Shown here in pieces: positions 1-64,000 of a DNA stretch of 64,000 nucleotides. Location: the IMG/VR virus record IMGVR_UViG_3300001472_000003, positions 64,001 to 128,000 of that record; one strand, written 5' to 3'. The stretch comes from a virus. The notes beneath the pieces are model-generated. The model worked only from the letters and a program-made list of their open reading frames with translations. It was not told where the DNA came from and ran no database searches. Position 1 is the first letter of the stretch, and the number at the start of each line of letters is the position of its first letter. A program made the position numbers and the translations under genes.

Positions 1-250
1 AAATAGATTTCTTTGCTACATAAAATTTACCATCTGATGGATCTACGCCCGCAAATACTGCAGGTGATCCATCCCATTTTACAGATACATTTACTCTATT
101 ATCACTTTTGCCCGCCAGCATATCTCTTAATGATTGGATAAAATTAATCGCTTCTCTGGCGCCATCAACACCTCTATTTAGAACATTATCTTCCAAATGT
201 TCCATATGAGAATTGTTTGACTCTATAATAAAATTATTAAATTTTTTCAT
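1..250 (-). CDS. Conserved T4-like phage protein (DUF6267-like), 5' part; runs off window start
   Basis: Manual translation MKKFNNFIIESNNSHMEHLEDNVLNRGVDGAREAINF...VKWDGSPAVFAGVDPSDGKFYVAKKSIF; HxEHxED and KWDGxP motifs; late promoter just upstream. Confidence 0.7.
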   Translation of the reverse strand, partial: MKKFNNFIIESNNSHMEHLEDNVLNRGVDGAREAINFIQSLRDMLAGKSDNRVNVSVKWDGSPAVFAGVDPSDGKFYVAKKSI

Positions 251-272
251 TATGACCTCGTGTTTATAGATA

Positions 273-280
273 TATTTATA
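273..280 (-). promoter_or_regulatory. T4-type late promoter TATAAATA
   Basis: Exact TATAAATA on minus strand about 22 nt upstream of ATG at 250. Confidence 0.75.
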
Positions 281-283
281 ATA

Positions 284-502
284 TTATAAACCAAGGACTT
301 TCATAATAGATCTAGGCTCAGTAGGCAACCCTTTACCGTCTCTTAAATGGTCTTCTATCTGACCAAAATAAAAAGCCGCTTCAGCTTGTTCTGCTGATTC
401 ACATTCTAATCTAGCATTTTTAAAAAATTGCAATAACTTCATTGATTGGCCGTTATCAAAACCACTAGCATTAAAAGTCTTAGCTTTTCTTTGATTACTC
501 AT
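284..502 (-). CDS. Hypothetical protein
   Basis: 72-aa ORF with AAGGGAG RBS. Confidence 0.6.
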   Translation of the reverse strand: MSNQRKAKTFNASGFDNGQSMKLLQFFKNARLECESAEQAEAAFYFGQIEDHLRDGKGLPTEPRSIMKVLGL

Positions 503-656
503 TTATAACTCCCTTATTATTTTTATATACTTCATCAACCCAAGATGTAGGCACATTAGCTAATCTTGACGCATTCTCTATAATATTATCTTTATTATCT
601 GGACACATTAATGTAGCTTCTTTCAATGCGTAGACAATATCTTCTTTAATTGTCAA
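495..656 (-). CDS. Small hypothetical protein (53 aa, TTG start)
   Basis: Manual translation MTIKEDIVYALKEATLMCPDNKDNIIENASRLANVPTSWVDEVYKNNKGVINE; GAGGG RBS; overlaps both neighbours. Confidence 0.5.
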   Translation of the reverse strand: MTIKEDIVYALKEATLMCPDNKDNIIENASRLANVPTSWVDEVYKNNKGVINE

Positions 657-801
657 ATTTTGTCCCTCTTCTCAATTGTCTTATTAATACACCTAATACA
701 TTAGACCAATATTGTATGCCCCATGCAGACTTATTATCTCTACAAAATTGTAAGGCGGTTAATGTATTATCTATTCTTTTTTCTAAATGTTTATTCACCA
801 T
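646..801 (-). CDS. Small hypothetical protein (51 aa)
   Basis: Manual translation MVNKHLEKRIDNTLTALQFCRDNKSAWGIQYWSNVLGVLIRQLRRGTKFDN; fills the gap with overlapping ends. Confidence 0.5.
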   Translation of the reverse strand: MVNKHLEKRIDNTLTALQFCRDNKSAWGIQYWSNVLGVLIRQLRRGTKFDN

Positions 802-976
802 TATAGGTGGCCTCTACTGAATCAGTATAAAATTTATCCTGATGAGCAATATTAATTTTAGTAGCTATAGCTACTGCTAAACTAGCATTACTATCTATTA
901 TACGAGCAGCAAATATATCCTGCTGTACAGCTGTCATCTTTTCTAAATCTGCTATTACCTTATTAATATTAAGCAT
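791..976 (-). CDS. Hypothetical protein
   Basis: ORF track 791..1024; likely start MLNINK at 976 (AAGGA RBS, promoter upstream). Confidence 0.6.
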   Translation of the reverse strand: MLNINKVIADLEKMTAVQQDIFAARIIDSNASLAVAIATKINIAHQDKFYTDSVEATYNGE

Positions 977-1006
977 TTTATTTCCTTTTTTATTATTATA
1001 TAATTT

Positions 1007-1035
1007 ATTATACTGACAAAACAAATAAAAATCAA
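1007..1035 (-). promoter_or_regulatory. sigma70-type early promoter
   Basis: TTGATT-N17-TATAAT. Confidence 0.7.
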
Positions 1036-1038
1036 CAC

Positions 1039-1344
1039 TTATTTTGGATAATTTACTAACTTATCAAAACCGAAAGATGCAACAATATATTTTTCTTTAT
1101 TTAATTCTAAAATATCACCAACAGATAGAGAATGAAATTTTAAACTAAATCTATCTATTTTACCTATAGGACCAATATTACCTATCTCAAAAGCTTCATC
1201 TAAATCATTAGTATCTATAGTAGCAGTATGCTCATAATTATCTATATGCTTATCAAGGTTAAATAACTTTTTATCATTCATACCATAGAAAGTAGGTGAC
1301 TCTGGCATAATTTTATAACTATCTAATTGAAATACTTTAATCAT
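1039..1344 (-). CDS. YodL-like domain protein
   Basis: C-terminal HSLSVGDI...YIVASFGF motif typical of YodL-like family; start MIKVFQ at 1344 with GGAGG RBS. Confidence 0.6.
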   Translation of the reverse strand: MIKVFQLDSYKIMPESPTFYGMNDKKLFNLDKHIDNYEHTATIDTNDLDEAFEIGNIGPIGKIDRFSLKFHSLSVGDILELNKEKYIVASFGFDKLVNYPK

Positions 1345-1460
1345 TATATGGAACCTCCCATTCTTAACAACGCTACAGCAATACAAATGTATGCACAAAT
1401 ACAACAAATAATTTTAAATCTAAATTTCTCTGCTAAATGCTTTCTTTTATATTCTTCCAT
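1344..1460 (-). CDS. Small putative membrane peptide (38 aa)
   Basis: MEEYKRKHLAEKFRFKIICCICAYICIAVALLRMGGSI; AAGGA RBS; TAATG coupling to next gene. Confidence 0.5.
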   Translation of the reverse strand: MEEYKRKHLAEKFRFKIICCICAYICIAVALLRMGGSI

Positions 1461-1489
1461 TTTAATCCTTATTCTTTATTATATAATTT

Positions 1490-1518
1490 ATTATCACATC
1501 AAATAATATAAAAGTCAA
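1490..1518 (-). promoter_or_regulatory. sigma70-type early promoter
   Basis: TTGACT-N17-GATAAT with extended TG and upstream A-tract. Confidence 0.7.
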
Positions 1519-1943
1519 CAGTTTTTTTCATAAAAATAACTTTTTTTTGCCGATTGTATAAATTTTTTTTGTAGAGGTTCTTCTAGATTATATGCCTGTA
1601 TTTCCCATGGTCTATCTTTATATTCTGATTCAGTATAATCAATATTATACCAATGATCACAATATAATTTACCTGTAGCATGTTGCCACACATGAACCAT
1701 TTCATGGCATATAGTTTTAATTAAATTTTGAGGGGTTTGTTTAGAATGAATTTCGAGTTCAAATTCTCTAGATGTTATAGCCATACAATAACCAACGGCA
1801 CCATCTTTAGATATATCGTTTAAATTGACAGATATATCTAAGGTTTTAAATCGAGACATCAAATTAGATATACAAAAATTAACAACTGATTCAGCTAATT
1901 CTCTTTGTGATTTTAATCCACCTATACACTCTACATAATTCAT
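1515..1943 (-). CDS. Putative zinc metallopeptidase (HEXXH)
   Basis: TICHEMVHVWQ and YxDRPWEIQA motifs. Confidence 0.7.
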   Translation of the reverse strand: MNYVECIGGLKSQRELAESVVNFCISNLMSRFKTLDISVNLNDISKDGAVGYCMAITSREFELEIHSKQTPQNLIKTICHEMVHVWQHATGKLYCDHWYNIDYTESEYKDRPWEIQAYNLEEPLQKKFIQSAKKSYFYEKNC

Positions 1944-1975
1944 TATAATTAATTCCTTATTCTATATTATAATTA

Positions 1976-2004
1976 ATTATAGAACATAAATTAATAAATA
2001 TCAA
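1976..2004 (-). promoter_or_regulatory. sigma70-type early promoter
   Basis: TTGATA-N17-TATAAT with upstream A-tract. Confidence 0.7.
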
Positions 2005-2024
2005 CAGTTTTTTTGATAAAAATA

Positions 2025-2255
2025 TTATTTAAATGTATCTGTAAAGGCTTCATTTATATTGATGGGGGATATTGATGAATTGTTAGATATAATAAAAAGT
2101 GGAGTATGGCCATCAAAACCTCCACCTGAATTTAAATGATAACAAGCTGTAGTAGCATTATTTCTTTTATTATGCCTACTAATTATAAAATTTGTATATA
2201 TTTCAAGTACGCAGTATTGTTTTTTTCTTCTTACTATTTTATAGTTTGTTGTCAT
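2025..2255 (-). CDS. Hypothetical phage protein
   Basis: 76-aa ORF, LNSGGGFDGHTP motif; ATGA overlap with gene 41. Confidence 0.6.
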   Translation of the reverse strand: MTTNYKIVRRKKQYCVLEIYTNFIISRHNKRNNATTACYHLNSGGGFDGHTPLFIISNNSSISPININEAFTDTFK

Positions 2256-3634
2256 GTAAAATCCTTAAATAGTTCTACTGGTTTATCCATAGCTTTGCCC
2301 ATTTGTGTATTATCAAAAACAGGGCCTTCTATAATATCATTTTGAGCGTCTTGTTCTACATCATATAATCTCATCTTAGATTTATCAATACCTATTACGA
2401 ATCTTTTATTTATGTTGGGATCAGCATATCTATTTTTTAATTGTTTACACATTATTTGATTTAGATCTTGTAGTTCTTCGGTGCTAATAAGCGCAAACAT
2501 AAAGTCAGCAGTGGCAGGAAGACCGAAGCTCTCCGAGGTGTCTTCAAGGCCCACGTCACTAGCGCCAAAACCCGATCTTGTTGTTTGTGTCGCAGAGAAG
2601 ATCGGCACGTTGAATTCCACCGCCAGACCTCTAAGCTCTTCTGCAATCGCTTTAATATAAGTATACGAATTGACATTTGCTCCTGCTCTTAACCTTGACG
2701 ACATACAAATATTAAGATAATCAATATATATCACATCAGGTATAAAGTTACGTTTTAATTTAAGTTCGTTTAATAAATGTCTAAAATGTCCGGCACCTGC
2801 AGAAGCAGTTGGATATTCTTTTATAACGAGCTTACCTTTAGTTTTACTAGCCACCCTATCAATCTTTTTATCAAAAGCATCCTTTGGTAACATGTAAAGT
2901 TCTTCCATTGTGACATTCAATAAATTAGCATCTATTCTCTCTGCTATTTTTTCTTCTGCCATTTCTAAAGTAATATACAATACATTCTTACTTCCTAGAA
3001 GATTAGCAGATGCGCAGTGACACATGAATAATGATTTTCCAACACCTGTACCTGCTAATGCAATATTTAATGTTTTATTTGGTATGCCACCTCTTGTTAT
3101 TTTATTAAGATATTCTATATCAAATGGCAGTCTCGATTCCTTTTTTTGATAAAAATCAAATCTCTCTGAAGCATCATCAATAAAATCGTGTCCTACATGA
3201 TTATCAAATGATACACCTAATGCATCACTTAGTAATTGTGGTATAGACCCTTTATCCTTACCATCATTTGCTTTACCGTCAATAATTTGAATAGAATCCA
3301 TGATAGCGTTATATATAGCTTTCTCCTGAACCCACTTTTCTGTATTATCAAGTAGCCATTCAAAATTTGTATTTTCGTCGACGTCGAGTTTATTGATGTA
3401 TTCAACAGCTTCTGAATGAAGCGTATCGTTAACATCTGTTCTATTACCCAAATCGATAACGAGAGCCTCATTAGACGGAAGTGCGTTGAAAGTCTTGATA
3501 TGATTGTCAATAATCTCATATACTAACCTTTCTGTATTATCACTAAATAAAGTCTTTTCAAGATAAGGAATAACCTTTCTTGAAAATTCCTCATTCTTCG
3601 TTAGATTCGATATTATCGTCTGTTCTATATTCAT
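2252..3634 (-). CDS. 41: Replicative DNA helicase gp41 (DnaB-like)
   Basis: Walker A AGTGVGKS, YITLEM, IDYLN, SATQTTR, QLKNRY; likely start MNIEQT. Confidence 0.95.
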   Translation of the reverse strand: MNIEQTIISNLTKNEEFSRKVIPYLEKTLFSDNTERLVYEIIDNHIKTFNALPSNEALVIDLGNRTDVNDTLHSEAVEYINKLDVDENTNFEWLLDNTEKWVQEKAIYNAIMDSIQIIDGKANDGKDKGSIPQLLSDALGVSFDNHVGHDFIDDASERFDFYQKKESRLPFDIEYLNKITRGGIPNKTLNIALAGTGVGKSLFMCHCASANLLGSKNVLYITLEMAEEKIAERIDANLLNVTMEELYMLPKDAFDKKIDRVASKTKGKLVIKEYPTASAGAGHFRHLLNELKLKRNFIPDVIYIDYLNICMSSRLRAGANVNSYTYIKAIAEELRGLAVEFNVPIFSATQTTRSGFGASDVGLEDTSESFGLPATADFMFALISTEELQDLNQIMCKQLKNRYADPNINKRFVIGIDKSKMRLYDVEQDAQNDIIEGPVFDNTQMGKAMDKPVELFKDFT

Positions 3635-4655
3635 CTGTTTCAACACCATATAAAAATTCTTTTCTTGCTGCTTCTTCTAATTTAACCATTATATCTTCGG
3701 TAAAATACTTTTCAGGTTCTTTATTAATAGTTTTACCAAATACCTTAGTGCCATCTGGCATCTCAAATCGTGTTGATACTTTTTTAATAATATCATATTT
3801 TTCTGCTAATTGTAGAAGACCATAATATCTATCAAGCCCTCTCTCATAGTGTAATAGCACTTCAACACCTTTATTTTCTTTTGATATTCTTGATTTGTGC
3901 ATTTTACATTTTATTATATTACCAATAATGTCTGTACCATCACGTTCTTTCTTTTTTGAAAGATAGCATATTGAAGATGCCGCATATTTTAATCCAGAGC
4001 CACCACCCATTTCTTTTACTGGAATATAAGAACCTATTAATTCATATACATGATTTGTAACAATCATTGGTATTTTAACCTTAGCAAGCTTTAATGTTAA
4101 TACTCTAAATGTAGCTTTGATTATTTGTGATTTGGTCATATCTCGTGTTTCTTTACCATCATTAGTGTCTTCTAATTCTTTAGTAGTTGACATTAAACCT
4201 AATGAGTCTAAAACCATCATCATTGGTGGGCGATCTTTAATAGGAGCTTTATCATAAGATTCAATAACCTTTAGTGCATGGTGTCTAAATTTTTGTATTG
4301 TATCCGGTTCTGCAATAATAACTCTTTTAGTATCAATACCTCTTGATTCCATCATCTCTTTAGTAACAGCAGCCTCAGTATCATAATATACAATACCGCC
4401 TGTTGTATTATTTTCTAAAAAAGACTTAACACAGCTTAATACAAAAAATGTTTTTCCTGTAGCTGACTCACCAGCAAAGGCTGTTATTTTATTATTAGGA
4501 ATACCGCCGTAAAGACTACCACTTAAAGCAGCATTTAATATATAACTACCTGTGTCTACGGTTCCAGAAAACTCAGCGGATTGTGTACCATCCGCAGCTA
4601 TTGAAGTATCTTCATCCTTCATATCTGCTACTAAATCACGAAAAAAATCACTCAT
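3591..4655 (-). CDS. uvsX: RecA-like recombinase UvsX
   Basis: AGESATGKT, YYDTE, DSLG, MGGGSGLKY. Confidence 0.95.
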   Translation of the reverse strand: MSDFFRDLVADMKDEDTSIAADGTQSAEFSGTVDTGSYILNAALSGSLYGGIPNNKITAFAGESATGKTFFVLSCVKSFLENNTTGGIVYYDTEAAVTKEMMESRGIDTKRVIIAEPDTIQKFRHHALKVIESYDKAPIKDRPPMMMVLDSLGLMSTTKELEDTNDGKETRDMTKSQIIKATFRVLTLKLAKVKIPMIVTNHVYELIGSYIPVKEMGGGSGLKYAASSICYLSKKKERDGTDIIGNIIKCKMHKSRISKENKGVEVLLHYERGLDRYYGLLQLAEKYDIIKKVSTRFEMPDGTKVFGKTINKEPEKYFTEDIMVKLEEAARKEFLYGVETDEYRTDDNIESNEE

Positions 4656-4905
4656 CTATAGAACTCCTTAATTCTTGCACTCTTGCTTCGAGTACACTTA
4701 TTGTTGTATATAAATGCCCTGTATCTTCAGGCATAATTCTAGATTTTTGAATTGCTATCTCATCCATTAAAAAAATAATCCTATCAACTATCTTTCCGTG
4801 TTCTGAGTTCTTGTGCATTAATACTCCTTTATCAATATTAGCTTGTTGTTCCATATACTGTGCAGTATAATATTTTGACATATCTGTGTTATCTGTCATA
4901 CTCAT
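4648..4905 (-). CDS. Hypothetical protein
   Basis: 85-aa ORF, DTGHLYTTISVL motif. Confidence 0.6.
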   Translation of the reverse strand: MSMTDNTDMSKYYTAQYMEQQANIDKGVLMHKNSEHGKIVDRIIFLMDEIAIQKSRIMPEDTGHLYTTISVLEARVQELRSSIDE

Positions 4906-4912
4906 TATCCTT

Positions 4913-4941
4913 ATAATATATTAGTTTTGATTAAATGTCAA
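4913..4941 (-). promoter_or_regulatory. sigma70-type promoter
   Basis: TTGACA-N17-TATTAT. Confidence 0.6.
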
Positions 4942-4947
4942 TAGTTA

Positions 4948-7470
4948 TTATATAAAAAAACTATCTAATGTCATTTGCTTTTCAACATTCCAACCAATAG
5001 CATTCATAATAGTTTTAATTGGTTCAAGAAAAGATTTTTCGAATTGTGTATTAAAATCAATATATTTGTGTATACCAAATTGATCTGGCAATACATTCGA
5101 TGCAGCTATAACATGCTCTAATGTTGGATTAGGAACCTTGAGATAACAAAATTTTACTTTATCACCATTATTAATAGATTCAAATTTATTACCTAATCCA
5201 TGTTCTATTAATAATTTATTATATACTAGAGCACCTCTTACATGAATTGGTACTCCTTTGCCGCCAAGGACATATTCGTGTTTTATTCTACCACCTTGAC
5301 CATTTGCTCTACTACCAATAAGCCTTACTGATCTAGGAAAGGCTATATCTTCAAATGGTAGTGTTTTAAATTCTTCTCTAAAGTTATCTATAAATTTTAT
5401 AACAGCTTCTTCATCTTCGTTCATTATAACTGTTATACAATCTTTAATTTTAGTTCTACAAGCTGAAGGAGTAGAGGAGCGGACAGCCTCAATGCCCATT
5501 ATCTTTAATTTGGGCGTAGTATATCTAACACCCTCACTATCAAATACATTCATAATATAACGCTTCTTGGCTGTCCAAATAGCTTTATTAGCTATATTCT
5601 CTCTCTTCATAACCATCTTTTGGTCATATGCATTAACATACTCTGCTAATTCTTTATAACATTTATCAATATAAGGTTCTAATTGTGTTGTGCAAACTTT
5701 GTCTAACCAATTGACAGTCTCTTCATTTGTGTGATCCGGATAAGCTAATTCAACAAGCTTATCTAATTTTAAATACATAGAATCGGTATCTACCGCAAGA
5801 ACATAATCTTTATCTTCTGTATTTAATAATTTATTTAAATATACATTTATTTTAGCTTCCATCCATTTAATAGAGAGCTGGCCCCCTTTAGTAATTGACT
5901 CAGCATATTTTGGATCAAACCATCTAAAATATTCATTACCTAAAGCACCATAAACACTATTTAATTGGATTTTCTTAGCCATCTGCATATTATTACATTG
6001 TGCTATTGTCTTTTCTAAATCATATGATGGACTCCTCTCATACTCTTGTTTAGCCTTAATCATTCTATCTTTCCAGACAGTACGATCATTATACATTTTA
6101 AACATTAAATTAGGTAAAAACCCAACTTGATCCTTCGTATAAACATCCCCGGTTGCAGCAATAGTAGCATTTATATCTTTAAGATGTTTATTGTGCTTCT
6201 TCCAACTTCCATCAATAATCTCATCAATAGAAGGTGTGAATCCTATATGTTTAATATGTGTTTCTGGAGAAATATTATATTGCATAATCAGGTGAGGATA
6301 CAAAGAATTTAAATCAAATGATACAACCCAGTTATGCATATCAACCTGGGGCTCTTTAACATATGCACCTTCAATTTTATTATTTTTATGGTTTCTATGA
6401 AATTGTGGTATTGCAATATTATTATCTAATAAATAATTATGTATTATCACATCCCATAATCTAACAGAACCAAATACATCCGCATAATTAACTTTGCCAT
6501 CATAAGCAATAGCATATGCTTGTTCGATTAATTTTAATTTATCTTCTAGTCTATCAACTAACTCCACATCTTTAATATTATAGTCTATAAACTTTGAATA
6601 ATCTTTTTTATATAATTCTAATAATGATGAAAATTCAGAATAATCTATTTTACGTTCGCCCAACTCAACAGTAGCTATATGATCTAATCTATAAGATTCT
6701 TGAACTACAAACATAAATTTTTTATATAATTGCATATAATCAAATACGGCTACACCAAGAGGAATATAAGTATTATTCTCTTTACCTTGTATTTGTATTG
6801 ATTTCTCTTTAAGAATGCCCCAAGGAGATAATTTATTAGCAAATTCTCTATCTATTATACGCGTCATTCTATTGATAAGATAAGGAACATCAAAAAATTC
6901 TACATTCCATCCTGTAATAACATCAGGATCAATTGCATTCCAAACATCCATAAATTTTATTAATAGGTGTTGTTCATTATCACATTTTATATATTCAACA
7001 TTATCATTCTTATTATCATACTCACCAACACCGAAGACATAAAATTTCTTCTTATACGACATTGTAATAGCTGTAACAGGTTTAGTCGCATCATCTATAG
7101 ATGGGAAACCTTCATCAGCTGCTACCTCTATATCAACATTAACGACACGTATTAACTCAACATCATATTTTATTTGGCCATCATATGTATCATTAATATA
7201 TGGATACTCATAATTAGTCGTGCCATAAAAAGATCTGTTACTTACATCTTTATTCTTAAAGACATATTCTTTAGCTTTGGAAACAGATTCAAATACTTTT
7301 TTATCAACTTTCTTACCAGCCAATGTTCTATACTTAGTATTACCGAATGTTGATGGAAGAAAAAGATAAGGCTTACAATGTTCTTTAAATTGTACTCTCT
7401 TACCGTTGTGATAGCCTCTTACTAAGACATCATTACGTTCAATATAAACACTTGTATAAAATTTCATCAT
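4948..7470 (-). CDS. 43: Family B DNA polymerase gp43
   Basis: ExoI DIE, GWNVEFFD, SFDLNSLYP, KIQLNSxYG, DTDS, KKRY; C-terminal clamp-binding QMTLDSFF. Confidence 0.97.
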   Translation of the reverse strand: MMKFYTSVYIERNDVLVRGYHNGKRVQFKEHCKPYLFLPSTFGNTKYRTLAGKKVDKKVFESVSKAKEYVFKNKDVSNRSFYGTTNYEYPYINDTYDGQIKYDVELIRVVNVDIEVAADEGFPSIDDATKPVTAITMSYKKKFYVFGVGEYDNKNDNVEYIKCDNEQHLLIKFMDVWNAIDPDVITGWNVEFFDVPYLINRMTRIIDREFANKLSPWGILKEKSIQIQGKENNTYIPLGVAVFDYMQLYKKFMFVVQESYRLDHIATVELGERKIDYSEFSSLLELYKKDYSKFIDYNIKDVELVDRLEDKLKLIEQAYAIAYDGKVNYADVFGSVRLWDVIIHNYLLDNNIAIPQFHRNHKNNKIEGAYVKEPQVDMHNWVVSFDLNSLYPHLIMQYNISPETHIKHIGFTPSIDEIIDGSWKKHNKHLKDINATIAATGDVYTKDQVGFLPNLMFKMYNDRTVWKDRMIKAKQEYERSPSYDLEKTIAQCNNMQMAKKIQLNSVYGALGNEYFRWFDPKYAESITKGGQLSIKWMEAKINVYLNKLLNTEDKDYVLAVDTDSMYLKLDKLVELAYPDHTNEETVNWLDKVCTTQLEPYIDKCYKELAEYVNAYDQKMVMKRENIANKAIWTAKKRYIMNVFDSEGVRYTTPKLKIMGIEAVRSSTPSACRTKIKDCITVIMNEDEEAVIKFIDNFREEFKTLPFEDIAFPRSVRLIGSRANGQGGRIKHEYVLGGKGVPIHVRGALVYNKLLIEHGLGNKFESINNGDKVKFCYLKVPNPTLEHVIAASNVLPDQFGIHKYIDFNTQFEKSFLEPIKTIMNAIGWNVEKQMTLDSFFI

Positions 7471-7476
7471 ATAATT

Positions 7477-7505
7477 ATATTACTATATTATTACTGAAAA
7501 AGCAA
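7477..7505 (-). promoter_or_regulatory. sigma70-type promoter for gene 43
   Basis: TTGCTT-N17-TAATAT followed by AATTAT shared with the other early promoters. Confidence 0.5.
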
Positions 7506-7508
7506 CAA

Positions 7509-7955
7509 CTAATTGCTTACTGCGCGCATTCTTTTTACAAGACGGCCAGCTCTATTGGGAACTTGTTTATACCATCGACTGTCAATCATTTCATTTGCTG
7601 CGGCATTCCAATCAGACGCCATTACACCAGCTTTCATGCCTTTAAATTTAGATAATCTAGGTCTTCCCATATTAAACATCATATTAGCAATAATTAATTG
7701 AACTTCATCTGGCAGTTCTTCAAAATTTTTATATAATTTATTGCAATCAGCTACAACTATCAATACATCATTATTGAAACACTCAACAATTCTCGCATCA
7801 GATACAGGTGTATCTACTGGCATTTTATATTCTGGATCTTTTTTTGTTATAAGGTGGCCTATACCAAAAGTAGGTAAACCAAGGTGGTCTAAGTATATTT
7901 GATCAACTCTACCCTCGTCAACTTCTAATTCTCTTCTCAATTGATTAATATTCAT
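7509..7955 (-). CDS. Lysozyme (GH24, T4 e-like endolysin)
   Basis: DEG...YLDHLGLPTFGIGHL, NMMFNMG, SRWYKQVPNRA. Confidence 0.9.
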   Translation of the reverse strand: MNINQLRRELEVDEGRVDQIYLDHLGLPTFGIGHLITKKDPEYKMPVDTPVSDARIVECFNNDVLIVVADCNKLYKNFEELPDEVQLIIANMMFNMGRPRLSKFKGMKAGVMASDWNAAANEMIDSRWYKQVPNRAGRLVKRMRAVSN

Positions 7956-7979
7956 TTAATAATCTCCATAATTAGTATT

Positions 7980-8012
7980 GAAAAAATAGAGAGCGATAAA
8001 CTCGCTCTCTAT
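7980..8012 (-). terminator. Rho-independent terminator of hsp20 operon
   Basis: ATAGAGAGCGA-loop-TCGCTCTCTAT followed by T-run on minus strand. Confidence 0.8.
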
Positions 8013-8022
8013 ATATAGGTGT

Positions 8023-8160
8023 TTAATAACCTCTTTTTTTTAGGTTCTTTTCTCTACGAGCTAAATCAGCAAAGTCCACTGATCTTCCTAGATATCTTTC
8101 AATTTCATTTTGTTGATATCTACGTAGCATATTATTTAAGAATGATAATAAATTGCTCAT
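8023..8160 (-). CDS. Small DUF3563-like protein (45 aa)
   Basis: MSNLLSFLNNMLRRYQQNEIERYLGRSVDFADLARREKNLKKRGY; ExYLxxSxDxxDLxRR pattern; ATGA overlap. Confidence 0.65.
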   Translation of the reverse strand: MSNLLSFLNNMLRRYQQNEIERYLGRSVDFADLARREKNLKKRGY

Positions 8161-8384
8161 TTAAAATTATTCTTTCTCATTTGCTCATTTAGTTTATGAG
8201 TTAAGCTTGTAACTGTGTGGTCTGGATAATCATGTATTAATAATTGTGCTACATGTCTATTAACAGACATTTGACGTCCAATTATAAATGCTACGATTAT
8301 ACTTTTTAATCCAGCTTTAAACCTATCAAAAAAAGTATTAAGAGTTTTCCCGCAATAATTCGCGGTTAGTGTTAGTGTTGTCAT
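8157..8384 (-). CDS. Hypothetical protein in hsp20 operon
   Basis: 75-aa ORF overlapping hsp20 3' end. Confidence 0.6.
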   Translation of the reverse strand: MTTLTLTANYCGKTLNTFFDRFKAGLKSIIVAFIIGRQMSVNRHVAQLLIHDYPDHTVTSLTHKLNEQMRKNNFK

Positions 8385-8814
8385 TATGACCCCCGAGTTG
8401 ATTAATTTTAATTTTACGGGGACGCATTTCTTCTGGTATACGACGCTCTAAATGAATTACGAGCATACCATCCTGAAGATCAGCTCCTTTGACTTCTACA
8501 AACTCTGACAGCCTAAAAGATCTCTCAAATTGTCTACCGGAGATTCCTTTATGAACATAAAGATCTTGGTCTCTCCTTTGGGATCTATTGCCTTTAACAG
8601 TCAATATACCATCATGAGTGGATATATCAATATCTTCTTCTTTAAAGCCGACTACAGCTAATTCGATAAGATATTCATCATCTGAATGTTTAATAATATT
8701 GTGAGGTGGATAATGGTCTTTCTGGTGATGTGCAGCTAATCGCTCAATGTCTCCAAAAATGTGATCAAATCCAACAAACGCGGAACGTGGAAATTTAAAA
8801 GTAGTGCCTGTCAT
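8338..8814 (-). CDS. hsp20: Small heat shock protein (Hsp20/IbpA)
   Basis: YPPHNI, IELAVVGF, HKGISGRQFERSF, GMLVIHL, PRKIKI; start MTGTTF with AAGGAGG RBS. Confidence 0.95.
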   Translation of the reverse strand: MTGTTFKFPRSAFVGFDHIFGDIERLAAHHQKDHYPPHNIIKHSDDEYLIELAVVGFKEEDIDISTHDGILTVKGNRSQRRDQDLYVHKGISGRQFERSFRLSEFVEVKGADLQDGMLVIHLERRIPEEMRPRKIKINQLGGHNDNTNTNRELLRENS

Positions 8815-8870
8815 ATGTACCTCCTTATGCAAGCAAGGTTAAAATAAACGGCTCACCATGTGACACCGTT
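8812..8870 (-). ncRNA. ROSE-like RNA thermometer in hsp20 5' UTR
   Basis: Hairpin ACCUU(G)CUU/AAGGAGGU sequesters the SD with the UUGCU bulged-G motif; second hairpin AACGG..UCAC/GUGA..CCGUU upstream. Confidence 0.7.
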
Positions 8871-8877
8871 ATTATAT

Positions 8878-8905
8878 ATATGGGTATTATATCTTATAAT
8901 ACAAG
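8878..8905 (-). promoter_or_regulatory. RpoH (sigma32)-type promoter
   Basis: CTTG-N17-CCCATAT immediately upstream of the hsp20 leader. Confidence 0.7.
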
Positions 8906-8913
8906 GTATATAA

Positions 8914-9288
8914 TTATTTTTTTATTATTTCTTCTAGTCTAGGTTCAAAGAATTTAGGACCTTTTAAAACTTTACCATCTTCTCTATAAATTGGTTTACC
9001 ATCTTCACCTAGCTTAGACATATTCGATAAATGAACTTCTTTAAATGTTTTATCTAGATTTATTCCATATGTGTGCCCTGCACCATATATAACATATAAT
9101 AAATCTGTTAAAGCATCTGCAATTTCTATAGTATTTTTTGTATTTACTGCATCTTTTAATTCTTGTAATTCTTCCTCAATTAATTCTATTCTCAATCGTC
9201 TTGTTTTATGATCTGGCCAAAATAATTTTTTATTAGTTTGTTGACCAAATGATGTCATAAATTTACCTACATCACTAAAATTACTCAT
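8914..9288 (-). CDS. MazG-like / all-alpha nucleoside triphosphate pyrophosphohydrolase
   Basis: LIEEELQE, ADALTDLLYV, EVHLSNMSK, REDGKVLKG. Confidence 0.85.
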   Translation of the reverse strand: MSNFSDVGKFMTSFGQQTNKKLFWPDHKTRRLRIELIEEELQELKDAVNTKNTIEIADALTDLLYVIYGAGHTYGINLDKTFKEVHLSNMSKLGEDGKPIYREDGKVLKGPKFFEPRLEEIIKK

Positions 9289-9290
9289 TA

Positions 9291-9692
9291 TTACACTTTC
9301 TTTTTTCCAATATTATATTTTGGAATTAGTTCCCATTGATCTTTAAATTTGTGAGGTATTATTTTTATTTTACTTATTGGCAATTTAATTGCAAAATTAT
9401 CACTATCTTTTTTTAATATTTTAACTAGGTCCCATTCTGCAAGTAATTGTATAATAGAATTTCTTCTGCCAATATCCTCATCAGTTATTGTAGATTCTTT
9501 TCCATCTAGTGCGAAGAGCTCCTTAAAGTGCACAATATAATATTTACCTTGTTTATGTAATATATGGCAACTTTGAAATAAAGTATTAGTTCGTCTGGAA
9601 GCAACGCCTATTCTTGTAAGAGTCTCTCTTACTTTTAGAAAATCATCTTGTTTTTCTAAAGATATTTCTATCATGTTTTCGATTAAATGCAT
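9291..9692 (-). CDS. regA: Translational repressor RegA
   Basis: DDFLKVRETLTRIG, QSCHILHKQGKYYIVHFKELF. Confidence 0.97.
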   Translation of the reverse strand: MHLIENMIEISLEKQDDFLKVRETLTRIGVASRRTNTLFQSCHILHKQGKYYIVHFKELFALDGKESTITDEDIGRRNSIIQLLAEWDLVKILKKDSDNFAIKLPISKIKIIPHKFKDQWELIPKYNIGKKKV

Positions 9693-9694
9693 TT

Positions 9695-10078
9695 TTAGCC
9701 ACCTTTGTCTAATTTCTTTCTTATTTCTAAAATATCTTGTTTAGAAAGTGCAGACAAAGCCTGGTATGCCTTAGTATACGAATAATTATAATATTCGCAA
9801 ATAATATCAATGTCATCACTTTCATCTCTTTTGGCCCATTTTGTAAATCTTTTTTGGGCTCTGATACTATTTAGGAAATATTCGTATTGGAGTTTATTGT
9901 CTATTTCATGCCTGGCATTCATTTCATTTGCATATAATACTGTATCAACAAATTGAGATAATGCTCTATTTGTTATATATGGTTCATATAATTTTTCTGC
10001 TAAATCATCATTCTCAGTATCTCTCATCATGTTATTCTTTTTATGATGAATACTATTTACATAATCAAATACACCCAT
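9695..10078 (-). CDS. 62: Clamp loader small subunit gp62
   Basis: YEPYITNRALS, ANEMN, YYNYS; synteny. Confidence 0.9.
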   Translation of the reverse strand: MGVFDYVNSIHHKKNNMMRDTENDDLAEKLYEPYITNRALSQFVDTVLYANEMNARHEIDNKLQYEYFLNSIRAQKRFTKWAKRDESDDIDIICEYYNYSYTKAYQALSALSKQDILEIRKKLDKGG

Positions 10079-11025
10079 TATTCAAACTCACACTGTACCA
10101 TTATTTCAGTTAAGCAGGCAACAACATTAATTTCAGGATCAGCAACAAAGGCTGCTTTGTATTGATAGTCTGCAATAATTAAAACTAATTTAGGTATACT
10201 ACTTTGTTTAACATACTCACTAGATTTGTCATATAATTTGCGGAATAATGCTGTAGATTCTTGATCCATATTCTGGGCAACCCATTTTCTCATATCAGAA
10301 AATTTCTTATCTTTCATATGCTTGACCACATTATCAATAGATATTTCTTCAAGCTTACTTAATAATCCAGAGTCAATTTTACCAGTAGAACTATATCGTT
10401 GTAATTCATTTAATACTCTTCGCCAGTCTGGAAAATGTTTATTAATAAATTGAGCTACTACCTTTGTGTCGTGTTCTACATTTTCTTTGGTTAATATCTC
10501 ACAAGACCTTTCCCAGAAATTTTTAGCCATTAATGGTCTATCTGAACTAGGTATATTAAAATCAACTATACTGCATCTTGATTGTAGTGGGGCAATAATT
10601 CTATTTTTAAAATTACAAGTTAAAATAAAACCACAATTCTTAGAAAACTCTTCCATAAAATTTCTGAGAGCAGGTTGGGTAGAATTTGCATTTAAATAGT
10701 CTGCTTCATCTAATATTACATATTTGCGGCCACCAGTAAAAGATACAGCTGATGCAAAATTTCTAATCTCAAAACGCAATGTGTCTATGTTGCCGTTCAT
10801 ACTACCGTTAATTATAATATAATCACATTTTAATTCTTCAAGTATAGCTTTAGCAATTGTAGTTTTACCAACACCAGGACCTCCGGATAATAGTAAATTG
10901 GGTATATTGCCTTGTATAACAAATTGCTTGAATGTATTCTTAAGATCAGATGGTAATATACAGTCTTCTATATTTCTAGGTCTATATTTTTCAACCCAGA
11001 GAAAATCCTTTTCATTTGTCTGCAT
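10078..11025 (-). CDS. 44: Clamp loader large subunit gp44
   Basis: LWVEKYRP, GPGVGKTT, DEAD, SRC. Confidence 0.95.
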   Translation of the reverse strand: MQTNEKDFLWVEKYRPRNIEDCILPSDLKNTFKQFVIQGNIPNLLLSGGPGVGKTTIAKAILEELKCDYIIINGSMNGNIDTLRFEIRNFASAVSFTGGRKYVILDEADYLNANSTQPALRNFMEEFSKNCGFILTCNFKNRIIAPLQSRCSIVDFNIPSSDRPLMAKNFWERSCEILTKENVEHDTKVVAQFINKHFPDWRRVLNELQRYSSTGKIDSGLLSKLEEISIDNVVKHMKDKKFSDMRKWVAQNMDQESTALFRKLYDKSSEYVKQSSIPKLVLIIADYQYKAAFVADPEINVVACLTEIMVQCEFE

Positions 11026-11026
11026 A

Positions 11027-11701
11027 TTAAACTCCAAATGAAGAATTGGCTTCAGTTGCAACCCAATATATCATCTTAGCACCTTCTGTGTTTAAGCTGC
11101 TAAATTTAGCTATTCCTCTTGTGGATATTTCTATTTTATAGTCTTTGTCTATTAATTTTAGATTTTCTACTTTAAATATAAATTTAAATGTGTTTGTAGT
11201 AGTTCCTACATTTTGATTATATATGTCAGCTGTAGGATTTTTAGAATCCATAGCACCTATCGCAATATTAGAGCCATCACCCATAATAACTATCTCAGGC
11301 AATTGCATAACACCAGATGCTCTCAATGCATTATTAATATCATTCCATTCAATATTAATTGATACCTCTGGATTAGGAAAACTTATTTCTTTTTCAGGTG
11401 GTGTAACAATCATAGACTGATCCGCAAATGTATAATTAACAGATCTCTTGGAATCTTTTATTTCCATATGAGTTGATTCAAAACTTATTACAGGTTCCTG
11501 AAATAAGGATAATACTCCTAGGAATCTTGATACTTCATATATCCCACCAATTGAATCAAAATGTTCATCAGTATTTGCTATCGCCATAATTGTCTTATTG
11601 GGTGACACAGTAGAAATGGCTTTACCTGGTTTAATTAGTAATGATGGATTAATAGTTGAAAAGTTCTTAAGAACATTTAATGTATCTTCACTTAATTTCA
11701 T
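11027..11701 (-). CDS. 45: Sliding clamp gp45
   Basis: MKLSEDTLNVLKNFSTIN N-terminus; synteny. Confidence 0.95.
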   Translation of the reverse strand: MKLSEDTLNVLKNFSTINPSLLIKPGKAISTVSPNKTIMAIANTDEHFDSIGGIYEVSRFLGVLSLFQEPVISFESTHMEIKDSKRSVNYTFADQSMIVTPPEKEISFPNPEVSINIEWNDINNALRASGVMQLPEIVIMGDGSNIAIGAMDSKNPTADIYNQNVGTTTNTFKFIFKVENLKLIDKDYKIEISTRGIAKFSSLNTEGAKMIYWVATEANSSFGV

Positions 11702-11728
11702 AATTTATATCTTTCATAATGTTATAAT

Positions 11729-12607
11729 TTACTTGTTTGCAATGTCTTTTTTCTTGCCTAACTTACTTTTATCTGCTGTAGCAGCGACATCTATTTGAGC
11801 TAGGTCTGCTAATGATCCTCCAAATATATAACTGCCTACGTGTTGGAGCTTCATCCACGGGCATAACCAAATCTTTAATTCAGCTTTTCTAGCCCATTGA
11901 CAAAACATATAATCTTCAGATAAATATCTTTTTGTATCCGGATCAATTAATGCTTGGAAATACATCATAATTTCTCTACTTCCATCAAAGTGTTCTGTCC
12001 TAACATGATCGGGCAAATACATTAATTCTGGATACTTCTTAGCAAATACATCAAATGTATTTCTTCTAATAAGCATAAAACCAGTTCCTCCCTCTAACAC
12101 TTCTGTTGGCGTATCAATTCTTATCCTTCCTCCACCACTGGCTGGATTGAACACATAATCACCTACAAACTTTTCTAGATCATTAGGATTTTCATCTGCT
12201 ATACCTTTATCAACTGCTGCTTTAACCTTTTCCCATGAAATACATTTTTTAGGATATGGTCCACACAATATATCTAATGGTTTACCGTCTTCTATTTCCG
12301 GATGGCCTTCAGATAAAGCTAATAATGTTATTACATCTTTTGCATCAAATCCAATATCAGAATCAATGAAAATCATATGAGAACAATCAGATCTTAAAAA
12401 TTCATCCACGCAATAATTTCTAGCTCTAGTAATAAGCGATTCATTAAATAAATAATAGAATCTAATCTCTATACCATGTTGTGCGCACATTGCAGATAAA
12501 TCATTTGTAGACTTACAAAACATACCTGCACATTGACCACCATACATTGGAGCCGCTATAAATAATTTTCTTTTTCTTAATTCATTAATGTCTATTTTAA
12601 TTTCCAT
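11729..12607 (-). CDS. GT-A fold glycosyltransferase-like protein
   Basis: NESLITRARN, FIDSD (DxD), GTGFMLI, LSEDY motifs. Confidence 0.75.
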   Translation of the reverse strand: MEIKIDINELRKRKLFIAAPMYGGQCAGMFCKSTNDLSAMCAQHGIEIRFYYLFNESLITRARNYCVDEFLRSDCSHMIFIDSDIGFDAKDVITLLALSEGHPEIEDGKPLDILCGPYPKKCISWEKVKAAVDKGIADENPNDLEKFVGDYVFNPASGGGRIRIDTPTEVLEGGTGFMLIRRNTFDVFAKKYPELMYLPDHVRTEHFDGSREIMMYFQALIDPDTKRYLSEDYMFCQWARKAELKIWLCPWMKLQHVGSYIFGGSLADLAQIDVAATADKSKLGKKKDIANK

Positions 12608-13082
12608 TATTTCCATCCTGATATTGACCATTATATTGATGATTAGTTTCTGCTTTTACAGTTATAAACTGTGCTATTCTAGTATTAGGGGATAAAAATA
12701 CCTCACCTGATGATATATGCATAGTGCCTCCTATAAAGTTCTTAAACCCACTATCATATAATCCACTTGTAATAAACACCCCATTTCTATTTAATGTAGA
12801 CCTTGGTATAATCCAACCAGCAATTCCTTCGGGTAATTCAACGTAGTGTTCTGTCTCAAATTCATATGATCCTGGATATAGATGCCATATAAGCTTATCT
12901 TTATCTTTAGGGTCTGGGAAGAGAGGGAGTTCAGATTTGTGTCTATCCTGTCGATGCATTTCGGTTAATACAAAAGGCTCATTTGTAATCATCTTTAGGT
13001 TTGATATTTTTAGATCTACTGCATTTGGTTGTATACAGTCATCTGCCACTTGCGTGACGAATTGTTGTGAGTGTATCATCAT
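12597..13082 (-). CDS. dCTP deaminase/dUTPase-fold protein
   Basis: QPNAVDL, PRSTLNRNG, YDSGF, RIAQ. Confidence 0.8.
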   Translation of the reverse strand: MMIHSQQFVTQVADDCIQPNAVDLKISNLKMITNEPFVLTEMHRQDRHKSELPLFPDPKDKDKLIWHLYPGSYEFETEHYVELPEGIAGWIIPRSTLNRNGVFITSGLYDSGFKNFIGGTMHISSGEVFLSPNTRIAQFITVKAETNHQYNGQYQDGNNGN

Positions 13083-13876
13083 ATATTAGCGCCTTCTTTC
13101 ATTATATAATATTCTTCAATTAAATTATCAATATACTCAATATTATCACTAGCTTGTGCTATGGATTCTGTATTTTCTGTTGAGATATTAATATCATATT
13201 TATCATTTATATATTCATTATTTATAGATTTATTTTCTATACCTAATTGGATAGCTATAGAAGAATCCCAACTATTTATATACTTTTTAAATTGCTTCAT
13301 GGATATTATTTCATTATATCCATAGTTAAGTCCATGCAAATGTATTTTTTTATCTCTATCAATTAACTTTCTGAGTATACCTTTAGATTCTAATTCATAC
13401 ATTAATTTGATTCTAGTATTGTGTTTTAATTTATCATTATCATTTATATTATAAGCCAATTCAGCAGTCTGTGCAGAAATCATAACATAGTCTATCCAAT
13501 CTGCACTTATGGCATGATGGAAGCCATAAATTAAATCATCAAGATCACCTACCATACATTGAGGTGCATACATAATTTTAAATCCCATTCCTTTAAAAAC
13601 CTTACCTAATTTCATAGATGCTTCTATTGTTTCCATTGTGTCATATGAAGGGTAGTTAGGCAATATTATACAATTGGCTTTTAATTTATTACATAACGTA
13701 ATTAAATTGCCAAAGTCATCTACACCTTCAGAATTTAAAATAATCTCATAATTATTTTTATCAATAAAATAATTTAAATATTTTTCATTTGATAAATGAT
13801 TGGCATACACCATTTGTATTTTATTTTCATCAATAATAGGTAAAAGGTGTAATGGGGCTGTATGTATGAATTTCAT
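13079..13876 (-). CDS. Degenerate TGT-like TIM-barrel protein
   Basis: Motif order parallels 15484..16287 (ILNS/LPNY/PQ/IHLHG/SWDSS); in deazaguanine locus. Confidence 0.5.
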   Translation of the reverse strand: MKFIHTAPLHLLPIIDENKIQMVYANHLSNEKYLNYFIDKNNYEIILNSEGVDDFGNLITLCNKLKANCIILPNYPSYDTMETIEASMKLGKVFKGMGFKIMYAPQCMVGDLDDLIYGFHHAISADWIDYVMISAQTAELAYNINDNDKLKHNTRIKLMYELESKGILRKLIDRDKKIHLHGLNYGYNEIISMKQFKKYINSWDSSIAIQLGIENKSINNEYINDKYDINISTENTESIAQASDNIEYIDNLIEEYYIMKEGANI

Positions 13877-13877
13877 T

Positions 13878-14504
13878 TTACTCACCAAAATAATATGGAT
13901 TCTCAACTGTATTAAAATCAGAATCTTCTTTGTTAATTACGTTTTTATTTTCTATATCTAATTTAAAAATACGATTAGCATCAATAGAATAACAATTTTT
14001 AAACATAGTAGAGGATATATTCATATCGCCATCAATAAATAATGGACTTATTTCATTTCTAAATATATTGATATTATGTTTATAATACCATACACAACTA
14101 AAAGATCCATCGATATTATTAGGTGTTTTTAATTCAATTAATTGCTTTAATAATAATTTAGTATCCCATGAATAATCAACATTATATAATGATTGTAATC
14201 TTTTAATTTCATATTCTTTTATTATACCATTATGCCATAACAATTGTCCTCCTATATCAGCAGGATGAATATTATCATTATAATTGTCAGCTGTAGGTGC
14301 TTGTTGATGTACAATACAATAATGATTATCTGGTATTGTTATGCAATCATAGGGTAATGGGCCTAATCCTGTCTTAACCTCTCTTAGTAATGATGATGTA
14401 TTATTAATATAAGTTATACTATGAGAGTAAGTACCTCTATATTCATTTAATTTAGCCAATTCAATTATTTTATCTGAGGAATATGATCCTACAATACTAC
14501 ACAT
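13878..14504 (-). CDS. Class II glutamine amidotransferase (Ntn hydrolase)
   Basis: N-terminal M-C, RG, HP, WHNGII, WDT; directly downstream of queC. Confidence 0.8.
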   Translation of the reverse strand: MCSIVGSYSSDKIIELAKLNEYRGTYSHSITYINNTSSLLREVKTGLGPLPYDCITIPDNHYCIVHQQAPTADNYNDNIHPADIGGQLLWHNGIIKEYEIKRLQSLYNVDYSWDTKLLLKQLIELKTPNNIDGSFSCVWYYKHNINIFRNEISPLFIDGDMNISSTMFKNCYSIDANRIFKLDIENKNVINKEDSDFNTVENPYYFGE

Positions 14505-15252
14505 TAATCATTTTCTCCCATGGTATATGTATTTGATATGGTATTGGGTCCTTCATACCTGCTTTTGCAAAACCAGCTATTCTTTCAGCACATGAAGGAC
14601 ATACACTACATGATGACCCGAATTCATTCGGATTATAACATGTAAGTGTAGATTCAAGTAAATATGTACTATTCATTTCTTTACATATTTCTATTTCTTG
14701 TGCTTTAGATAAAAGGCTAAACGGTGCCATTATTTCTACTTTATGTGTTCTATTTTGAATAGCTACAGCATTCAATGAGTCAACAAATTTTTGTGATGTA
14801 TCCCAATATCCATATTCATCATGTACTTGAAGGCCAGTAAAAAGGTATGAAGCATTAGAAGCTTCTGCTTGTGCCATAGTAAGACTTAGTAATATTAAAT
14901 TACGAAATGGCACATAAGTCTTTGGTTGTGGATCTCCTAACACATCTTTAATAGTCGGCATTGCTACATTGCTACCTGATATATTAGCTGATATAGGTTC
15001 AGCAATTTCTCCTAGTATACTGAGATCTAGAATCTTATGTCCTATGCCTAGTAACTCACAAAGTTTAGAAGCTTTAGTAAGTTCTATACTTTGTTTTTGT
15101 CCATAATTATATGATAATGCATATACATTTTCTTTACCATATCTTTCAACAAGCATCATAGTCATAATAGAAGAATCTAATCCGCCTGATAATACAGCCA
15201 ATACATTTTTATTTGTATCCGGCAACTTACTGAGTGCTTCTTTTAAATTCAT
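14497..15252 (-). CDS. queC: 7-cyano-7-deazaguanine synthase QueC
   Basis: SGGLDS, YGQKQ, TYVPFRN, TCY...CxxCxSCxER. Confidence 0.95.
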   Translation of the reverse strand: MNLKEALSKLPDTNKNVLAVLSGGLDSSIMTMMLVERYGKENVYALSYNYGQKQSIELTKASKLCELLGIGHKILDLSILGEIAEPISANISGSNVAMPTIKDVLGDPQPKTYVPFRNLILLSLTMAQAEASNASYLFTGLQVHDEYGYWDTSQKFVDSLNAVAIQNRTHKVEIMAPFSLLSKAQEIEICKEMNSTYLLESTLTCYNPNEFGSSCSVCPSCAERIAGFAKAGMKDPIPYQIHIPWEKMINV

Positions 15253-15494
15253 TTTGATTCCTTAAGCTTAATTAATCTTTCTTTTTCTCTTTGACAATAC
15301 CATGCTGCTTTGTCTAGATCTTCTATTTCTTTATCAATTAAATCATATCCAATTTCTTCTTTACGTCCAGATCTTAACAAATACTTAATTGCATTACCTT
15401 TAGAAAAATTTAAATTAAAATACTCAATAATATCTATTACCTCATATCCAGCAATAGACTTATAATGATTAGGATTAATTTTGTTATCTACCAT
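15249..15494 (-). CDS. DUF3310 family protein
   Basis: INPNHY, EVIDII, GNAIKYLLRSGRK, EDLDKAAWY. Confidence 0.85.
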   Translation of the reverse strand: MVDNKINPNHYKSIAGYEVIDIIEYFNLNFSKGNAIKYLLRSGRKEEIGYDLIDKEIEDLDKAAWYCQREKERLIKLKESK

Positions 15495-16287
15495 TTTTAA
15501 CAAGCTCCTTAAATACATCTACATTATACATTATACTATCAATATTGATTTTAGTCAACGGCAAATCAGCAAAATTATCAAATTTAATTTTAGGTTTTTC
15601 AAATACTCCTGCTGATGTATATCTATTACCCTCAATGGCTGCAGCTATAGGATTAGATGTATCAACAGAATATATCCAATTGTACTTATGATAAAATTTA
15701 AATTCTAATGCAGCCCATGTTCCTAGAAGGTGATGTAATGTATCTTTATTAATATGTCTCTCTAATTTATCTATAAGTTTTACTCTTTCTAGTGCATGTT
15801 CTACAGGTGTTAAATTATTTTCAAATGCCCAATTAAAGCAAAATGGAATACCTATCATAGGCAAATGAGGAAATTCATTATCATATGCTTTATAACATTC
15901 TATAAATTCATCAGGCGTATTTCCTTGAATAACAGCCATAGCTTTTGATTCAAGATGCGGATACATCTCCAGAAATTCTCTTGTTCTTTTTAAAGTGGTT
16001 TGCATATCTCCAAGCACATCAGGCAATACAAATATCTGAGGATTAATTATATTTACATATTTTACAATAAGATCATTTGATAATGCTTTACCTAATTCAA
16101 AACAAGAGTTGTCTAATATTGTAAATTGTTTATTCAATACATATTGATCTACAATATCTCTATATCTTTCATCATTTATATAACGATGTAATAATATAAA
16201 GTTGTAATCATTTATTTTATAGTCACCTACTAACTCAGCTTCGGCTAGTGAGTGTGGTATCTCGTGGGATATTATTGGTGTATTCAT
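15484..16287 (-). CDS. TGT-like TIM-barrel protein, candidate deazaguanine insertion enzyme (DpdA-like)
   Basis: ILDNSCFELG, LPDV, MAVIQG, HHLLG, SVDTS resemble TGT-fold motifs; next to queC. Confidence 0.6.
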   Translation of the reverse strand: MNTPIISHEIPHSLAEAELVGDYKINDYNFILLHRYINDERYRDIVDQYVLNKQFTILDNSCFELGKALSNDLIVKYVNIINPQIFVLPDVLGDMQTTLKRTREFLEMYPHLESKAMAVIQGNTPDEFIECYKAYDNEFPHLPMIGIPFCFNWAFENNLTPVEHALERVKLIDKLERHINKDTLHHLLGTWAALEFKFYHKYNWIYSVDTSNPIAAAIEGNRYTSAGVFEKPKIKFDNFADLPLTKINIDSIMYNVDVFKELVKNGR

Positions 16288-16735
16288 AATCACTTATTCC
16301 ATAATGTTTAATATTTTTAAAAAATACTTCTTTATCTTTATATAGCTGAGGTTTTTGAATTATACGCTCCGCTATTCTATCAATAGCTATTTTATAGTCT
16401 CTGGGTGTTGGTATATATTCACACCAAAGTTCCTTTGTATATGCGCAGTATATGCGGTTTAAATGATGTTTAAACCGCTCTACGTTAGTATTTATATCTC
16501 TTGAAATCATATTTTCATATAACAATTTATACCTATCATATACATATTTTCCTTTATTATAAAAGAATTTACAATGACCACCATTCAATGTATATCTATC
16601 AGGTATATCATCCATCGCCACATTATTATCAATTCTGCGTTGAATAAGATGTAAAAACTGTGTCAGCTCTTTATACTCCGCTACTAAATGTACTCTAGTT
16701 AGATGTCCAGGTTCTATTAAATTTAACCTAGTCAT
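16235..16735 (-). CDS. denV: Pyrimidine dimer DNA glycosylase / endonuclease V
   Basis: MTRLNL...HLVAEYKEL (Thr2, Glu23 retained), YTLNGGHCKFFYNK. Confidence 0.9.
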   Translation of the reverse strand: MTRLNLIEPGHLTRVHLVAEYKELTQFLHLIQRRIDNNVAMDDIPDRYTLNGGHCKFFYNKGKYVYDRYKLLYENMISRDINTNVERFKHHLNRIYCAYTKELWCEYIPTPRDYKIAIDRIAERIIQKPQLYKDKEVFFKNIKHYGISDYEYTNNIPRDTTLTSRS

Positions 16736-17139
16736 TTTATTTTTAAAGCTTGTCTTAATTTATCCATAAAATCTATATGTGCTTTAGGTGTTGTCTTATA
16801 TTGAAATCCATATTTTCTTTTAGAAAGATCTTTATAAACCTTCATTAAATCGTCATGATTAACTTTTGTTAAATCATTATCAACATCTTGTGTTGCGCCA
16901 TATTTATTTTTATTCATTTCAATACCAGTTACTGCATCAACAAATTTTTGTCTTTTATCATCTTTATATGCAACTCCAGTCATTTTTAACCAATTATGTA
17001 CTCTACCATAATTATGAATATTTTTATTCTTATTTAAATAATTTATTACATATTTAATTTTAGCATCAATGTCCTTTATTGACCTTACATGTGTTCTTAC
17101 GATTTGCCATCTTATATTAAATTTATTTGCAGTAGCCAT
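16732..17139 (-). CDS. Hypothetical protein (WQIVR motif)
   Basis: 135-aa basic ORF, AGGAG RBS. Confidence 0.65.
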   Translation of the reverse strand: MATANKFNIRWQIVRTHVRSIKDIDAKIKYVINYLNKNKNIHNYGRVHNWLKMTGVAYKDDKRQKFVDAVTGIEMNKNKYGATQDVDNDLTKVNHDDLMKVYKDLSKRKYGFQYKTTPKAHIDFMDKLRQALKIK

Positions 17140-17148
17140 TTAATTCTC

Positions 17149-17682
17149 CTACCATACACTTAAATTAGTTTTTGCAAATGATGGCAAATTATTAATTTTT
17201 AGTATATCACCATATGTATCAGAAATCAACATATTTTTATTTTCGGTTATCCAATTTTGCATCATTTTTTTATTATACATAACATACAAATCACCTTTAG
17301 GACCTACATGAAAAATGTGTGTGTTTATTTTTCTTAAATCCCAAAAATTATCTTTTATAGTAATGTACCAATACTTTTGATATTTATTATAATAAAGACC
17401 AGAACGGCCACCTTTTACATCGACAGTCCATGTGCGCTTACCCATTATAGTTAAATCAATACCAATTAATTGTTGTACAACATCTTCTGAGTGATCTATA
17501 ATTTTATTAACACCGTCAACATTTTTATATATTAATTTAATCGCAGCTTCTTCACCACGAGTACCCACAGAGCCATAAGTTCCATGCTTATCAGTAATAC
17601 TTTGTTTAAATGTTGGCCATAATTTTTTCACTAGTGTAGCATCATATGCTACTTTATATATACTTAAATCCATACTATTCAC
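17149..17682 (-). CDS. Putative PD-(D/E)XK nuclease-like protein
   Basis: GxxGE helix, GIDL, VDVK spacing. Confidence 0.5.
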   Translation of the reverse strand: MNSMDLSIYKVAYDATLVKKLWPTFKQSITDKHGTYGSVGTRGEEAAIKLIYKNVDGVNKIIDHSEDVVQQLIGIDLTIMGKRTWTVDVKGGRSGLYYNKYQKYWYITIKDNFWDLRKINTHIFHVGPKGDLYVMYNKKMMQNWITENKNMLISDTYGDILKINNLPSFAKTNLSVW

Positions 17683-18124
17683 TTATATTATTATCAATTA
17701 ACCACTTTACGTTTGAATCCCAATCGTCTTTAAACTTATTATATTTCTCTAGCTCTATAAGTCTTTTCTTTTGTCTATAATTGTGTGATCCTGGTTTGGA
17801 TTTCATACTCCAAAACGATTTACGATCTGGTCTTGGAAGATTAGCATCAGGATCTAACTTGCGTCCATATAATTTTGCTATAGTCTCCGGTGAGTGAAAT
17901 CTTCCTTCTATAGACCAAGGTTCATGTTTAGGATCTTTCTTTACTCTAATATCATGATTCATTACAAATTTTGTATCACCATTATCAGATTGCAATCCTA
18001 TACTATATCTATTAATTCCTTTTCTAGATGTTGTTGTCACTGTCCATAATTTGCCCGTAGGATCTTTTAATTTTATATCTTTTAAAACTTGTCCTGCATC
18101 ATTCTTCAAAGGAACATAAACCAT
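17675..18124 (-). CDS. Hypothetical protein
   Basis: 149-aa ORF, coupled to neighbours. Confidence 0.6.
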   Translation of the reverse strand: MVYVPLKNDAGQVLKDIKLKDPTGKLWTVTTTSRKGINRYSIGLQSDNGDTKFVMNHDIRVKKDPKHEPWSIEGRFHSPETIAKLYGRKLDPDANLPRPDRKSFWSMKSKPGSHNYRQKKRLIELEKYNKFKDDWDSNVKWLIDNNISE

Positions 18125-18324
18125 TATTTACCTGCTTTTCTTCTTCCTGCTGCTGCTTTAGCATCAAATTTAGCTTTACCCATTCTCTTACGACCTGCTG
18201 CAGCTGCTATAGCGCCAGCATCCTTATAACTTACACCTGAGCTTTTAGCTATCTTTTTTACAAAGACAGATTTACCAGATGCATCCTTAGGACCTTCATC
18301 TATATACTCTTTATACGATTTCAT
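18124..18324 (-). CDS. Small basic protein, putative internal head protein
   Basis: N-terminus MKSYKEYIDE resembles T4 capsid-targeting sequence; K/A-rich body. Confidence 0.55.
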   Translation of the reverse strand: MKSYKEYIDEGPKDASGKSVFVKKIAKSSGVSYKDAGAIAAAAGRKRMGKAKFDAKAAAGRRKAGK

Positions 18325-18662
18325 TAGATACTCCCTATTTTATATCTTGGATCATTGTAATCAATATCCTCATCTAACATTTTTCTCCAAACAATACGAA
18401 CATCCTTCCTTAAAGAATCCGTCTCTGCTTGACCTTTAGTATGACCAACTCTATGCACAGACCCAGTTAATACATTTACTAGTCTTCTAATAGCTATTGG
18501 ACTATCTTTATATTTATTAAAATATTTTCTTAATGTATTAACATTCTCTATATGGTTATTTTTCCAATTACCAATAAGCGATTTTCTGACTATCTGCCAT
18601 TCTGGATCATCGACAACTTTTTTAATATTCATAGCCTTAATAATTTTTGCATCTTCAATCAT
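18324..18662 (-). CDS. Hypothetical protein (WQIVR motif)
   Basis: 112-aa ORF, AAGGGG RBS. Confidence 0.65.
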   Translation of the reverse strand: MIEDAKIIKAMNIKKVVDDPEWQIVRKSLIGNWKNNHIENVNTLRKYFNKYKDSPIAIRRLVNVLTGSVHRVGHTKGQAETDSLRKDVRIVWRKMLDEDIDYNDPRYKIGSI

Positions 18663-18671
18663 AATAACCCC

Positions 18672-18905
18672 TTATATATATCTATCAGCTAGTTCCAACA
18701 TTTCTTCGTTTACTGCTTCATGCATAGCCATAGGATTATTATTCATTAATTCTGAGAGCTGATCATCATTTAAAGCTTTATTATTAAATTTAAAACGAGC
18801 CGCACTGATATAGGCATCACAAAAATCTGGATAATCTTTCATATCAATATTTTCTATTTCAACATTATCAACTTCTATTCCATTTAATTCAAATTTATAC
18901 ATCAT
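18672..18905 (-). CDS. Hypothetical phage protein
   Basis: IDxKDYPDFCDAYI motif; GAGG RBS. Confidence 0.65.
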   Translation of the reverse strand: MMYKFELNGIEVDNVEIENIDMKDYPDFCDAYISAARFKFNNKALNDDQLSELMNNNPMAMHEAVNEEMLELADRYI

Positions 18906-18956
18906 ATACCTCATTAATTAATTTATTATAATAATATTATATTACAGATTACTATA

Positions 18957-19475
18957 TTAAGCAACCTGTAATTGCATTACATTATCAAATTCTTTTATAT
19001 AAGAAGAAGGTAGATTAAAATGATATGTAGCGTAACTACCACCATATGGAAGATTGTGGTCATCAAATTCTTCGACCATCCATCTTAATGCTGTCTCTCG
19101 ATCGCCAGCACCTGCAGATATAATGTTTTGAACATTGCGCTCAAAGTCATCAACATTGCGTTGAGTCTGTTTAGTCTCTTCTTCGAATTGTTGTTGAGCT
19201 AGAGAACTAAACTCTTTTATTTCTTTAGCTATATCCGCAGCTGGCATATCCCAGATACCCATACCACGAGCAAAGCTTTTGCTGTATACATGAGCTACAG
19301 TCTCATACAACATATTTCTATCATCATCTAATTTAAGATCTTCAGCGGTGTATATACCTTTATCGGCCCAATAAGAAAGATCTTCTGAATACATTCCTGT
19401 CCAACGACTTGGACCCGCATTAACCCATTCTTGCTTTTTCTTATTTTCGCTTTTGATATAATCTAATAATGTCAT
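18957..19475 (-). CDS. Hypothetical phage protein
   Basis: GAGDRETALRW motif; first gene after strong promoter. Confidence 0.7.
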   Translation of the reverse strand: MTLLDYIKSENKKKQEWVNAGPSRWTGMYSEDLSYWADKGIYTAEDLKLDDDRNMLYETVAHVYSKSFARGMGIWDMPAADIAKEIKEFSSLAQQQFEEETKQTQRNVDDFERNVQNIISAGAGDRETALRWMVEEFDDHNLPYGGSYATYHFNLPSSYIKEFDNVMQLQVA

Positions 19476-19506
19476 AATGTATTTCCCTTTATCTTTATTA
19501 TAATTA

Positions 19507-19568
19507 ATAATACTATATTAAAAGATAAATGTCAACACTTTTTTTATGAAAAAAACACTTTTTTTTAT
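19507..19568 (-). promoter_or_regulatory. Strong sigma70-type early promoter with duplicated A-tract/UP element
   Basis: TTGACA(19530-35)-N17-TATTAT(19507-12); ATAAAAAAA(A)GTGTT occurs twice in tandem upstream. Confidence 0.8.
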
Positions 19569-20234
19569 TTAATTGATAATATTTGTAACTTCTTTGCGAA
19601 GACCGCTACTAGGTTCACCAAATGCACCTAAACAACAAGCAGTTACTGTTGTGCTATTTGTATCTTTAATACCTCTTTGTGAAACACATGTATGTCCTGC
19701 ATCAACAACAACCATTACATCCTGTGACTCTGTAATAAAGGCTATAGCTTGTGCTATCTGTTGTGTCAATCTTTCTTGTACTTGTGGTCTTTGAGCAAAG
19801 TATTGTGTGATACGATTAAGTTTAGATAAACCTAATACTTTTTTCTTAGGAATATAAGCTATATGTGCTTTACCTATTATAGGTCTAAGATGATGCTCAC
19901 AATCAGAATAAAGAGTAATATTTTTTTCTAATACAAATTCTTCTCCAATAGAAAACTTATTTTCAACCGTAGTACATTTAGGAAATGTATCATTTCTTAA
20001 TCCACTGAAGATTTCGTCAACATACATTTTAGCTACTCTTAATGGTGTCTCTTCTAATGAATCATCAGAAAGATCAAGCCCAAGTACTTCTAACATTTCT
20101 TTTGTTAATTTTGTTATTTTGTTTATTTTTTCTTCTCTATTAGCTGCTACTTTAGATGTAACAGGAGTATTAATGCCCATTGAAGTTAAATGATCATTGA
20201 CAGCAATACCCAATTCTAAATTATTTTTTGACAT
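19569..20234 (-). CRISPR. placeholder
   Basis: Entry typed in error; no CRISPR here, see the folE CDS entry for these coordinates. Confidence 0.
19569..20234 (-). CDS. folE: GTP cyclohydrolase I
   Basis: ETPLRVAKMY, CEHH, GLSKLNR, QVQERL, HTCVSQRG. Confidence 0.97.
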   Translation of the reverse strand: MSKNNLELGIAVNDHLTSMGINTPVTSKVAANREEKINKITKLTKEMLEVLGLDLSDDSLEETPLRVAKMYVDEIFSGLRNDTFPKCTTVENKFSIGEEFVLEKNITLYSDCEHHLRPIIGKAHIAYIPKKKVLGLSKLNRITQYFAQRPQVQERLTQQIAQAIAFITESQDVMVVVDAGHTCVSQRGIKDTNSTTVTACCLGAFGEPSSGLRKEVTNIIN

Positions 20235-20254
20235 ATATTAATTCCTCTTTTACA

Positions 20255-20707
20255 CTATTTATCTTTTTTAACTATAGCACTATTAGCCCCATGCTCGGCA
20301 CATTCAACACTTTCAACCCAACATCTTCCATCAGTTAAATCTCTAATTAAGTCATCAGCATAATTAAAAGCATGCTCTGCAAATTTTTCAACTCCAACTC
20401 CATCAAATATTACAATCTCGCACAATCCATTATTTTCTAATTCATAAAAATGTTTAATCTGTGGATCCTTTCTATCTAATACCATTTTATGATCAAAATT
20501 ATCTTGTAGCCATTCTTTTAAAGGTTTTAATCCTCCAAAGTCCGCTACCCAATTTTTATTATCTAGACTACTACATCCAAATGTAAATGTAAATGCCAAA
20601 GCATAACCATGTAGGAAAGAACAATGTGAGTGTGATGCATTAGGTTGTCTAAATACAACGCTCAAGCCAGTCTCATGACCATATTTTTTAGTTGATAAGT
20701 AAATCAA
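20255..20707 (-). CDS. queD: 6-carboxytetrahydropterin synthase QueD
   Basis: SHCSFLHGY, WVADFG, FDHK, EHGANSA. Confidence 0.9.
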   Translation of the reverse strand: MIYLSTKKYGHETGLSVVFRQPNASHSHCSFLHGYALAFTFTFGCSSLDNKNWVADFGGLKPLKEWLQDNFDHKMVLDRKDPQIKHFYELENNGLCEIVIFDGVGVEKFAEHAFNYADDLIRDLTDGRCWVESVECAEHGANSAIVKKDK

Positions 20708-20708
20708 A

Positions 20709-21605
20709 TTAAACTCCTATTAAATTGCCAAATAGATATGTATGCACTCTTGCAGCAACATTATATCCTCTTTTAAATGCCTCGTGGGCTACGTCAGCAT
20801 CCAATATCTTTTGTCCTTCTACTGTAGCACCCACTGGCATAACCCAAACTGGATATAATACACCAAGTGCTCTGCAGTTATCTATAACATCTTCCATCTC
20901 TCGCCACGATTCTTTACTTCCATTAATAACAAATTTTATTTGTCCTTCATTAGACAATTTATAATATTGTGATATAATATCTGGTCTAATTGATTTCTCA
21001 GCTTTTTCACCGGATACAGAAAATAATTTAGGCGATATAGAAAAGAATACTTCATTAAGCCTATCTCTTTGCCATGTTTGGAAAAAATCCATAAAATCAT
21101 TACTTAATAATTGTGTGCCATTTGTCTCATATGTTACTGATAAAGGTTCATCTTTTTGTTCTATAAATTCTTGTAATAGTTCTACTGATGCTAATTGTGC
21201 ATGCTTCATAAGAGGTTCACCACCAGTAAAACACATATGTTGATTAGTATATCCAAAATTAAATAGTCCTTTAGGATTTTTATTACTAATCATACTTTCT
21301 CTTATTTTTGTAGCAATTTGTTCAATTGTTCCTTTACGCTGCAAATCCTTAAATTTTTTAGCCCAAGAATAAGATGAATCACACCCATATTCAAATACTG
21401 GCAAATCTTCCATATGATCATAATCTTCTACATTAATCTCTGTATATGGAAGTTTATATGATTTAGGATCTGTAGGGTCATCTTGCCCGAAACCATTACA
21501 TTGTAAATTGCATAAGAAGAATCTTAGCCACGATGTAGGAACTCCAGTATATTGTCCCTCTCCTTGAATAGAATGAAATATTTCTGAATACAAATATTCT
21601 TTCAT
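20709..21605 (-). CDS. queE: 7-carboxy-7-deazaguanine synthase QueE (radical SAM)
   Basis: EIFHSIQGEG, CNLQC...(long insert)...CDS, TGGEP, ETNG, SPK. Confidence 0.93.
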   Translation of the reverse strand: MKEYLYSEIFHSIQGEGQYTGVPTSWLRFFLCNLQCNGFGQDDPTDPKSYKLPYTEINVEDYDHMEDLPVFEYGCDSSYSWAKKFKDLQRKGTIEQIATKIRESMISNKNPKGLFNFGYTNQHMCFTGGEPLMKHAQLASVELLQEFIEQKDEPLSVTYETNGTQLLSNDFMDFFQTWQRDRLNEVFFSISPKLFSVSGEKAEKSIRPDIISQYYKLSNEGQIKFVINGSKESWREMEDVIDNCRALGVLYPVWVMPVGATVEGQKILDADVAHEAFKRGYNVAARVHTYLFGNLIGV

Positions 21606-22144
21606 TATGTCATCTCCTTCATTGAATTTATTTGATTTTCCCTAATAATATCTATTATACTATAATTTTTATTTTTAGTCCACCTTTTTATTGCGGCTTC
21701 TTTATGGAATCTATTAGCTCTTTTAAAAAAAGTTATACCTTCAATAAGATCATGTTGTTGCTGAAATACTCTAGCACTCATACCTGTAAATTTTTCTACA
21801 TTAAAATTACCTGCAGGATCTTGAAATCTGACACGTATGTGTTTTGGTCTTTTAATTTTCATTATTATACCTGGATGGGATAAACATGTCTCATCCAACA
21901 CAATTAATTCATCTGATGATGATGTGATGATAGGATTAAAACATACAAATTTAGGATCTGTATTAAGAACAAATACTTTATATGGCAATCCTATTTGATT
22001 AGCAGATACACCATTACCTTCAAAATGTATAAGATTTTTAACTAACATATTGGCTAATTCTTTTGGATCTATTTGAGGCTCTTTAAAATTAAAAATATTA
22101 GTAGGATGACTTAGTAATTCATTATATTTAGCTAATTTTATCAT
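21605..22144 (-). CDS. Peptide deformylase-like protein, degenerate active site
   Basis: GNGVSANQIG, ETCLSHPG, but QQQHDL in place of QHExDH. Confidence 0.8.
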   Translation of the reverse strand: MIKLAKYNELLSHPTNIFNFKEPQIDPKELANMLVKNLIHFEGNGVSANQIGLPYKVFVLNTDPKFVCFNPIITSSSDELIVLDETCLSHPGIIMKIKRPKHIRVRFQDPAGNFNVEKFTGMSARVFQQQHDLIEGITFFKRANRFHKEAAIKRWTKNKNYSIIDIIRENQINSMKEMT

Positions 22145-23856
22145 GCCGCAATCCTCGAGAAATTTTTAATTTTTTCAAATTTAATAACATTATGAAATTT
22201 ATCAAATAATGCATCACCTTTATGGCTTATAATAAATAGGTTTGTATCAGCAGTTAAATCATTTATTATTTTAAGAAATTCTTCAGTGCCACTATTGTCT
22301 AAAGATGAATCGAACACTTCATCCATCAATAATAAATTGGTACTTATACTATTTTTTATCTTAGCAATAGCTCTCCATGTAAATAATAATGCTAGGTCTA
22401 TCCTCATCTTTTCACCTTCTGAAAACGAATCATAAGAAAAATCATCTCTATATCTAGATCGAATTTTTTCATTAAAATTTTCATCGAGCTCAAATTTAAC
22501 AAAGAAATCCATTGCTGCTAAATACTTGTTAACAAGTTTATTAATAATAGGAACATATTGTTTAATAATTCTAGACTTAATGCCAGAGTCTCTTAATATT
22601 TTAGATGCAGAATCAAGTAATATTTTTTTATCTATAAGATTATTTTTTTCTGTTCTTAAAAGTCCTAATTCTTTTTTTAATTCTTTAAGTGTTTTTTCCG
22701 CTGTATTATCTTCTTTAAGTTTACTTTTAATTGTATTATTGTCATTTTGAAATTCTTCGATTAGTCTATTACACGCATTTATAGTAGATTGTATATTACT
22801 ATACTCTCGTTGTTTATTATCTACTTGTTTAATAACATCTAACATTTCATTCATTGTTTTGTTAGTATTATTGGTTTCATCTTTTAATAGAGTTAAACCA
22901 TTCTTTGATTCATCTAATTTTTCTTGTTTAGATAATACATGAGAGCATTTAAATTCTTCATCTATATCTTGGTGACAAGTTGGACAATTTTCATGATTAT
23001 CAAAGAACGAAATTTCTTTTTCTAAATTGATAATATTTTGTTCTATTTTTGTTTCTATTTTTGTTAGTTGATTTATTTTTGCTTCAATTTTAGTTTTATC
23101 TTTTATTTGTTCTTGTAATATATCGATAGATTCCATAATATTTTTTTGTTCTATATTATATAAAGATATATTATTAGTATTCTCTTTAATCTTAATATTA
23201 TTAGATTCAAGACGTTCATTATTATTATCCGATAATGATTTGATATGATTCTCTTGCAATGCAATTTTATCTTCAGATGAATTTATTTTATAATCATTCT
23301 CTAATGTGTCATCACGATGTTGTTGGCTTTTTGATTTTAATAAAATATTCATAGTAGAAAATACTTGCAAGTCTAAAAGGTCTTCTATTACCTCTCTTCT
23401 ATTAGAAGATGATAGTTGCATAAATGGTGTAAATGATGCACTACCTAATACTACAATTTGTGAAAAAGATTTATGATTTAATTTTAATATTTGATTGGTT
23501 AATAAATCTTGATAGTCTCTAATAGCTGCATCTTGATTTATCATTTTACCATTTTGATATACTTCAAATATTGTAGGTTTAATTCCTCTTTTAATTATAT
23601 AATTATGTTTACCTACTGCAAATTCAACCACTACTAAAGCATCCCGCCCATTTATAGTATTAACTAATTGTGCTTTGGTTATTTTTCTAAAAGCTCTACC
23701 ATATAATGCTAAAGACAGAGCATCTAATAATGTAGACTTTCCTGCGCCATTCTCACCTACTATTAGTGTAGATTTAGATTTAATCAAATTAACTTCAGTC
23801 CACGTATCCCCAGTAGATAAGAAATTTTTCCATTTTATATATTTAAATTTTATCAT
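22141..23856 (-). CDS. 46: Recombination endonuclease subunit gp46 (Rad50-like)
   Basis: GENGAGKS, CPTC zinc hook, FSEGE, MDEVFD. Confidence 0.96.
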   Translation of the reverse strand: MIKFKYIKWKNFLSTGDTWTEVNLIKSKSTLIVGENGAGKSTLLDALSLALYGRAFRKITKAQLVNTINGRDALVVVEFAVGKHNYIIKRGIKPTIFEVYQNGKMINQDAAIRDYQDLLTNQILKLNHKSFSQIVVLGSASFTPFMQLSSSNRREVIEDLLDLQVFSTMNILLKSKSQQHRDDTLENDYKINSSEDKIALQENHIKSLSDNNNERLESNNIKIKENTNNISLYNIEQKNIMESIDILQEQIKDKTKIEAKINQLTKIETKIEQNIINLEKEISFFDNHENCPTCHQDIDEEFKCSHVLSKQEKLDESKNGLTLLKDETNNTNKTMNEMLDVIKQVDNKQREYSNIQSTINACNRLIEEFQNDNNTIKSKLKEDNTAEKTLKELKKELGLLRTEKNNLIDKKILLDSASKILRDSGIKSRIIKQYVPIINKLVNKYLAAMDFFVKFELDENFNEKIRSRYRDDFSYDSFSEGEKMRIDLALLFTWRAIAKIKNSISTNLLLMDEVFDSSLDNSGTEEFLKIINDLTADTNLFIISHKGDALFDKFHNVIKFEKIKNFSRIAA

Positions 23857-24917
23857 ATTGTATTAAGTGCTTCCGTATATAATTCTCTCATTAATTTTGA
23901 TAATGCTATTTTATCTGTCTCATCATTAGTAATTGATTCGACATACTTGTCTAATATAGTTAATGTGTCTTCTGCTTCATCTATAAGACTATTATCATCT
24001 TCCATATCAAGATTTAAATGGTCTTCTACAACCTGTAGATGTGCTGGGTTTGACTTTTCTATTTGTTCTACATACATATCAAACCAATATGGATTTGATT
24101 TTTCTTTTACAATAAGCTTAATGAAACAATCATTTAAATGGCTGAAATCTTCAGTTACTGAAGAGGTTGGATCAATATCACTATCACTATACCATATTTT
24201 ATGATATATTCTATGTGTATTTTCAATAAATGTTAATTCACGTGTATCTGTATCAAATATATGAAATCCTCTTTTATCATTCCAATCAGACCACGTCATT
24301 TCATATGGTGCACCTAGATATGATATATTGCCTTTAGTCGATTTATGATGGTAATGTCCTGTATATACAATATCAAATTTTTTAAAAATATCTGCTTCAT
24401 ATCCATGATCACTAACTGATCCTTTAAACCATTCAAATCCAATAAGTTCTAAATGACCCATAAGTACTTGTGCTTTTGTATTGTTTATATGGTCAAAGCA
24501 TAATTGCTGATTGTCTGTTGCTATCCATGGCATTAAACAAATATCTAATCCATCAATATTAATATCAGTAGGATTTTTATATGATATAATATTTTTATAT
24601 CCAGACAATAATAAATCTACACTATTACAATCATTAGTATTTTTAAAATAATCATTGTGATTGCCAACTAATGAATGTAATGTAATATTATTATTTTCTA
24701 ACTTGTCGTAGAACATTTCTTTTGCAGACTGTAAAGAAAAATAATTAATATATTTTCTTCTATCAAATGAGTCGCCTAAGTCTATTACTGTATCTATATT
24801 ATATGATTTTATTGTAGGAAAAAATATATTGTCATAAAATTTTTTATAATAATTAATAAACTTTACATTATCATTTCTTACACCAAAATGTTGGTCAGTT
24901 ATTAGCGCTATCTTCAT
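23853..24917 (-). CDS. 47: Recombination endonuclease subunit gp47 (Mre11-like)
   Basis: TDQHFG, LGDSFDRRK, GNH, GHYH. Confidence 0.96.
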   Translation of the reverse strand: MKIALITDQHFGVRNDNVKFINYYKKFYDNIFFPTIKSYNIDTVIDLGDSFDRRKYINYFSLQSAKEMFYDKLENNNITLHSLVGNHNDYFKNTNDCNSVDLLLSGYKNIISYKNPTDINIDGLDICLMPWIATDNQQLCFDHINNTKAQVLMGHLELIGFEWFKGSVSDHGYEADIFKKFDIVYTGHYHHKSTKGNISYLGAPYEMTWSDWNDKRGFHIFDTDTRELTFIENTHRIYHKIWYSDSDIDPTSSVTEDFSHLNDCFIKLIVKEKSNPYWFDMYVEQIEKSNPAHLQVVEDHLNLDMEDDNSLIDEAEDTLTILDKYVESITNDETDKIALSKLMRELYTEALNTI

Positions 24918-25455
24918 TTACTAAAACTCCACTGTCTTTAATTAATCTAACTCGTCTTTGTTCTTTTTTTTCTGCTTCTTTATCTTCATAATTTTTAATA
25001 AAGTCTGTCATGTATTCATTTTTCAAATCAACATAAGCAGGTTTTACCGCTTCGTCCATATGTTCAGATTGTGAGACTATTGTATTAAGTATCATACTAT
25101 TTTCTACAAACTTATGTCTAACATACATTTGTTTCTTTTCTTTTTGTATTCGTCTAAGAAATGCAAAATATATTATTTGTGTAAAATATGCAAACGGGTT
25201 TGATGATTTATCTGGGTTAAAATTATTTAAATAATTAATACAATTTTCGAGACCATCTGAAATCATTTCTTCTCTAAAGGTATAATTAATAAAATTAGGC
25301 TTCCTAGATAATCTATTTGCTATTTGATGTAGACACACTCCGACATATTCGGGTACCCTAGGAGCAGGCTTCTCAGCTTTCTCCGCTTCTAATCTTTTAT
25401 TTCGATGTTCAACAAGAACAGCAAATAATTTTTTATTATCTACATAATGTGCCAT
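24895..25455 (-). CDS. 55: Late sigma factor gp55
   Basis: HYVDNK, PNFINY, NPFAYFTQI, RRIQKEKKQ. Confidence 0.96.
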   Translation of the reverse strand: MAHYVDNKKLFAVLVEHRNKRLEAEKAEKPAPRVPEYVGVCLHQIANRLSRKPNFINYTFREEMISDGLENCINYLNNFNPDKSSNPFAYFTQIIYFAFLRRIQKEKKQMYVRHKFVENSMILNTIVSQSEHMDEAVKPAYVDLKNEYMTDFIKNYEDKEAEKKEQRRVRLIKDSGVLVNEDSANN

Positions 25456-25463
25456 TTTATTTC

Positions 25464-25892
25464 CTAATTTAATTTATTCTTATCTATTTTTAATAATTCA
25501 AAGAATGCTTCGAGATCATTTTTATCTGGAGATGCACTTTTTTGTTTATTATTATTATTATAACCTTTTTCTTGATTAGTGTCAACATAAATATCCGCAT
25601 CATCAAATTCTTTATTTACAACAGTGTTATATTGATCTATTATAGTATCATGTATGTTAGTATAACTATTGATAATAAATTTAGGATTTATAGTTACTGT
25701 ATCGCCTTTTTTTATTTTACCAAATGCTTGCCAAGGACCAACTAAAGCATAGACAATTCTTTGACCATTATTGTTCAGTATATATAACCACGGGTCTTCT
25801 ATGACAAGTAAATCGCCAGTATATGCTGGATTTTTAGCAATAATGTTCTCCCCATTGCTTAATTTTAAACAAATATATTTTTCATTTAACAT
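25464..25892 (-). CDS. Conserved hypothetical protein (possible Sm-like fold)
   Basis: LKLSNGENII N-terminus; usual position between uvsW and 55. Confidence 0.6.
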   Translation of the reverse strand: MLNEKYICLKLSNGENIIAKNPAYTGDLLVIEDPWLYILNNNGQRIVYALVGPWQAFGKIKKGDTVTINPKFIINSYTNIHDTIIDQYNTVVNKEFDDADIYVDTNQEKGYNNNNKQKSASPDKNDLEAFFELLKIDKNKLN

Positions 25893-25894
25893 TG

Positions 25895-27361
25895 TTATAC
25901 CTTTATTTTTATTGTATAAATTTTATATTCAAACTTCTCTTCATTATAGGTTTTAATTCGTTCTGCGAAGTGTTGTATAGTATAATTGTGTTTACTCTTA
26001 TGTGTTAAATCATCTGCTATATCATAAAGGGTTGCAGATGATTTTGAATCGCTTTTACGTAAACCTCTACCGATTGATTGTAGATTTCGTATTCTTGATT
26101 TAGTTGGGCTAGCAAAAACAATATTATGAAGATTCTTAATATTTATACCTGTCGAAAAGGTGCCATATGATGCAACTATTATCGCATCAGATTCTTCCTC
26201 AACTAATGCCCTTATGTCTTCTCTAATATTGGCTTTTATATCACCAGAGACATAATGTAATTGTCTTTGAAATAATGCTTTATCTATTTCATCTTTAATA
26301 TCTTTAAAAAGTATTTTACCATGTTTATCTACAAATTGAAATAGTAAAAGTGTATTACCTTTTAATGACATCACAAGATTTTTAATAAATGTATTTCTTG
26401 CATTAAGCCTAACAATATAATCCATTTCTTCTGCATAAGTTGATTTGGATAATAACTTTCTTATCTCAGTAGGATATTGTAATACTAAAGCTTTAATTTT
26501 AAAGTCAGCTAAATGCCCTTGACCAATTAATTCAGATGATGTAGTAACTTTTTTTACTGCACCAAATAATCCTTCTAATACAAGTTTATGAGTTTGAGTG
26601 CCATCTAGTGTTCCCGTAAATCCAAATCTATATTTACAATTTTCTAACTTTGTCATTATAGCTGTTAATGATTTTGATTTGAATAAATGAGCTTCATCGC
26701 CAACAACTACATCGAAATCTCTAAACCATGCTTTAGGTTGTTTAAATATTGATTGCCATGTTGTTATAACAATAGGTGTATTAATACTTTCTTTCCATTC
26801 TTTAGATTCTGTTCCTGTAATTACTGTGCATTCACCTTCATAACCATATTCTTTAAAATCAGTTTTCATTTGATATACTAAGGATGTTGTGGGAACTATA
26901 ATTAGTTTAATACCATCATAATATTGTGTTAACAGATATATTATTAATGATTTACCGGATGCTGTGGGTGATAGTAATAATGATCTATTAAATCTAATAG
27001 CATGCATAAAAGCTTTTATTTGATAATCTCTTGGCATATATTTTAAATTTAATGATTGTATAAAGGTGCTAGCATCACTTTCTGAGAAGGTATTGCCACC
27101 CAACATATCATCAAGTTCTACCGCATAATCTCTTTCTTTAGCAAATGTATATATGTAATACTGTAGACCTGCGTATATTAATTGTGTGGCTGGGTTATAT
27201 AATCTTATTTTTCCATCCCACATTTTATTACGGACTGATGGTATAAATTGTGCACCGGGAATTGTAAATGTAAAATATTCACTTAATTCATATCCAAGAC
27301 TTGGTTCTACGTCTAACTTAATAAAAACTTCATTATAATAATTTATTTTAATATCTATCAT
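25895..27361 (-). CDS. uvsW: DNA helicase UvsW
   Basis: PRDYQ, PTASGKS, DEAH, QSIGRGLR. Confidence 0.96.
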   Translation of the reverse strand: MIDIKINYYNEVFIKLDVEPSLGYELSEYFTFTIPGAQFIPSVRNKMWDGKIRLYNPATQLIYAGLQYYIYTFAKERDYAVELDDMLGGNTFSESDASTFIQSLNLKYMPRDYQIKAFMHAIRFNRSLLLSPTASGKSLIIYLLTQYYDGIKLIIVPTTSLVYQMKTDFKEYGYEGECTVITGTESKEWKESINTPIVITTWQSIFKQPKAWFRDFDVVVGDEAHLFKSKSLTAIMTKLENCKYRFGFTGTLDGTQTHKLVLEGLFGAVKKVTTSSELIGQGHLADFKIKALVLQYPTEIRKLLSKSTYAEEMDYIVRLNARNTFIKNLVMSLKGNTLLLFQFVDKHGKILFKDIKDEIDKALFQRQLHYVSGDIKANIREDIRALVEEESDAIIVASYGTFSTGINIKNLHNIVFASPTKSRIRNLQSIGRGLRKSDSKSSATLYDIADDLTHKSKHNYTIQHFAERIKTYNEEKFEYKIYTIKIKV

Positions 27362-27792
27362 ATACCTACTTTAAATTTTTCCCAATCAATTGCAGACTTA
27401 ATATTAAATCCTCTATTAACAAGAGACTTAATAACATTCTCTAAAAAATCTACTTTCTCTTTAGCTAAAGCAGTTTTCATATTGTGTTCTATTATTTGAT
27501 TGTCAGAATCAATATATAGTGAGAGATCTTGTTTTATTATTTTAAGTGGATTAGGTTCCCATCCAAGTTCATTCAATTCAGTATGATCCATATGGCCTTG
27601 AAAATAATCCCATTTTTGTTTATATAATCTTTTATAATCTATTTCTAATTTTCTTAATTTTAATCTTTCATAAGAAAACATTTTATAATATTTAGAATGT
27701 AGCTGTGGTATTTTTAATGATTCTTCACCTAACTCAGTTCTATCGATGTTAGAATCATTTGACCAAGCTTCCATTATCTCTTCCATTGTCAT
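27358..27792 (-). CDS. uvsY: Recombination mediator UvsY
   Basis: IPQLHSKY, RGFNIKSAIDW. Confidence 0.93.
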   Translation of the reverse strand: MTMEEIMEAWSNDSNIDRTELGEESLKIPQLHSKYYKMFSYERLKLRKLEIDYKRLYKQKWDYFQGHMDHTELNELGWEPNPLKIIKQDLSLYIDSDNQIIEHNMKTALAKEKVDFLENVIKSLVNRGFNIKSAIDWEKFKVGI

Positions 27793-27851
27793 AGAGGCTC
27801 CATTACGAAATTATACTTTTTAATTTATAATAACATATTATGAGGTAAATG

Positions 27852-28379
27852 TCACGTTATTTTTTTGATTTCGAAAAGATTATATCTAAAAGATGCGGTT
27901 GCTTCAACATATGGAATATCTTGTGCTCTATTGTCAAATTGCAAGTCTCCTATACTGACTGGATATAATTGAGAGAATACAGCTGCTATATTTGAATTAT
28001 TATGGCTAGTCATAATTGTTAAAGTACCATCTGCATATATTCCTTCTCCGGTACCATCTGCAGATTTTTGAATAGCTTTATATTGATCAAAGTTTTCAGG
28101 ATATCCTACAGCAACTATCCAATTATATAACTCAAGATAATTTGTCATATCTTCGTCAACCATAAAGGTTATCATCAACTCTCCGAATGTTATATGGTCA
28201 CCTGGAATTGGTATTTTAAGAAATGGTGTATCTTGTCCTTGTGTTTCTCCTAATGACACACTAGGCAAATTAACAGATTGACACATAAATGAAGTATATG
28301 GCAATTTTTTAATATCCAATCTATATTTTAAACTGGAAAGAAAATTTTTATTTGGTGGTGAGGAGGTTAACACACTCAT
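27852..28379 (-). CDS. 3: Tail tube terminator / completion protein gp3
   Basis: NFLS, QSVNLP, FMVDEDMTNY, ASFRY. Confidence 0.9.
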   Translation of the reverse strand: MSVLTSSPPNKNFLSSLKYRLDIKKLPYTSFMCQSVNLPSVSLGETQGQDTPFLKIPIPGDHITFGELMITFMVDEDMTNYLELYNWIVAVGYPENFDQYKAIQKSADGTGEGIYADGTLTIMTSHNNSNIAAVFSQLYPVSIGDLQFDNRAQDIPYVEATASFRYNLFEIKKIT

Positions 28380-28624
28380 TATTGCAATTCCTTTATTTTA
28401 TTATACAATTTTAAAGCATTCTCTTCATTTATACACTTTATCGAAATACTTGAAATACTTTCATGTGAGAAATTCTTTACTAATTGTAATTCTAAATTAG
28501 ATTTATATTTTTCTAGATAATTATTACAATTCTCATTATTTGTGAATGTTAAACCCCCATGTATTTTTATATCGGGCGATGGTTTATTTGTATAAATTAC
28601 TAGTGCTAATAAAAACCATTTCAT
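28379..28624 (-). CDS. Hypothetical protein with hydrophobic N-terminus
   Basis: MKWFLLALVIY, two Cys; AAGGA RBS. Confidence 0.6.
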   Translation of the reverse strand: MKWFLLALVIYTNKPSPDIKIHGGLTFTNNENCNNYLEKYKSNLELQLVKNFSHESISSISIKCINEENALKLYNKIKELQ

Positions 28625-28664
28625 ATTATAATTTCCTTGTATTTTTATACATATATTTATGCAT

Positions 28665-28689
28665 AAAAAAAGGTGGCCAAAGCCACCCT
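28665..28689 (-). terminator. Rho-independent terminator after gene 23
   Basis: GGTGGC-TTTG-GCCACC followed by T7 on minus strand. Confidence 0.85.
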
Positions 28690-28710
28690 TATTTATTCTG
28701 TAATCAGAAA

Positions 28711-30024
28711 TTACATGATATTTGATACCATAACTCTTCTGTAATATACGTTAGAGTCTTTAGTCAATGCACCATTACCGGCAGAGGCACCATCAGCAAA
28801 AGGATTAGCTACAACACCATAACGTGTTTTAAAGCCTATCTTAGGTTGAAATGTGTTCTCTCCAACTGCACGAACCATTTGCAATGGAACGTATGGGCAA
28901 TAGAATAAACCAGCATCAAATGCACTAGAACCTTTATATCCTAATGTATAATAGTTACCTGTTGTATACGGATCAATGTATACTCTATATCTACCATTAA
29001 GAACTCCAGCAAATGTATTTCCTGTGTCATCTATGTCTAAGTTGTTGCTATTTAAAGCAGGTGTGTAATCTAAAACACCAGCCATTTGTAATGCAGAAGC
29101 TACATCAGAAGAACAAATTAATACGTTTCCTTTGCCTCTTCTTGTATCTTTAGCAATCTGGTTAGCATCTCTTTCAATATTGAACATTAGTCCTTTGAAT
29201 TTTTCAACTGACCATCTACCATTTGAATCAGTATCAAGATCAAAAGTACCAGCAGTTGTTGTATCTGTCTGTGCACCCTGCTTAGCAGTAATGTTGATAG
29301 TTCTAATGATTTCTCTATTGATTTCAGCTAAGATTTCTGTAGAAAGAATATTTGATAATTCTGTCTCAGCATCTAAACCATGGATAGCTTTTAAGTCTTG
29401 AGCTAATTCCATTGTATACTCAGCTTTAAGAGCTCTTGAACCTGCTGTTACGGATACCTTCTCAATTGAAAAAGCCATTTCAGCAAATGCAGCGTTTCCA
29501 GATGAACCTAATGCTTCAGCTTGTGCTGTAGGCATTGCATCTGCGAAGTTGTATAAACCAGCTTCTGCGTTATTAGCAGTTGCAGGTGCACTTCCAACAT
29601 TTTTATCACCAAGTGTATTAGCACCTGCGGATACAGTTGAGAATGCTGAATCTGATTCATTATAGAAAACTTCATTACCTGACTGATTAGTTTGTCTTGA
29701 ACGCATTGCAAAGATTAATCCTGTTGGACCAGTCATTGGCTGTACGCCACATAAATCATATGCTACTAGGTTTGGCATAGCTCTTCTTACTAAGCTAATT
29801 AAAACTGGATCATATGTATCAATGCCAGAACCACCTACGCCAGCGTTGGCAGGTGTTTCATTTAAAAGTGATTGTGATGAAAAAGCAGACCCTTCCTTAA
29901 GAGCTACTTCAGTGTTCTCAAGTAGTTGAGCTGTAACAGACCTTTTATGGGCATCTTTGATCTCAGGTAGATCGGTATGCTCAATTATTGGCTGCCACTT
30001 TTTTGATAGTGTTTCTGTTAACAT
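28711..30024 (-). CDS. 23: Major capsid protein gp23
   Basis: DPVLISLVRRAMP, VQPMTGPTG, SRALKAEY, FQPKIGFKTRYG. Confidence 0.98.
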   Translation of the reverse strand: MLTETLSKKWQPIIEHTDLPEIKDAHKRSVTAQLLENTEVALKEGSAFSSQSLLNETPANAGVGGSGIDTYDPVLISLVRRAMPNLVAYDLCGVQPMTGPTGLIFAMRSRQTNQSGNEVFYNESDSAFSTVSAGANTLGDKNVGSAPATANNAEAGLYNFADAMPTAQAEALGSSGNAAFAEMAFSIEKVSVTAGSRALKAEYTMELAQDLKAIHGLDAETELSNILSTEILAEINREIIRTINITAKQGAQTDTTTAGTFDLDTDSNGRWSVEKFKGLMFNIERDANQIAKDTRRGKGNVLICSSDVASALQMAGVLDYTPALNSNNLDIDDTGNTFAGVLNGRYRVYIDPYTTGNYYTLGYKGSSAFDAGLFYCPYVPLQMVRAVGENTFQPKIGFKTRYGVVANPFADGASAGNGALTKDSNVYYRRVMVSNIM

Positions 30025-30066
30025 TTGTCTCTCCCTTAATTAACAGTTAAGTTTAACCGAAATTAT

Positions 30067-31098
30067 TTATCTTTTTACGGTTCTTGTAATGGCGGCGGCA
30101 TAATGTGACATTGTAGGATCACTAGATACCTTCACTGTCTCTTCTTCCAATTCGATAGGCTCTTCGTCTACTGACTCAGTGACCAATTGCTTTTCACCAA
30201 AATAATTTTCTTTAATAATAGATACTTTTTTAGAAAAAGTCTCAACATCATCAGCTTCAATTCCTTCGACTAATGATTGTAACTTTTCTTTTTGTGTATC
30301 AACTAAACCGTCTGCTGCTTCAATAACAATATCTTTTTTCTGATATGATTCAACAGTCTGTTGTAAAGAAATTTTATCTTCAATTTCTTTATTAAGTTTA
30401 GATTCTGTTTCTTCTAAAGTAGTAGCTAATTCTGCAGCTATATCTAACTTTTCATCAGAAACCTCAATATGGTTTTCAACGAAAAGTCTCTTTAAACCAG
30501 ACATTAGACTTTCAGCTATTTCTACTTTAAAATTAGATTCTATTGCTACTTCATTTTGATTGACCCATTCTTCAGTAACATAGTTGAGATAATGATCTAC
30601 TCTTGTAGCTGTATCTTCTTCTATTTCCTTTTTCATTTCATCAATCTTTGATTCGAATTCTTCTTCTACTCTAGCTGTTTCTGCAATTACTTTTGCATTA
30701 ACTGCTGCAGCGAAAATGGTTTCAGCTTTATCTCTAAAATCTTCAGATAACTCTGTACCAAAAATGTCATCAATATCTTCTTTGTATGATACTGATTTTG
30801 CATCTCCTTTAGTTTTAATAGAACCTGCATTTTTACCCATCATAGCATCATATGCAGTCTTAAGAACAGTTTTGTTCATTTTGTTTAGATGCGACATTGC
30901 TGATGCTAGCATTTGTGATTTTGTTTGTCCAGGTGTCTTATCATCGATTTTAGGCGTAGATTTATCACCAGCAGACTTATCAGCTTTTCTTGAATTGTTT
31001 TTTGTTGCAGTAGGCTCAGGCACTTCTGAAGGCTCACCAGTGGCCTTGAACTCGTCGAGCTGCTCGTCCTCTACAATTTGCTCTTTTTCCTCAGACAT
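30067..31098 (-). CDS. 22: Prohead core scaffold gp22
   Basis: IFAAAV, YLNYVTEEW, acidic coiled coil; synteny. Confidence 0.9.
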   Translation of the reverse strand: MSEEKEQIVEDEQLDEFKATGEPSEVPEPTATKNNSRKADKSAGDKSTPKIDDKTPGQTKSQMLASAMSHLNKMNKTVLKTAYDAMMGKNAGSIKTKGDAKSVSYKEDIDDIFGTELSEDFRDKAETIFAAAVNAKVIAETARVEEEFESKIDEMKKEIEEDTATRVDHYLNYVTEEWVNQNEVAIESNFKVEIAESLMSGLKRLFVENHIEVSDEKLDIAAELATTLEETESKLNKEIEDKISLQQTVESYQKKDIVIEAADGLVDTQKEKLQSLVEGIEADDVETFSKKVSIIKENYFGEKQLVTESVDEEPIELEEETVKVSSDPTMSHYAAAITRTVKR

Positions 31099-31132
31099 TT
31101 AAAGACTCCCTTTTAAAGTAAATATCTCATAG

Positions 31133-31140
31133 TATTTATA
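31133..31140 (-). promoter_or_regulatory. T4-type late promoter TATAAATA
   Basis: Exact match upstream of gene 22. Confidence 0.75.
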
Positions 31141-31143
31141 CAT

Positions 31144-31797
31144 TTATGAAATTAGCGATTTCAGAAACTTATCAAACAGTTTGAGCGATTGCTCGTTGAG
31201 CTCTTTTACAGAACGATTACCTGTCTCCAGAATTTCTTCAACTACTTGTTGTGCTTTCCAACTTCCATCTATATTGATCCATTCTACACCTTCCATAATG
31301 CCCTTTACAAAGGCATCTGGCGCTGAAGGATCAGCAACGATATCAGCTGCTGTGGCAAGATGAAAATCACCTTGTACTTGCATGGTTCCATTTTTTTCTT
31401 TTAATGAACCCATTCCTCTTGAAGAGACTGCTAATTCGCAATCTTCCTTCATTAAATTTTTAACGATTGTGCCGTATGGTGTTTCCATTATTTTAGCTTT
31501 TCCAATAATATTTGACCCATCAGGCTTTAGAGAGGTTATTTTATGTGAAACTCTTTCTAAGTTAATGGTCGGTCCACTAGGATGCCCTAGTTCACCAAAG
31601 GCTCTATTTTTTAATACCATTTCTTTATTGTATCTGGCTGTCTCGTTCACCAACACTTCTGCTGGATACATCCTGCCATTACGATTTTTAATATCGCCTT
31701 GCATAAAGATACCTTCGATAAAAAAGCTTTTTTCACCTTGATCATTTTCTTCTTGAAGAACTTTTACATCTTCAACACGCTCAGTAAAAAGTTTCAT
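31144..31797 (-). CDS. 21: Prohead protease gp21
   Basis: KNRNGRMY, GELGHP, SSRGMGS, DIVADPSAP. Confidence 0.96.
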   Translation of the reverse strand: MKLFTERVEDVKVLQEENDQGEKSFFIEGIFMQGDIKNRNGRMYPAEVLVNETARYNKEMVLKNRAFGELGHPSGPTINLERVSHKITSLKPDGSNIIGKAKIMETPYGTIVKNLMKEDCELAVSSRGMGSLKEKNGTMQVQGDFHLATAADIVADPSAPDAFVKGIMEGVEWINIDGSWKAQQVVEEILETGNRSVKELNEQSLKLFDKFLKSLIS

Positions 31798-31806
31798 TAT
31801 ACTCTC

Positions 31807-32265
31807 CTATTGTATAACACTAGCAACGAAATCTAACATTTTATCAAATGATTCTTCGCTTTCTTCTAAATGATTAATAAAAATTTCTTTATTATCATCA
31901 GTCAATTCTTCTGCTACTGCTATTAATTTAGCTGCTGTCTCAGAGTCTACTTCAATTGTCTCGCCATTTTTAAATGTTAATTCTAAAGCTGAGTCTGATT
32001 CAGTAATTTGTTTTAATGATTCAATTATATTATCAGTTTCTAAATCATTATCTTCATATATTTTTGCATCATCACCTTCTTTGTAACTGGCTATTTTGGA
32101 GTCATCTTTTTTAAGATTTCTACCATTCATAATATCCCATATACTTTTACCATCTTTAAATGGTAGGTCTGTTGCACCAACAATATGTTTATCCTTAAAT
32201 TGTTTATCACCGGGGCTCTCAGGTTGAGACACCTCAGCAATTATATCTTTTAATAGTTTAGCCAT
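31807..32265 (-). CDS. Putative prohead core protein (gp68 position)
   Basis: Acidic protein between genes 20 and 21. Confidence 0.55.
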   Translation of the reverse strand: MAKLLKDIIAEVSQPESPGDKQFKDKHIVGATDLPFKDGKSIWDIMNGRNLKKDDSKIASYKEGDDAKIYEDNDLETDNIIESLKQITESDSALELTFKNGETIEVDSETAAKLIAVAEELTDDNKEIFINHLEESEESFDKMLDFVASVIQ

Positions 32266-32614
32266 CAGTCTTTTCCTCCGACTCTTGGTCTTCTGTTGTT
32301 GGCTGATCTTCTACATCGTCAGATGATTCATCTTCATCATTCTCATCTTCATCAGTATCTTCTTCTTCAGATTCTTCTTCTGGTGCGTCTTCGATTTCTT
32401 CATCTTCTTCAACATCCAAATTATCTTCTTCTTCAGATTCATCTTCTATCTCATCTGAGTTTGCAAATTTATTCACAAACTCTGTTCTTTTACCAGCTAT
32501 AGTATCCCTAACACGGTCTAACATAGCATTGTTAAAATCATCTATTACTCCAACAGGTTTTGCATTAACTGCATTCTGTACTAACTTAAGAGCTTTTTCT
32601 GTATATTCAGCCAT
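32258..32614 (-). CDS. Putative prohead core protein (gp67-like)
   Basis: Highly acidic C-terminus; directly after gene 20. Confidence 0.6.
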   Translation of the reverse strand: MAEYTEKALKLVQNAVNAKPVGVIDDFNNAMLDRVRDTIAGKRTEFVNKFANSDEIEDESEEEDNLDVEEDEEIEDAPEEESEEEDTDEDENDEDESSDDVEDQPTTEDQESEEKTDG

Positions 32615-32638
32615 AATTAATTTCTCCAAATTATTTAT

Positions 32639-34168
32639 CTAATTCGATTGTGGTAAATCGTTTTCATTAGCATTTTCGTCAGGTTCTCCTTTAATTTCTT
32701 TATCAATAGCTGCAATTTCTTCACTATTGAAATTAAGAACATGTTTTTTAACGTATGCTTCAGAAAAATATTTACCTACATATTGATCAATATCATTAAG
32801 AGTTTGTAACCGTTCTCTTAATATTTCTGTCTTTTTTAATTCTGAAAAATGATTGTCAGAAACATAATCATATTTGATTTTATCTTTCATCATTTTCCAT
32901 TCTTCAATTGTCATTATACCTTTTAGAGAGACTTGTTTTTGCATTACATTATCAAAAATTTCTGTAAATTTTAAACGCAATCTACTAACAAATTTACTAA
33001 ATTTTAATTCGTCTCTAGAAATTTCGGATGCTCTACCAAGGCTAAATCCGGATTCCGGTTCTAATCTTGATACAGGAACACTTAATGATTTGTATAATTT
33101 CTTTTGAAAATATAACACATCATCCATTTCTCCAAGGTTCGTTCCACCAGGCAATGTTGTTATTTCAGTACTTCTACCACCTTCTCTTCTAGGCAACCAA
33201 AAGTCTTCTAACATTGTCATAAATTTACGATCATCACGCACTTCTCCAGTACCTGCATCATAAACTAATCTATTTTTATGTTTGGTCATCATATCTCTGA
33301 GATGCTGTTCTGCTTTCATTTTAGGCAAATTGCCAACATCTATATAAAATATTCTTCTTTCTGGTGCTCTTGATATTCTATATATAACTGCAGCATCTTC
33401 TAAAACCTGAAGTTGATTTAGAGGTTTTATTGCTTTATGTAAATGTCCTATAACTAATTTGTTATTTTCATCCATAATACCTGATGTTACATGGCATATA
33501 GAATCTTTAGCAATTTTCATACCACCTTTACCTGTTGATATACCTGGTTGCATATCAACGATTGTTTTTTTATTATTAAATCCTTTATCATTGAATATAA
33601 AATATTCATTTTTAATTTGTGATAATACCGCATTTTTATTCGCAGATTTTTTTTGAATTTCTTTTACTTTTCTTATTTTGCGAGGATCAATATATCTTAA
33701 TTCTTTAACACCTGCTTTAGTGTCTGATTCATCAATGATAATATGAAAGTATATTCTACCATCAATATACCATCGTCTAAATAAATCATATGCTTTAGAT
33801 TCCATTTTTAGTAATCTCATCATATGATCAAATTCATCTCTTACTTTCTTTTTAATTCCAGCAGAAAGATTAGTGAGGTCTAAATTAATATCAACAATTT
33901 TTTCATTTGTTGCATATACAATTGATTCATTAACAATGTCATCAACTGCTATTTCAACATCCGGATTCATAGACATTTTTCTATATCTAGAAACTAATTC
34001 TGCTTCATTTTTTGCTGCACCTTCTAAATCAACATATTGTCCATATGCACCACCTGCAGCAATAGACATAGCTCCGTCATCTTCTTCGGGAGCAACAAAG
34101 GATTTAAGTTGTTGTTGAGGTTGTTGTAAGTCTTTGCGTTTTATTTCAAAACCAAATAGTTCAGCCAT
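32639..34168 (-). CDS. 20: Portal protein gp20
   Basis: WYIDGR, RAPERRIFYIDVGNLPK, EDFWLPRREGG. Confidence 0.98.
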   Translation of the reverse strand: MAELFGFEIKRKDLQQPQQQLKSFVAPEEDDGAMSIAAGGAYGQYVDLEGAAKNEAELVSRYRKMSMNPDVEIAVDDIVNESIVYATNEKIVDINLDLTNLSAGIKKKVRDEFDHMMRLLKMESKAYDLFRRWYIDGRIYFHIIIDESDTKAGVKELRYIDPRKIRKVKEIQKKSANKNAVLSQIKNEYFIFNDKGFNNKKTIVDMQPGISTGKGGMKIAKDSICHVTSGIMDENNKLVIGHLHKAIKPLNQLQVLEDAAVIYRISRAPERRIFYIDVGNLPKMKAEQHLRDMMTKHKNRLVYDAGTGEVRDDRKFMTMLEDFWLPRREGGRSTEITTLPGGTNLGEMDDVLYFQKKLYKSLSVPVSRLEPESGFSLGRASEISRDELKFSKFVSRLRLKFTEIFDNVMQKQVSLKGIMTIEEWKMMKDKIKYDYVSDNHFSELKKTEILRERLQTLNDIDQYVGKYFSEAYVKKHVLNFNSEEIAAIDKEIKGEPDENANENDLPQSN

Positions 34169-34222
34169 AATATCTCCTAAGTAGTTTAGAAGGGGTTTTT
34201 ATACCCCTTCTTACTATTTATC

Positions 34223-34771
34223 TTATACTCCACCGGCGTTGCCAGTAGGTCCAGATACTGTCCAATAATCATATTGAAACTCAATCTGAAATTCTTCAAT
34301 TGCGTCGACAGTTTCCCAACTAACTTCAATTTCATTAATTAAGGTTGGAAACAATCCATTAAATTCATATGTTCTAATAGGATTGCCAGTTTTTGAATAC
34401 TGTACAACTTGTGCTTGTGCTTTATATAATCCAGGAGCAGAACCCCCAGTGTTTCTTATATTTCCTTCTAGAGAGTTAATAGAATTAACCCATTGCTCCA
34501 TAGCATTACGGATTAGGAAATCTTCGTCGTTTATTACTGTAACAGTCCATGGATTAAATGTTCTATCACCTGCTAGTCTAACTTTTCTTCCAAAGTATGG
34601 AACTTCGATTAAACCTAATGTTGATGCTGGTAATTGAGCTGTTTTAACCAAGAATGGTACTTTAAGATCAGCTGTAGCATTTGCTGGATTTTGAATAGTC
34701 ACTTGGAATAATGACTGTCTAGCTCCACCAAGGGCTAATTGAGATCTTATTTCGTTTATATTAAATGCCAT
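34223..34771 (-). CDS. 19: Tail tube protein gp19
   Basis: GGARQSLF, AGDRTF, WTVTVIND, YDYW. Confidence 0.95.
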   Translation of the reverse strand: MAFNINEIRSQLALGGARQSLFQVTIQNPANATADLKVPFLVKTAQLPASTLGLIEVPYFGRKVRLAGDRTFNPWTVTVINDEDFLIRNAMEQWVNSINSLEGNIRNTGGSAPGLYKAQAQVVQYSKTGNPIRTYEFNGLFPTLINEIEVSWETVDAIEEFQIEFQYDYWTVSGPTGNAGGV

Positions 34772-34787
34772 TTCTCTCTCCTATCCC

Positions 34788-36704
34788 TTAGAACTTGCCA
34801 ATGATTTCGGAGAACTCAACACCTGTTCTAACTGCGACAAAGTTAAGTTGAATAAAGTTGATAGATTTTGCTGGCTTAATATAAATATCAGCTAGAAATT
34901 CATTTCTATCAATAACTTCACCAGTATTGTTTGTTCCATCACAAACTACTGCGAAGTCATATATCCCCCTTCTTCCTTGTACATCTCTTAGGAATGGTTC
35001 AACTAAATTTTTAAATTGTGCTCTAGTAAATTCATCATTCAATTCAAACAATGAAAACTTAGCAGCAGTAGCAATTGCTTTTTCAAGAACAATGAATAAT
35101 CTTCTTACATTGATTCTATCGAATGCACTTGGCTTACCTAATAATGTCTTATCTCCAAACAGGATTGTGCCCTGGCCAGGAAAGTTTACTATTGGGTTTA
35201 TGTCTGCTTTATAAAGCACGTCTCTATCTGCTTGTCTAGGATTATAAGGCAATTTAACAATGTTTTTAATAATACCTCTATTATAACCAGCTGGTGAAAA
35301 CCATGGATCTCTTAAATCATCAGTTCTTACTGCAAGTCCGGCTACATCACCGTTAAAAGGTACATATCTATATACATCATTATACTTATCATATTGATAT
35401 TTGTATCCTGAATCTAATACGGCATATGATGAAGCTGTTAATGAATTTCTAAATGCAACTGAATCTGTTGCTTCATCACCAGCATTATTAATTACATCAG
35501 CTCTATCTGGTGAGATAAATGCGACGCAATCTTTTCTTGACTCACAAATATTATCAATAATATAATTAGCTAAACCTGCATTATTAGTTCCATTAGTAGC
35601 TTTACCTTGTAATATCATTGATACATCAACATCTGCACCGTCTTTATATAAATCATAACCAACCGCTAAATCTGATAAAGATATTGATGATTCACTTACT
35701 GAATCAACTCCGCCTTGTAGACTAGTTGTTAATGGTGTTGTTGTTCCTAAAGCAGCCATATTAATTGCTGTATTAACATATGAAGCACCACCTCTATGAT
35801 TAATAGCATATATCCATGAGGATCTGTTATTAATCGCAGTGTTATAATAGATATAAGAGCCGTCTGGAGACTTTGCATCTGTGGCTCTTGATAATCCCTC
35901 AAAAACCTCTATGACTTGTCCAGTCGTGCCTGTTATAGACCCATCTTCATCAACAACAACTATATGAATCTCGTCTGCAGATCCACTTTTATTTGTAGTC
36001 CAAGCTGATGTAGCTGGTGCACCATTTACATTATTATAATATTCCCAATTTCTTATAGCATTGCCATTGAAGTCAGTACTTAATGTATATTTAGATGTGA
36101 ATGTTATAACTGATGTATTAACTGCAGATACTTTCATATCTTGAATACCAATTGTGCTGTTACCCACAGGAATGATATCACCTATATTTACTACAGTTGA
36201 TTCATCATCTGTTGTATTTGCTGTTGTACTACCAACACCAATCACAATTGTATTAGCTAATGCAGATGAAAAAGCAGAGGTAGTATCACATGTGGATACT
36301 TTAATACTGTTACCTAATGTGCCTGGATACTTTGCTGCAAAAGTCAAAGCTGACTCTGCAAATGTTCCATTTTCAAATGCGTCTTCGTTTTTTATGGCTA
36401 CCGCTGTTGCACCAGTGGCGGCCGCGTTTCTTGCGTTCGTATCAACAACTCTTGTTACATATAATGCATTACCATATGCTAAAAAGTTGGCTGCTGTAAA
36501 AAATGTTTCGAAGGTGCTATTATTAGGCTTACCGAATCTTGCAACTAATGCTGCTTCAGAATCGATAAGTACACGCTCTTCTACGCTCCCCCAGTTAAAA
36601 ACGCCTGCAATAGCGCCTTCAGTCGTTGAGACTGCTGGGACAACTGTAGTAAGATCGATCTCACTAACTTTTACACCTGGGCTAACTTGGAATCCCATCT
36701 TCAT
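34788..36704 (-). CDS. 18: Tail sheath protein gp18
   Basis: SPGVKVSEID, WFSPAG, DRINVRRLF, INFIQLNF. Confidence 0.97.
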   Translation of the reverse strand: MKMGFQVSPGVKVSEIDLTTVVPAVSTTEGAIAGVFNWGSVEERVLIDSEAALVARFGKPNNSTFETFFTAANFLAYGNALYVTRVVDTNARNAAATGATAVAIKNEDAFENGTFAESALTFAAKYPGTLGNSIKVSTCDTTSAFSSALANTIVIGVGSTTANTTDDESTVVNIGDIIPVGNSTIGIQDMKVSAVNTSVITFTSKYTLSTDFNGNAIRNWEYYNNVNGAPATSAWTTNKSGSADEIHIVVVDEDGSITGTTGQVIEVFEGLSRATDAKSPDGSYIYYNTAINNRSSWIYAINHRGGASYVNTAINMAALGTTTPLTTSLQGGVDSVSESSISLSDLAVGYDLYKDGADVDVSMILQGKATNGTNNAGLANYIIDNICESRKDCVAFISPDRADVINNAGDEATDSVAFRNSLTASSYAVLDSGYKYQYDKYNDVYRYVPFNGDVAGLAVRTDDLRDPWFSPAGYNRGIIKNIVKLPYNPRQADRDVLYKADINPIVNFPGQGTILFGDKTLLGKPSAFDRINVRRLFIVLEKAIATAAKFSLFELNDEFTRAQFKNLVEPFLRDVQGRRGIYDFAVVCDGTNNTGEVIDRNEFLADIYIKPAKSINFIQLNFVAVRTGVEFSEIIGKF

Positions 36705-36760
36705 GTCTCCTTTTAGTGTATAATCAAAAGAATTCTATACCTATTTATCATATTGAGTGA

Positions 36761-38392
36761 TTAGAAGACTCTATCGCCTGATTCCCAATCAATAACCTCA
36801 ATCCCACCTGATTCATTATGATAATCGTGTCCATCTGATATTATTCCAAATGGAGATACATCTTCTTCAATGTATCTTAAATTTTGTTGTTCTATATTTC
36901 TTCTTATATCTATGTTAGTTAGTTCTTTAAAGTATTCTTGATTAGCTAACCACCCAAATAATACCATACACATCATCAAATCATCATGGTAACCTTCTTC
37001 AGCTTGCCACGATTCACCCTTTGAAATAAATCTGGTCATTTCCTCTAATAAAGGATAATCAACAAATAATAATTTATTTCCTTCTATCAATGTTTTTAAT
37101 TGTAAACACCCAACTCTTTTAACTTGCTTTGTTGTTCTTACACCTAGGTATTGTTGGCCAATTCCACCAAAACCTGAACTTAATACCTGACCTGCTCTAC
37201 CTCTTGCAGCAGACATTAATATGTTAGGTGCTTCAAGATCAGATTGTAATACATTCGCAACTGCCATACCTATATCATTTGATTCAATTAATATATAGGC
37301 TTCATTATACATTTTTTGATATTCAAATATTATATTAGGATATACCATCGGTGCTATTTCATTATTTTGATAACATGCTACTACTCTATACGGAATCTCA
37401 GAAACATCTAATATTAAGAAAGCAGAATAGTCTCCCATTGTGCCTCTTGCAGTATCAACTACAATAGTATATATATGGTTTTCAATTGATTTTTCATATA
37501 TTCTCATATGATCATTTTGATGAATAGGATCTTTATATACAAGAGTTCTAAGTTTAGATGGACTTATTAATGTATTACTAGAACCTATAAACTCACATTC
37601 AAATTCAATACGAAATTGCTCTTCTGATGTGTTGCGTATTGTTTCTTCTTTCCATTTTTCATCTCTTCCTGGAACATCAGACCAATGCACATCTATTCTT
37701 TTGTAACTGTTTCTATTTTCTTCAGAATTAATCCATAATTTGTAAAATAAATTTAATCCATTAGGTGTCGATGTAACAAGTACTTTAGAACTTTGTCCTG
37801 AAGATATTGTTGGATATACTGATGAGAAAAATTCTTCTTGTATATGTGAGGGCACAAATGCAAATTCATCTAGATATATTAGATTGTAAGATCCACCACG
37901 AACTGAACTAGCTGAGGTTGAAGCAGCTAATATTTTTGATCCGTTTTCTAATTCTATATTACCTTTATTCCATTCGACTATACCTAACTGCAACCATCTT
38001 GGCAAATGTTCGAATGCTAATTGTATTCTTGATAATATATCTCTTGATTGAGCTGATTTGTGTGCTAATATTGCTATATTAAAATTTTCATGAAACATTG
38101 CATACCATAATAAAGTAGCACCAACAGTTGTTGTTTTGCCTGATTGTCTTGGCATTTTACATATAACAAATCTTTCATTATTAACAAGTTTGACTATTTC
38201 TTCCTGGAAATCATATAAATCAAAACTAACAAGACCATCATCAATGTTTACAATCTTAATATATTTTCTGATAAAATAAACGGGATTCTTAGAACACTTA
38301 ATAAATTCCTGAATTTGTTCTTCAGTAAACTCAACAGGAACATTGGCTCTTTTTAAATTTGGATTACCTAAGTAATTTTCTCTATCACTCAT
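36761..38392 (-). CDS. 17: Terminase large subunit gp17
   Basis: YLGNPNLK, PRQSGKT, LDEFAF, STPNG, HDDL. Confidence 0.97.
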   Translation of the reverse strand: MSDRENYLGNPNLKRANVPVEFTEEQIQEFIKCSKNPVYFIRKYIKIVNIDDGLVSFDLYDFQEEIVKLVNNERFVICKMPRQSGKTTTVGATLLWYAMFHENFNIAILAHKSAQSRDILSRIQLAFEHLPRWLQLGIVEWNKGNIELENGSKILAASTSASSVRGGSYNLIYLDEFAFVPSHIQEEFFSSVYPTISSGQSSKVLVTSTPNGLNLFYKLWINSEENRNSYKRIDVHWSDVPGRDEKWKEETIRNTSEEQFRIEFECEFIGSSNTLISPSKLRTLVYKDPIHQNDHMRIYEKSIENHIYTIVVDTARGTMGDYSAFLILDVSEIPYRVVACYQNNEIAPMVYPNIIFEYQKMYNEAYILIESNDIGMAVANVLQSDLEAPNILMSAARGRAGQVLSSGFGGIGQQYLGVRTTKQVKRVGCLQLKTLIEGNKLLFVDYPLLEEMTRFISKGESWQAEEGYHDDLMMCMVLFGWLANQEYFKELTNIDIRRNIEQQNLRYIEEDVSPFGIISDGHDYHNESGGIEVIDWESGDRVF

Positions 38393-38783
38393 CAGATACT
38401 GTCTTTTTTATAAGTTTTTGTAGATCATTTGTACTCCCAACAAACAAATTATTGTTTATTGTTTTAGGTCCTTTTATACCATCTAAATCTTTTTTACGTT
38501 TTTGTAACTCCAATAGATCTTTATTGGCATCTGATAATGCTCTTACTAAAACAGCTGCAACCTCGTATGTTCTTGGGTGTTGACTTTGTTGTGCTAATTC
38601 AACAATACCGTTTAATGCATCTTGACCTCTTTCAATAATGCCATATAAATTTTCTCTTGCATATTGAAAATCATCATCAGATGAATTGGTAGATTGTTTT
38701 AACTTAGAACTTGCATCGTATAATTCAGTTTTAACATTATCTATATCATCAAGGTTTAATGCATCACTAATTTCTTTAGTCAT
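38385..38783 (-). CDS. 16: Terminase small subunit gp16
   Basis: HPRTYEV, NNLFVGST. Confidence 0.93.
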   Translation of the reverse strand: MTKEISDALNLDDIDNVKTELYDASSKLKQSTNSSDDDFQYARENLYGIIERGQDALNGIVELAQQSQHPRTYEVAAVLVRALSDANKDLLELQKRKKDLDGIKGPKTINNNLFVGSTNDLQKLIKKTVSDE

Positions 38784-39615
38784 TATCTATATCCGTTCTT
38801 GCAATTATTATGCCTGAATTTGCTTCTATATCAATTAATGATCTATCTACAGTTATTGAAGCATTTGTTGTTGCATTATTATTTGCATCCATTCCTGGTG
38901 TTATCACAATACGGTCTCCGTCAATTGGATTTGCATTTGATGTATTGAATGCACTTGTAGTATTTATATCTTCAAATATATTAGTATTAGCAAGTGTAAT
39001 TATATTAGCATTAGATGAAATAGGTCCAAATAAATAACCTTTAACACTAAAATCTAGTTTATGGACAAGAGCTCTTCTTGTCTCAAAATCACCTTCATAT
39101 TGGTCATCAGTAGTAAATTGATTTAATATAACTGGTATATCAAAGGGATAGTCAAGATCTTCCATTAATTTCATAGATACTGTGTATTCTGGTGTAAAGA
39201 ATGGTATTATTTGTTCTATTATTCTTATTCCATCTTCTTCATTTTTTACCATAATACTTAATTCAAAGCTTATATCAAATGGTGTTGGGGTATAAACAGA
39301 TTTTATTTTGTTTATAGATCCTGGTGTAGCTTTTGCAAATTTGCGGGTTGGATTTAATCTGCGCGAAGCATCATATTGAAATCCTGTCATTTCAAAAGAC
39401 ATTCTTGGTAATTGTATTGCTACTTTTCTTCTAAGAGTTGGATCTTCCTGTGTTCTAACTAGGTATTTTTGAGATGGGCCATAATTAACAGGCACTCTTA
39501 ATGTTTGTTTAACTATACCATTTTGTTCTCTGTCTATCTCAATATCATTAAATAATGTGCCGAACATTACTATATACTTACGCAGGATACCATTATAGAA
39601 TTTTTGACCTAACAT
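38776..39615 (-). CDS. 15: Tail sheath stabilizer gp15
   Basis: FGTLFND, LPRMSFE, EQIIPFF. Confidence 0.93.
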   Translation of the reverse strand: MLGQKFYNGILRKYIVMFGTLFNDIEIDREQNGIVKQTLRVPVNYGPSQKYLVRTQEDPTLRRKVAIQLPRMSFEMTGFQYDASRRLNPTRKFAKATPGSINKIKSVYTPTPFDISFELSIMVKNEEDGIRIIEQIIPFFTPEYTVSMKLMEDLDYPFDIPVILNQFTTDDQYEGDFETRRALVHKLDFSVKGYLFGPISSNANIITLANTNIFEDINTTSAFNTSNANPIDGDRIVITPGMDANNNATTNASITVDRSLIDIEANSGIIIARTDIDND

Positions 39616-40340
39616 TATTTAATTTCTCCGAACGGATTGGATTCACTAAAATCTATTATAGCTGCACCATCTAATTCAAACTCAGATGATCTATCTGTTT
39701 TATCTGTATCTCTTAGAGAAAATCCATCGTTAATAATTTCAACACCACTTTCGGTTACTAATTGTGTATTGGCTTCTGTGGTTATTGATATTTTATCTAA
39801 TGCATATGGAATAGATAATTTTTCTTCAATACCATCTATATCTCTAATGCCAGTGTTGAGTTGCTCATTGCTATACTCAAACAATTCACAAACAATATCA
39901 TACGTTTGAAGGGAACCCATTTGATAAAATATAGATTCGTGCTCAACATATTTAACTTCATATAATTTTTGGTTCATATTAAAGTGAATAAGATCACCTT
40001 CATGGGGTAAATTTTGAAATGTTGTCTGAGATATATCTTGCTCAAATCGTCTTTTGGCTATAGTAAATGTTATTCTATCTCTATATTCTAAACCAAATCT
40101 ACTAACAAAATCACCTTCGCCCTCAAACCCTTCGACATTCTTTATATAAACCTCAATTAAATATGTATCTTCAAACTTAGTTAATGTATCCTCATTAAAA
40201 ACATCATCTAAATCTACTACTGCTCTCGGTAAATAATAAACTTCATGACCATACATTTTAATTGATTCAATAATTAAATCTTCAATTAAAGTCTGTTCTG
40301 ATTGTGCATTAAAGTTATTAAAAAATACATTGGTAGGCAT
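39615..40340 (-). CDS. 14: Neck protein gp14
   Basis: YYLPR, EGDLI, DFSESNPFG. Confidence 0.93.
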   Translation of the reverse strand: MPTNVFFNNFNAQSEQTLIEDLIIESIKMYGHEVYYLPRAVVDLDDVFNEDTLTKFEDTYLIEVYIKNVEGFEGEGDFVSRFGLEYRDRITFTIAKRRFEQDISQTTFQNLPHEGDLIHFNMNQKLYEVKYVEHESIFYQMGSLQTYDIVCELFEYSNEQLNTGIRDIDGIEEKLSIPYALDKISITTEANTQLVTESGVEIINDGFSLRDTDKTDRSSEFELDGAAIIDFSESNPFGEIK

Positions 40341-40344
40341 ATAA

Positions 40345-41091
40345 TTATCCTATCATATCTGTCACTGGTAAACTATAAGCTGACATCATTTCTTCTTCAA
40401 GTCTTCTAATCTCTTCATTAGCATCTGCTAATATTTGTGCACCATTAAATGTTACTCCTCCAGGAAGTTGTAAACCTTCAAATTTTGTTAAATTAGAACC
40501 CCATTGATATTTAATCTTTGCTGTAGCATAATTTTGCAACCAACGATCTTTCCAAATATCAGCATATACAGATCCATCAACAACCTGATAAGCTTCAGCT
40601 ATTATGGTGTCTCCAACATTAACCTTATTCCAATCCATATCAATATGTAATTTATTCATATGCCTGTTATATCTTAATGGTTGTTTACCAACAAGAAGTT
40701 CTTCCATAAATTGTATATTTTGCATGTTCATATAATAAGAGGTTAACATATAATCATGTTTACTTAGATCGTATAAATCATTTAATGCGATTTGATATCT
40801 GATATTGAATAAATTATTTGTAGATAATCCATCACCAATATCAAATATATTAACTACGCCTATAATATTTTCTGGTACAGTTAAATACTTATTAGTTATG
40901 TCGTCTGATGTAACAGTAAATTTTGCAAATTCTTTTGAAGTTCCATCAAAATGATAATCTGCGTAATATGATAATGATTCATCTATCCTATCATCTATTT
41001 GGTCATCATCTACATTTATTTCAATAACTGGTTTACCTAATTTACGTAAACAAAATTCAGCGAATGTTGTTTTACTTGTTGGTTGTGCCAT
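40345..41091 (-). CDS. 13: Neck protein gp13
   Basis: LGKPVIEINV, QWGSNLTKF, LPGG. Confidence 0.95.
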   Translation of the reverse strand: MAQPTSKTTFAEFCLRKLGKPVIEINVDDDQIDDRIDESLSYYADYHFDGTSKEFAKFTVTSDDITNKYLTVPENIIGVVNIFDIGDGLSTNNLFNIRYQIALNDLYDLSKHDYMLTSYYMNMQNIQFMEELLVGKQPLRYNRHMNKLHIDMDWNKVNVGDTIIAEAYQVVDGSVYADIWKDRWLQNYATAKIKYQWGSNLTKFEGLQLPGGVTFNGAQILADANEEIRRLEEEMMSAYSLPVTDMIG

Positions 41092-41184
41092 ATTTCATCT
41101 CCAATAAAAAAGGGAAGTATATCTTACTACGTATTTATGCTTCCCTTATTATATAGATTTATAACGATTTATCCTGCAAATTGT

Positions 41185-43101
41185 TTATGCTACAAATATA
41201 TATGCAGCGCCTTTTGTAGAATTAAATTCATGACTACCTGCTACAGTTGTTTGACCATCTCCTGAAATTTCAATACCTCCCTTATTATAAACAAATCTAT
41301 TAAGAGAAGCGTGATCACTATTAAATATAGGACCTCCTGTTACTGCCCATGATGTTCCGGTTCTCTCTGCCCAATACAGTGCTCCTCTTCGTGTTGGATG
41401 TGGATTACCTTGATTAGGAGATGCTATTGCTACAATATTACCGTTATTAGAAATATCTAAAGCCCTGCCAAACTCTTGATCTTTATGTCTTACTGGCGCG
41501 TGGATAATAGCTTGTTCTGTCCATGTAGTACCTGATCTTACAAATATGTATACTTGCCCAGAAGTGTTCGTTGAATCAAGATTTGAATCATCTCCACCTG
41601 AGGTTGCCGCAGGCCCGTCTTCATAAGGAGCTCCAAAAGCTACTGTACTTCCATCTTGGTCAATAGATACTGCAAAACCAGCACGATCACTTCCACTTCG
41701 ATCTGACCCAAGTAATATTGCTTGTTCTGTCCATGCACCTGAATCATATTTATATACATAAACCTTAGATTTATCATAAGCTCCGGATACAACATATAAA
41801 CCGTTACCAGACATCGAAACATCGTGACCAAAATTTGCGCCAGATTCAGCATCTGATGCTGTTATTAAGGTACCATTGTCCCATGAACTTCCTGTTCTCT
41901 TATGTATTATTGCATACCCAGCTCCAACATTAGATGACATTCCTCCTAGTGCTCCAATTATAAGTTCATCTCCAGTATCTGACATACCTAGAGAAGTACC
42001 ATACCTAGTTGGGTTATTGCCACCATGACCAGACCAATTGAATGTAGCTTCATGTGCCCAAGATGATCCAGATTTAACGTAAACATGCACTCTTCCATTG
42101 CCACCACTTCTATAATAAGTTGGTTCTGATATAGCAATTGTTTCACCATTTGATGACATAGCAAATGCTCTTCCAAATCTACTATTATTTTCAACATTAC
42201 CCCCATGTGATGGTGAATTAGCTGTTAGTGTTTGTACTAAAGACCATGTAGTGCCTGACCTTTCGTATATATTTGCAAATCCTTGAGTACTATTACCATT
42301 ATTATTCTCAGGAGCTCCAACGATTGCTAGGTTACCATTTGTAGAAATTGCACAGGATTCACCAAAAGCTGCTCCACTAGATAAACCAGTCACTGGTAAA
42401 GATACTTGTTCAGATGCTGAGGTCCAAACACTATATGCTACATCTAGAGTCACAGCAGCCGTTCCTATATTAGTTCCATCTGTTACTGATATTGTTAATG
42501 TTCCTCCAGCCAATTCTGATGCTCCTGCTACAACTGTAACAGTATTGTTACCTGTGTGATGAGATATATCCACTTGAGATGTATTTGTTATATTTGTATT
42601 TGAGGTTGTAACAGTTACTGGTGTGCCTTCTGGTTCACTTGTAGTGTAAGTTATGTCAATTGACTCTCCAATTGTTCCAAAACTATGAGAAGATATACTT
42701 GCAGATATAGTTGGTGTTAGATTAATTGAATCGATTGATCTCCATTGTGTAGCTGTTCTGATATATAAATCATTAGTAGCAGTTACAAATGCATGATCTC
42801 CAGCTTGAATGCCAGATGAAGGTAAATCTGATTCATTAGCATATACTGTAACAGCTCCACCCGATAGTGATGTTAAAGATACGTTTGATGTGGATCCATC
42901 TGCTTTATTAAAAACCAATGTTGTTCCACTAACACTAACAGTAGAGACTGATGTATCAGTAGAAGGTACAATTTGTTCAAATCTAGTATTTAATGCTTGT
43001 CTAGTCCATACATTTTTAGAAGATGAATATATAAACTTTGTGTTTTCATGTGTAACTACCTGGCCATCTGATGGCGTAGTAGGTAAATTTAAGTCAGCCA
43101 T
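41185..43101 (-). CDS. Fibre/adhesin protein with C-terminal FG-GAP-like beta-propeller
   Basis: 7 FG...S.DG...VGA repeats; N-terminal fibre modules. Confidence 0.75.
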   Translation of the reverse strand: MADLNLPTTPSDGQVVTHENTKFIYSSSKNVWTRQALNTRFEQIVPSTDTSVSTVSVSGTTLVFNKADGSTSNVSLTSLSGGAVTVYANESDLPSSGIQAGDHAFVTATNDLYIRTATQWRSIDSINLTPTISASISSHSFGTIGESIDITYTTSEPEGTPVTVTTSNTNITNTSQVDISHHTGNNTVTVVAGASELAGGTLTISVTDGTNIGTAAVTLDVAYSVWTSASEQVSLPVTGLSSGAAFGESCAISTNGNLAIVGAPENNNGNSTQGFANIYERSGTTWSLVQTLTANSPSHGGNVENNSRFGRAFAMSSNGETIAISEPTYYRSGGNGRVHVYVKSGSSWAHEATFNWSGHGGNNPTRYGTSLGMSDTGDELIIGALGGMSSNVGAGYAIIHKRTGSSWDNGTLITASDAESGANFGHDVSMSGNGLYVVSGAYDKSKVYVYKYDSGAWTEQAILLGSDRSGSDRAGFAVSIDQDGSTVAFGAPYEDGPAATSGGDDSNLDSTNTSGQVYIFVRSGTTWTEQAIIHAPVRHKDQEFGRALDISNNGNIVAIASPNQGNPHPTRRGALYWAERTGTSWAVTGGPIFNSDHASLNRFVYNKGGIEISGDGQTTVAGSHEFNSTKGAAYIFVA

Positions 43102-43127
43102 TGCTTTTTATTCCTTTTTATTTCATT

Positions 43128-46100
43128 TTATGTTGTAACAAAAGTATACACTGCACCAGCATCTGTTGTATTAGTATCTTCACGTGGTGCACCGACTATT
43201 ACTGTTGATCCATCACCAGATATTTCTGAAGCTGAACCAAATTCGTCATTATTCTCTATATCTGTTGATGTTAAAGATTTTTGTAGACCCCATCCAGTAT
43301 CATTAAAAATATAAGCAGCTCCTGAATTATTCATCGTTGTATCTTCTTCGGCAGCACCAAATATCACTGACTTACCATCACCACTTAAAGCTATAGCTTG
43401 TCCAAAATTATCTCCAAGTGTTGGATTGTCGGGTACAAATTTTCTCAATTGTGTCCACGATGTATCTGTTCTTCCAAAAGCATATGCCACACCAGCAGTG
43501 GCTGATGTAGAATATAAAAGATTTGATCCTATTATTATAATATCACCACTATCATCAATATCAGCAGATGAACCAAATCCATTATTTTGAGTATCACTAT
43601 TATCAGAATGTTGAATAGCCGCTTGTTGTGACCAAGTTGTACCACTTCTAACCCATACAAAACTCTTACCTTTTAACGAATCATGTTTCATAGAACCTAC
43701 AACAACAGTATCACCATCTTCATCAATAGCTACAGAACAACCAAATCTATCTTGACTAGTTATTCCAGCTGATTGAATTTTTTGTTGTTGACTCCATGTA
43801 CTTCCTGTCCTAACAAAAATAAAAGCCGTTCCAGCAAATGTACCATTATCATCATCGTATGGTGCACCTACAATAGCATAATTAGCATCTCCAGAAATTC
43901 GTACACAGTTATCACCAGAAGAACCACCTCCACTCATCTGATCATGAGCTACTCCATCAGAAGCTAATAATCTCGCTTGTTGAGACCAAGATGTACCAGA
44001 TCTATAATAAATGTAAGCTGCACCTTGCTGTTCTGAACTAACACCTTTAGCTTGAGGTGATCCTACTATAACATAATTACCATCTTTAGATATATGAACA
44101 CCTTTACCAAAATACCAAACATCATTATTTCCAGTATGATCGTCAGGAAGTAATTTTGCTTGTTGAGTCCAATTTGTTCCTGATCTAGTAAAAATATAAG
44201 CAGCACCAGGAGCGCCATTGTTACTAGATCCTCCTTTAAACCAAGCACCTACAACTAATGTATCTCCTGCATCGTTTAATGAAATAGACTGTCCAAATTT
44301 GTCACCATTTGCTATATCATTTGATTGTATCATTGCTTGCTCAACCCAAGTTGTGCCAGATTTAATATAAATGTATACTTTTCCTCTATTACTTCCACCT
44401 GTATCTTCCAATGGTGCACCTACTGCTTTATAAGTACCATCATTTGAAATAGCAACAGAGTAACCATAATCATCATCATTTTGAGGATCTGAAGCTTTTA
44501 ACATTTGTAATTGATCGGTTGCTGCAGCCCAACCACTACTTTTTTGATAAACATATGCTCTGCCAGTTTGAACAGAATTAGGAGTACTATAGTGCCTTGA
44601 ACCAGTTGCAATTATAGTACCATCATTTGATAAACTAACTCCACCATCCCCTAACTGTCTAATATTAGGAGGACTACTATTATAACCAACTGGATCAGAT
44701 GGTATTATTTTAGCTTGTTGAGACCATGTACTTCCTGATCTTGTATAAACAAATACAGCTCCCCCTTTAGCATTAGATCCATCGACAGGTGTTTTTGAAT
44801 CATTATTTATGTCTATAACAGCTAAAGATGCTCCATCTGTCGATAAAGATATTCCTTTACCATAACCATGATTACCTCTACCAATAGCATTGCCGCCGGA
44901 TACAGTAAAATTAGTTTGTTCCGACCAAGTGGTTCCTGTTCTTGTATATACTAAGATTCTATTTTGTGAAGAATGTGTTGCAACTAAATAACTACCATCC
45001 CCATTAAGAGCTAAGGAAGCAGCATATCCTTCACCACTCATATTTGAAGGCATCATTTTTTGTTGAAATGTAAAATTATTTGAACCATCATTTTTATAAA
45101 TAAATATTTCTTTTGATTGTTGCGCTCCAACTGCTATATAATTATTATCATCACTTATATCAAAATCAATAGCATATTGCATATCATTTACAATTTCTCC
45201 ACCTGTTGGGGCTAATACTGCATGTTGTGACCAATTAGCACCAGATCTTGTAAAGATATAAAGAACTCCTGTATCCATTAAGTTTGATGGGTTGTCATCA
45301 GAGTAAGCACCAGCTAATGCAATAGTTCCATCAGCTGACATCACAACCTGTCTACCAAAACCTCTATTGTCACTTGGGTGACCACCAGTTCTGGACATCA
45401 TTGTCAAATAATTCCATGTTGTTCCAATTCTTTTCCAAAAATGTACATGACCTCTATCGTGTTCTAGAGATCCTATTATTGCATAATTCCCATCCTCACT
45501 TAAATCAACAGCTACACCAAAATTATCATTAGATCTTGCATTAAATGGTCTTAAAATTTTAGCTTGTTGGACTCCAGTAGACCAATCAAATGCGAATTGT
45601 ATAGTCATTGTTAATGTATCAGCAATAGTGTTGACACCATCTGTGGCTGTTATAGTAATTGTCTCGGTTGTGTTCTGTACTGGTGTATCAAATGTTAAAG
45701 TATTATTTGCTTGATGTACGGTTATACTTGCATTGGATGTACTTGATGCTGTTATTGTGTAAGGAGTATCTTCTGGTTCATTTACTGTATAACTGACATC
45801 AACTGAATCACTTGAACCCATTGATATACTAGAGACACCTAAGGATAAAGAAGGTGATAGATTGACTGTTGCAATCTTATACCAACCGGATCCATCAGTG
45901 ATAAATAATGAATCAGTATCAGTTACATATACTTGAGTGCCTGATACTAAATTAGTTATAGGCAATTGAGAAGCACTTGCATAATTTGTTAGTATATTAC
46001 CTGCAAAAGCGGCTAAGCTAACATTAGCATGTGTACTATCATCTTTTTGTATTACTAAAGTATTGCCACTAATAGACATTGAAGATACTCCGACACTTTT

Positions 46101-46244
46101 GTTTTCAAAATCGGATATTTGAGAAGAAGACATCGTCGATACATGTCTCCATTTATTTTTATCACTGTTATACCGCATTGCTTTACCTTGAGCAATAAAT
46201 AACTCATTATTGCTTGGATTGCTTGGAAAATCTATTACTGGCAT
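43128..46244 (-). CDS. Fibre/adhesin protein with two FG-GAP-like beta-propellers
   Basis: 14 blade repeats counted by hand. Confidence 0.75.
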   Translation of the reverse strand: MPVIDFPSNPSNNELFIAQGKAMRYNSDKNKWRHVSTMSSSQISDFENKSVGVSSMSISGNTLVIQKDDSTHANVSLAAFAGNILTNYASASQLPITNLVSGTQVYVTDTDSLFITDGSGWYKIATVNLSPSLSLGVSSISMGSSDSVDVSYTVNEPEDTPYTITASSTSNASITVHQANNTLTFDTPVQNTTETITITATDGVNTIADTLTMTIQFAFDWSTGVQQAKILRPFNARSNDNFGVAVDLSEDGNYAIIGSLEHDRGHVHFWKRIGTTWNYLTMMSRTGGHPSDNRGFGRQVVMSADGTIALAGAYSDDNPSNLMDTGVLYIFTRSGANWSQHAVLAPTGGEIVNDMQYAIDFDISDDNNYIAVGAQQSKEIFIYKNDGSNNFTFQQKMMPSNMSGEGYAASLALNGDGSYLVATHSSQNRILVYTRTGTTWSEQTNFTVSGGNAIGRGNHGYGKGISLSTDGASLAVIDINNDSKTPVDGSNAKGGAVFVYTRSGSTWSQQAKIIPSDPVGYNSSPPNIRQLGDGGVSLSNDGTIIATGSRHYSTPNSVQTGRAYVYQKSSGWAAATDQLQMLKASDPQNDDDYGYSVAISNDGTYKAVGAPLEDTGGSNRGKVYIYIKSGTTWVEQAMIQSNDIANGDKFGQSISLNDAGDTLVVGAWFKGGSSNNGAPGAAYIFTRSGTNWTQQAKLLPDDHTGNNDVWYFGKGVHISKDGNYVIVGSPQAKGVSSEQQGAAYIYYRSGTSWSQQARLLASDGVAHDQMSGGGSSGDNCVRISGDANYAIVGAPYDDDNGTFAGTAFIFVRTGSTWSQQQKIQSAGITSQDRFGCSVAIDEDGDTVVVGSMKHDSLKGKSFVWVRSGTTWSQQAAIQHSDNSDTQNNGFGSSADIDDSGDIIIIGSNLLYSTSATAGVAYAFGRTDTSWTQLRKFVPDNPTLGDNFGQAIALSGDGKSVIFGAAEEDTTMNNSGAAYIFNDTGWGLQKSLTSTDIENNDEFGSASEISGDGSTVIVGAPREDTNTTDAGAVYTFVTT

Positions 46245-46260
46245 TTATTTTATTCCTTAT

Positions 46261-47931
46261 TTAAACTGGTTGTGAATTTGCTACTTTAAACCATCCTGAT
46301 CCATCTGTAACATATAAATATCCGGTATCTAAGGCTATAGCTTGATCACCCGATTGTAAACTTGAGAATGGGAATATAGAGGCATTGGCGTATGTTTCCG
46401 TTCTACCTGCAAATGCATCTACACTTACAGATACACCATCTATAACTAAATCATTATCTGATTCAAGTTGTGCGTTCTCAACACCTCTTGCTCTTTTTCT
46501 TGTTGATGATACGCCATCTAAATCTGAAGCTTTTTCTGGTCTCCATCTTCCTTTTCCAGCATTCCATTTGAAACGTCTTCCTTCATGAGTGTGAACAGTT
46601 CCATCAGCTAAATTCGATGGTATAGTTCCAGTCGGGACCCAATATTCTACTGCACCTTCGTTAGAAAAGGCACCCCAGGCTGTTAGAATTAAATGTTTAC
46701 CATCTGAAGATAATGCATTAGCATAGTTACCTGTCAGGCCTGGTGTCACAGCTTGTTTTTTCAAAAGAGACCATGTTGATCCTGATCTTTCGAATGTATA
46801 CCAATACTTATTTTCTCCAGCATTTCCAGATAGTATTAAAAGGGATCCATCATAATTAAATGACATTGACCTACCTATTGTAGCACCATCATCAGATGCA
46901 CCATCTGGTCCATTGACTACTGCTTGTTGATCCCACACATTTGTACTACTATTCCATTTTAATATTGCTACTCTACCAGCATAGTCATCTGAGTCATGAT
47001 GTCTGAAATATATACTTAAATAATTGCCATCTTTACTCATTCCTAAAGCCTGGCCGTCGGTTGCATATTGGCCTGATTGATCGTAGGTTTGGACAGCACT
47101 AATGTTCCATAAATTTGAACTGGTATTGTATCTCCCAGTAAAAATTTTAACTACTTTATCTGTAGTATTATTACGCTGACCTGAATACTGGCTATCATTT
47201 AGAAGACAAAATTTTTCTCCAGCACCATCTAATACAATATTGCCCTTTATTCCAAAATTACCTCCCGTAGTAGGTGTATTTAATTGGCCAAAGTATGCCC
47301 ATGTTGATCCAGTTTTATGGAAAATATAATTTAATGAACGCCCATTGGCAGAATTTTTTCCTGCTGCTATACATCGAGTGCCATCCGCATTTAATACAAT
47401 TCCATAATATCCAACAGCACCATTAGTTTGCCCACCGTTTCCAAAAACATTAGTCCAAGTTGATCCTGTTCTTTCAAATATTTCTATCCGTCCACCGTCC
47501 GGATGACCATAATTACCACCTGTTACAGCAATCGTCTCTCCAGCTTCATCAATAGCTACTGATCTATGATGTGGGTTATCATCATATGAACCAAAAGTGT
47601 CTGGACCATTACCATATTGACTGTAAACAGCATGATTAGTATTACTAGTTAATGTTGCTTGTGTTGTAAACGTATTACCTGTTCTAGTTAGAACATATGG
47701 AAATCCACCAGAAGCGTGAGTATGAGCCACTGCACCAGGAGCTCTATTTCCTACTACTATATAATCGCCATTCGCTGAAACCGCAGAACCACCAATTCCT
47801 GATTTTTCTCCAGCCCCAGATTGAACTGTAAATTTAGCATCTCTGACAAAAGATGCATTTACATTAGCCCCTACAGAAGATGAACTGAATGATCCTGTAA
47901 TTGCTGTTGATGTTGGTAATGAAAGTGCCAT
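46261..47931 (-). CDS. Fibre/adhesin protein with beta-propeller
   Basis: Propeller-like repeats; termini shared with 47948..49672. Confidence 0.7.
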   Translation of the reverse strand: MALSLPTSTAITGSFSSSSVGANVNASFVRDAKFTVQSGAGEKSGIGGSAVSANGDYIVVGNRAPGAVAHTHASGGFPYVLTRTGNTFTTQATLTSNTNHAVYSQYGNGPDTFGSYDDNPHHRSVAIDEAGETIAVTGGNYGHPDGGRIEIFERTGSTWTNVFGNGGQTNGAVGYYGIVLNADGTRCIAAGKNSANGRSLNYIFHKTGSTWAYFGQLNTPTTGGNFGIKGNIVLDGAGEKFCLLNDSQYSGQRNNTTDKVVKIFTGRYNTSSNLWNISAVQTYDQSGQYATDGQALGMSKDGNYLSIYFRHHDSDDYAGRVAILKWNSSTNVWDQQAVVNGPDGASDDGATIGRSMSFNYDGSLLILSGNAGENKYWYTFERSGSTWSLLKKQAVTPGLTGNYANALSSDGKHLILTAWGAFSNEGAVEYWVPTGTIPSNLADGTVHTHEGRRFKWNAGKGRWRPEKASDLDGVSSTRKRARGVENAQLESDNDLVIDGVSVSVDAFAGRTETYANASIFPFSSLQSGDQAIALDTGYLYVTDGSGWFKVANSQPV

Positions 47932-47947
47932 GTTTTTTATTCCTTAT

Positions 47948-49672
47948 TTAAACTAGTTGTGAGTTTGCTACCTTGAACCATCCTGATCCATCAGTAACAT
48001 ATAAATATCCTGTATCTAATGCAATTGCTTGATCCCCAGATTGTAGACTAGAGAATGGGAATATAGAAGCATTAGCATATGTTTCTGTTCTGCCAGCAAA
48101 GGCATCTATACTTACTGTAACACCATCTATATTTAAATCTAAATCTGATTCAAGCTGAGCGTTCTGAACGCCTCTTGATCTTTTTCTTGATGAAGATATT
48201 CCATCTAAATCAGATGCTTTTGCTGGTCTCCATCTACCTTTAGCAGCATTATATTTGAATTTTCTACCTTGATGTGTATGTATGTCTCCATCTGCCAGAG
48301 AAGATGCAATTTCTCCTGTTGGCTTAAAATATTCTACTGATCCTTGGTTAATTTCATTACCTAATCCACCTGCCAGGCCATAACCTGTACTAGAATATCT
48401 TGCATTTGGAGCGGAGACTAATATGTGCTTGCCATCTGAAGATAATTCTATATCTCCTATTGAATTTAAACCATTTACATGAGTATGTTTTGCTTTAAAT
48501 GTCCATGTAGAACCAGTTCTTTCATAAATATACCATGCCTGTTGAGTTTGAGTTCTACCATTATGGTTTGGATTTCCTTGTGAACCATTAGTATTACCTA
48601 TTGCTACCAATACTGATCCATCATAATTAAGTCTAAAATGTCTACCTATATACATACCATTATTTGTAGTAGCTCCACCTGCAGTAGCATTATCGATAAC
48701 TGATTCTTCGACATAAGCGTTGCTACCATTCCATTTAAATACATGGAATCGTCCAGTGAAATCTACTGTTCCATCTCGAAATGATACTATAACATATATA
48801 CCATCGTTGCTTATTTCTATGTGATATGCTTGACTTTCAGCAGAAGAGTGTCCAGTCTGGTCAATAATTTGAAGATGACTTTGCCATGCTGATCCATCAT
48901 AGTAAAAAGTTTGTAGTCTTGCTCTCTTTCCTATATTAAAATCATTATCGTTCCGTTGTAAATCTAAACATGCAATACGTGTGCCATCATTGTTTATAGA
49001 TATACTTCCTATACCAACTGCGTATCCTCCAGGACCAATTCCAGACCCACCATTAGTTCCAGTATAAAGGTCTGATTGCTGACTCCAAGAAGAACCTGAT
49101 TTGGTCCACATAGCAAGTCTTTGATCATTACCACAACTAGCAATAATTGTATTTCCATCTCCGGATATAGCAACACCATGTTCACCTAGTCTTTGTCCAC
49201 CATCATCTAGGAATGCATTGTGAGACCAAGATGCTCCTGAACGAGTCCATACATCTATAGCACCATCAGTTGTTCCTGCGGAACAACCTACAATAGCTGT
49301 TTCACCCGCTTCATCTATATCTACACCTTTCTTTTGGACTTCTGCAAAATCACCATACCGATCATTAGCACCCATACGAAACATATATGATGGTATAAAG
49401 GTTGTATCTATAGTCCAGACATCTCCAGTCTTTTTATATATTATAGGTCGTCCAGTACATCCATTACCAGTATTTGCTCTATTTGCAATTATTGCATAGT
49501 CGCCATTTGCTGACATACGCATTCCATGACCTTGAAAGTCATTATTTCCAACACTTGATTGTAAATTAGAATGTCGACCGGCGCCAACTATTAAAGGTGT
49601 TAAGTTAGCAGTGTTTGTTGTTGTGACGAAAGACCCGACTACGTTTGCTGCGCTTGGTAATGAAAGTGCCAT
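47948..49672 (-). CDS. Fibre/adhesin protein with beta-propeller
   Basis: Paralog of 46261..47931. Confidence 0.7.
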   Translation of the reverse strand: MALSLPSAANVVGSFVTTTNTANLTPLIVGAGRHSNLQSSVGNNDFQGHGMRMSANGDYAIIANRANTGNGCTGRPIIYKKTGDVWTIDTTFIPSYMFRMGANDRYGDFAEVQKKGVDIDEAGETAIVGCSAGTTDGAIDVWTRSGASWSHNAFLDDGGQRLGEHGVAISGDGNTIIASCGNDQRLAMWTKSGSSWSQQSDLYTGTNGGSGIGPGGYAVGIGSISINNDGTRIACLDLQRNDNDFNIGKRARLQTFYYDGSAWQSHLQIIDQTGHSSAESQAYHIEISNDGIYVIVSFRDGTVDFTGRFHVFKWNGSNAYVEESVIDNATAGGATTNNGMYIGRHFRLNYDGSVLVAIGNTNGSQGNPNHNGRTQTQQAWYIYERTGSTWTFKAKHTHVNGLNSIGDIELSSDGKHILVSAPNARYSSTGYGLAGGLGNEINQGSVEYFKPTGEIASSLADGDIHTHQGRKFKYNAAKGRWRPAKASDLDGISSSRKRSRGVQNAQLESDLDLNIDGVTVSIDAFAGRTETYANASIFPFSSLQSGDQAIALDTGYLYVTDGSGWFKVANSQLV

Positions 49673-49747
49673 GTTTATATTTCCTTAAAATTATTTATAT
49701 TAAAATAGGTAGAGATCGCATGGACCCCTACCTATAATATTTTTTTA

Positions 49748-51391
49748 TTAAGCAGAAACGTTTGTACGCTTAATCTTAATAGTACCACTATTATTGGCTG
49801 GTGTAGCTAATAATGATAAGGTGCCTGCTGATAATGATGCATCTAATGCCATTAATGAAGCATTAGTTATTAATGTACCATATTCAGTTAAGTAAACATC
49901 TGTACCATCTTGTGTTACGTTAACCATTGTAAAATGCTTATCTGTTCCTGATGTACATTCAACAATATACTGAGCTGCACTATATGTTGCAATTGCAAAT
50001 GAATCAACAGTTATTTGATTTGTTGATGAAACAGTTGTTGTTGCTGTTGTAGGCAATTTGTCTAATGTTACATCAAATGTTGAAGCATCATCTCTAGTAA
50101 ATGTAAGAGTATTGTTACTTGATGTCCATCCTGCTCCTTGTGTTGATGTATTTGCTCTTAGAGCTACATCAAACGTAGAAGCATCTGCTCTTGTAATAGT
50201 TAAAGTACTATTGGCTGAGGCAAAGGCTGCACTTGATGAAGATGTGTTAGCAGGTGTTGGAACAACAGCTACAAAAGCACCATCATAGTAGATGTAAAGA
50301 TCAGCGTCATCACTGTCATACCATAAATCACCTTCTAGTGGTGATGATGGAGCAGTATTAGAAACTGTAGTTGCAGATGTTATAATTGACATATCAAATG
50401 TAGAACCATCTGCTCTTGTCATTGTTAATGTACTATTAGCAACTGTATATGCACCAGATGATGTAGATGTATTAGCAATAAGGGTTGTGTTTGCAACGCC
50501 TGTCATGACAACATCAAATGTACTTGCATCATCTCTTGTTATTGTTAAAGTGTTATTAGCAACAGTATATGCACCAGAAGCAGCTGATGTATTAGCAATA
50601 TTTGTTAAATCAGTACCTGTTGCAATATTAATATAGGTAGTACCATCTTCGGTTACTTGCCATTTGTCTGTTGATTCATTCCATCTTAATGCTACGTTTG
50701 CGCTTGATCCACGCTCGATTTCAATACCAGCATTTAATGAAGGAGTTCCAGTTTGACCTGAAGCTAAAGTAATGATAGCATCATTTACAACTAAATTGTT
50801 TGTATCAATATTTGTTGTTGTTCCCTGAACAGTTAAGTTACCGGAAATTGTAAGATCATCAATTGTTAGATCAGACATTGCTACATCAAATGTACTTGCA
50901 TCATCTCTTGTAAATACAAATGTACCGTTAGATCCTGTAAATGCAGCACTTGATACAGATGTGTTTGCTCTTAAAGCTACATCTGTATCTGTTCCATCAT
51001 CTCTTGTAAATGTAAGAGTTGAGTTAGCAGCAGTAAAAGCAGCACTTGCTAAAGATGTATTAGCTCTTAAAGCTACATCTAAAGTTGTACTATCAGCTCT
51101 TGTTAATGTTAATGTACTATTAGCAGCAGCAAAAGCAGCGGATTGTGTTTGTGATCCAATGTCTACAGCTGTTGTAGTTGAATCTGCTCTAGTAAATACA
51201 ATCGTATTGTTACCGGCTGTAAAAGCAGCAGATGCTAATGATGTGTTAGAAGCAGATGCAACTAATTGATCATCAACGTATTTTTTAGTGGCTGCATCAG
51301 TATTTGCAGTCGGTGTAGCAAGATTGATAATCTTGTTAGCATTTGAGTTAACGCCATACTGGGCGAGAAATTCTTTATTAATGGTCGCCAT
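49748..51391 (-). CDS. Virion fibre protein with eight ~32-aa repeats
   Basis: DAATKKYVD, GNLTVQGTTT, GDLWYD modules; ANTS..TLTFTRxD repeats. Confidence 0.75.
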   Translation of the reverse strand: MATINKEFLAQYGVNSNANKIINLATPTANTDAATKKYVDDQLVASASNTSLASAAFTAGNNTIVFTRADSTTTAVDIGSQTQSAAFAAANSTLTLTRADSTTLDVALRANTSLASAAFTAANSTLTFTRDDGTDTDVALRANTSVSSAAFTGSNGTFVFTRDDASTFDVAMSDLTIDDLTISGNLTVQGTTTNIDTNNLVVNDAIITLASGQTGTPSLNAGIEIERGSSANVALRWNESTDKWQVTEDGTTYINIATGTDLTNIANTSAASGAYTVANNTLTITRDDASTFDVVMTGVANTTLIANTSTSSGAYTVANSTLTMTRADGSTFDMSIITSATTVSNTAPSSPLEGDLWYDSDDADLYIYYDGAFVAVVPTPANTSSSSAAFASANSTLTITRADASTFDVALRANTSTQGAGWTSSNNTLTFTRDDASTFDVTLDKLPTTATTTVSSTNQITVDSFAIATYSAAQYIVECTSGTDKHFTMVNVTQDGTDVYLTEYGTLITNASLMALDASLSAGTLSLLATPANNSGTIKIKRTNVSA

Positions 51392-51563
51392 TATTTTTCT
51401 CCAGAACTAGTTATTAGAAAATCTTCCGTTTTTACAATATAATATAAGCATTGTGCACATACATTTATTTATAATAATTTATGTATCAAATGGATATATT
51501 AGTATCAAATTTTTAAAAATATTTTTATGTATAATCAATTGTTATACACGGATATTTATAATT

Positions 51564-52535
51564 CTACATTGTTACAGCTGTGCGATATATTTTTATATCC
51601 ATCGATGTAGATATGGTTGGTGTTACTATTAAATTTATGTGTGAACCAGACATATTAGCTGAAAAAATACCTAAATCTGAGTTGGTAGATATTTTGCCAA
51701 ATTCAGATATATATACATCATTAGTATCATATACAATGTTTATTTGAGTAAATTGTTTACTAGATGGGGAATTTATTTCTACTAAATATTGAGAAGAAGA
51801 ATATAAACTTTTAGAATAAGAATCTATAACTGTTGATGACAATGACGATGTTGTTGCAGAATTACTAGTTTTTATTACATTATTTCCAATATTAACTATA
51901 TTTAATTCTACTGTGTTTGCAACAATATTATTAGCTTCAATAGTTGTGTGAGCTATATTATTTGCTTCTAGTACATCTTCTAATCCAGTAAATATTTTAA
52001 TATAATTTGATCCATTGTTGGTGAATTTCCATGAATCATCTGTCTCATCAAAATATAATGATGTATTAGGCAGAGCACCTCTATTAATGTTAATACCTGA
52101 ATCAAATGGCGAATTTGTGTTTGCATCTACTCTAGTATTTAAATTAATAAAATTAGTACCAATATTAAGTTCAGTACTGTTAATATATGTTATATTGCCT
52201 GTTACAGTTAAATCACCCTCAATAATGAGATTGTTTGCTACTGTATCATCAGCTAGTTGACCAAGGTCAGCAAATGACAAAACTCCATTACCATTTGTAA
52301 TAATAGTTTGTCCATTAGCACCGTCTAATGTTGGTAATAGATATTGACTGTTAACAGATATAGAATTGGCTGATAATAAAGAAACATTTGCGCCGATTTC
52401 AAATACATTTGAGCCATTAGAACTAAACATGACTCCATCTGGCATATTTAATGCTAATTCACCAGTACCCAGATTAGTAGTATTTGGCGTACGCCCACTA
52501 ACGGACGTCCGTTTGATATAAATCTTTGACGACAT
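51564..52535 (-). CDS. Fibre protein with Mtd_N-like N-terminus
   Basis: IYIKR...GELALN; C-terminal domain similar to that of 49748..51391. Confidence 0.7.
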   Translation of the reverse strand: MSSKIYIKRTSVSGRTPNTTNLGTGELALNMPDGVMFSSNGSNVFEIGANVSLLSANSISVNSQYLLPTLDGANGQTIITNGNGVLSFADLGQLADDTVANNLIIEGDLTVTGNITYINSTELNIGTNFINLNTRVDANTNSPFDSGININRGALPNTSLYFDETDDSWKFTNNGSNYIKIFTGLEDVLEANNIAHTTIEANNIVANTVELNIVNIGNNVIKTSNSATTSSLSSTVIDSYSKSLYSSSQYLVEINSPSSKQFTQINIVYDTNDVYISEFGKISTNSDLGIFSANMSGSHINLIVTPTISTSMDIKIYRTAVTM

Positions 52536-52552
52536 ATGCGTTCCTTATTCAA

Positions 52553-52594
52553 CCTCTATATAGAGGGATAACAATAAAACCTCTATATAGAGGT
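52553..52594. repeat. Two copies of palindrome CCTCTATATAGAGG, 27-bp period
   Basis: 52553-52566 and 52580-52593 (second extends to a 16-bp perfect palindrome). Confidence 0.9.
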
Positions 52595-52631
52595 GATACT
52601 AAATACTTATATATTTAGGATATTTAAAAGT

Positions 52632-52919
52632 TTATTTTTTTGAACGTGATTTAGATAGTGAATTGTTTTTTGCTTTAGGATTTAATGCAACCTTTTTAGC
52701 TTCATATGTTTCAATTTGTTTTTCTAATGATGCAATTTTTTGTTTTTGAAGTGTATTTTGTTCCATCAAAGTAGCATTACTTTTAGAGCTCTCAGCAGTA
52801 CTATTTTGTAAAACAGTAACTTGAGCTTTATATTTTATTAACTCTAATGATAAAGTTTGTACTTCGTTCGTAAGATATTGGAGATATGTTTGATTTAATT
52901 GTTCGTCTAAAGATGACAT
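52632..52919 (-). CDS. Hypothetical coiled-coil protein
   Basis: 95-aa heptad-rich ORF, GAGG RBS. Confidence 0.65.
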   Translation of the reverse strand: MSSLDEQLNQTYLQYLTNEVQTLSLELIKYKAQVTVLQNSTAESSKSNATLMEQNTLQKQKIASLEKQIETYEAKKVALNPKAKNNSLSKSRSKK

Positions 52920-52956
52920 GATATAATAACCTCATAATTATTAATAATAAATTGTA

Positions 52957-52986
52957 AAAAAAAGAAGGAGAAACCCCTTCTTTTTT
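52957..52986. terminator. Probable bidirectional terminator
   Basis: A-run-GAAGG-loop-CCTTC-T-run. Confidence 0.7.
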
Positions 52987-52997
52987 GTTTTGTTTTT

Positions 52998-54425
52998 TTA
53001 GAATGCGCCGCCGTCGATGATAGCATCGAATTGTGCTAAATTAGACGCAGTATATGTTACTTCTCCTGCAGGAGCTGCACCTAAATTTGTTGTAGCGGCA
53101 TATACGTTTTCTGATGCATCCCAGAATATACCTCTGAATTTATCAACTCCGCCGACATCATATGTGCCATAAAAACCGACATCAACTGCATCAGTATCAT
53201 TTCCGGTTTGGTCATATGCTAAAGCTAACATATTATCTGTAACAGAAACTGTTGTTGATTGTACTGTTGTAGTTGTTCCTTGGACAGTTAAGTTACCTGC
53301 AATAACTGCACTACCGCCAATTTCTAAATCACCACCTGCATGAATAGCTCCACCTACTCCTACTCCACCTGATACTTGGATAGCTCCGGTAGAAGTATTT
53401 GAAGATGCTGTTGAATCATTAACATCAACTACACCGCCAACTGTTAATGCATTTGTGATAGATGCTGCATCGGACATAGTTACGTTGCCAGTTAAAGTTG
53501 ATGTGCCTTCTACAGTAAGACCTTGACCAACAGTAACATTTTTTCTACTTGCAATACCACCAGCTGTTATAATTGAACCAGTAGTGTTTGATGTTGATTG
53601 AGTATCATCGGTAATTTCTAACGCACCAGAGATACCTAATCCACCTGTTGTAGATAACGTTCCTGTTATATTAGTATTACCAAATTCTGCTGTTGTTGCA
53701 TTTACTTCGCCAGTAATTGTTGTATTGCCAGCTGCTAATGTGTTATTAATAACTATTGCTTGAGATGTTGTTGCACCTCTTGTAGTAACAGTTTCTAATG
53801 TTGATTGGTTTACTGCTGTAATCTGTGTGCTGTTACCAGACATACCAATATCAGTTCCACCTACAAAGTTAACTGTTTCTGTGGAACTATCACCACCACC
53901 TGCGGGTGTAAGTGATACTTGACCAATAGATGAGTTACCTGTTGTTGATAATTCGTATGTGCTTGTATCAACGGTTATTTGTGTACTATTACCACTAACA
54001 ACTGCTGCTCCAGTTCCAACGATTTTAGAAATGTCAGTTCCTACACCAGCATCTCCACCACCTGTTCCAGTTAATGTAATATTACCTTGAATTGTATTAC
54101 CACCCGTTCCAACTGCATATGTTGTCCCGGTTACAGTTACTTCTGAGGAGTTGCCTGAAACAAGAGAAGCACCACTACCAGCTATTGTAATACTATCATT
54201 TGATAGTGTTAAATTATCTACAGTTAAAGTTACTGTAGCAGCTGATGAGTTACCGCTTTGTTCTAGATTGTATTGATCTCCACTTACTGAAAAAACTGAT
54301 GTTCCGTTAGACGAGAAAAGTTTCTTGTCTACGACGTTGATGGCTAATTCACCTTCAGCTAATGCGCTGTTAGCTGGCACACCACCTGGGGTGGTACTCC
54401 TTTTTAATTTAATAATTGACGCCAT
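52998..54425 (-). CDS. Fibre protein with Mtd_N-like N-terminus
   Basis: IIKLKRS...LAEGELAIN; GNLTVQGTTT; C-terminal IDGGAF. Confidence 0.75.
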   Translation of the reverse strand: MASIIKLKRSTTPGGVPANSALAEGELAINVVDKKLFSSNGTSVFSVSGDQYNLEQSGNSSAATVTLTVDNLTLSNDSITIAGSGASLVSGNSSEVTVTGTTYAVGTGGNTIQGNITLTGTGGGDAGVGTDISKIVGTGAAVVSGNSTQITVDTSTYELSTTGNSSIGQVSLTPAGGGDSSTETVNFVGGTDIGMSGNSTQITAVNQSTLETVTTRGATTSQAIVINNTLAAGNTTITGEVNATTAEFGNTNITGTLSTTGGLGISGALEITDDTQSTSNTTGSIITAGGIASRKNVTVGQGLTVEGTSTLTGNVTMSDAASITNALTVGGVVDVNDSTASSNTSTGAIQVSGGVGVGGAIHAGGDLEIGGSAVIAGNLTVQGTTTTVQSTTVSVTDNMLALAYDQTGNDTDAVDVGFYGTYDVGGVDKFRGIFWDASENVYAATTNLGAAPAGEVTYTASNLAQFDAIIDGGAF

Positions 54426-54429
54426 TTAT

Positions 54430-55086
54430 TTACTCCTTAGATATTTTAGACAGGCCTTGTCTTTTAACCTCTACCACTTTCGGTTTAAAATGATATAATT
54501 CTTCAGTTTTAATTGGTTTTGGTTTCTTCTGTTTATTTATATTTTCTTCTTGTTTAGGTTTTTCTCTTAATTGTGCTATTCGTTTTTTAACTAATGGTCT
54601 AAACATATATTTATCATAATTATCTACAGGGGTTTCTTTTAAAAGTTTTTCTTTTAAAAGTTCATCTGCTTTTTGTTTAGCTACCATAACCTCTTTTTTT
54701 GTGTCTTCTACCTGCTTCTCTGCTATTGTCTTCATTTGGCTTTTAAATTCACTAGCTGTTGTTGATATGTTAATTTTAGTTTCTTGTAATTCTAATAATC
54801 CTTGTAGTCGTTGCATCTCAGTGTTAAGCAACATATTTTTTTTAACAAGATCACTTATTATTTCTTGTTGATTAATTATATACCGTCGCCAGAAATCATC
54901 ATCAAAATTATCTGCATCATCACCCGGAAAAGAATTCTCATGATTTGCTTGTTGTGAACTTATATAATTATTACTATACTCTATTTTAGGTGTAGTGTCA
55001 ACAAGATTCTCTTCAGGAATTGTTTTTTCTTTAGTAACTATTTCTTTTTTTATAACCGGTCTTTTAATTCTCTTTTTTGAAGCCAT
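54430..55086 (-). CDS. Hypothetical coiled-coil protein
   Basis: 218-aa K/E-rich ORF, AAGG RBS. Confidence 0.6.
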   Translation of the reverse strand: MASKKRIKRPVIKKEIVTKEKTIPEENLVDTTPKIEYSNNYISSQQANHENSFPGDDADNFDDDFWRRYIINQQEIISDLVKKNMLLNTEMQRLQGLLELQETKINISTTASEFKSQMKTIAEKQVEDTKKEVMVAKQKADELLKEKLLKETPVDNYDKYMFRPLVKKRIAQLREKPKQEENINKQKKPKPIKTEELYHFKPKVVEVKRQGLSKISKE

Positions 55087-55132
55087 AATAATATCACCTT
55101 ATTTTTTTATAATTATATTATACCATATTTAT

Positions 55133-55945
55133 CTAATAATTGCCACCATCAATATCATCTGCAATTGGTGCACCATTAACATCGTATTGTAATATCTGTC
55201 CTTGGCTTCCTGTTGTAAATGCCACTGTTGTTGTATTAGCTCCTGACATTACACCTCTTTCAACCAATTCTCTAATCCCCGTACCACCATCTTTTACTTC
55301 TAAAGGATTCGAAAGACTATTAATTGTAACATTATTTAATGTGCCATCTGTAATATTTGTATTAGATATATTACTATCGGTTAATGAAGCATTGCTTATT
55401 ACAGCATCTGATAATCCTACACCTGATAGCCCCAATTGTCCTGTATACACAGCACCAGATAAAAATATGCCCTTTCCCGATGTTACAGATGTAGGCAAAT
55501 TAGAACCTATAAAATTTAAAACACCTGACTGATAGTCAAAATACCATTCATCATTGTTGCCAGAACCAGTCTCAAATAACTGTGTTCCTGATGATGCTGG
55601 ATTTGCTGCTGCTGATGACGCAGAATATACTTTTAATTGATATGTGGAACCAAAAACTGGAGGTATCCAATTTACTATGCTTGTAGTCCATGTTCTTCTG
55701 GTTGTAGAGGTTAAATCTTCTGTTGTTTGTATTGTTGTATATACTTTGACAATACTTGTATTAGATGTAGGAATAACATTAGGAATTGATGCGGCATCAC
55801 TCCAAATAGCTAATGGATCAATAATAGGTTTAGATACAAATACTTCGTTAGGTGCTTTTTTAAGATCATTAGTATCAGTTTTTACTCTACCAAAACCTAT
55901 TTTTTTCCAAAGTAAATCAACTTTTTGTGAATCTGATATGGTCAT
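55133..55945 (-). CDS. Virion structural protein
   Basis: KVDLLWKK...KTD, WYFDYQSGVL, C-terminal IDGGNY. Confidence 0.7.
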   Translation of the reverse strand: MTISDSQKVDLLWKKIGFGRVKTDTNDLKKAPNEVFVSKPIIDPLAIWSDAASIPNVIPTSNTSIVKVYTTIQTTEDLTSTTRRTWTTSIVNWIPPVFGSTYQLKVYSASSAAANPASSGTQLFETGSGNNDEWYFDYQSGVLNFIGSNLPTSVTSGKGIFLSGAVYTGQLGLSGVGLSDAVISNASLTDSNISNTNITDGTLNNVTINSLSNPLEVKDGGTGIRELVERGVMSGANTTTVAFTTGSQGQILQYDVNGAPIADDIDGGNY

Positions 55946-58668
55946 TATGATATACTCAAAGCTGATATAGATTGGCCTGATGATAGACCAATAGAAATTA
56001 ATATTTGATTTCCAAACGCATTGGTACCATTTTGGCTTCCAAGTGTTAATAGAAAACTACTATTGTTATATGTAGTATTTGAAAGAATTCTATCACCTGA
56101 TGTAAATGCGCATCCATCAGATCCATTGCCTCCACTTCCTGTATTGCCGCCTGGTATACCACTACCAGCATATGTATCTCCTGCATTTAACCATCCATTT
56201 AAGGTTGATGCAGAATCTATGCCTGTTCCAGGAGCAGCTATATGAAATGAGGAAACAATTCCACTTAATGTAACGTTAAAGTTAGCTACCTGAGTCCTTC
56301 TAAATGCTATTATTATTTTTTGTGTGCCTGATCGACCTGAACTAAGATTGGGGCCAGCAGGTAAAAATCCAGTGCTTAAATCCGAGGCAAAGTGTTGTAG
56401 AGATCCATATCTAATTACAGCTTCATCAGTGCCAATAATGGTTTGTGCACCAGTCCATGTTGAACTTGTATAGTAATTTGTTGAACTTGAGAATGTGGGA
56501 TTAACACCAGTAAATCCGGTTATTCTTACCGCATCATCGTTATAAGTTGCTCCTAATGAATCACTAACAGGTATAGCTAATTCATTTATGCCAGAAGATG
56601 ATCCATTCATTACAGATATTTTTGTATTACTAAAATTTACTGTGGTGCCTGTTCCATTTACATTCTTAACATTCATATTAAAACCTTGAGTTCTTTTTCC
56701 TCCTCCATTGATATTTAACTGAAATGTTTCTAATGTTATAGGAGATGAAATTCCAGTATTAGCTATTGGATAATTTGAATTTAATTGTGATGGTGGTAAA
56801 ATAGTATATGTTTTACTTTGGGAATTTATTATTGATCCAGATTCCCCTTCAAATGTTTGTCCGCTACCAAAAGTAAAAGGTGTTGTTGTATTCCTATATG
56901 TCTGTCCTGTTAGATTTGTTATTTTTGTGCCTATAACATTAATTTTAGCATTGTTTGTATAATATGGAATGCCTGAAATATATGCTAATGTTCCGGCTGT
57001 ATTTTCTGTGATGGTTGTTGTTGAAAAATCTATACTTGGAGTTGATGTTAAGTTATCTTTTATAAAATCTAACTGACTTGTATTACCTGTTGTACTATGA
57101 GATAATTTATATGTATGAGCTCCAATAGATAAATTATTTTTACTTATTCTCGATTTAAATCCTGAATACAATCCTGAAGCATATATTTTTTGAATATTAG
57201 AAACACTAGTTCCTGTATTACTAAATTGATTGAAATCATTTTCATCAATTATAATTAACGAGTTGTATGTGCCTGAATTATCATTTGAGTCAAATACAAC
57301 ACTTCCATCGACAGAATTATCTATTAAAGATGATAGTGTGCCATTATTAGCATCGTGAGTAAATTGGGTAGTAACAGAACCAGATGTTTGAATGTTTCCT
57401 GTGGTGGTGTATCTTATAGGTGTATCACCAATATTTAATGTTGTTCCGCTTGAGTTGTCTATAAATCCTGATGCTACTCTTGGCGAAGAACCAACAGAAC
57501 TTGAAGATAAAGTAAATGTTTTATTGGCTAAACCTTGAGGAGCAGCAATACTTGTATCAAATATTTTTATAACACTTGTTATACTATCAGGTAAAGAAGC
57601 AGGATTAGCTGTTGAATGAGTATTGATTGATAATGTTATAGTGTTAGTACTAAAACCAGTATCTGATGTATAGATATGATCTATTCTAGATCCTTCTGTC
57701 CCGCCTTCTACTGATGTATTGGATATTGAGTCTGATGTTCCATCTCCCCAATTAATATGGAATGTAGCAATGACTCCATTAGCATTAGTAGTATTATTAT
57801 CAAGAAATATTTGATCTCCTGTATTAGCTTCAATAATATTACTTCCATTAGTTAATGCATCGTGTATAGTAAATGCTGCAGCAGGATCTGGTGTAAAAAC
57901 AACTATAGCATTATTTACTATTATCTGTGCATTATTACCTTCTCCAAGACCATTATCATTTCTTGCAATTACTGTTATATTATATGATCCACCAGATGTG
58001 TTTGTATATGTATGGTTTGGTGTTGAATCACTTGTATTATTGGAAAAAGATCCATCACCCCAATTTATATCAAATCTGTTTGGATTGCCTGTTGTAGATA
58101 TTGTTAATTGTGTATCTAATGGTGCACCTCCTGAAGTGTTGCTTATTGCAAATGATACATCTCTTACATACGTATTATTATATACATTTAAAACAACCTC
58201 ATTTAATTTATCAACTGCATCTGATACTTTTGTGTTCGCAGTTATTGATGTAACTGCACCTTCTGCAGTAACTCCTGCACCATTAGAATATATACCGTCT
58301 TCAACTGGAATTCCCATAGGTATTGAGTTTGCTATTCCAGATATTCCAGTGACTGCACTATCAACATATTGTTTAGTAGCAGCATGTGTATCTTCAGTAG
58401 GGTCAGATGTTAAAATTAATGTAGGAAATGTTGCAGTATTTGATACTGTTAAATCAGTTGCTTGAACATTAGCAATTGTTTCTCCAAAATTTAATTTGGC
58501 AGTATCATTTCCTCGTGCAACTAAAACAGGAACATTACCTGATACTGATCCTATAAATAAATCATTAGATGTGAATGAATATGCAAGCTCTCCACTTGAC
58601 AATATACCATTTGCTGGTGTATCATTTGTGTTACTCGTTCTAATTTGAATAACATTATATTCAGACAT
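55945..58668 (-). CDS. Large virion protein with PKD-like domains
   Basis: Mtd_N-like start (GELAY), HAATKQYVD, two INWGDG...H.Y PKD motifs. Confidence 0.7.
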   Translation of the reverse strand: MSEYNVIQIRTSNTNDTPANGILSSGELAYSFTSNDLFIGSVSGNVPVLVARGNDTAKLNFGETIANVQATDLTVSNTATFPTLILTSDPTEDTHAATKQYVDSAVTGISGIANSIPMGIPVEDGIYSNGAGVTAEGAVTSITANTKVSDAVDKLNEVVLNVYNNTYVRDVSFAISNTSGGAPLDTQLTISTTGNPNRFDINWGDGSFSNNTSDSTPNHTYTNTSGGSYNITVIARNDNGLGEGNNAQIIVNNAIVVFTPDPAAAFTIHDALTNGSNIIEANTGDQIFLDNNTTNANGVIATFHINWGDGTSDSISNTSVEGGTEGSRIDHIYTSDTGFSTNTITLSINTHSTANPASLPDSITSVIKIFDTSIAAPQGLANKTFTLSSSSVGSSPRVASGFIDNSSGTTLNIGDTPIRYTTTGNIQTSGSVTTQFTHDANNGTLSSLIDNSVDGSVVFDSNDNSGTYNSLIIIDENDFNQFSNTGTSVSNIQKIYASGLYSGFKSRISKNNLSIGAHTYKLSHSTTGNTSQLDFIKDNLTSTPSIDFSTTTITENTAGTLAYISGIPYYTNNAKINVIGTKITNLTGQTYRNTTTPFTFGSGQTFEGESGSIINSQSKTYTILPPSQLNSNYPIANTGISSPITLETFQLNINGGGKRTQGFNMNVKNVNGTGTTVNFSNTKISVMNGSSSGINELAIPVSDSLGATYNDDAVRITGFTGVNPTFSSSTNYYTSSTWTGAQTIIGTDEAVIRYGSLQHFASDLSTGFLPAGPNLSSGRSGTQKIIIAFRRTQVANFNVTLSGIVSSFHIAAPGTGIDSASTLNGWLNAGDTYAGSGIPGGNTGSGGNGSDGCAFTSGDRILSNTTYNNSSFLLTLGSQNGTNAFGNQILISIGLSSGQSISALSIS

Positions 58669-58928
58669 TAGAAAAATCCGCCATGCACGCCAACTTTTTG
58701 AACGATGAAAGTATTAGAATCAACATCATAAACTAAACTGACAGCTGCTTCATTAGATATTGTGGCATCACTTTGGAAAACCACTTGTTGTTTTATACCA
58801 GCACTTCCAAACATTATTCTTGATACTTGTTCTGGTGTGGCTGTTTGAACTTTTGCAATCGCAGTTTTACCACTTCTGAATACGGTAGTGGTATTAGCAT
58901 TTATTCCTGTGCTTGTATCTATAGCCAT
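58668..58928 (-). CDS. Small virion-associated hypothetical protein
   Basis: Ends VHGGFF like neighbouring fibre genes; TAATG coupling. Confidence 0.6.
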   Translation of the reverse strand: MAIDTSTGINANTTTVFRSGKTAIAKVQTATPEQVSRIMFGSAGIKQQVVFQSDATISNEAAVSLVYDVDSNTFIVQKVGVHGGFF

Positions 58929-58929
58929 T

Positions 58930-59274
58930 TTAGCTTCCTCTTGTTACACCGGGTGTGACAGTTACTAAACCTTCTAATACACGTGTTGCATTATTACTAT
59001 TTAACGTATTATAAACCTCAACATCATATACATATCTTCCAGCAGGAACGATATTAGTTTCTGCTGATGTCATACTTAATTCCATGATACCGCCGGTTGG
59101 ATTTGTAATATTCGTTGATATTATATGAAATATGCTAGATGAATGTGTTTTTCTAAAATGACATGCTGATGTATGATCTGTTAAATTAAAAATATCTCCG
59201 CTCATGTCTGTAATATTTACTACGATATTAAATTTACTTCCTTGATCTATAATAAGATTAGCTTTTGCTGCCAT
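58930..59274 (-). CDS. Virion structural protein (baseplate/fibre-associated Ig-like)
   Basis: ANLIIDQG, GRYVYDVE, RVLEG..TVTPGVT; late promoter upstream. Confidence 0.75.
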   Translation of the reverse strand: MAAKANLIIDQGSKFNIVVNITDMSGDIFNLTDHTSACHFRKTHSSSIFHIISTNITNPTGGIMELSMTSAETNIVPAGRYVYDVEVYNTLNSNNATRVLEGLVTVTPGVTRGS

Positions 59275-59305
59275 CGTACAATCCTCTTTATATTATTAAT
59301 TATAT

Positions 59306-59314
59306 ATATTTATA
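59306..59314 (-). promoter_or_regulatory. T4-type late promoter TATAAATA
   Basis: Match upstream of 58930..59274. Confidence 0.7.
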
Positions 59315-59338
59315 CTAGTTAAAATCCTTAAAAAACCG

Positions 59339-59367
59339 TTGACTCTTTCATATTTTTATGTTATAAT
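59339..59367 (+). promoter_or_regulatory. sigma70-type promoter
   Basis: TTGACT-N17-TATAAT with extended TG and upstream A-tract. Confidence 0.8.
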
Positions 59368-59405
59368 AATTATTGTATGATTAGCTAAGATAGAGGGCCC
59401 TACTA

Positions 59406-60089
59406 ATGAATTTTGTTTGTGTTAATTTTGGCAACATGTACCATAATGCATATGTAGACGCTCTTTATTATATGATATTTATGCGTAATAAAATAAACAG
59501 CTTTACATGTATTACTGATAGAAAAAGAAATATTAGAAAAGAGATTAACCAAATAATAATTAGTGATGACGAATACGAAGGCGCATGGAATAAACTTTAT
59601 TGCTTTCATGATATAGATTTGCCGAATGAATTTGTATTATTGGATTTAGATATTGTATTGCAATCTAAATTTAAATTTAATGAACTAAAAGAAATAATTG
59701 ATAACAATAAGTTATTATTTGTTAATGCAGATTGGGCTATAGATAGTAGACCTTATCAGCCTACCCAAATAAATTCATCTTTACTGTATATTAATAAAAA
59801 TTTAAAATCCTATAATAAAATTAGAAAATCTATAGACAAGGGAGATTGGTATCCATATGCTACTATGGATAGATATTTATTTAATATACTTAATAAAAAA
59901 GAAATAGGTTATTTTGATTCATTAAAAATATATTCATATATGGATAATGAATATATGGAAAAAAATTATGATGTATGTCTTTTAAATAAATTTGATGGCA
60001 AAATATTCGATTATATTATAAGTAGTAACTGGATATTTAAATACTACCCAATTCATCTTTCATATCCATCCACATATCATATTGATTAA
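59406..60089 (+). CDS. Glycosyltransferase-like protein (GT-A, DxD)
   Basis: CVNFGxxY...YV, CITD, WNKL, LLDLDIV, INSS; only convincing plus-strand gene. Confidence 0.7.
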   Translation: MNFVCVNFGNMYHNAYVDALYYMIFMRNKINSFTCITDRKRNIRKEINQIIISDDEYEGAWNKLYCFHDIDLPNEFVLLDLDIVLQSKFKFNELKEIIDNNKLLFVNADWAIDSRPYQPTQINSSLLYINKNLKSYNKIRKSIDKGDWYPYATMDRYLFNILNKKEIGYFDSLKIYSYMDNEYMEKNYDVCLLNKFDGKIFDYIISSNWIFKYYPIHLSYPSTYHID

Positions 60090-60699
60090 TAATATATGAT
60101 ATAGTTATTCTGCTGCCAGATTTATTAGCCGCACAATGCCAAACTTTTTTATTGCCCTCATCATGACCACCAAAATACCCAGTTTTTACATTCCAACCAA
60201 TACTATCTTTATGTATAATATATTTTTTAGCACTTAAATCATATTCTTCAAAATATCCACCACCACAATCACTATATGTAAATAATACATTATATCCTCT
60301 AGCATTAGCATTATGATGCCATCCTATATATCCATTTACGGGGTAATATGTTAGCAAAGAATTGTTAGATGCACCTAATTCCGATGTCATATTATTAGCA
60401 AGACTCATGACTTTATCTCTATTATTTAATTTATGAGCACCTACACTTGTTCTATAGTCTATAAGTAATGAACATTCAGGAAAGCCTTCGTGCTTATTGC
60501 CATTCATAAGCCATTGATGGTAATCATAACTTGTTCCACTTGTAATATCCATTCCATCATTATACTCTTTACCATCTCTACCTAATCTTTCATCATATGC
60601 TATATCATATAATGTTTTAGTGTCTTCAGATAAAATATTATCTTTAATATCATTTAAAATATGTAATATACTTTTATTTTTAATCTCTATCTTGTCCAT
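60037..60699 (-). CDS. Cupin / 2OG-Fe(II) oxygenase-like protein
   Basis: YPVNGYIGWHHN...WHCA...RITISY (HxN..H..R layout). Confidence 0.6.
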   Translation of the reverse strand: MDKIEIKNKSILHILNDIKDNILSEDTKTLYDIAYDERLGRDGKEYNDGMDITSGTSYDYHQWLMNGNKHEGFPECSLLIDYRTSVGAHKLNNRDKVMSLANNMTSELGASNNSLLTYYPVNGYIGWHHNANARGYNVLFTYSDCGGGYFEEYDLSAKKYIIHKDSIGWNVKTGYFGGHDEGNKKVWHCAANKSGSRITISYIINQYDMWMDMKDELGSI

Positions 60700-61414
60700 C
60701 TATCCACTCTTTCTTTAAAGTATGATGCATTATAACTATATCAGATTTAACTTCAGATTTTTTATATGTATTAACATAATTCCATCTTGCATCGTCTTCC
60801 ATTATATCTATTTTCATTTTATGATTTTTTATATTTAAAAGGAACCACCATGCGAATTGGTCCCATTGTTTAACACTATTTAAATATTCAGGATATTTAA
60901 TAGTAAATTCTTTAGATGATTGATACTTAAATTGTTTATACCAAATATCTAAAAATTTTAAAATATGGGGCCTTTTCCAATACCCGAATATACCACAATG
61001 ATGAATCATTTTTGCATTGTCATTTTTTTCTTTTGTTAAAAATACTTCTGCTGCAGCATATTTACGAATTGAGGTAGTACATATATCTGCTTCATCCGAT
61101 AATTGATCAAAGATTAAGGATATATCTTCATGCATAATTTCCGTATCTGCATCTATATAAAATGTTTTATCATATGGAGTCTTAGATAACATGTACAGTT
61201 TAGTACGAATATTATATGGACAATCAGTTATAATAGAATCAAATACACCAGAGTTATTGGCTATTGTCCTCCATCGTTCCTCAGTATATAAAGTAATATT
61301 TGCTTCAGGGTAATAATCTTTTAAAGATTCTGCAGAATATATTGCACTATGAAGATATGGTATTTTGCACGTAGCAGCATACATAAACCCATTTTTATTT
61401 TTTATTTCGTTCAT
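60680..61414 (-). CDS. Nucleotide-diphospho-sugar transferase (GT8-like)
   Basis: TPYDKTFYIDADT, WDQF, RWN, IMHH. Confidence 0.75.
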   Translation of the reverse strand: MNEIKNKNGFMYAATCKIPYLHSAIYSAESLKDYYPEANITLYTEERWRTIANNSGVFDSIITDCPYNIRTKLYMLSKTPYDKTFYIDADTEIMHEDISLIFDQLSDEADICTTSIRKYAAAEVFLTKEKNDNAKMIHHCGIFGYWKRPHILKFLDIWYKQFKYQSSKEFTIKYPEYLNSVKQWDQFAWWFLLNIKNHKMKIDIMEDDARWNYVNTYKKSEVKSDIVIMHHTLKKEWIDGQDRD

Positions 61415-61808
61415 TAATTATACCAACAATTGTGTTTACTAAAACTTCCATTTTATTTTTGGATTTTCGTATAGAACGTTTAAATTCTTTGTTGGTTGTA
61501 TTTTTTACTTCATCCATCTCAAATGCTTCAAGTTTTGCCATAAACAATTCTTCACCATCTATTCTTGCTTTATTTTCAACATCACGTTGATTTTTTCTGC
61601 TTTGCATTTCTCTAAATATGCGCAAAGATTCATCAGTATTTTTATCTATTTGTTGGATTGTATATTGTGATATAAGTGATTTATAATCACTATTTCTTTC
61701 ATCTCTAGGTATAATAATTTTTACCTTATTACCATTATCATCAACACTATTAACTTCTATTTGTTTTTTTTCTTCTGGTATTAACCATTTGGGTTCTATA
61801 TATCTCAT
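61395..61808 (-). CDS. Hypothetical protein
   Basis: LFMAKLEAFE...IRKSK motif; co-transcribed with repeat protein and GT. Confidence 0.7.
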   Translation of the reverse strand: MRYIEPKWLIPEEKKQIEVNSVDDNGNKVKIIIPRDERNSDYKSLISQYTIQQIDKNTDESLRIFREMQSRKNQRDVENKARIDGEELFMAKLEAFEMDEVKNTTNKEFKRSIRKSKNKMEVLVNTIVGIINERNKK

Positions 61809-61811
61809 AAT

Positions 61812-63215
61812 CTATGCTATCCTCAACCATAATGCAATTGTTGTAATACTGTTTTTAGAACTTGATACAGTATCACTTGTGAAATTACCTGTATAATTAC
61901 CACTATATTCTGCTGTAAAATCCCTAGAATATGACCCAGTAAACATACGTGTATACTCTCTATTATATATGCCTGTAAAACTACCAGTATATTGCCTATT
62001 ATAAGATCCTGTATATTGCCTATTATACGATCCAGTATACTGTCTATTATATGTTCCCGCATAATAGCCAATATATGATCCTACATATGAACCTGTAAAT
62101 CCAACTGGGCCAACTCTAGTATAACTTCCAGTATAATAATTGTAATGATAGCTAGGCCTTCCATTAAAATATGAAGTACCTACATGACGGGCATATGTTC
62201 CGGTAAAATATCCAGTTATTTGTTGTGATGTATAAGTTCCAGTATAACTTCCAGAATAACTCCCCGAAAAATTTGTTGTTAATGCACCTGTATATTGTCC
62301 TGTATATTGGCCGGTATATTGGCCACTATAACTTGCTGTAAAATCTCTATTATATACTCCTGTATATTGTCCAGTAAAGCTTCCTTGATATTGACCAGTA
62401 AATAATCCAGTATATTGTCTATTATATGTTCCTGTAAATGATCCTATGTATGTATTTGCCGCAACTTGTTGCCTTGTATCAATAAATGTATCACCTACTT
62501 GAACCCATGTTCCAGTTGTTGGTGGTATTGTGGCTAACGAATATCTACCCACTTCTGTAGATGCAATTCTATTTCTATATCTATCTGTTAATGTTTCTAT
62601 TTCAACATCAGTCATTTCTTGCATTGTGCCATCTATACCAAGCTTTAATGGTCTTATTACTGTTGGTAAAGAATCATTTGTTTTTTTCCAAAGATAAGAT
62701 GTGTTAGAAGAACTACCCCCACTACCTCCAAATGTATCTGTTAATGATGCAACTGATACCCAAGTGCCTGAAAATATTGTAGCGGGAGTTGCTGTAGAAA
62801 GATAATATTGACTTATAGATGGTGTTGATGTATTAGCTAAATTAGATGAAATATAATTCATAATATTGTTATCTAAATTATTACTAGACATTGGTCTAGG
62901 TTTTTTATTATCTAATTCTAAAGGACTAACAGTTGTTTCTGATACTGAGACAAGATTCTGTGATAAAGTTGTAGTAGTTGTAGTTATTTGACCATTTGCT
63001 GGATGTGTGCCAATAGACTCCACTCTTGCAGTATCTGAAAAATAACCTATTGTAGTACCAACACCTGCTATATTTAATGCACCTGTACTATTATCAGACT
63101 CTAATGATACTTTTCTTAATACTAAGTGTGTGATATAATCCATATCTGTATTAGACATTTCTTGAATATCAACTGAAGTATTTCCAGTTCGTATTAATTT
63201 TAAAGGGTTGCCCAT
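61812..63215 (-). CDS. Putative fibre-tip protein with (Y/F)xGx tetrad repeats
   Basis: Three PLxL...QEM repeats followed by about 42 aromatic tetrads; directly downstream of a fibre gene. Confidence 0.7.
   Translation of the reverse strand: MGNPLKLIRTGNTSVDIQEMSNTDMDYITHLVLRKVSLESDNSTGALNIAGVGTTIGYFSDTARVESIGTHPANGQITTTTTTLSQNLVSVSETTVSPLELDNKKPRPMSSNNLDNNIMNYISSNLANTSTPSISQYYLSTATPATIFSGTWVSVASLTDTFGGSGGSSSNTSYLWKKTNDSLPTVIRPLKLGIDGTMQEMTDVEIETLTDRYRNRIASTEVGRYSLATIPPTTGTWVQVGDTFIDTRQQVAANTYIGSFTGTYNRQYTGLFTGQYQGSFTGQYTGVYNRDFTASYSGQYTGQYTGQYTGALTTNFSGSYSGSYTGTYTSQQITGYFTGTYARHVGTSYFNGRPSYHYNYYTGSYTRVGPVGFTGSYVGSYIGYYAGTYNRQYTGSYNRQYTGSYNRQYTGSFTGIYNREYTRMFTGSYSRDFTAEYSGNYTGNFTSDTVSSSKNSITTIALWLRIA
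61872..62450 (-). repeat. 12/24-nt coding tandem repeats (YTGQ, YTGSYNRQ)
   Basis: e.g. cctgtatattgt/cctgtatattgg/ccggtatattgg and three 24-nt units near 61984-62060. Confidence 0.85.
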
Positions 63216-63227
63216 TATATATTTTCC

Positions 63228-64000
63228 TTATTGTGGCCAAGCCACATCGCCATTTGCATATAAAATTTCTAATTTAGCACCAGTACTATCAACAATACGC
63301 GCTGCAGTGCTTAAAACAATATTAGCATTAAAATTGGTTACCGCATCAAATGTGTCAATAGTCTCTTTTAATGTAGTTCCACTTGATAATCCTATTTCTA
63401 ATGTATTATTACTATTTTTCCAATCAAGAGAAGCAACACCAGCTACAGAAACATCAGATACACTTGTTATTCTGCCTTTATTATCTACTGTAAATTGAGG
63501 CACAGCAGATGCACTACCATATGTTCCTGCAACAACTCCCGAAGTAGCTAACCTTGCTGCAACTAAAGTACCAGAAGATATATTTGATGCATTTCTATAA
63601 TATGAACCTTCTTGACCATCTAATAAATCTGCATCTAATCCACTAGTAGCACCGTCATTATTCTCATGCCATATTTGATAAGAATGTGTAGCATTAGAAC
63701 TAATTACTAATCCACTATTACCAATACCAGTATTAGCTACTCTTATATTTATTGGCGTAGTACTATCTGCATCTGTGTCAGCAATATGGACAGTACCATT
63801 ACCAGAAATATGTAAAGTATTAGCTTGAACGTTCCATCTTTTAGTAGATGATCCTAATGATATTGCATTTGTAGTAGGAATAACATTGTTAGCAAAATAA
63901 CCTTTTGTATCTATAATATCTCCATTATTATCACCTAAAACTGTGTTTCCGGCAACAGAAAAATCACTTGTTACAGAAATTTCTTCGATAGTGGCATTGG
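63228..64000 (-). CDS. Tail fibre protein, 3' part (start beyond window end)
   Basis: Frame open from window edge by manual translation; WHENNDGATSGLDADLLDGQEGSYY and AGTYGSA..VPQFTVDNKGRIT fibre motifs. Confidence 0.8.
   Translation of the reverse strand, partial: NATIEEISVTSDFSVAGNTVLGDNNGDIIDTKGYFANNVIPTTNAISLGSSTKRWNVQANTLHISGNGTVHIADTDADSTTPINIRVANTGIGNSGLVISSNATHSYQIWHENNDGATSGLDADLLDGQEGSYYRNASNISSGTLVAARLATSGVVAGTYGSASAVPQFTVDNKGRITSVSDVSVAGVASLDWKNSNNTLEIGLSSGTTLKETIDTFDAVTNFNANIVLSTAARIVDSTGAKLEILYANGDVAWPQ

Follow-up and report, generated by a model that had tools for sequence, protein, structure and literature searches.

An uncultured marine T4-like phage carries, among its tail-fibre genes, a compact run of five genes in which a repetitive protein stands beside two predicted glycosyltransferases and a protein with an oxygenase fold. 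What is such a run for? A preliminary description of this DNA proposed a phage-encoded pathway that decorates a fibre; other conceivable targets are the host envelope and DNA, and the genes could also serve fibre assembly with no covalent decoration of the repeat protein. Here, we analysed the window, a stretch of 64,000 nt (positions 64,001 to 128,000 of IMG/VR record IMGVR_UViG_3300001472_000003), together with relatives of the locus. Four of the genes, rep467, p137, GTa244 and cup220, form one conserved, probably late-expressed unit of this T4-like marine myovirus, and the phage may well decorate its own fibre.

Layout of the module

All five genes of the run are genuine, and each fold assigned to them earlier from sequence only was confirmed. 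The module and its surroundings are as follows:

63228..63998, minus strand: tail-fibre protein preceding the module, C-terminal 256 aa of a 784-aa ORF; the gene continues beyond the window end
61812..63215, minus strand: rep467, putative fibre-like repeat protein, 467 aa
61872..62450, minus strand: tetrad region of rep467 (aa 256-448), 37 in-register [YF][TSN][GR]x tetrads in three runs
61395..61808, minus strand: p137, charged 137-aa protein, always between the repeat protein and GTa
60680..61414, minus strand: GTa244, GT-A fold, GT8-like (glycogenin-like) glycosyltransferase of 244 aa by AF2 model, structural matches and an invariant D88-x-D90
60037..60699, minus strand: cup220, double-stranded beta-helix (DSBH; 2OG-oxygenase fold) protein of 220 aa by AF2 model, structural matches and an invariant motif
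59406..60089, plus strand: GTb227, second GT-A-like NDP-sugar transferase by phrog_1962 and Atlas neighbours, convergent with cup220
59339..59367, plus strand: sigma-70-type promoter TTGACT-17-TATAAT, TG-extended, in front of GTb227
59307..59314, minus strand: TATAAATA, box resembling a T4-type late promoter, its end 32 nt ahead of the start of p114
58930..59274, minus strand: p114, LtfC-like (L-shaped tail-fibre assembly) protein, first gene of the next fibre operon

The tight coupling behind a tail-fibre gene that had been claimed is borne out: gaps of 12 nt (fibre to rep467) and 3 nt (rep467 to p137) are followed by 20-nt overlaps between p137 and GTa244 and between GTa244 and cup220, and the 3' ends of GTb227 and cup220 overlap by 53 nt. 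Neither a sigma-70-like site scoring above 10/12 nor a terminator was found between the module genes, which are encoded on the same strand as the genes for baseplate and fibres. The 784-aa fibre ORF, present in full in L091 (229-2583), matches two PHROG families of tail fibres, phrog_25747 and phrog_5342, at 1e-11 to 1e-12, and p114, found downstream of the module in 60/81 loci, matches phrog_1084 (2.6e-24) and phrog_3304 (1e-18). The late-promoter-like motif TATAAATA showed no enrichment across the window as a whole. Two genes upstream lies a 2063-aa giant protein, followed by a 62-aa ORF and then the 784-aa fibre; its DUF4815 domain and size are the basis for calling it putatively VrlC-like. 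With a T4 neck protein at 39615-40340 and gp15 at 38776-39615, the module occupies the location of the host recognition cluster (HRC), between the VrlC-like giant protein and the gp13/14 neck gene.

A four-gene block in a hypervariable region

Co-occurrence of the families had been set beforehand as a test of the decoration proposal, and we searched IMG/VR with separate seeds from the transferase GTa, the repeat protein and the oxygenase-like protein. With all three independent seeds the genes were syntenic in every judgeable locus: the order of one or more repeat proteins, p137, GT8-like transferase and oxygenase-like protein was present in all loci with enough DNA (about 200). Seeding with GTa returned this order in all 80 loci bar truncated contigs, seeding with the repeat protein in 59/59 loci with room, and seeding with the cupin in 77/78. 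Among 17 GTa lineages at 70% identity, 15 were complete, comprising all that could be judged, and two were cut by contig ends; across module loci GTa diverges down to 28% identity. The flanks vary: genes for GT25, methyltransferase and radical SAM proteins are inserted, and the downstream genes differ. The four-gene block stays intact within an otherwise hypervariable genome island. Synteny inside one broad phage lineage could also be inherited as a block, a point against the reading that we prefer below.

Among GenBank phages (50,697 records, 893 with a related capsid protein), GTa and the cupin were found in C48C1 only, where they are preceded by a giant protein with tetrad repeats and by a homologue of p137. 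One pattern-limited scan of 185,579 species genomes yielded as its sole match an 11.4-kb MAG contig carrying the same phage module.

The repeat protein and p137

rep467 is rich in Thr (16%), Ser (12%), Gly (11%) and Tyr (9%), rising over residues 251-450 to 18% Tyr, 17% Thr and 16% Gly, with 10.5% Ser. It contains 26 [YF]xGx[YF] motifs, against 0.83 ± 0.91 expected (5000 shuffles, maximum 6). The Tyr, Thr and Ser named in the preliminary description thus stand, together with a clear motif excess, but Arg makes up only about 5%, and Gly, which went unnamed, is the defining partner of Tyr. The tetrads follow [YF][TSA]G[NTAS] with period 4 and no Lys or Pro among their common residues, and in the underlying DNA they appear as tandem repeats of 12, 24 and 48 nt. 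Position 2 also accepts Ala and Val (23%), and the sequence therefore does not demand O-glycosylation of each tetrad.

Outside the tetrads, conservation extends over the N-domain (aa 1-250), where a unit of about 85 aa occurs three times and Tyr137, Thr151 and Trp152 are invariant and Pro144, Pro232 and Lys178 nearly so, and over the C-terminal tail (...IALWLRIA). The family is present in 363 IMG/VR stretches, with one to three paralogues per locus ranging from 327 to 2091 aa (3347 aa in C48C1). Searches of Pfam, PHROG and PDB found no family for it, and its Atlas matches are unnamed viral clusters only. That rep467 is fibre-like is suggested by its position, its repeat architecture and the fibre and chaperone genes around it; an architecture with up to about 300 Tyr/Gly tetrads would be of interest even if the substrate of the enzymes differs.

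The neighbouring p137, for which Pfam, PHROG and NCBIfam searches returned no known family, contains 29 Lys/Arg and 25 Asp/Glu, looks helical by composition, and carries a conserved C-terminal motif, KLEAFE..E[IV]KN..N[KR]. It is a candidate chaperone or adaptor.

Transferases and the oxygenase-like protein

The AF2 model of GTa244 (pLDDT 92.7) has glycogenin as its top structural match (Z 17.3, rmsd 4.3 over 195 aa, 18% identity), with LARGE1 (Z 16.8), GlyE (15.9), UGGT (15.8) and Skp1 Gat1 (15.7) following; Foldseek gave a match at E 4e-9 and listed LgtC among others. The D88 and D90 of its DxD motif are invariant in 28 sequences. No Pfam match at E ≤ 0.1 (PF01501 included) and no NCBIfam or PDB sequence match was found, and the protein is therefore modelled as GT8-like by fold, not as a sequence-defined GT8. 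The GT8-like transferase of the preliminary description is upheld in that sense, as an active-looking glycogenin-like enzyme. GT8 also holds LPS enzymes, a point against the preferred reading.

The second transferase had been described as facing the run. Its convergent position and GT-A-like nature hold: GTb227 matches the glycosyltransferase family phrog_1962 at 5.7e-6, its nearest named Atlas clusters carry PF03407 or PF01501, and Pfam, NCBIfam and PDB sequence searches were blank. Its membership of the run is less secure. Of 81 unique loci, 65 (80%) have a GTb-like gene within 5 kb, and GTb227 has its own promoter, the best sigma-70-type site of the region (11/12), which recurs in the 63%-identity relative L012 and was not found in the other lineages examined. 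Given this partial association and separate promoter, GTb227 may lie outside the pathway of the module.

For cup220, the AF2 model (pLDDT 81.9) places eight strands over residues 112-204, and structural matches include PHD2 (Z 11.1), PiuC (10.3), P4H (9.9), the Dictyostelium Skp1 prolyl hydroxylase (9.7), vCPH (9.5) and FTO/AlkB-type proteins (9-9.7), with bacterial and viral P4H both represented. No Pfam, NCBIfam or PDB sequence match was found (PF13640, PF03171 and others); a local hhalign comparison placed its HHN onto the HHD of a PF13640 protein, albeit weakly (E 0.022). The motif W127-H128-x-N130 ... D165 ... H188 ... R197 retains W-H-x-N...H...R in 150/150 diverse relatives, and where the canonical triad reads HxD/E...H, Asn130 is invariant (47/47 and 150/150 members). 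The cupin oxygenase with an HxN...H motif claimed earlier is therefore right as to fold and motif, but its activity is uncertain because Asn replaces the carboxylate in the metal triad. In 2OG oxygenases the C5 carboxylate of 2OG is bound by a basic residue about 9-10 residues past the distal His. The invariant R197 lies 9 residues past H188, and by this spacing it is a candidate counterpart of the 2OG-binding Arg383 of PHD2. The DSBH family with the invariant His-x-Asn is very large and uncharacterised, with 789 representative clusters. Homologues of cup220 away from the module are few: those in L004 and L007 neighbour an RfaE-like gene in a region of auxiliary genes, and one in C48C1 adjoins head genes. 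Such homologues without rep or GTa are a further point against the preferred reading.

What the module may do

The folds, motifs, synteny and operon layout observed here point tentatively, with a likelihood somewhat short of even, to a system, expressed late, by which the fibre protein is modified or assembled. The nearest solved structures of both GTa and the cupin are mostly protein-modifying enzymes, and catalytic residues are kept in each (DxD in GTa; the two His, the Arg and D165 in the cupin). rep467 would be a fibre-like virion protein with a three-unit N-domain, a [Tyr/Phe]-x-Gly-x stalk of variable length and a conserved tail, p137 its assembly chaperone or adaptor, and cup220 a PHD/P4H-like DSBH enzyme that acts with GTa244 on rep467 during its making. 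Side-chain oxidation would probably come before addition of a sugar from a host NDP-sugar, although direct transfer onto Tyr, Thr or Ser would also be conceivable chemistry; either route would yield a decorated fibre. Since conservation of the enzymes spans lineages with differing repeats, modification sites may lie in the conserved N-domain and not in every tetrad. GTb227 would be a separately transcribed, probably early accessory transferase for glycan extension or another target. The decoration pathway first proposed thus keeps its foundation, in that the families co-occur in a structural operon, while the link to the substrate is one that we infer.

Transferases of this kind have been read differently: two studies of GT8-rich host recognition clusters in pelagimyophages (PMC7029224; PMC12379486) favour modification of the host. 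GTa, the oxygenase-like protein and GTb would on that account alter the LPS or some other surface glycan of the host, perhaps to prevent superinfection or to keep progeny from re-adsorbing to lysed cells, and their place in the fibre cluster would be mere residence. LPS transferases such as LgtC within GT8, the cupin homologues of L004 and L007 near an RfaE-like heptose gene, and the strong, probably early sigma-70-type promoter of GTb agree with this. We nonetheless consider it unlikely, if deserving of real weight: translational coupling ties GTa and the cupin to a structural gene within a structural operon, they are never separated from it in about 200 loci despite GTa identities down to 28% and a hypervariable region, the cupin lacked cellular homologues in the one pattern-limited genome scan, and late expression would fit exclusion functions poorly. 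Far more improbable is hypermodification of DNA, in which the oxygenase would hydroxylate a base and the transferases glycosylate it, as in base J and in phages with TET plus GT. DNA glycosylation is frequent among phage GTs, and the fold matches include nucleic-acid oxygenases of FTO and AlkB type (Z 9-9.7), but the best are protein hydroxylases, the genes are part of the structural operon, away from replication genes, their association with the fibre-like protein is strict, and the complete 149.5-kb genome contains no ThyA-type hydroxymethylase. A Tet_JBP search of the genome was also negative; that model matched 0/14 control genomes, so it carries little weight.

A subtler alternative keeps the fibre and removes the covalent decoration of rep467. 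The HxN protein would then be a binding or chaperone module or perform other chemistry, and the transferase would act on another virion protein or make a small glycoconjugate. Dedicated chaperones often come after fibre genes, as in T4 with gp38 and gp57A, and the LtfC-like p114 next door is of a dedicated fibre chaperone type; p137 has no enzymatic features, and cup220 matches no Pfam 2OG model and has Asn for the canonical Asp ligand in all members. Against this, the invariance of H128, H188 and R197, in a spacing like that of the His, His and 2OG-binding Arg of PHD2, together with the invariant D165 as a possible substitute ligand, argues for a working active site, and the DxD of GTa is invariant; we judge such an assembly unit improbable.

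Returning to the modification of rep467, its boldest form holds that a widespread set of uncultured T4-like phages from marine and fresh waters covalently tailors a dedicated receptor-binding or side fibre through a new HxN DSBH subfamily and a glycogenin-like transferase. This is possible, although we would not expect it on balance. The stalk would be a previously undescribed Tyr/Gly tetrad ribbon, and the chemistry Tyr-, Hyp- or Thr-linked glycosylation or oxidative cross-linking. If true, it would be the first pathway encoded by a phage that oxidises and then glycosylates a tail fibre, through which adsorption properties could change without change of the fibre gene. Such enzymatic tuning of the surface chemistry of a host-recognition fibre would add a layer of host range that sequence-based predictions ignore. 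The present result also offers a concrete alternative to the assumption that glycosyltransferases of host recognition clusters modify host LPS.

Comparison with known systems

In T4, the needle domain of gp37, at the tip of the long tail fibre, carries HxH iron sites and depends on the chaperones gp38 and gp57A. The module resembles it in the small, putatively dedicated helper gene after the fibre gene and in a stalk of presumably repetitive beta-type structure; gp37 has no sequence similarity to rep467, no Tyr/Gly tetrads and no enzymes attached. In the Skp1 pathway of Dictyostelium and Toxoplasma, the prolyl 4-hydroxylase PhyA acts before glycosyltransferases that end with the glycogenin-like GT8 Gat1. 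There, one cytoplasmic protein is served by its own DSBH hydroxylase of PHD type and its own glycogenin-like transferase, as would be the case in the phage, and the Skp1 structures 6t8m and 6mw5 are among the nearest to cup220 (Z 9.7) and GTa244 (Z 15.7). The phage differs in having HxN instead of HxD, a repeat fibre instead of an SCF subunit as candidate substrate, no GT60-type or other intermediate transferases and no sequence-level homology.

The collagen analogy drawn in the preliminary description fails on substrate chemistry. Collagen-type systems (LH3/PLOD3; mimivirus L230; PBCV-1 vCPH) do combine a repetitive structural protein with a 2OG oxygenase and a GT, with viral precedents, but the phage repeats are of period 4, [YF]xGx and not Gly-X-Y, without Lys or Pro, the enzymes are separate instead of fused, and the triad is HxN. 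Another comparison is GlyE of S. pneumoniae (Z 15.9), whose GT8 gene lies beside the long repeat adhesin PsrP that it decorates; that system is bacterial and secretion-coupled, needs GtfA/B priming and has no oxygenase.

The HRC of pelagimyophages and cyanomyophages (Zaragoza-Solas et al. 2020, PMC7029224) occupies the same genomic place and is likewise rich in fibres and GT8-type transferases, with radical SAM cassettes in some relatives. That paper describes a non-syntenic region whose GTs it assigns to modification of the host O-chain, and in it neither an invariant block of rep, p137, GT8-like and HxN-oxygenase genes nor the repeat protein family is described. The neighbourhood was thus already described in part, with its GTs read as LPS modifiers, and the earlier view of an uncharacterised system survives, relative to that paper, for the module and the idea of virion decoration. 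Virus-encoded GTs do decorate structural proteins of their own virions in mycobacteriophages (Freeman et al. 2023, via PMC12619734) and in the glycosylation of the chlorovirus capsid; the reported targets there are the capsid and tail-tube C-termini, the hosts are unrelated, and neither an oxygenase nor a repeat fibre takes part. If the phage does tailor its fibre, abundant aquatic myoviruses would join mycobacteriophages and giant viruses as viruses that encode glycosylation of their virions.

Genomic setting and gene layout

The source record of the window is complete (149.5 kb, with direct terminal repeats and about 30% G+C), and its phage is a T4-like myovirus. Genes for a major head protein, portal, sheath and terminase are present in the window; the capsid protein is closest to those of Stenotrophomonas phage DLP_6 (74%), OM43 phage Melnitz (70%) and the Pelagibacter phages Mosig and HTVC008M (65%). 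The preliminary description proposed a run of five genes near the 3′ end of the window, and all five ORFs are present there:

Neck genes and module genes in the window
38776-39615, gp15
39615-40340, gp13/14 neck protein
58930-59274, minus strand, LtfC-like p114, a fibre-assembly-type gene next to the module
59406-60089, plus strand, second transferase (GTb)
60037-60699, minus strand, HxN oxygenase-like enzyme (cupin)
60680-61414, minus strand, first transferase (GTa)
61395-61808, minus strand, 137-aa protein (p137)
61812-63215, minus strand, repeat protein (rep467)

On the minus strand, gaps of 12 nt separate the upstream fibre gene from rep467 and 3 nt rep467 from p137, followed by overlaps of 20 nt at both p137/GTa and GTa/cupin; GTb, on the opposite strand, overlaps the 3′ end of the cupin gene by 53 nt. 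Past the window end, upstream of the module, lies the gene of a 784-aa fibre, preceded by a 62-aa ORF and, before that, by the gene of a 2063-aa DUF4815 (VrlC-like) protein. This arrangement places the module in what Zaragoza-Solas et al. (PMC7029224) named the host recognition cluster of marine myophages, at the end nearest the VrlC-like gene. The small ORF between the VrlC-like and fibre genes (L091:2584-2786, equivalent to 129584-129786 of the whole record, just past the window end) has many charged residues and contains a CTAAATA motif some 130 nt ahead of the start of the fibre gene. The module region had no blastn match among GenBank phages, and searches of Pfam, NCBIfam and PDB sequences with GTa, cupin, GTb, p137 and the repeat protein returned no match.

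Co-occurrence of the block across phages

Three independent seeds, the GTa, repeat-protein N-domain and cupin profiles, were searched in IMG/VR. The GTa profile matched 362 loci, and the order of repeat protein(s), p137 homologue, GTa and cupin was found in all of the best 80 wherever the contig was long enough. The N-domain matched 363 stretches, among which were 61 new loci; all 59 of these with at least 2.3 kb of downstream sequence carried p137, GTa and cupin. From the 207 cupin matches, 77 of 78 new loci had GTa directly upstream, the remaining one having no upstream DNA. Many loci were near-duplicates, and dereplication at 70% GTa identity gave 17 lineages, 15 complete and two truncated. 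Co-occurrence of the families was the preliminary description's own test, and the same gene order was recovered from each of the three seeds. The module is a real, widespread and uncharacterised unit.

Among GenBank phages, GTa or cupin occurred only in C48C1 (unclassified Kyanoviridae), where a 3347-aa tetrad-studded protein is followed by a p137 homologue, GTa and cupin, and then an LtfC-like gene. A pattern scan covering 185,579 species genomes yielded a single match, an 11.4-kb Balneola MAG contig (PCAT01000109.1) with the same four genes, most likely phage DNA.

Genes downstream of the block vary by lineage while the block itself stays intact. Three more distant lineages have an expanded core, with insertions of GT25, methyltransferase, radical SAM/SPASM and GT2 genes and, in one of them, a canonical 2OG-oxygenase gene:

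Expanded core in three related loci
L005:1656-9251, L006:1-7842 and L008:2940-9461, GT25, methyltransferase, 267-aa unknown protein, well-conserved radical SAM/SPASM (68–75% identity) and reverse-strand GT2

L006 alone of the three carries the canonical oxygenase (2OG-FeII_Oxy_3), and the L006 and L008 cores stand directly upstream of gp13/14 neck and gp15 genes. Repeats in these lineages are of the Y-x-G-P/A type, not YTGx/YNRx. We considered the tetrads as substrates of a SPASM maturase (radical-SAM/RiPP) and rejected this for the module of the window, because the radical SAM gene occurs only in these three lineages and is absent from the window; it matched no specific maturase family.

Cupin homologues also occur apart from the module (L004:5863-6642, L007:5589-6236 and L010:5995-6648, the last being C48C1 CDS0017), and the cupin family is therefore not exclusive to the repeat protein. 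Neighbours of the L004 and L007 copies include a helicase, a phrog 'ferrochelatase', a 2OG oxygenase and an RfaE-like gene, and no GTa was found in a 98-kb (59% complete) record carrying a cupin of this type. The extra C48C1 copy lies beside head genes, between a 'tail tube' gene that follows the capsid gene and UvsY.

Two predicted enzymes of the block

Structures of GTa and cupin were predicted on family alignments, which settled both enzyme calls. GTa adopts a GT-A fold (pLDDT 92.7) and most closely resembles glycogenin (Z 17.3 over 195 residues), followed by LARGE1, GlyE, UGGT and the Skp1 galactosyltransferase Gat1. D88-x-D90 is invariant in the family. GTa identity to the window copy drops to 28–45% among relatives. 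The initial description of GTa as GT8-like is borne out by the glycogenin match and the retained DxD; fold and motif fit GT8 membership, but GTa does not match the family sequence model.

The cupin is predicted to form a double-stranded beta-helix (pLDDT 81.9), closest to PHD2 (Z 11.1), with further matches to PiuC, bacterial and viral prolyl hydroxylases, the Dictyostelium Skp1 prolyl hydroxylase and FTO. All 47 unique cupin sequences from the loci keep W127-H128-x-N130, D165, H188 and R197, and the motif is equally constant in the best 150 of 789 representative clusters from a 1.84-billion-protein library, with D165 as qualified below. Both the fold and the HxN...H motif claimed beforehand were thus confirmed. 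The 2OG-oxygenase fold is present while the defining HxD/E triad is absent, and the enzyme should therefore not be classed as a canonical member of that family. N130 would occupy the position of the canonical iron-binding Asp, judging from a weak hint in the profile alignment with a canonical phage 2OG oxygenase (PF13640; hhalign, 16-column local match, probability 2%) and from His-His and His-Arg spacings that presumably equal those of PHD2. D165, invariant or nearly so across the family (147/149), could supply the carboxylate missing from the HxN motif. No account of an Asn ligand in a 2OG oxygenase came up in the literature searched. One homologue, in a complete 163.9-kb phage (G003:C1:61093-61683, the record of L015), contains a single in-frame TAG, for which sequencing error, pseudogenisation and recoding are candidate explanations.

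Second transferase and its promoter

GTb matches phrog_1962, and the named Atlas clusters nearest to it have Pfam families of the GT8 or GT77 type. Its tie to the block is looser than that of the other genes: of 81 unique loci, 65 have a GTb-like gene no more than 5 kb downstream, on the opposite strand in 63 of those 65. In the window, the highest-scoring sigma-70-type site of this region stands before GTb (TTGACT-17-TATAAT, 11 of 12, TG-extended). Sigma-70-type promoters of T4-type phages are early, so GTb may be expressed separately from the four-gene block. We do not extend an early role to GTb in general, since, beyond the window's own lineage, the site is kept in the 63%-identity relative L012 and nowhere else. 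In a large freshwater lineage (L115:12587-16949), six reverse-strand ORFs of 231–274 aa lie between cupin and the LtfC-like gene; at least three have weak GTb-like or GT8-like matches, and the array therefore looks like tandem GT-A paralogues.

The repeat protein family

The repeat protein was initially described as rich in Tyr, Thr, Ser and Arg. Its repetitive nature stands, but Tyr and Gly, not Arg, define the repeat, and no feature of rep467 marks it as the 'needle' or fibre 'tip' that had been suggested. It is rich in Thr, Ser, Gly and Tyr (Y 18, T 17 and G 16% over residues 251-450), with 37 in-register tetrads in three runs (aa 256-311, 316-331 and 373-448) and 26 [YF]xGx[YF] motifs against 0.83 ± 0.91 in shuffles. 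Across 4067 family tetrads the consensus is [Y67/F33][T36 S29 A15 V8][G81][N25 T19 A14 S12].

Repeat proteins share an N-domain of three ~85-aa units (RPLK..LQEMSD.EI...G.Y.L...P..GTW), in which Tyr137, Thr151 and Trp152 are invariant and Pro144, Pro232 and Lys178 near-invariant, and a C-terminal tail (T.ST[IV].LW[IV]R[TI]A). The N-domain had no match in PHROGs or, by tblastn, in GenBank phages; alignment with the C48C1 homologue is limited to residue 188 onward and the repeats. Loci encode one to three paralogues of 327–2091 aa with up to 299 tetrads, and many phages have two or three in tandem. The giant members are a 2091-aa protein with 299 tetrads (L016:1274-7546) and the 3347-aa C48C1 protein (CDS0201, L009:1-4458), in which tetrad blocks alternate with globular segments.

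Proposed function and alternatives

The data establish the folds, a set of invariant catalytic-type residues, a tightly packed operon and a gene order that does not vary. The module has an unusual family of HxN enzymes and a fibre architecture not described before. The best single explanation, which we hold tentatively at somewhat below an even chance, is fibre tailoring, in which the repeat protein would be a virion fibre, p137 its putative chaperone or adaptor, and GTa and the HxN enzyme would act on the repeat protein. This plausible interpretation is strengthened by the co-occurrence test and is unproven. A strict, translationally coupled tie to one structural gene, held through deep divergence in a region of gene turnover, is what a dedicated enzyme-substrate or assembly relation would predict. 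The same coupling is contrary to what mobile host-modifying cargo would predict, and modification of host LPS or the envelope, the published view, is in our judgement rather unlikely; the RfaE-linked cupin paralogues and the GTb promoter speak for it. The nearest solved relatives of GTa and cupin are mostly protein-modifying enzymes, but fold neighbours do not fix substrates: some GT8 enzymes act on LPS, and nucleic-acid demethylases are among the DSBH matches.

A role in assembly that involves no covalent decoration, or action on another target, is supported by the Asp-to-Asn change in cupin, and we regard it as unlikely. DNA modification is very improbable. Neither a ThyA-type hydroxymethylase nor a canonical PF13640 oxygenase was found in the complete 149.5-kb genome, and a Tet_JBP search of it gave no match, with a model that also matched none of the control genomes. 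Returning to fibre tailoring, the second tetrad position tolerates Ala and Val, and the enzymes are kept across lineages with different repeats, so we speculate that modification may target residues of the conserved N-domain instead of every tetrad.

Among known systems, the best working parallel is the hydroxyproline glycosylation of Skp1, in which a PHD-type hydroxylase and a glycogenin-like GT8 act in one pathway. Collagen-type systems, viral ones included, rank second; rep467 falls outside the definition of a collagen substrate. GT8 enzymes that serve serine-rich-repeat adhesins are third, and the glycosylation of mycobacteriophage virions is fourth.

What the first reader, a model, noticed from the sequence alone, without database searches (positions are those of the whole stretch)
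61872..62450. Mirror-symmetric 19+19 aromatic tetrad 'needle'
19 tetrads (YIGS...YTSQ), a short break, 2 tetrads, a unique tip (VGTSYFNGRPSYHYNY), 2 tetrads, a break, then exactly 19 tetrads (FTGS...FTSD). Equal arm lengths despite slippage-prone 12/24-nt DNA repeats suggest selection for a very long antiparallel hairpin. In the simple register Arg tetrads face Gly/small tetrads. The needle is inserted after the DT motif of the third of three internal repeats, suggesting a pseudo-trimeric monomer capping a trimeric fibre.
Basis: partly seen in the sequence, partly recalled or inferred. Interest (0 to 1): 0.75.

Follow-up and report, generated by a model that had tools for sequence, protein, structure and literature searches.

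The report
Tyrosine-ladder beta-hairpin needle, phage protein
A tail-region protein of an uncultured marine T4-like phage has a small three-fold base, and one of its hairpins is drawn out into a roughly 35 nm two-stranded ribbon of four-residue tyrosine repeats whose two arms are kept matched across a family of over a thousand sequence clusters with no annotation and no solved structure.

Summary
Window 61872-62450 (minus strand) encodes residues 256-448 of a 467-aa protein: 19 tetrads, a tip zone, then 19 tetrads.

The hairpin reading is strongly supported by comparison with relatives.
- Among 56 homologues with one recognisable tip motif, 41 have exactly matched arms (0.45 expected by chance), over 24 arm lengths from 16 to 136 residues.
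- Irregular units are mirrored about the tip.
- Phe/Tyr identity covaries between the arms in one antiparallel register only (odds ratio 29.7, against 0.7-2.4 when slid). The window's own protein follows this rule: four Phe-Phe rungs, p = 0.002.

The N-terminal 250 residues are three internal repeats. They are predicted with high confidence, and their best structural matches are MABP/perforin-2 P2 beta-prisms (Z 5.4-5.9, weak). The needle is the extended hairpin of the third repeat.

Not supported or untested:
- Arg-facing-Gly complementarity is no better than chance.
- Capping of a trimeric fibre could not be tested.
- Single-arm length variants exist, including the closest homologue.

Function is inferred: a length-tunable virion appendage. 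It is always followed by three conserved genes: a small protein, a GT-A-like protein and an oxygenase-like protein.

This scan has already met the same family on several other phage genomes. I found no paper or library entry that describes it.

The parts
61812..63215 (-). Whole gene, 467 aa (P0001), single copy in a complete 149.5-kb virus genome with direct terminal repeats
62931..63215 (-). Internal repeat 1 of the base domain (aa 1-95)
   Evidence: hhalign repeat 1 vs 2 probability 96.9%, 1 vs 3 97.7%. AF2 pLDDT about 86-96.
62658..62930 (-). Internal repeat 2 (aa 96-186)
   Evidence: hhalign repeat 2 vs 3 probability 99.1%, E 7e-19
62451..62657 (-). Internal repeat 3, N-terminal part up to the DT motif and an 8-residue linker (aa 187-255)
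   Evidence: G235-T236-W237 and Y256 are invariant, and D246 and T247 nearly invariant (90% or more), in 73 homologues.
62223..62450 (-). Arm 1: 19 tetrads (aa 256-331)
   Evidence: Phe 260, 272, 280 and 292 pair with Phe in arm 2.
62100..62222 (-). Tip zone (aa 332-372). The symmetry centre lies at about aa 351-354. This is the most variable part among close relatives (22-29% identity against 74-77% for the base, in three of the four close relatives).
61872..62099 (-). Arm 2: 19 tetrads (aa 373-448)
   Evidence: Phe 413, 425, 433 and 445 are the partners of the arm 1 Phe.
61815..61871 (-). C-terminal return strand (aa 449-467) that closes the hairpin of repeat 3 inside the base domain. It carries the family's conserved T449, L462, W463 and R465.
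   Evidence: AF2 block means over the last three 10-residue blocks 82, 92 and 96, strand E436-465. Conserved columns.
61395..61808 (-). Conserved 137-aa neighbour of unknown function, found downstream of the needle gene or genes in 9 of 9 loci examined
   Evidence: No Pfam or NCBIfam hit.
60680..61414 (-). Conserved 244-aa neighbour, GT-A / nucleotide-diphospho-sugar-transferase-like (a lead only)
   Evidence: Present in 9 of 9 loci. Atlas feature score 0.97 to Nucleotid_trans/GT8 clusters. No Pfam hit.
60037..60699 (-). Conserved 220-aa neighbour, Asp/Asn-hydroxylase / 2OG-oxygenase-like (a weak lead)
   Evidence: Present in 7 of 9 loci; the other two loci end before the gene would lie. Atlas score 0.93. 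No Pfam or PDB sequence hit.

Best explanation
Shown by comparison. The protein has a conserved base of about 250 residues made of three homologous repeats, each ending in a beta-hairpin. The hairpin of the third repeat is drawn out into a two-armed antiparallel ribbon of [Tyr/Phe]-[Thr/Ser]-Gly-x tetrads. The chain leaves the base after the DT motif, runs about 100 residues out, turns near residues 351-354 and returns. The last 19 residues close the repeat inside the base.

In the register fixed by covariation (residue i pairs with residue 705 - i):
- aromatic faces aromatic;
- Gly faces Gly;
- Thr faces position 4.
One face is therefore a ladder of Tyr-Tyr or Phe-Phe rungs every four residues, separated by Gly-Gly gaps. 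The other face is polar.

Because both ends are fixed in the base, the two arms have to stay equal. Slippage in the 12/24-nt repeats produces single-arm variants, which stay rare or get matched by a change in the other arm.

Inferred. If the ribbon is straight, it is about 35 nm long. The protein is a virion appendage of the tail-fibre module, held by its conserved base. Its length (5-45 nm in ordinary relatives) and variable tip set how far and what it touches on the host envelope. This is analogous to the membrane-binding hairpin of the perforin-2 P2 domain. The three conserved downstream genes probably fold, attach or modify it.
For: Arm equality:
- The tip motif lies exactly at the centre in 41 of 56 homologues that have one motif match (0.45 expected), over 24 arm lengths from 16 to 136 aa.
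- Irregular 5- or 6-residue units are mirrored about the tip: 81 matches against 43 under circular shifts that keep the periodicity, and 120 against 77 +/- 6 under shuffling.

Covariation:
- Phe-Phe pairs number 233 observed against 77.8 expected, OR 29.7, in one register only. Registers slid by 4, 8 or 12 residues give OR 0.7-2.4 (patterns).
- In this protein, 4 of 4 arm 2 Phe face Phe, p = 0.002, while slid registers give 0-2 matches.

Structure prediction:
- For P0001, the base and the C-terminal strand have block-mean pLDDT of mostly 86-96 (base) and 82-96 (C-terminal strand), and the arms are predicted as long strands.
- For the 320-aa homologue P0121, mean pLDDT is 89.6 and pTM 0.80, with one continuous hairpin E234-270 / E273-318.

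Base domain:
- Three repeats are confirmed.
- Both models give the same top five structural matches, all MABP/P2 beta-prisms, at Z 5.4-5.9 for the top three and 4.6-4.8 and 3.5-3.6 for the two perforin-2 entries. The next hits are at Z <= 2.8.
- The P2 domain is pseudo-threefold and has a 45 A hairpin needed for membrane binding (PMC6989145).

Context:
- T4-like structural genes and tail-fibre genes lie on both sides.
- The same gene order occurs in relatives.
- The base is conserved at 74-87% identity, while the tip is 22-29% in three of the four close relatives.
- Two balanced length classes, 415 and 330 aa, occur within one 90%-identity cluster.
Against: - AF2 confidence in the arms is low (pLDDT about 40-50 in P0001, 56-62 in P0121). 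Its apparent register differs by one residue from the covariation register.
- Unbalanced natural variants exist:
  - P0002, the closest homologue, has 48 against 76 residues, on a single contig.
  - A 399-aa variant lacks 12 aa in arm 1 and is seen on 7 contigs, against 10 for the balanced form.
  - Single-arm deletions of 8, 18 and 22 aa occur on 1-2 contigs.
  - P0033 and P0053 are also unbalanced.
- The giant C48C1 homologue has about 1570 aa of repeats on one side of a globular insert and about 70 aa on the other.
- The structural Z-scores are below the level the tool regards as clearly meaningful.
- Nothing shows that the protein is in the virion, what its oligomeric state is, or what it binds.
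- The sequences are related, so the p-values are inflated. The slid-register controls are the fair comparison.
Confidence: 0.6

Rival explanations
1. The hairpins are not free two-stranded ribbons. Two or three chains would pack their Tyr/Gly faces together into a four- or six-stranded needle, like the trimeric six-stranded gp37 tip of T4, with tyrosines in place of the iron-histidine core.
For: In the covariation register, one face carries all the aromatics and glycines and the other is polar. This amphipathic pattern would favour burial. T4-type fibres are trimers, and the gp37 needle is a trimer whose chains run to the tip and back (PMC6957217). A two-stranded ribbon tens of nm long may need support.
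Against: The base is itself pseudo-threefold within one chain, which is more typical of a monomer. There are no HxH motifs. There is no sequence or fold match to gp37: the BFVD top hit has E 0.12 and TM 0.10. Oligomer prediction could not be run.
Confidence: 0.25
2. The protein is not an envelope-contacting appendage. It would be an assembly strut, ruler or chaperone lying along the neighbouring trimeric fibre, or a scaffold whose Thr/Ser/Asn-rich polar face is the substrate of the conserved glycosyltransferase-like and oxygenase-like neighbours.
For: The gene lies directly downstream of a fibre gene and is followed by three conserved genes in 9 of 9 loci. Two of these look like a GT-A transferase and a hydroxylase (leads only). 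The commonest tip motif is conserved and hydrophobic rather than hypervariable.
Against: The length varies many-fold among phages with similar neighbours. Some phages carry a short and a long paralogue in tandem. Long members carry large globular inserts at the tip, which fits a distal functional end. No enzyme assignment reached a curated threshold.
Confidence: 0.12
3. The repeat region is a disordered Tyr/Gly/Ser-rich low-complexity region or a parallel beta-solenoid, and the 19 = 19 symmetry is accidental.
For: The composition resembles Tyr/Gly/Ser-rich low-complexity domains. AF2 confidence in the arms is low.
Against: Neither reading predicts arms equal to the residue over 24 length classes, mirrored bulges, or Phe/Tyr covariation in a single antiparallel register. 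Neither predicts a C-terminal strand that returns to the base.
Confidence: 0.03

Closest known systems
MABP / perforin-2 P2 beta-prism domain (PDB 6sb1, 6u23, 3tow, 2qp2 C-terminal domain, 8b6v C-terminal domain)
   Same: A pseudo-threefold domain built of three hairpin-containing modules. In perforin-2, one hairpin is extended (45 A) and is required for binding bacterial-type lipids (PMC6989145). These are the only structural matches that stand out for both models.
   Different: Z is only 5.4-5.9 for the top three (4.6-4.8 for 6sb1, 3.5-3.6 for 6u23), and no sequence or Pfam match exists. Here each repeat also carries a helix. The hairpin is built from tetrad repeats, is about 8 times longer in this protein and far longer in relatives, and varies in length. 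There is no MACPF partner domain.
Needle domain of the T4 long-tail-fibre tip, gp37 (described in PMC6957217; PDB 2XGF recalled from my own knowledge)
   Same: A phage fibre element in which each chain runs to a distal receptor-binding tip and back, so the N- and C-terminal ends of the segment lie together.
   Different: gp37 is an obligate trimer with seven Fe ions held by His residues. Here there are no HxH motifs, no detectable homology, a tetrad repeat, and a base with pseudo-threefold symmetry within one chain.
gp38-type adhesins of T2/S16-like phages
   Same: A gene directly after a fibre gene.
   Different: There is no sequence match. gp38 uses a polyglycine-II sandwich with three-residue periodicity, not a four-residue beta-ribbon. 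Capping was not tested here.
Single-layer beta-sheets with cross-strand aromatic ladders (OspA and its engineered self-assembly mimics), and Tyr-over-Gly packing ('aromatic rescue') in beta-barrels (my own knowledge; the term is used in bioRxiv 10.1101/2020.10.22.346965)
   Same: Solvent-exposed two-dimensional beta structure stabilised by ladders of aromatic side chains next to glycines.
   Different: Those are short segments inside larger folds. None is a natural, repeat-encoded, length-variable hairpin of tens to hundreds of residues per arm.

Membership tests
MABP / P2-type beta-prism | Internal pseudo-threefold repeat | tested here: met
   hhalign between the three segments gives probability 96.9-99.1%, E 1.7e-10 to 7e-19
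MABP / P2-type beta-prism | Fold similarity to solved MABP/P2 domains | tested here: inconclusive
   VIA-align Z 5.4-5.9 for the top three matches, 113-119 residues aligned. The same five entries head the list for two independent models, and the next hits are at Z <= 2.8. Foldseek found nothing.
MABP / P2-type beta-prism | Sequence match to the family profile | tested here: not met
   No Pfam, PHROG or NCBIfam hit for P0001 or P0121
MABP / P2-type beta-prism | One module's hairpin extended beyond the prism (as in perforin-2) | tested here: met
   AF2 strands and the returning C-terminal strand, and cross-arm covariation
T4 gp37-type needle | HxH iron-binding motifs along the needle | tested here: not met
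   No H-x-H anywhere in P0001
T4 gp37-type needle | Homotrimer forming a six-stranded needle | not testable with these tools
T4 gp37-type needle | Chain runs to the tip and returns | tested here: met
T4 gp37-type needle | Sequence or fold homology | tested here: inconclusive
   No family hit. A T4 protein 37 fragment is the top BFVD row, but at E 0.12 and TM 0.10.
Parallel beta-solenoid repeat proteins | Successive repeats stack in parallel, with the termini at opposite ends | tested here: not met
   Covariation and mirrored bulges are antiparallel about a central tip, and the C-terminus returns to the base
Disordered Tyr/Gly/Ser low-complexity region | No positional constraint between distant segments | tested here: not met
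   Arms are equal to the residue in 41 of 56 homologues, and Phe/Tyr covariation is register-specific

The most novel reading that the evidence does not exclude
A previously undescribed way of building a virus fibre. A single chain makes a free two-stranded beta-ribbon whose register is set by an aromatic ladder (Tyr-Tyr and Phe-Phe rungs over Gly-Gly gaps). Its length is tuned by matched repeat expansions in both arms, from about 5 nm to possibly more than 200 nm: one relative has 1440 residues of almost perfect tetrads between the same anchors. A dedicated three-gene cassette that always follows the gene matures or decorates it.
Probability: 0.35. Interest if true: 0.9.

Novelty: new variant of a known kind. 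Interest (0 to 1): 0.75.

Why it matters
The family is large. A profile search found 1049 cluster representatives at 50% identity with E <= 0.001, 228 to 4046 aa long. It has no annotation. In the phage record collection it occurs in only one record, which names no host. It therefore marks a common but unrecognised component of marine and freshwater T4-like phages.

If the reading holds, these would be the longest beta-hairpins I know of. They would be a natural example of a protein whose two halves must co-evolve in length and in residue identity, and so a direct readout of how slippage-prone repeats are kept in balance. The aromatic-ladder rule is simple enough to test and to reuse in the design of rigid protein rods of set length. 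Needle length and tip could also help explain host range in phages whose hosts are still uncultured.

Tried and rejected
- Pfam, PHROGs and NCBIfam gave nothing for the needle protein.
- Foldseek against PDB and BFVD gave no match with E <= 0.001.
- Arg-facing-Gly complementarity was tested family-wide. Arg-Arg pairs were 5 observed against 4.0 expected in the facing register, the same as in slid registers. I rejected it as a rule, although so few pairs are expected that the test had little power.
- A PSSM for the tip turned out to be circular, because it was trained on centred motifs. I replaced it with a position-agnostic regex count.
- A crude repeat mask for the very long members gave unreliable arm lengths. 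A palindrome scan showed more mirrored matches at the midpoint than the median centre in all of the 23 long proteins that were scored, but the midpoint was not always the best centre. This is only suggestive.
- The search for related loci with the family alignment failed because no stretch was conserved enough.
- The literature searches found no description of this family.
- megablast of 20 kb of the window against phage records found no match.
- Sequence searches of the two enzyme-like neighbours against PDB and Pfam gave nothing usable.

Full report
**What is there.** The finding lies in a 467-aa ORF on the minus strand, window 61812..63215 (P0001). Its coordinates, 61872-62450, are exactly residues 256-448.
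- Residues 256-331 are 19 tetrads.
- Residues 332-372 hold a 5-residue unit, two tetrads, a 16-residue unique tip, two tetrads and a 4-residue break.
- Residues 373-448 are 19 tetrads.
- In the 38 arm tetrads, position 1 is Tyr or Phe 37 times, position 2 is Thr 22 times, and position 3 is Gly 25 times and Arg 8 times.
- The DNA carries several 12-, 24- and 48-nt tandem arrays in both arms.

The description is correct.

**Setting.** The window belongs to a complete 149.5-kb virus genome with direct terminal repeats, and the gene is single-copy. The window carries T4-type terminase, sheath and portal genes. The terminase is at most 59% identical to those of Synechococcus myophages, and G+C is about 30%. 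Tail-fibre-like genes lie on both sides of the needle gene.

**The family.**
- The needle protein has no Pfam, PHROG or NCBIfam match.
- It has at least 227 homologues in the word-indexed search.
- A profile search found 1049 cluster representatives at E <= 0.001 (456 at <= 1e-30), from 228 to 4046 residues long.
- Only one record in the phage collection, the Kyanoviridae-classified Phage C48C1, carries it.
- All members share a conserved N-terminal domain of about 250 residues, then the repeat region, then a conserved 19-residue C-terminal tail.

**The base.**
- Profile-profile comparison shows that the N-terminal domain is three homologous repeats (probability 96.9-99.1%).
- AlphaFold2 predicts the domain, and the returning C-terminal strand, with high confidence: block means mostly 86-96 for the base and 82-96 for the C-terminal strand in P0001, and 93-98 for most of the base in the 320-aa homologue P0121.
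- Each repeat ends in a hairpin that begins at a DT motif. The needle is the hairpin of the third repeat, and the tail is its return strand.
- Foldseek found nothing.
- The exhaustive aligner gave the same five top entries for both models, all MABP/P2-type beta-prisms: Mp2Ba1 and Plu-MACPF C-terminal domains, MVB12B MABP and perforin-2 P2. Z was 5.4-5.9 for the top three, and everything else was at Z <= 2.8.
- These scores are below the tool's comfort level, so I treat the fold assignment as probable, not shown.
- The perforin-2 P2 domain is pseudo-threefold and carries a 45 A hairpin that is required for binding bacterial-type lipids (PMC6989145). This is the closest working analogy.

**Is it a hairpin?** Four independent lines say yes.

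1. *Arm equality.*
   - A position-agnostic pattern for the commonest tip motif matches once in 56 homologues.
   - In 41 of them the distances to the two anchors differ by the same constant. About 0.45 would be expected if the motif were placed at random.
   - This holds over 24 different arm lengths, from 16 to 136 residues (earlier versions).
2. *Mirrored irregularities.*
   - Units of 5 or 6 residues lie at mirrored heights.
   - There are 81 matches against 43 under circular shifts that keep any periodicity, and 120 against 77 +/- 6 under shuffling.
3. *Covariation.*
   - Take the register in which the first Tyr of arm 1 and the residue after the last tetrad of arm 2 sum to a constant.
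   - In that register Phe faces Phe far more often than expected: 233 against 77.8, odds ratio 29.7.
   - Registers slid by 4, 8 or 12 residues give 0.7-2.4. The patterns are visible by eye.
   - The sequences are related, so the p-value is inflated. The slid controls share that relatedness and show no effect.
4. *The window's own protein obeys the rule.*
   - With i + j = 705, Phe 260, 272, 280 and 292 face Phe 445, 433, 425 and 413.
   - That is 4 of 4 arm 2 Phe, hypergeometric p = 0.002, while slid registers give 0-2.

AlphaFold2 also draws a hairpin: one continuous hairpin in P0121, E234-270 / E273-318, and long strands in P0001. Its confidence in the arms is low, and its apparent register is one residue off the covariation register.

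**What the register implies.** Aromatic faces aromatic, Gly faces Gly, and Thr faces position 4. One face is therefore a ladder of Tyr-Tyr or Phe-Phe rungs every four residues over Gly-Gly gaps, and the other face is polar. At about 3.3 A per residue, the roughly 105 residues from the DT motif to the turn give about 35 nm if the ribbon is straight. This length is an inference.

**Limits.** The constraint is strong but not absolute.
- The closest homologue, P0002 (70% identity, one contig), lacks 28 residues in arm 1 only.
- Within 90%-identity clusters there are single-arm deletions of 8, 18 and 22 residues on one or two contigs. The balanced forms are on about 22 to 90 contigs.
- A 12-residue single-arm deletion is nearly as common as the balanced form, 7 contigs against 10.
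- These variants may be real slippage alleles or collapsed repeats in short-read assemblies. I cannot tell which.
- In contrast, a 415-aa form and a 330-aa form in one cluster are both balanced, with mirrored bulges.
- The recent DNA duplications in P0001's two arms differ in sequence but face each other: 62287-62324 encodes aa 298-310, and 61984-62051 encodes aa 389-411 (with the register). This fits compensating expansions.
- The giant C48C1 homologue (3347 aa) has about 1570 residues of repeats before a globular insert of about 1400 residues, and only about 70 after it. Simple two-arm pairing cannot describe every member.
- In very long members, mirror matches at the midpoint are above the median but are not always the maximum.

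**Claims not upheld.** Arg tetrads do face non-Arg tetrads in P0001 (8 of 8). That has about a 46% chance of happening by accident, and the family shows no Arg-Arg avoidance.

**Neighbours.**
- Three genes always follow the needle gene or genes: a protein of 137-165 aa, a GT-A-like protein of about 243 aa, and an oxygenase-like protein of about 220 aa.
- The first two are present in 9 of 9 loci and the third in 7 of 9. The other two loci end too early to show it.
- This holds even where the needle proteins are only 26-39% identical.
- The enzyme assignments rest on language-model look-alikes only. Nothing reached a curated threshold.
- Some phages carry a short and a long needle gene in tandem: 479 + 1703 aa and 791 + 1499 aa.

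**Function.** Nothing here shows what the protein does.
- The conserved base (74-87% identity among close relatives), the variable tip (22-29% in three of the four), the many-fold length variation, the globular inserts at the tip of long members, and the position inside the fibre module all point one way. They suggest a virion appendage held by its base, with the tip pointing outward.
- An oligomeric needle, or an assembly or scaffold role, remains possible.

**Prior knowledge.** I found no paper describing this family. Other agents of this scan have reported the same kind of fold-back Tyr-repeat protein on several other phage genomes. I looked at those notes only after the analyses above. They agree with the hairpin reading and did not change it.

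Noticed in passing
window 60037-61808 (minus strand); loci L002, L004, L005, L007-L012: A three-gene cassette follows the needle gene or genes in every locus examined: a 137-165-aa protein, a GT-A-like protein of about 243 aa and an oxygenase-like protein of about 220 aa. This holds even at 26-39% needle identity, which suggests a dedicated folding, attachment or modification system.
   Followed up: partly
L010:6001-12571, L011:6001-12913, L009:6001-12096: Some relatives carry two needle genes in tandem, one short and one long: 479 + 1703 aa and 791 + 1499 aa. In L009, a 554-aa gene is followed by a 712-aa C-terminal fragment. The 1703-aa protein has 1440 residues of almost perfect tetrads between the usual anchors.
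   Followed up: partly
L005:112-10155 (Phage C48C1, OQ984149.1): A 3347-aa homologue has the same base and C-terminal tail. It has about 1570 aa of 8- and 12-residue Arg-rich repeat units, then about 1400 aa of globular domains interspersed with short repeat stretches, and only about 70 aa of repeats before the tail. Its arms are therefore very unequal.
   Followed up: partly
proteins P0019, P0048, P0126: These homologues carry two tip-like motifs placed symmetrically (for example 48 residues from either anchor). This suggests a W-shaped double fold-back rather than a single hairpin.
   Followed up: no
proteins P0012, P0015: Their C-terminal parts leave the tetrad pattern and end in unrelated Leu/Thr/Gln/Asp-rich sequence without the family tail. 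This looks like a frameshifted reading of the repeat DNA, from a sequencing or assembly error or a broken gene.
   Followed up: no
loci L002, L003, L007, L008-L011, upstream of the needle gene: A giant protein of 1300-2045 aa with Pfam DUF4815 lies upstream of the needle gene, separated by one to five mostly fibre-like genes, in the relatives with enough flank. The window's own upstream fibre gene (63228 to beyond 64000) runs off the window.
   Followed up: no
window 59406-60089 (plus strand): A second glycosyltransferase-like gene (phrog_1962, E 5.7e-06) faces the cassette on the opposite strand. It is conserved in the two closest loci (55-77% identity) and has weak matches (about 29-31% identity) in three of the distant ones (L004, L008, L012).
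   Followed up: partly
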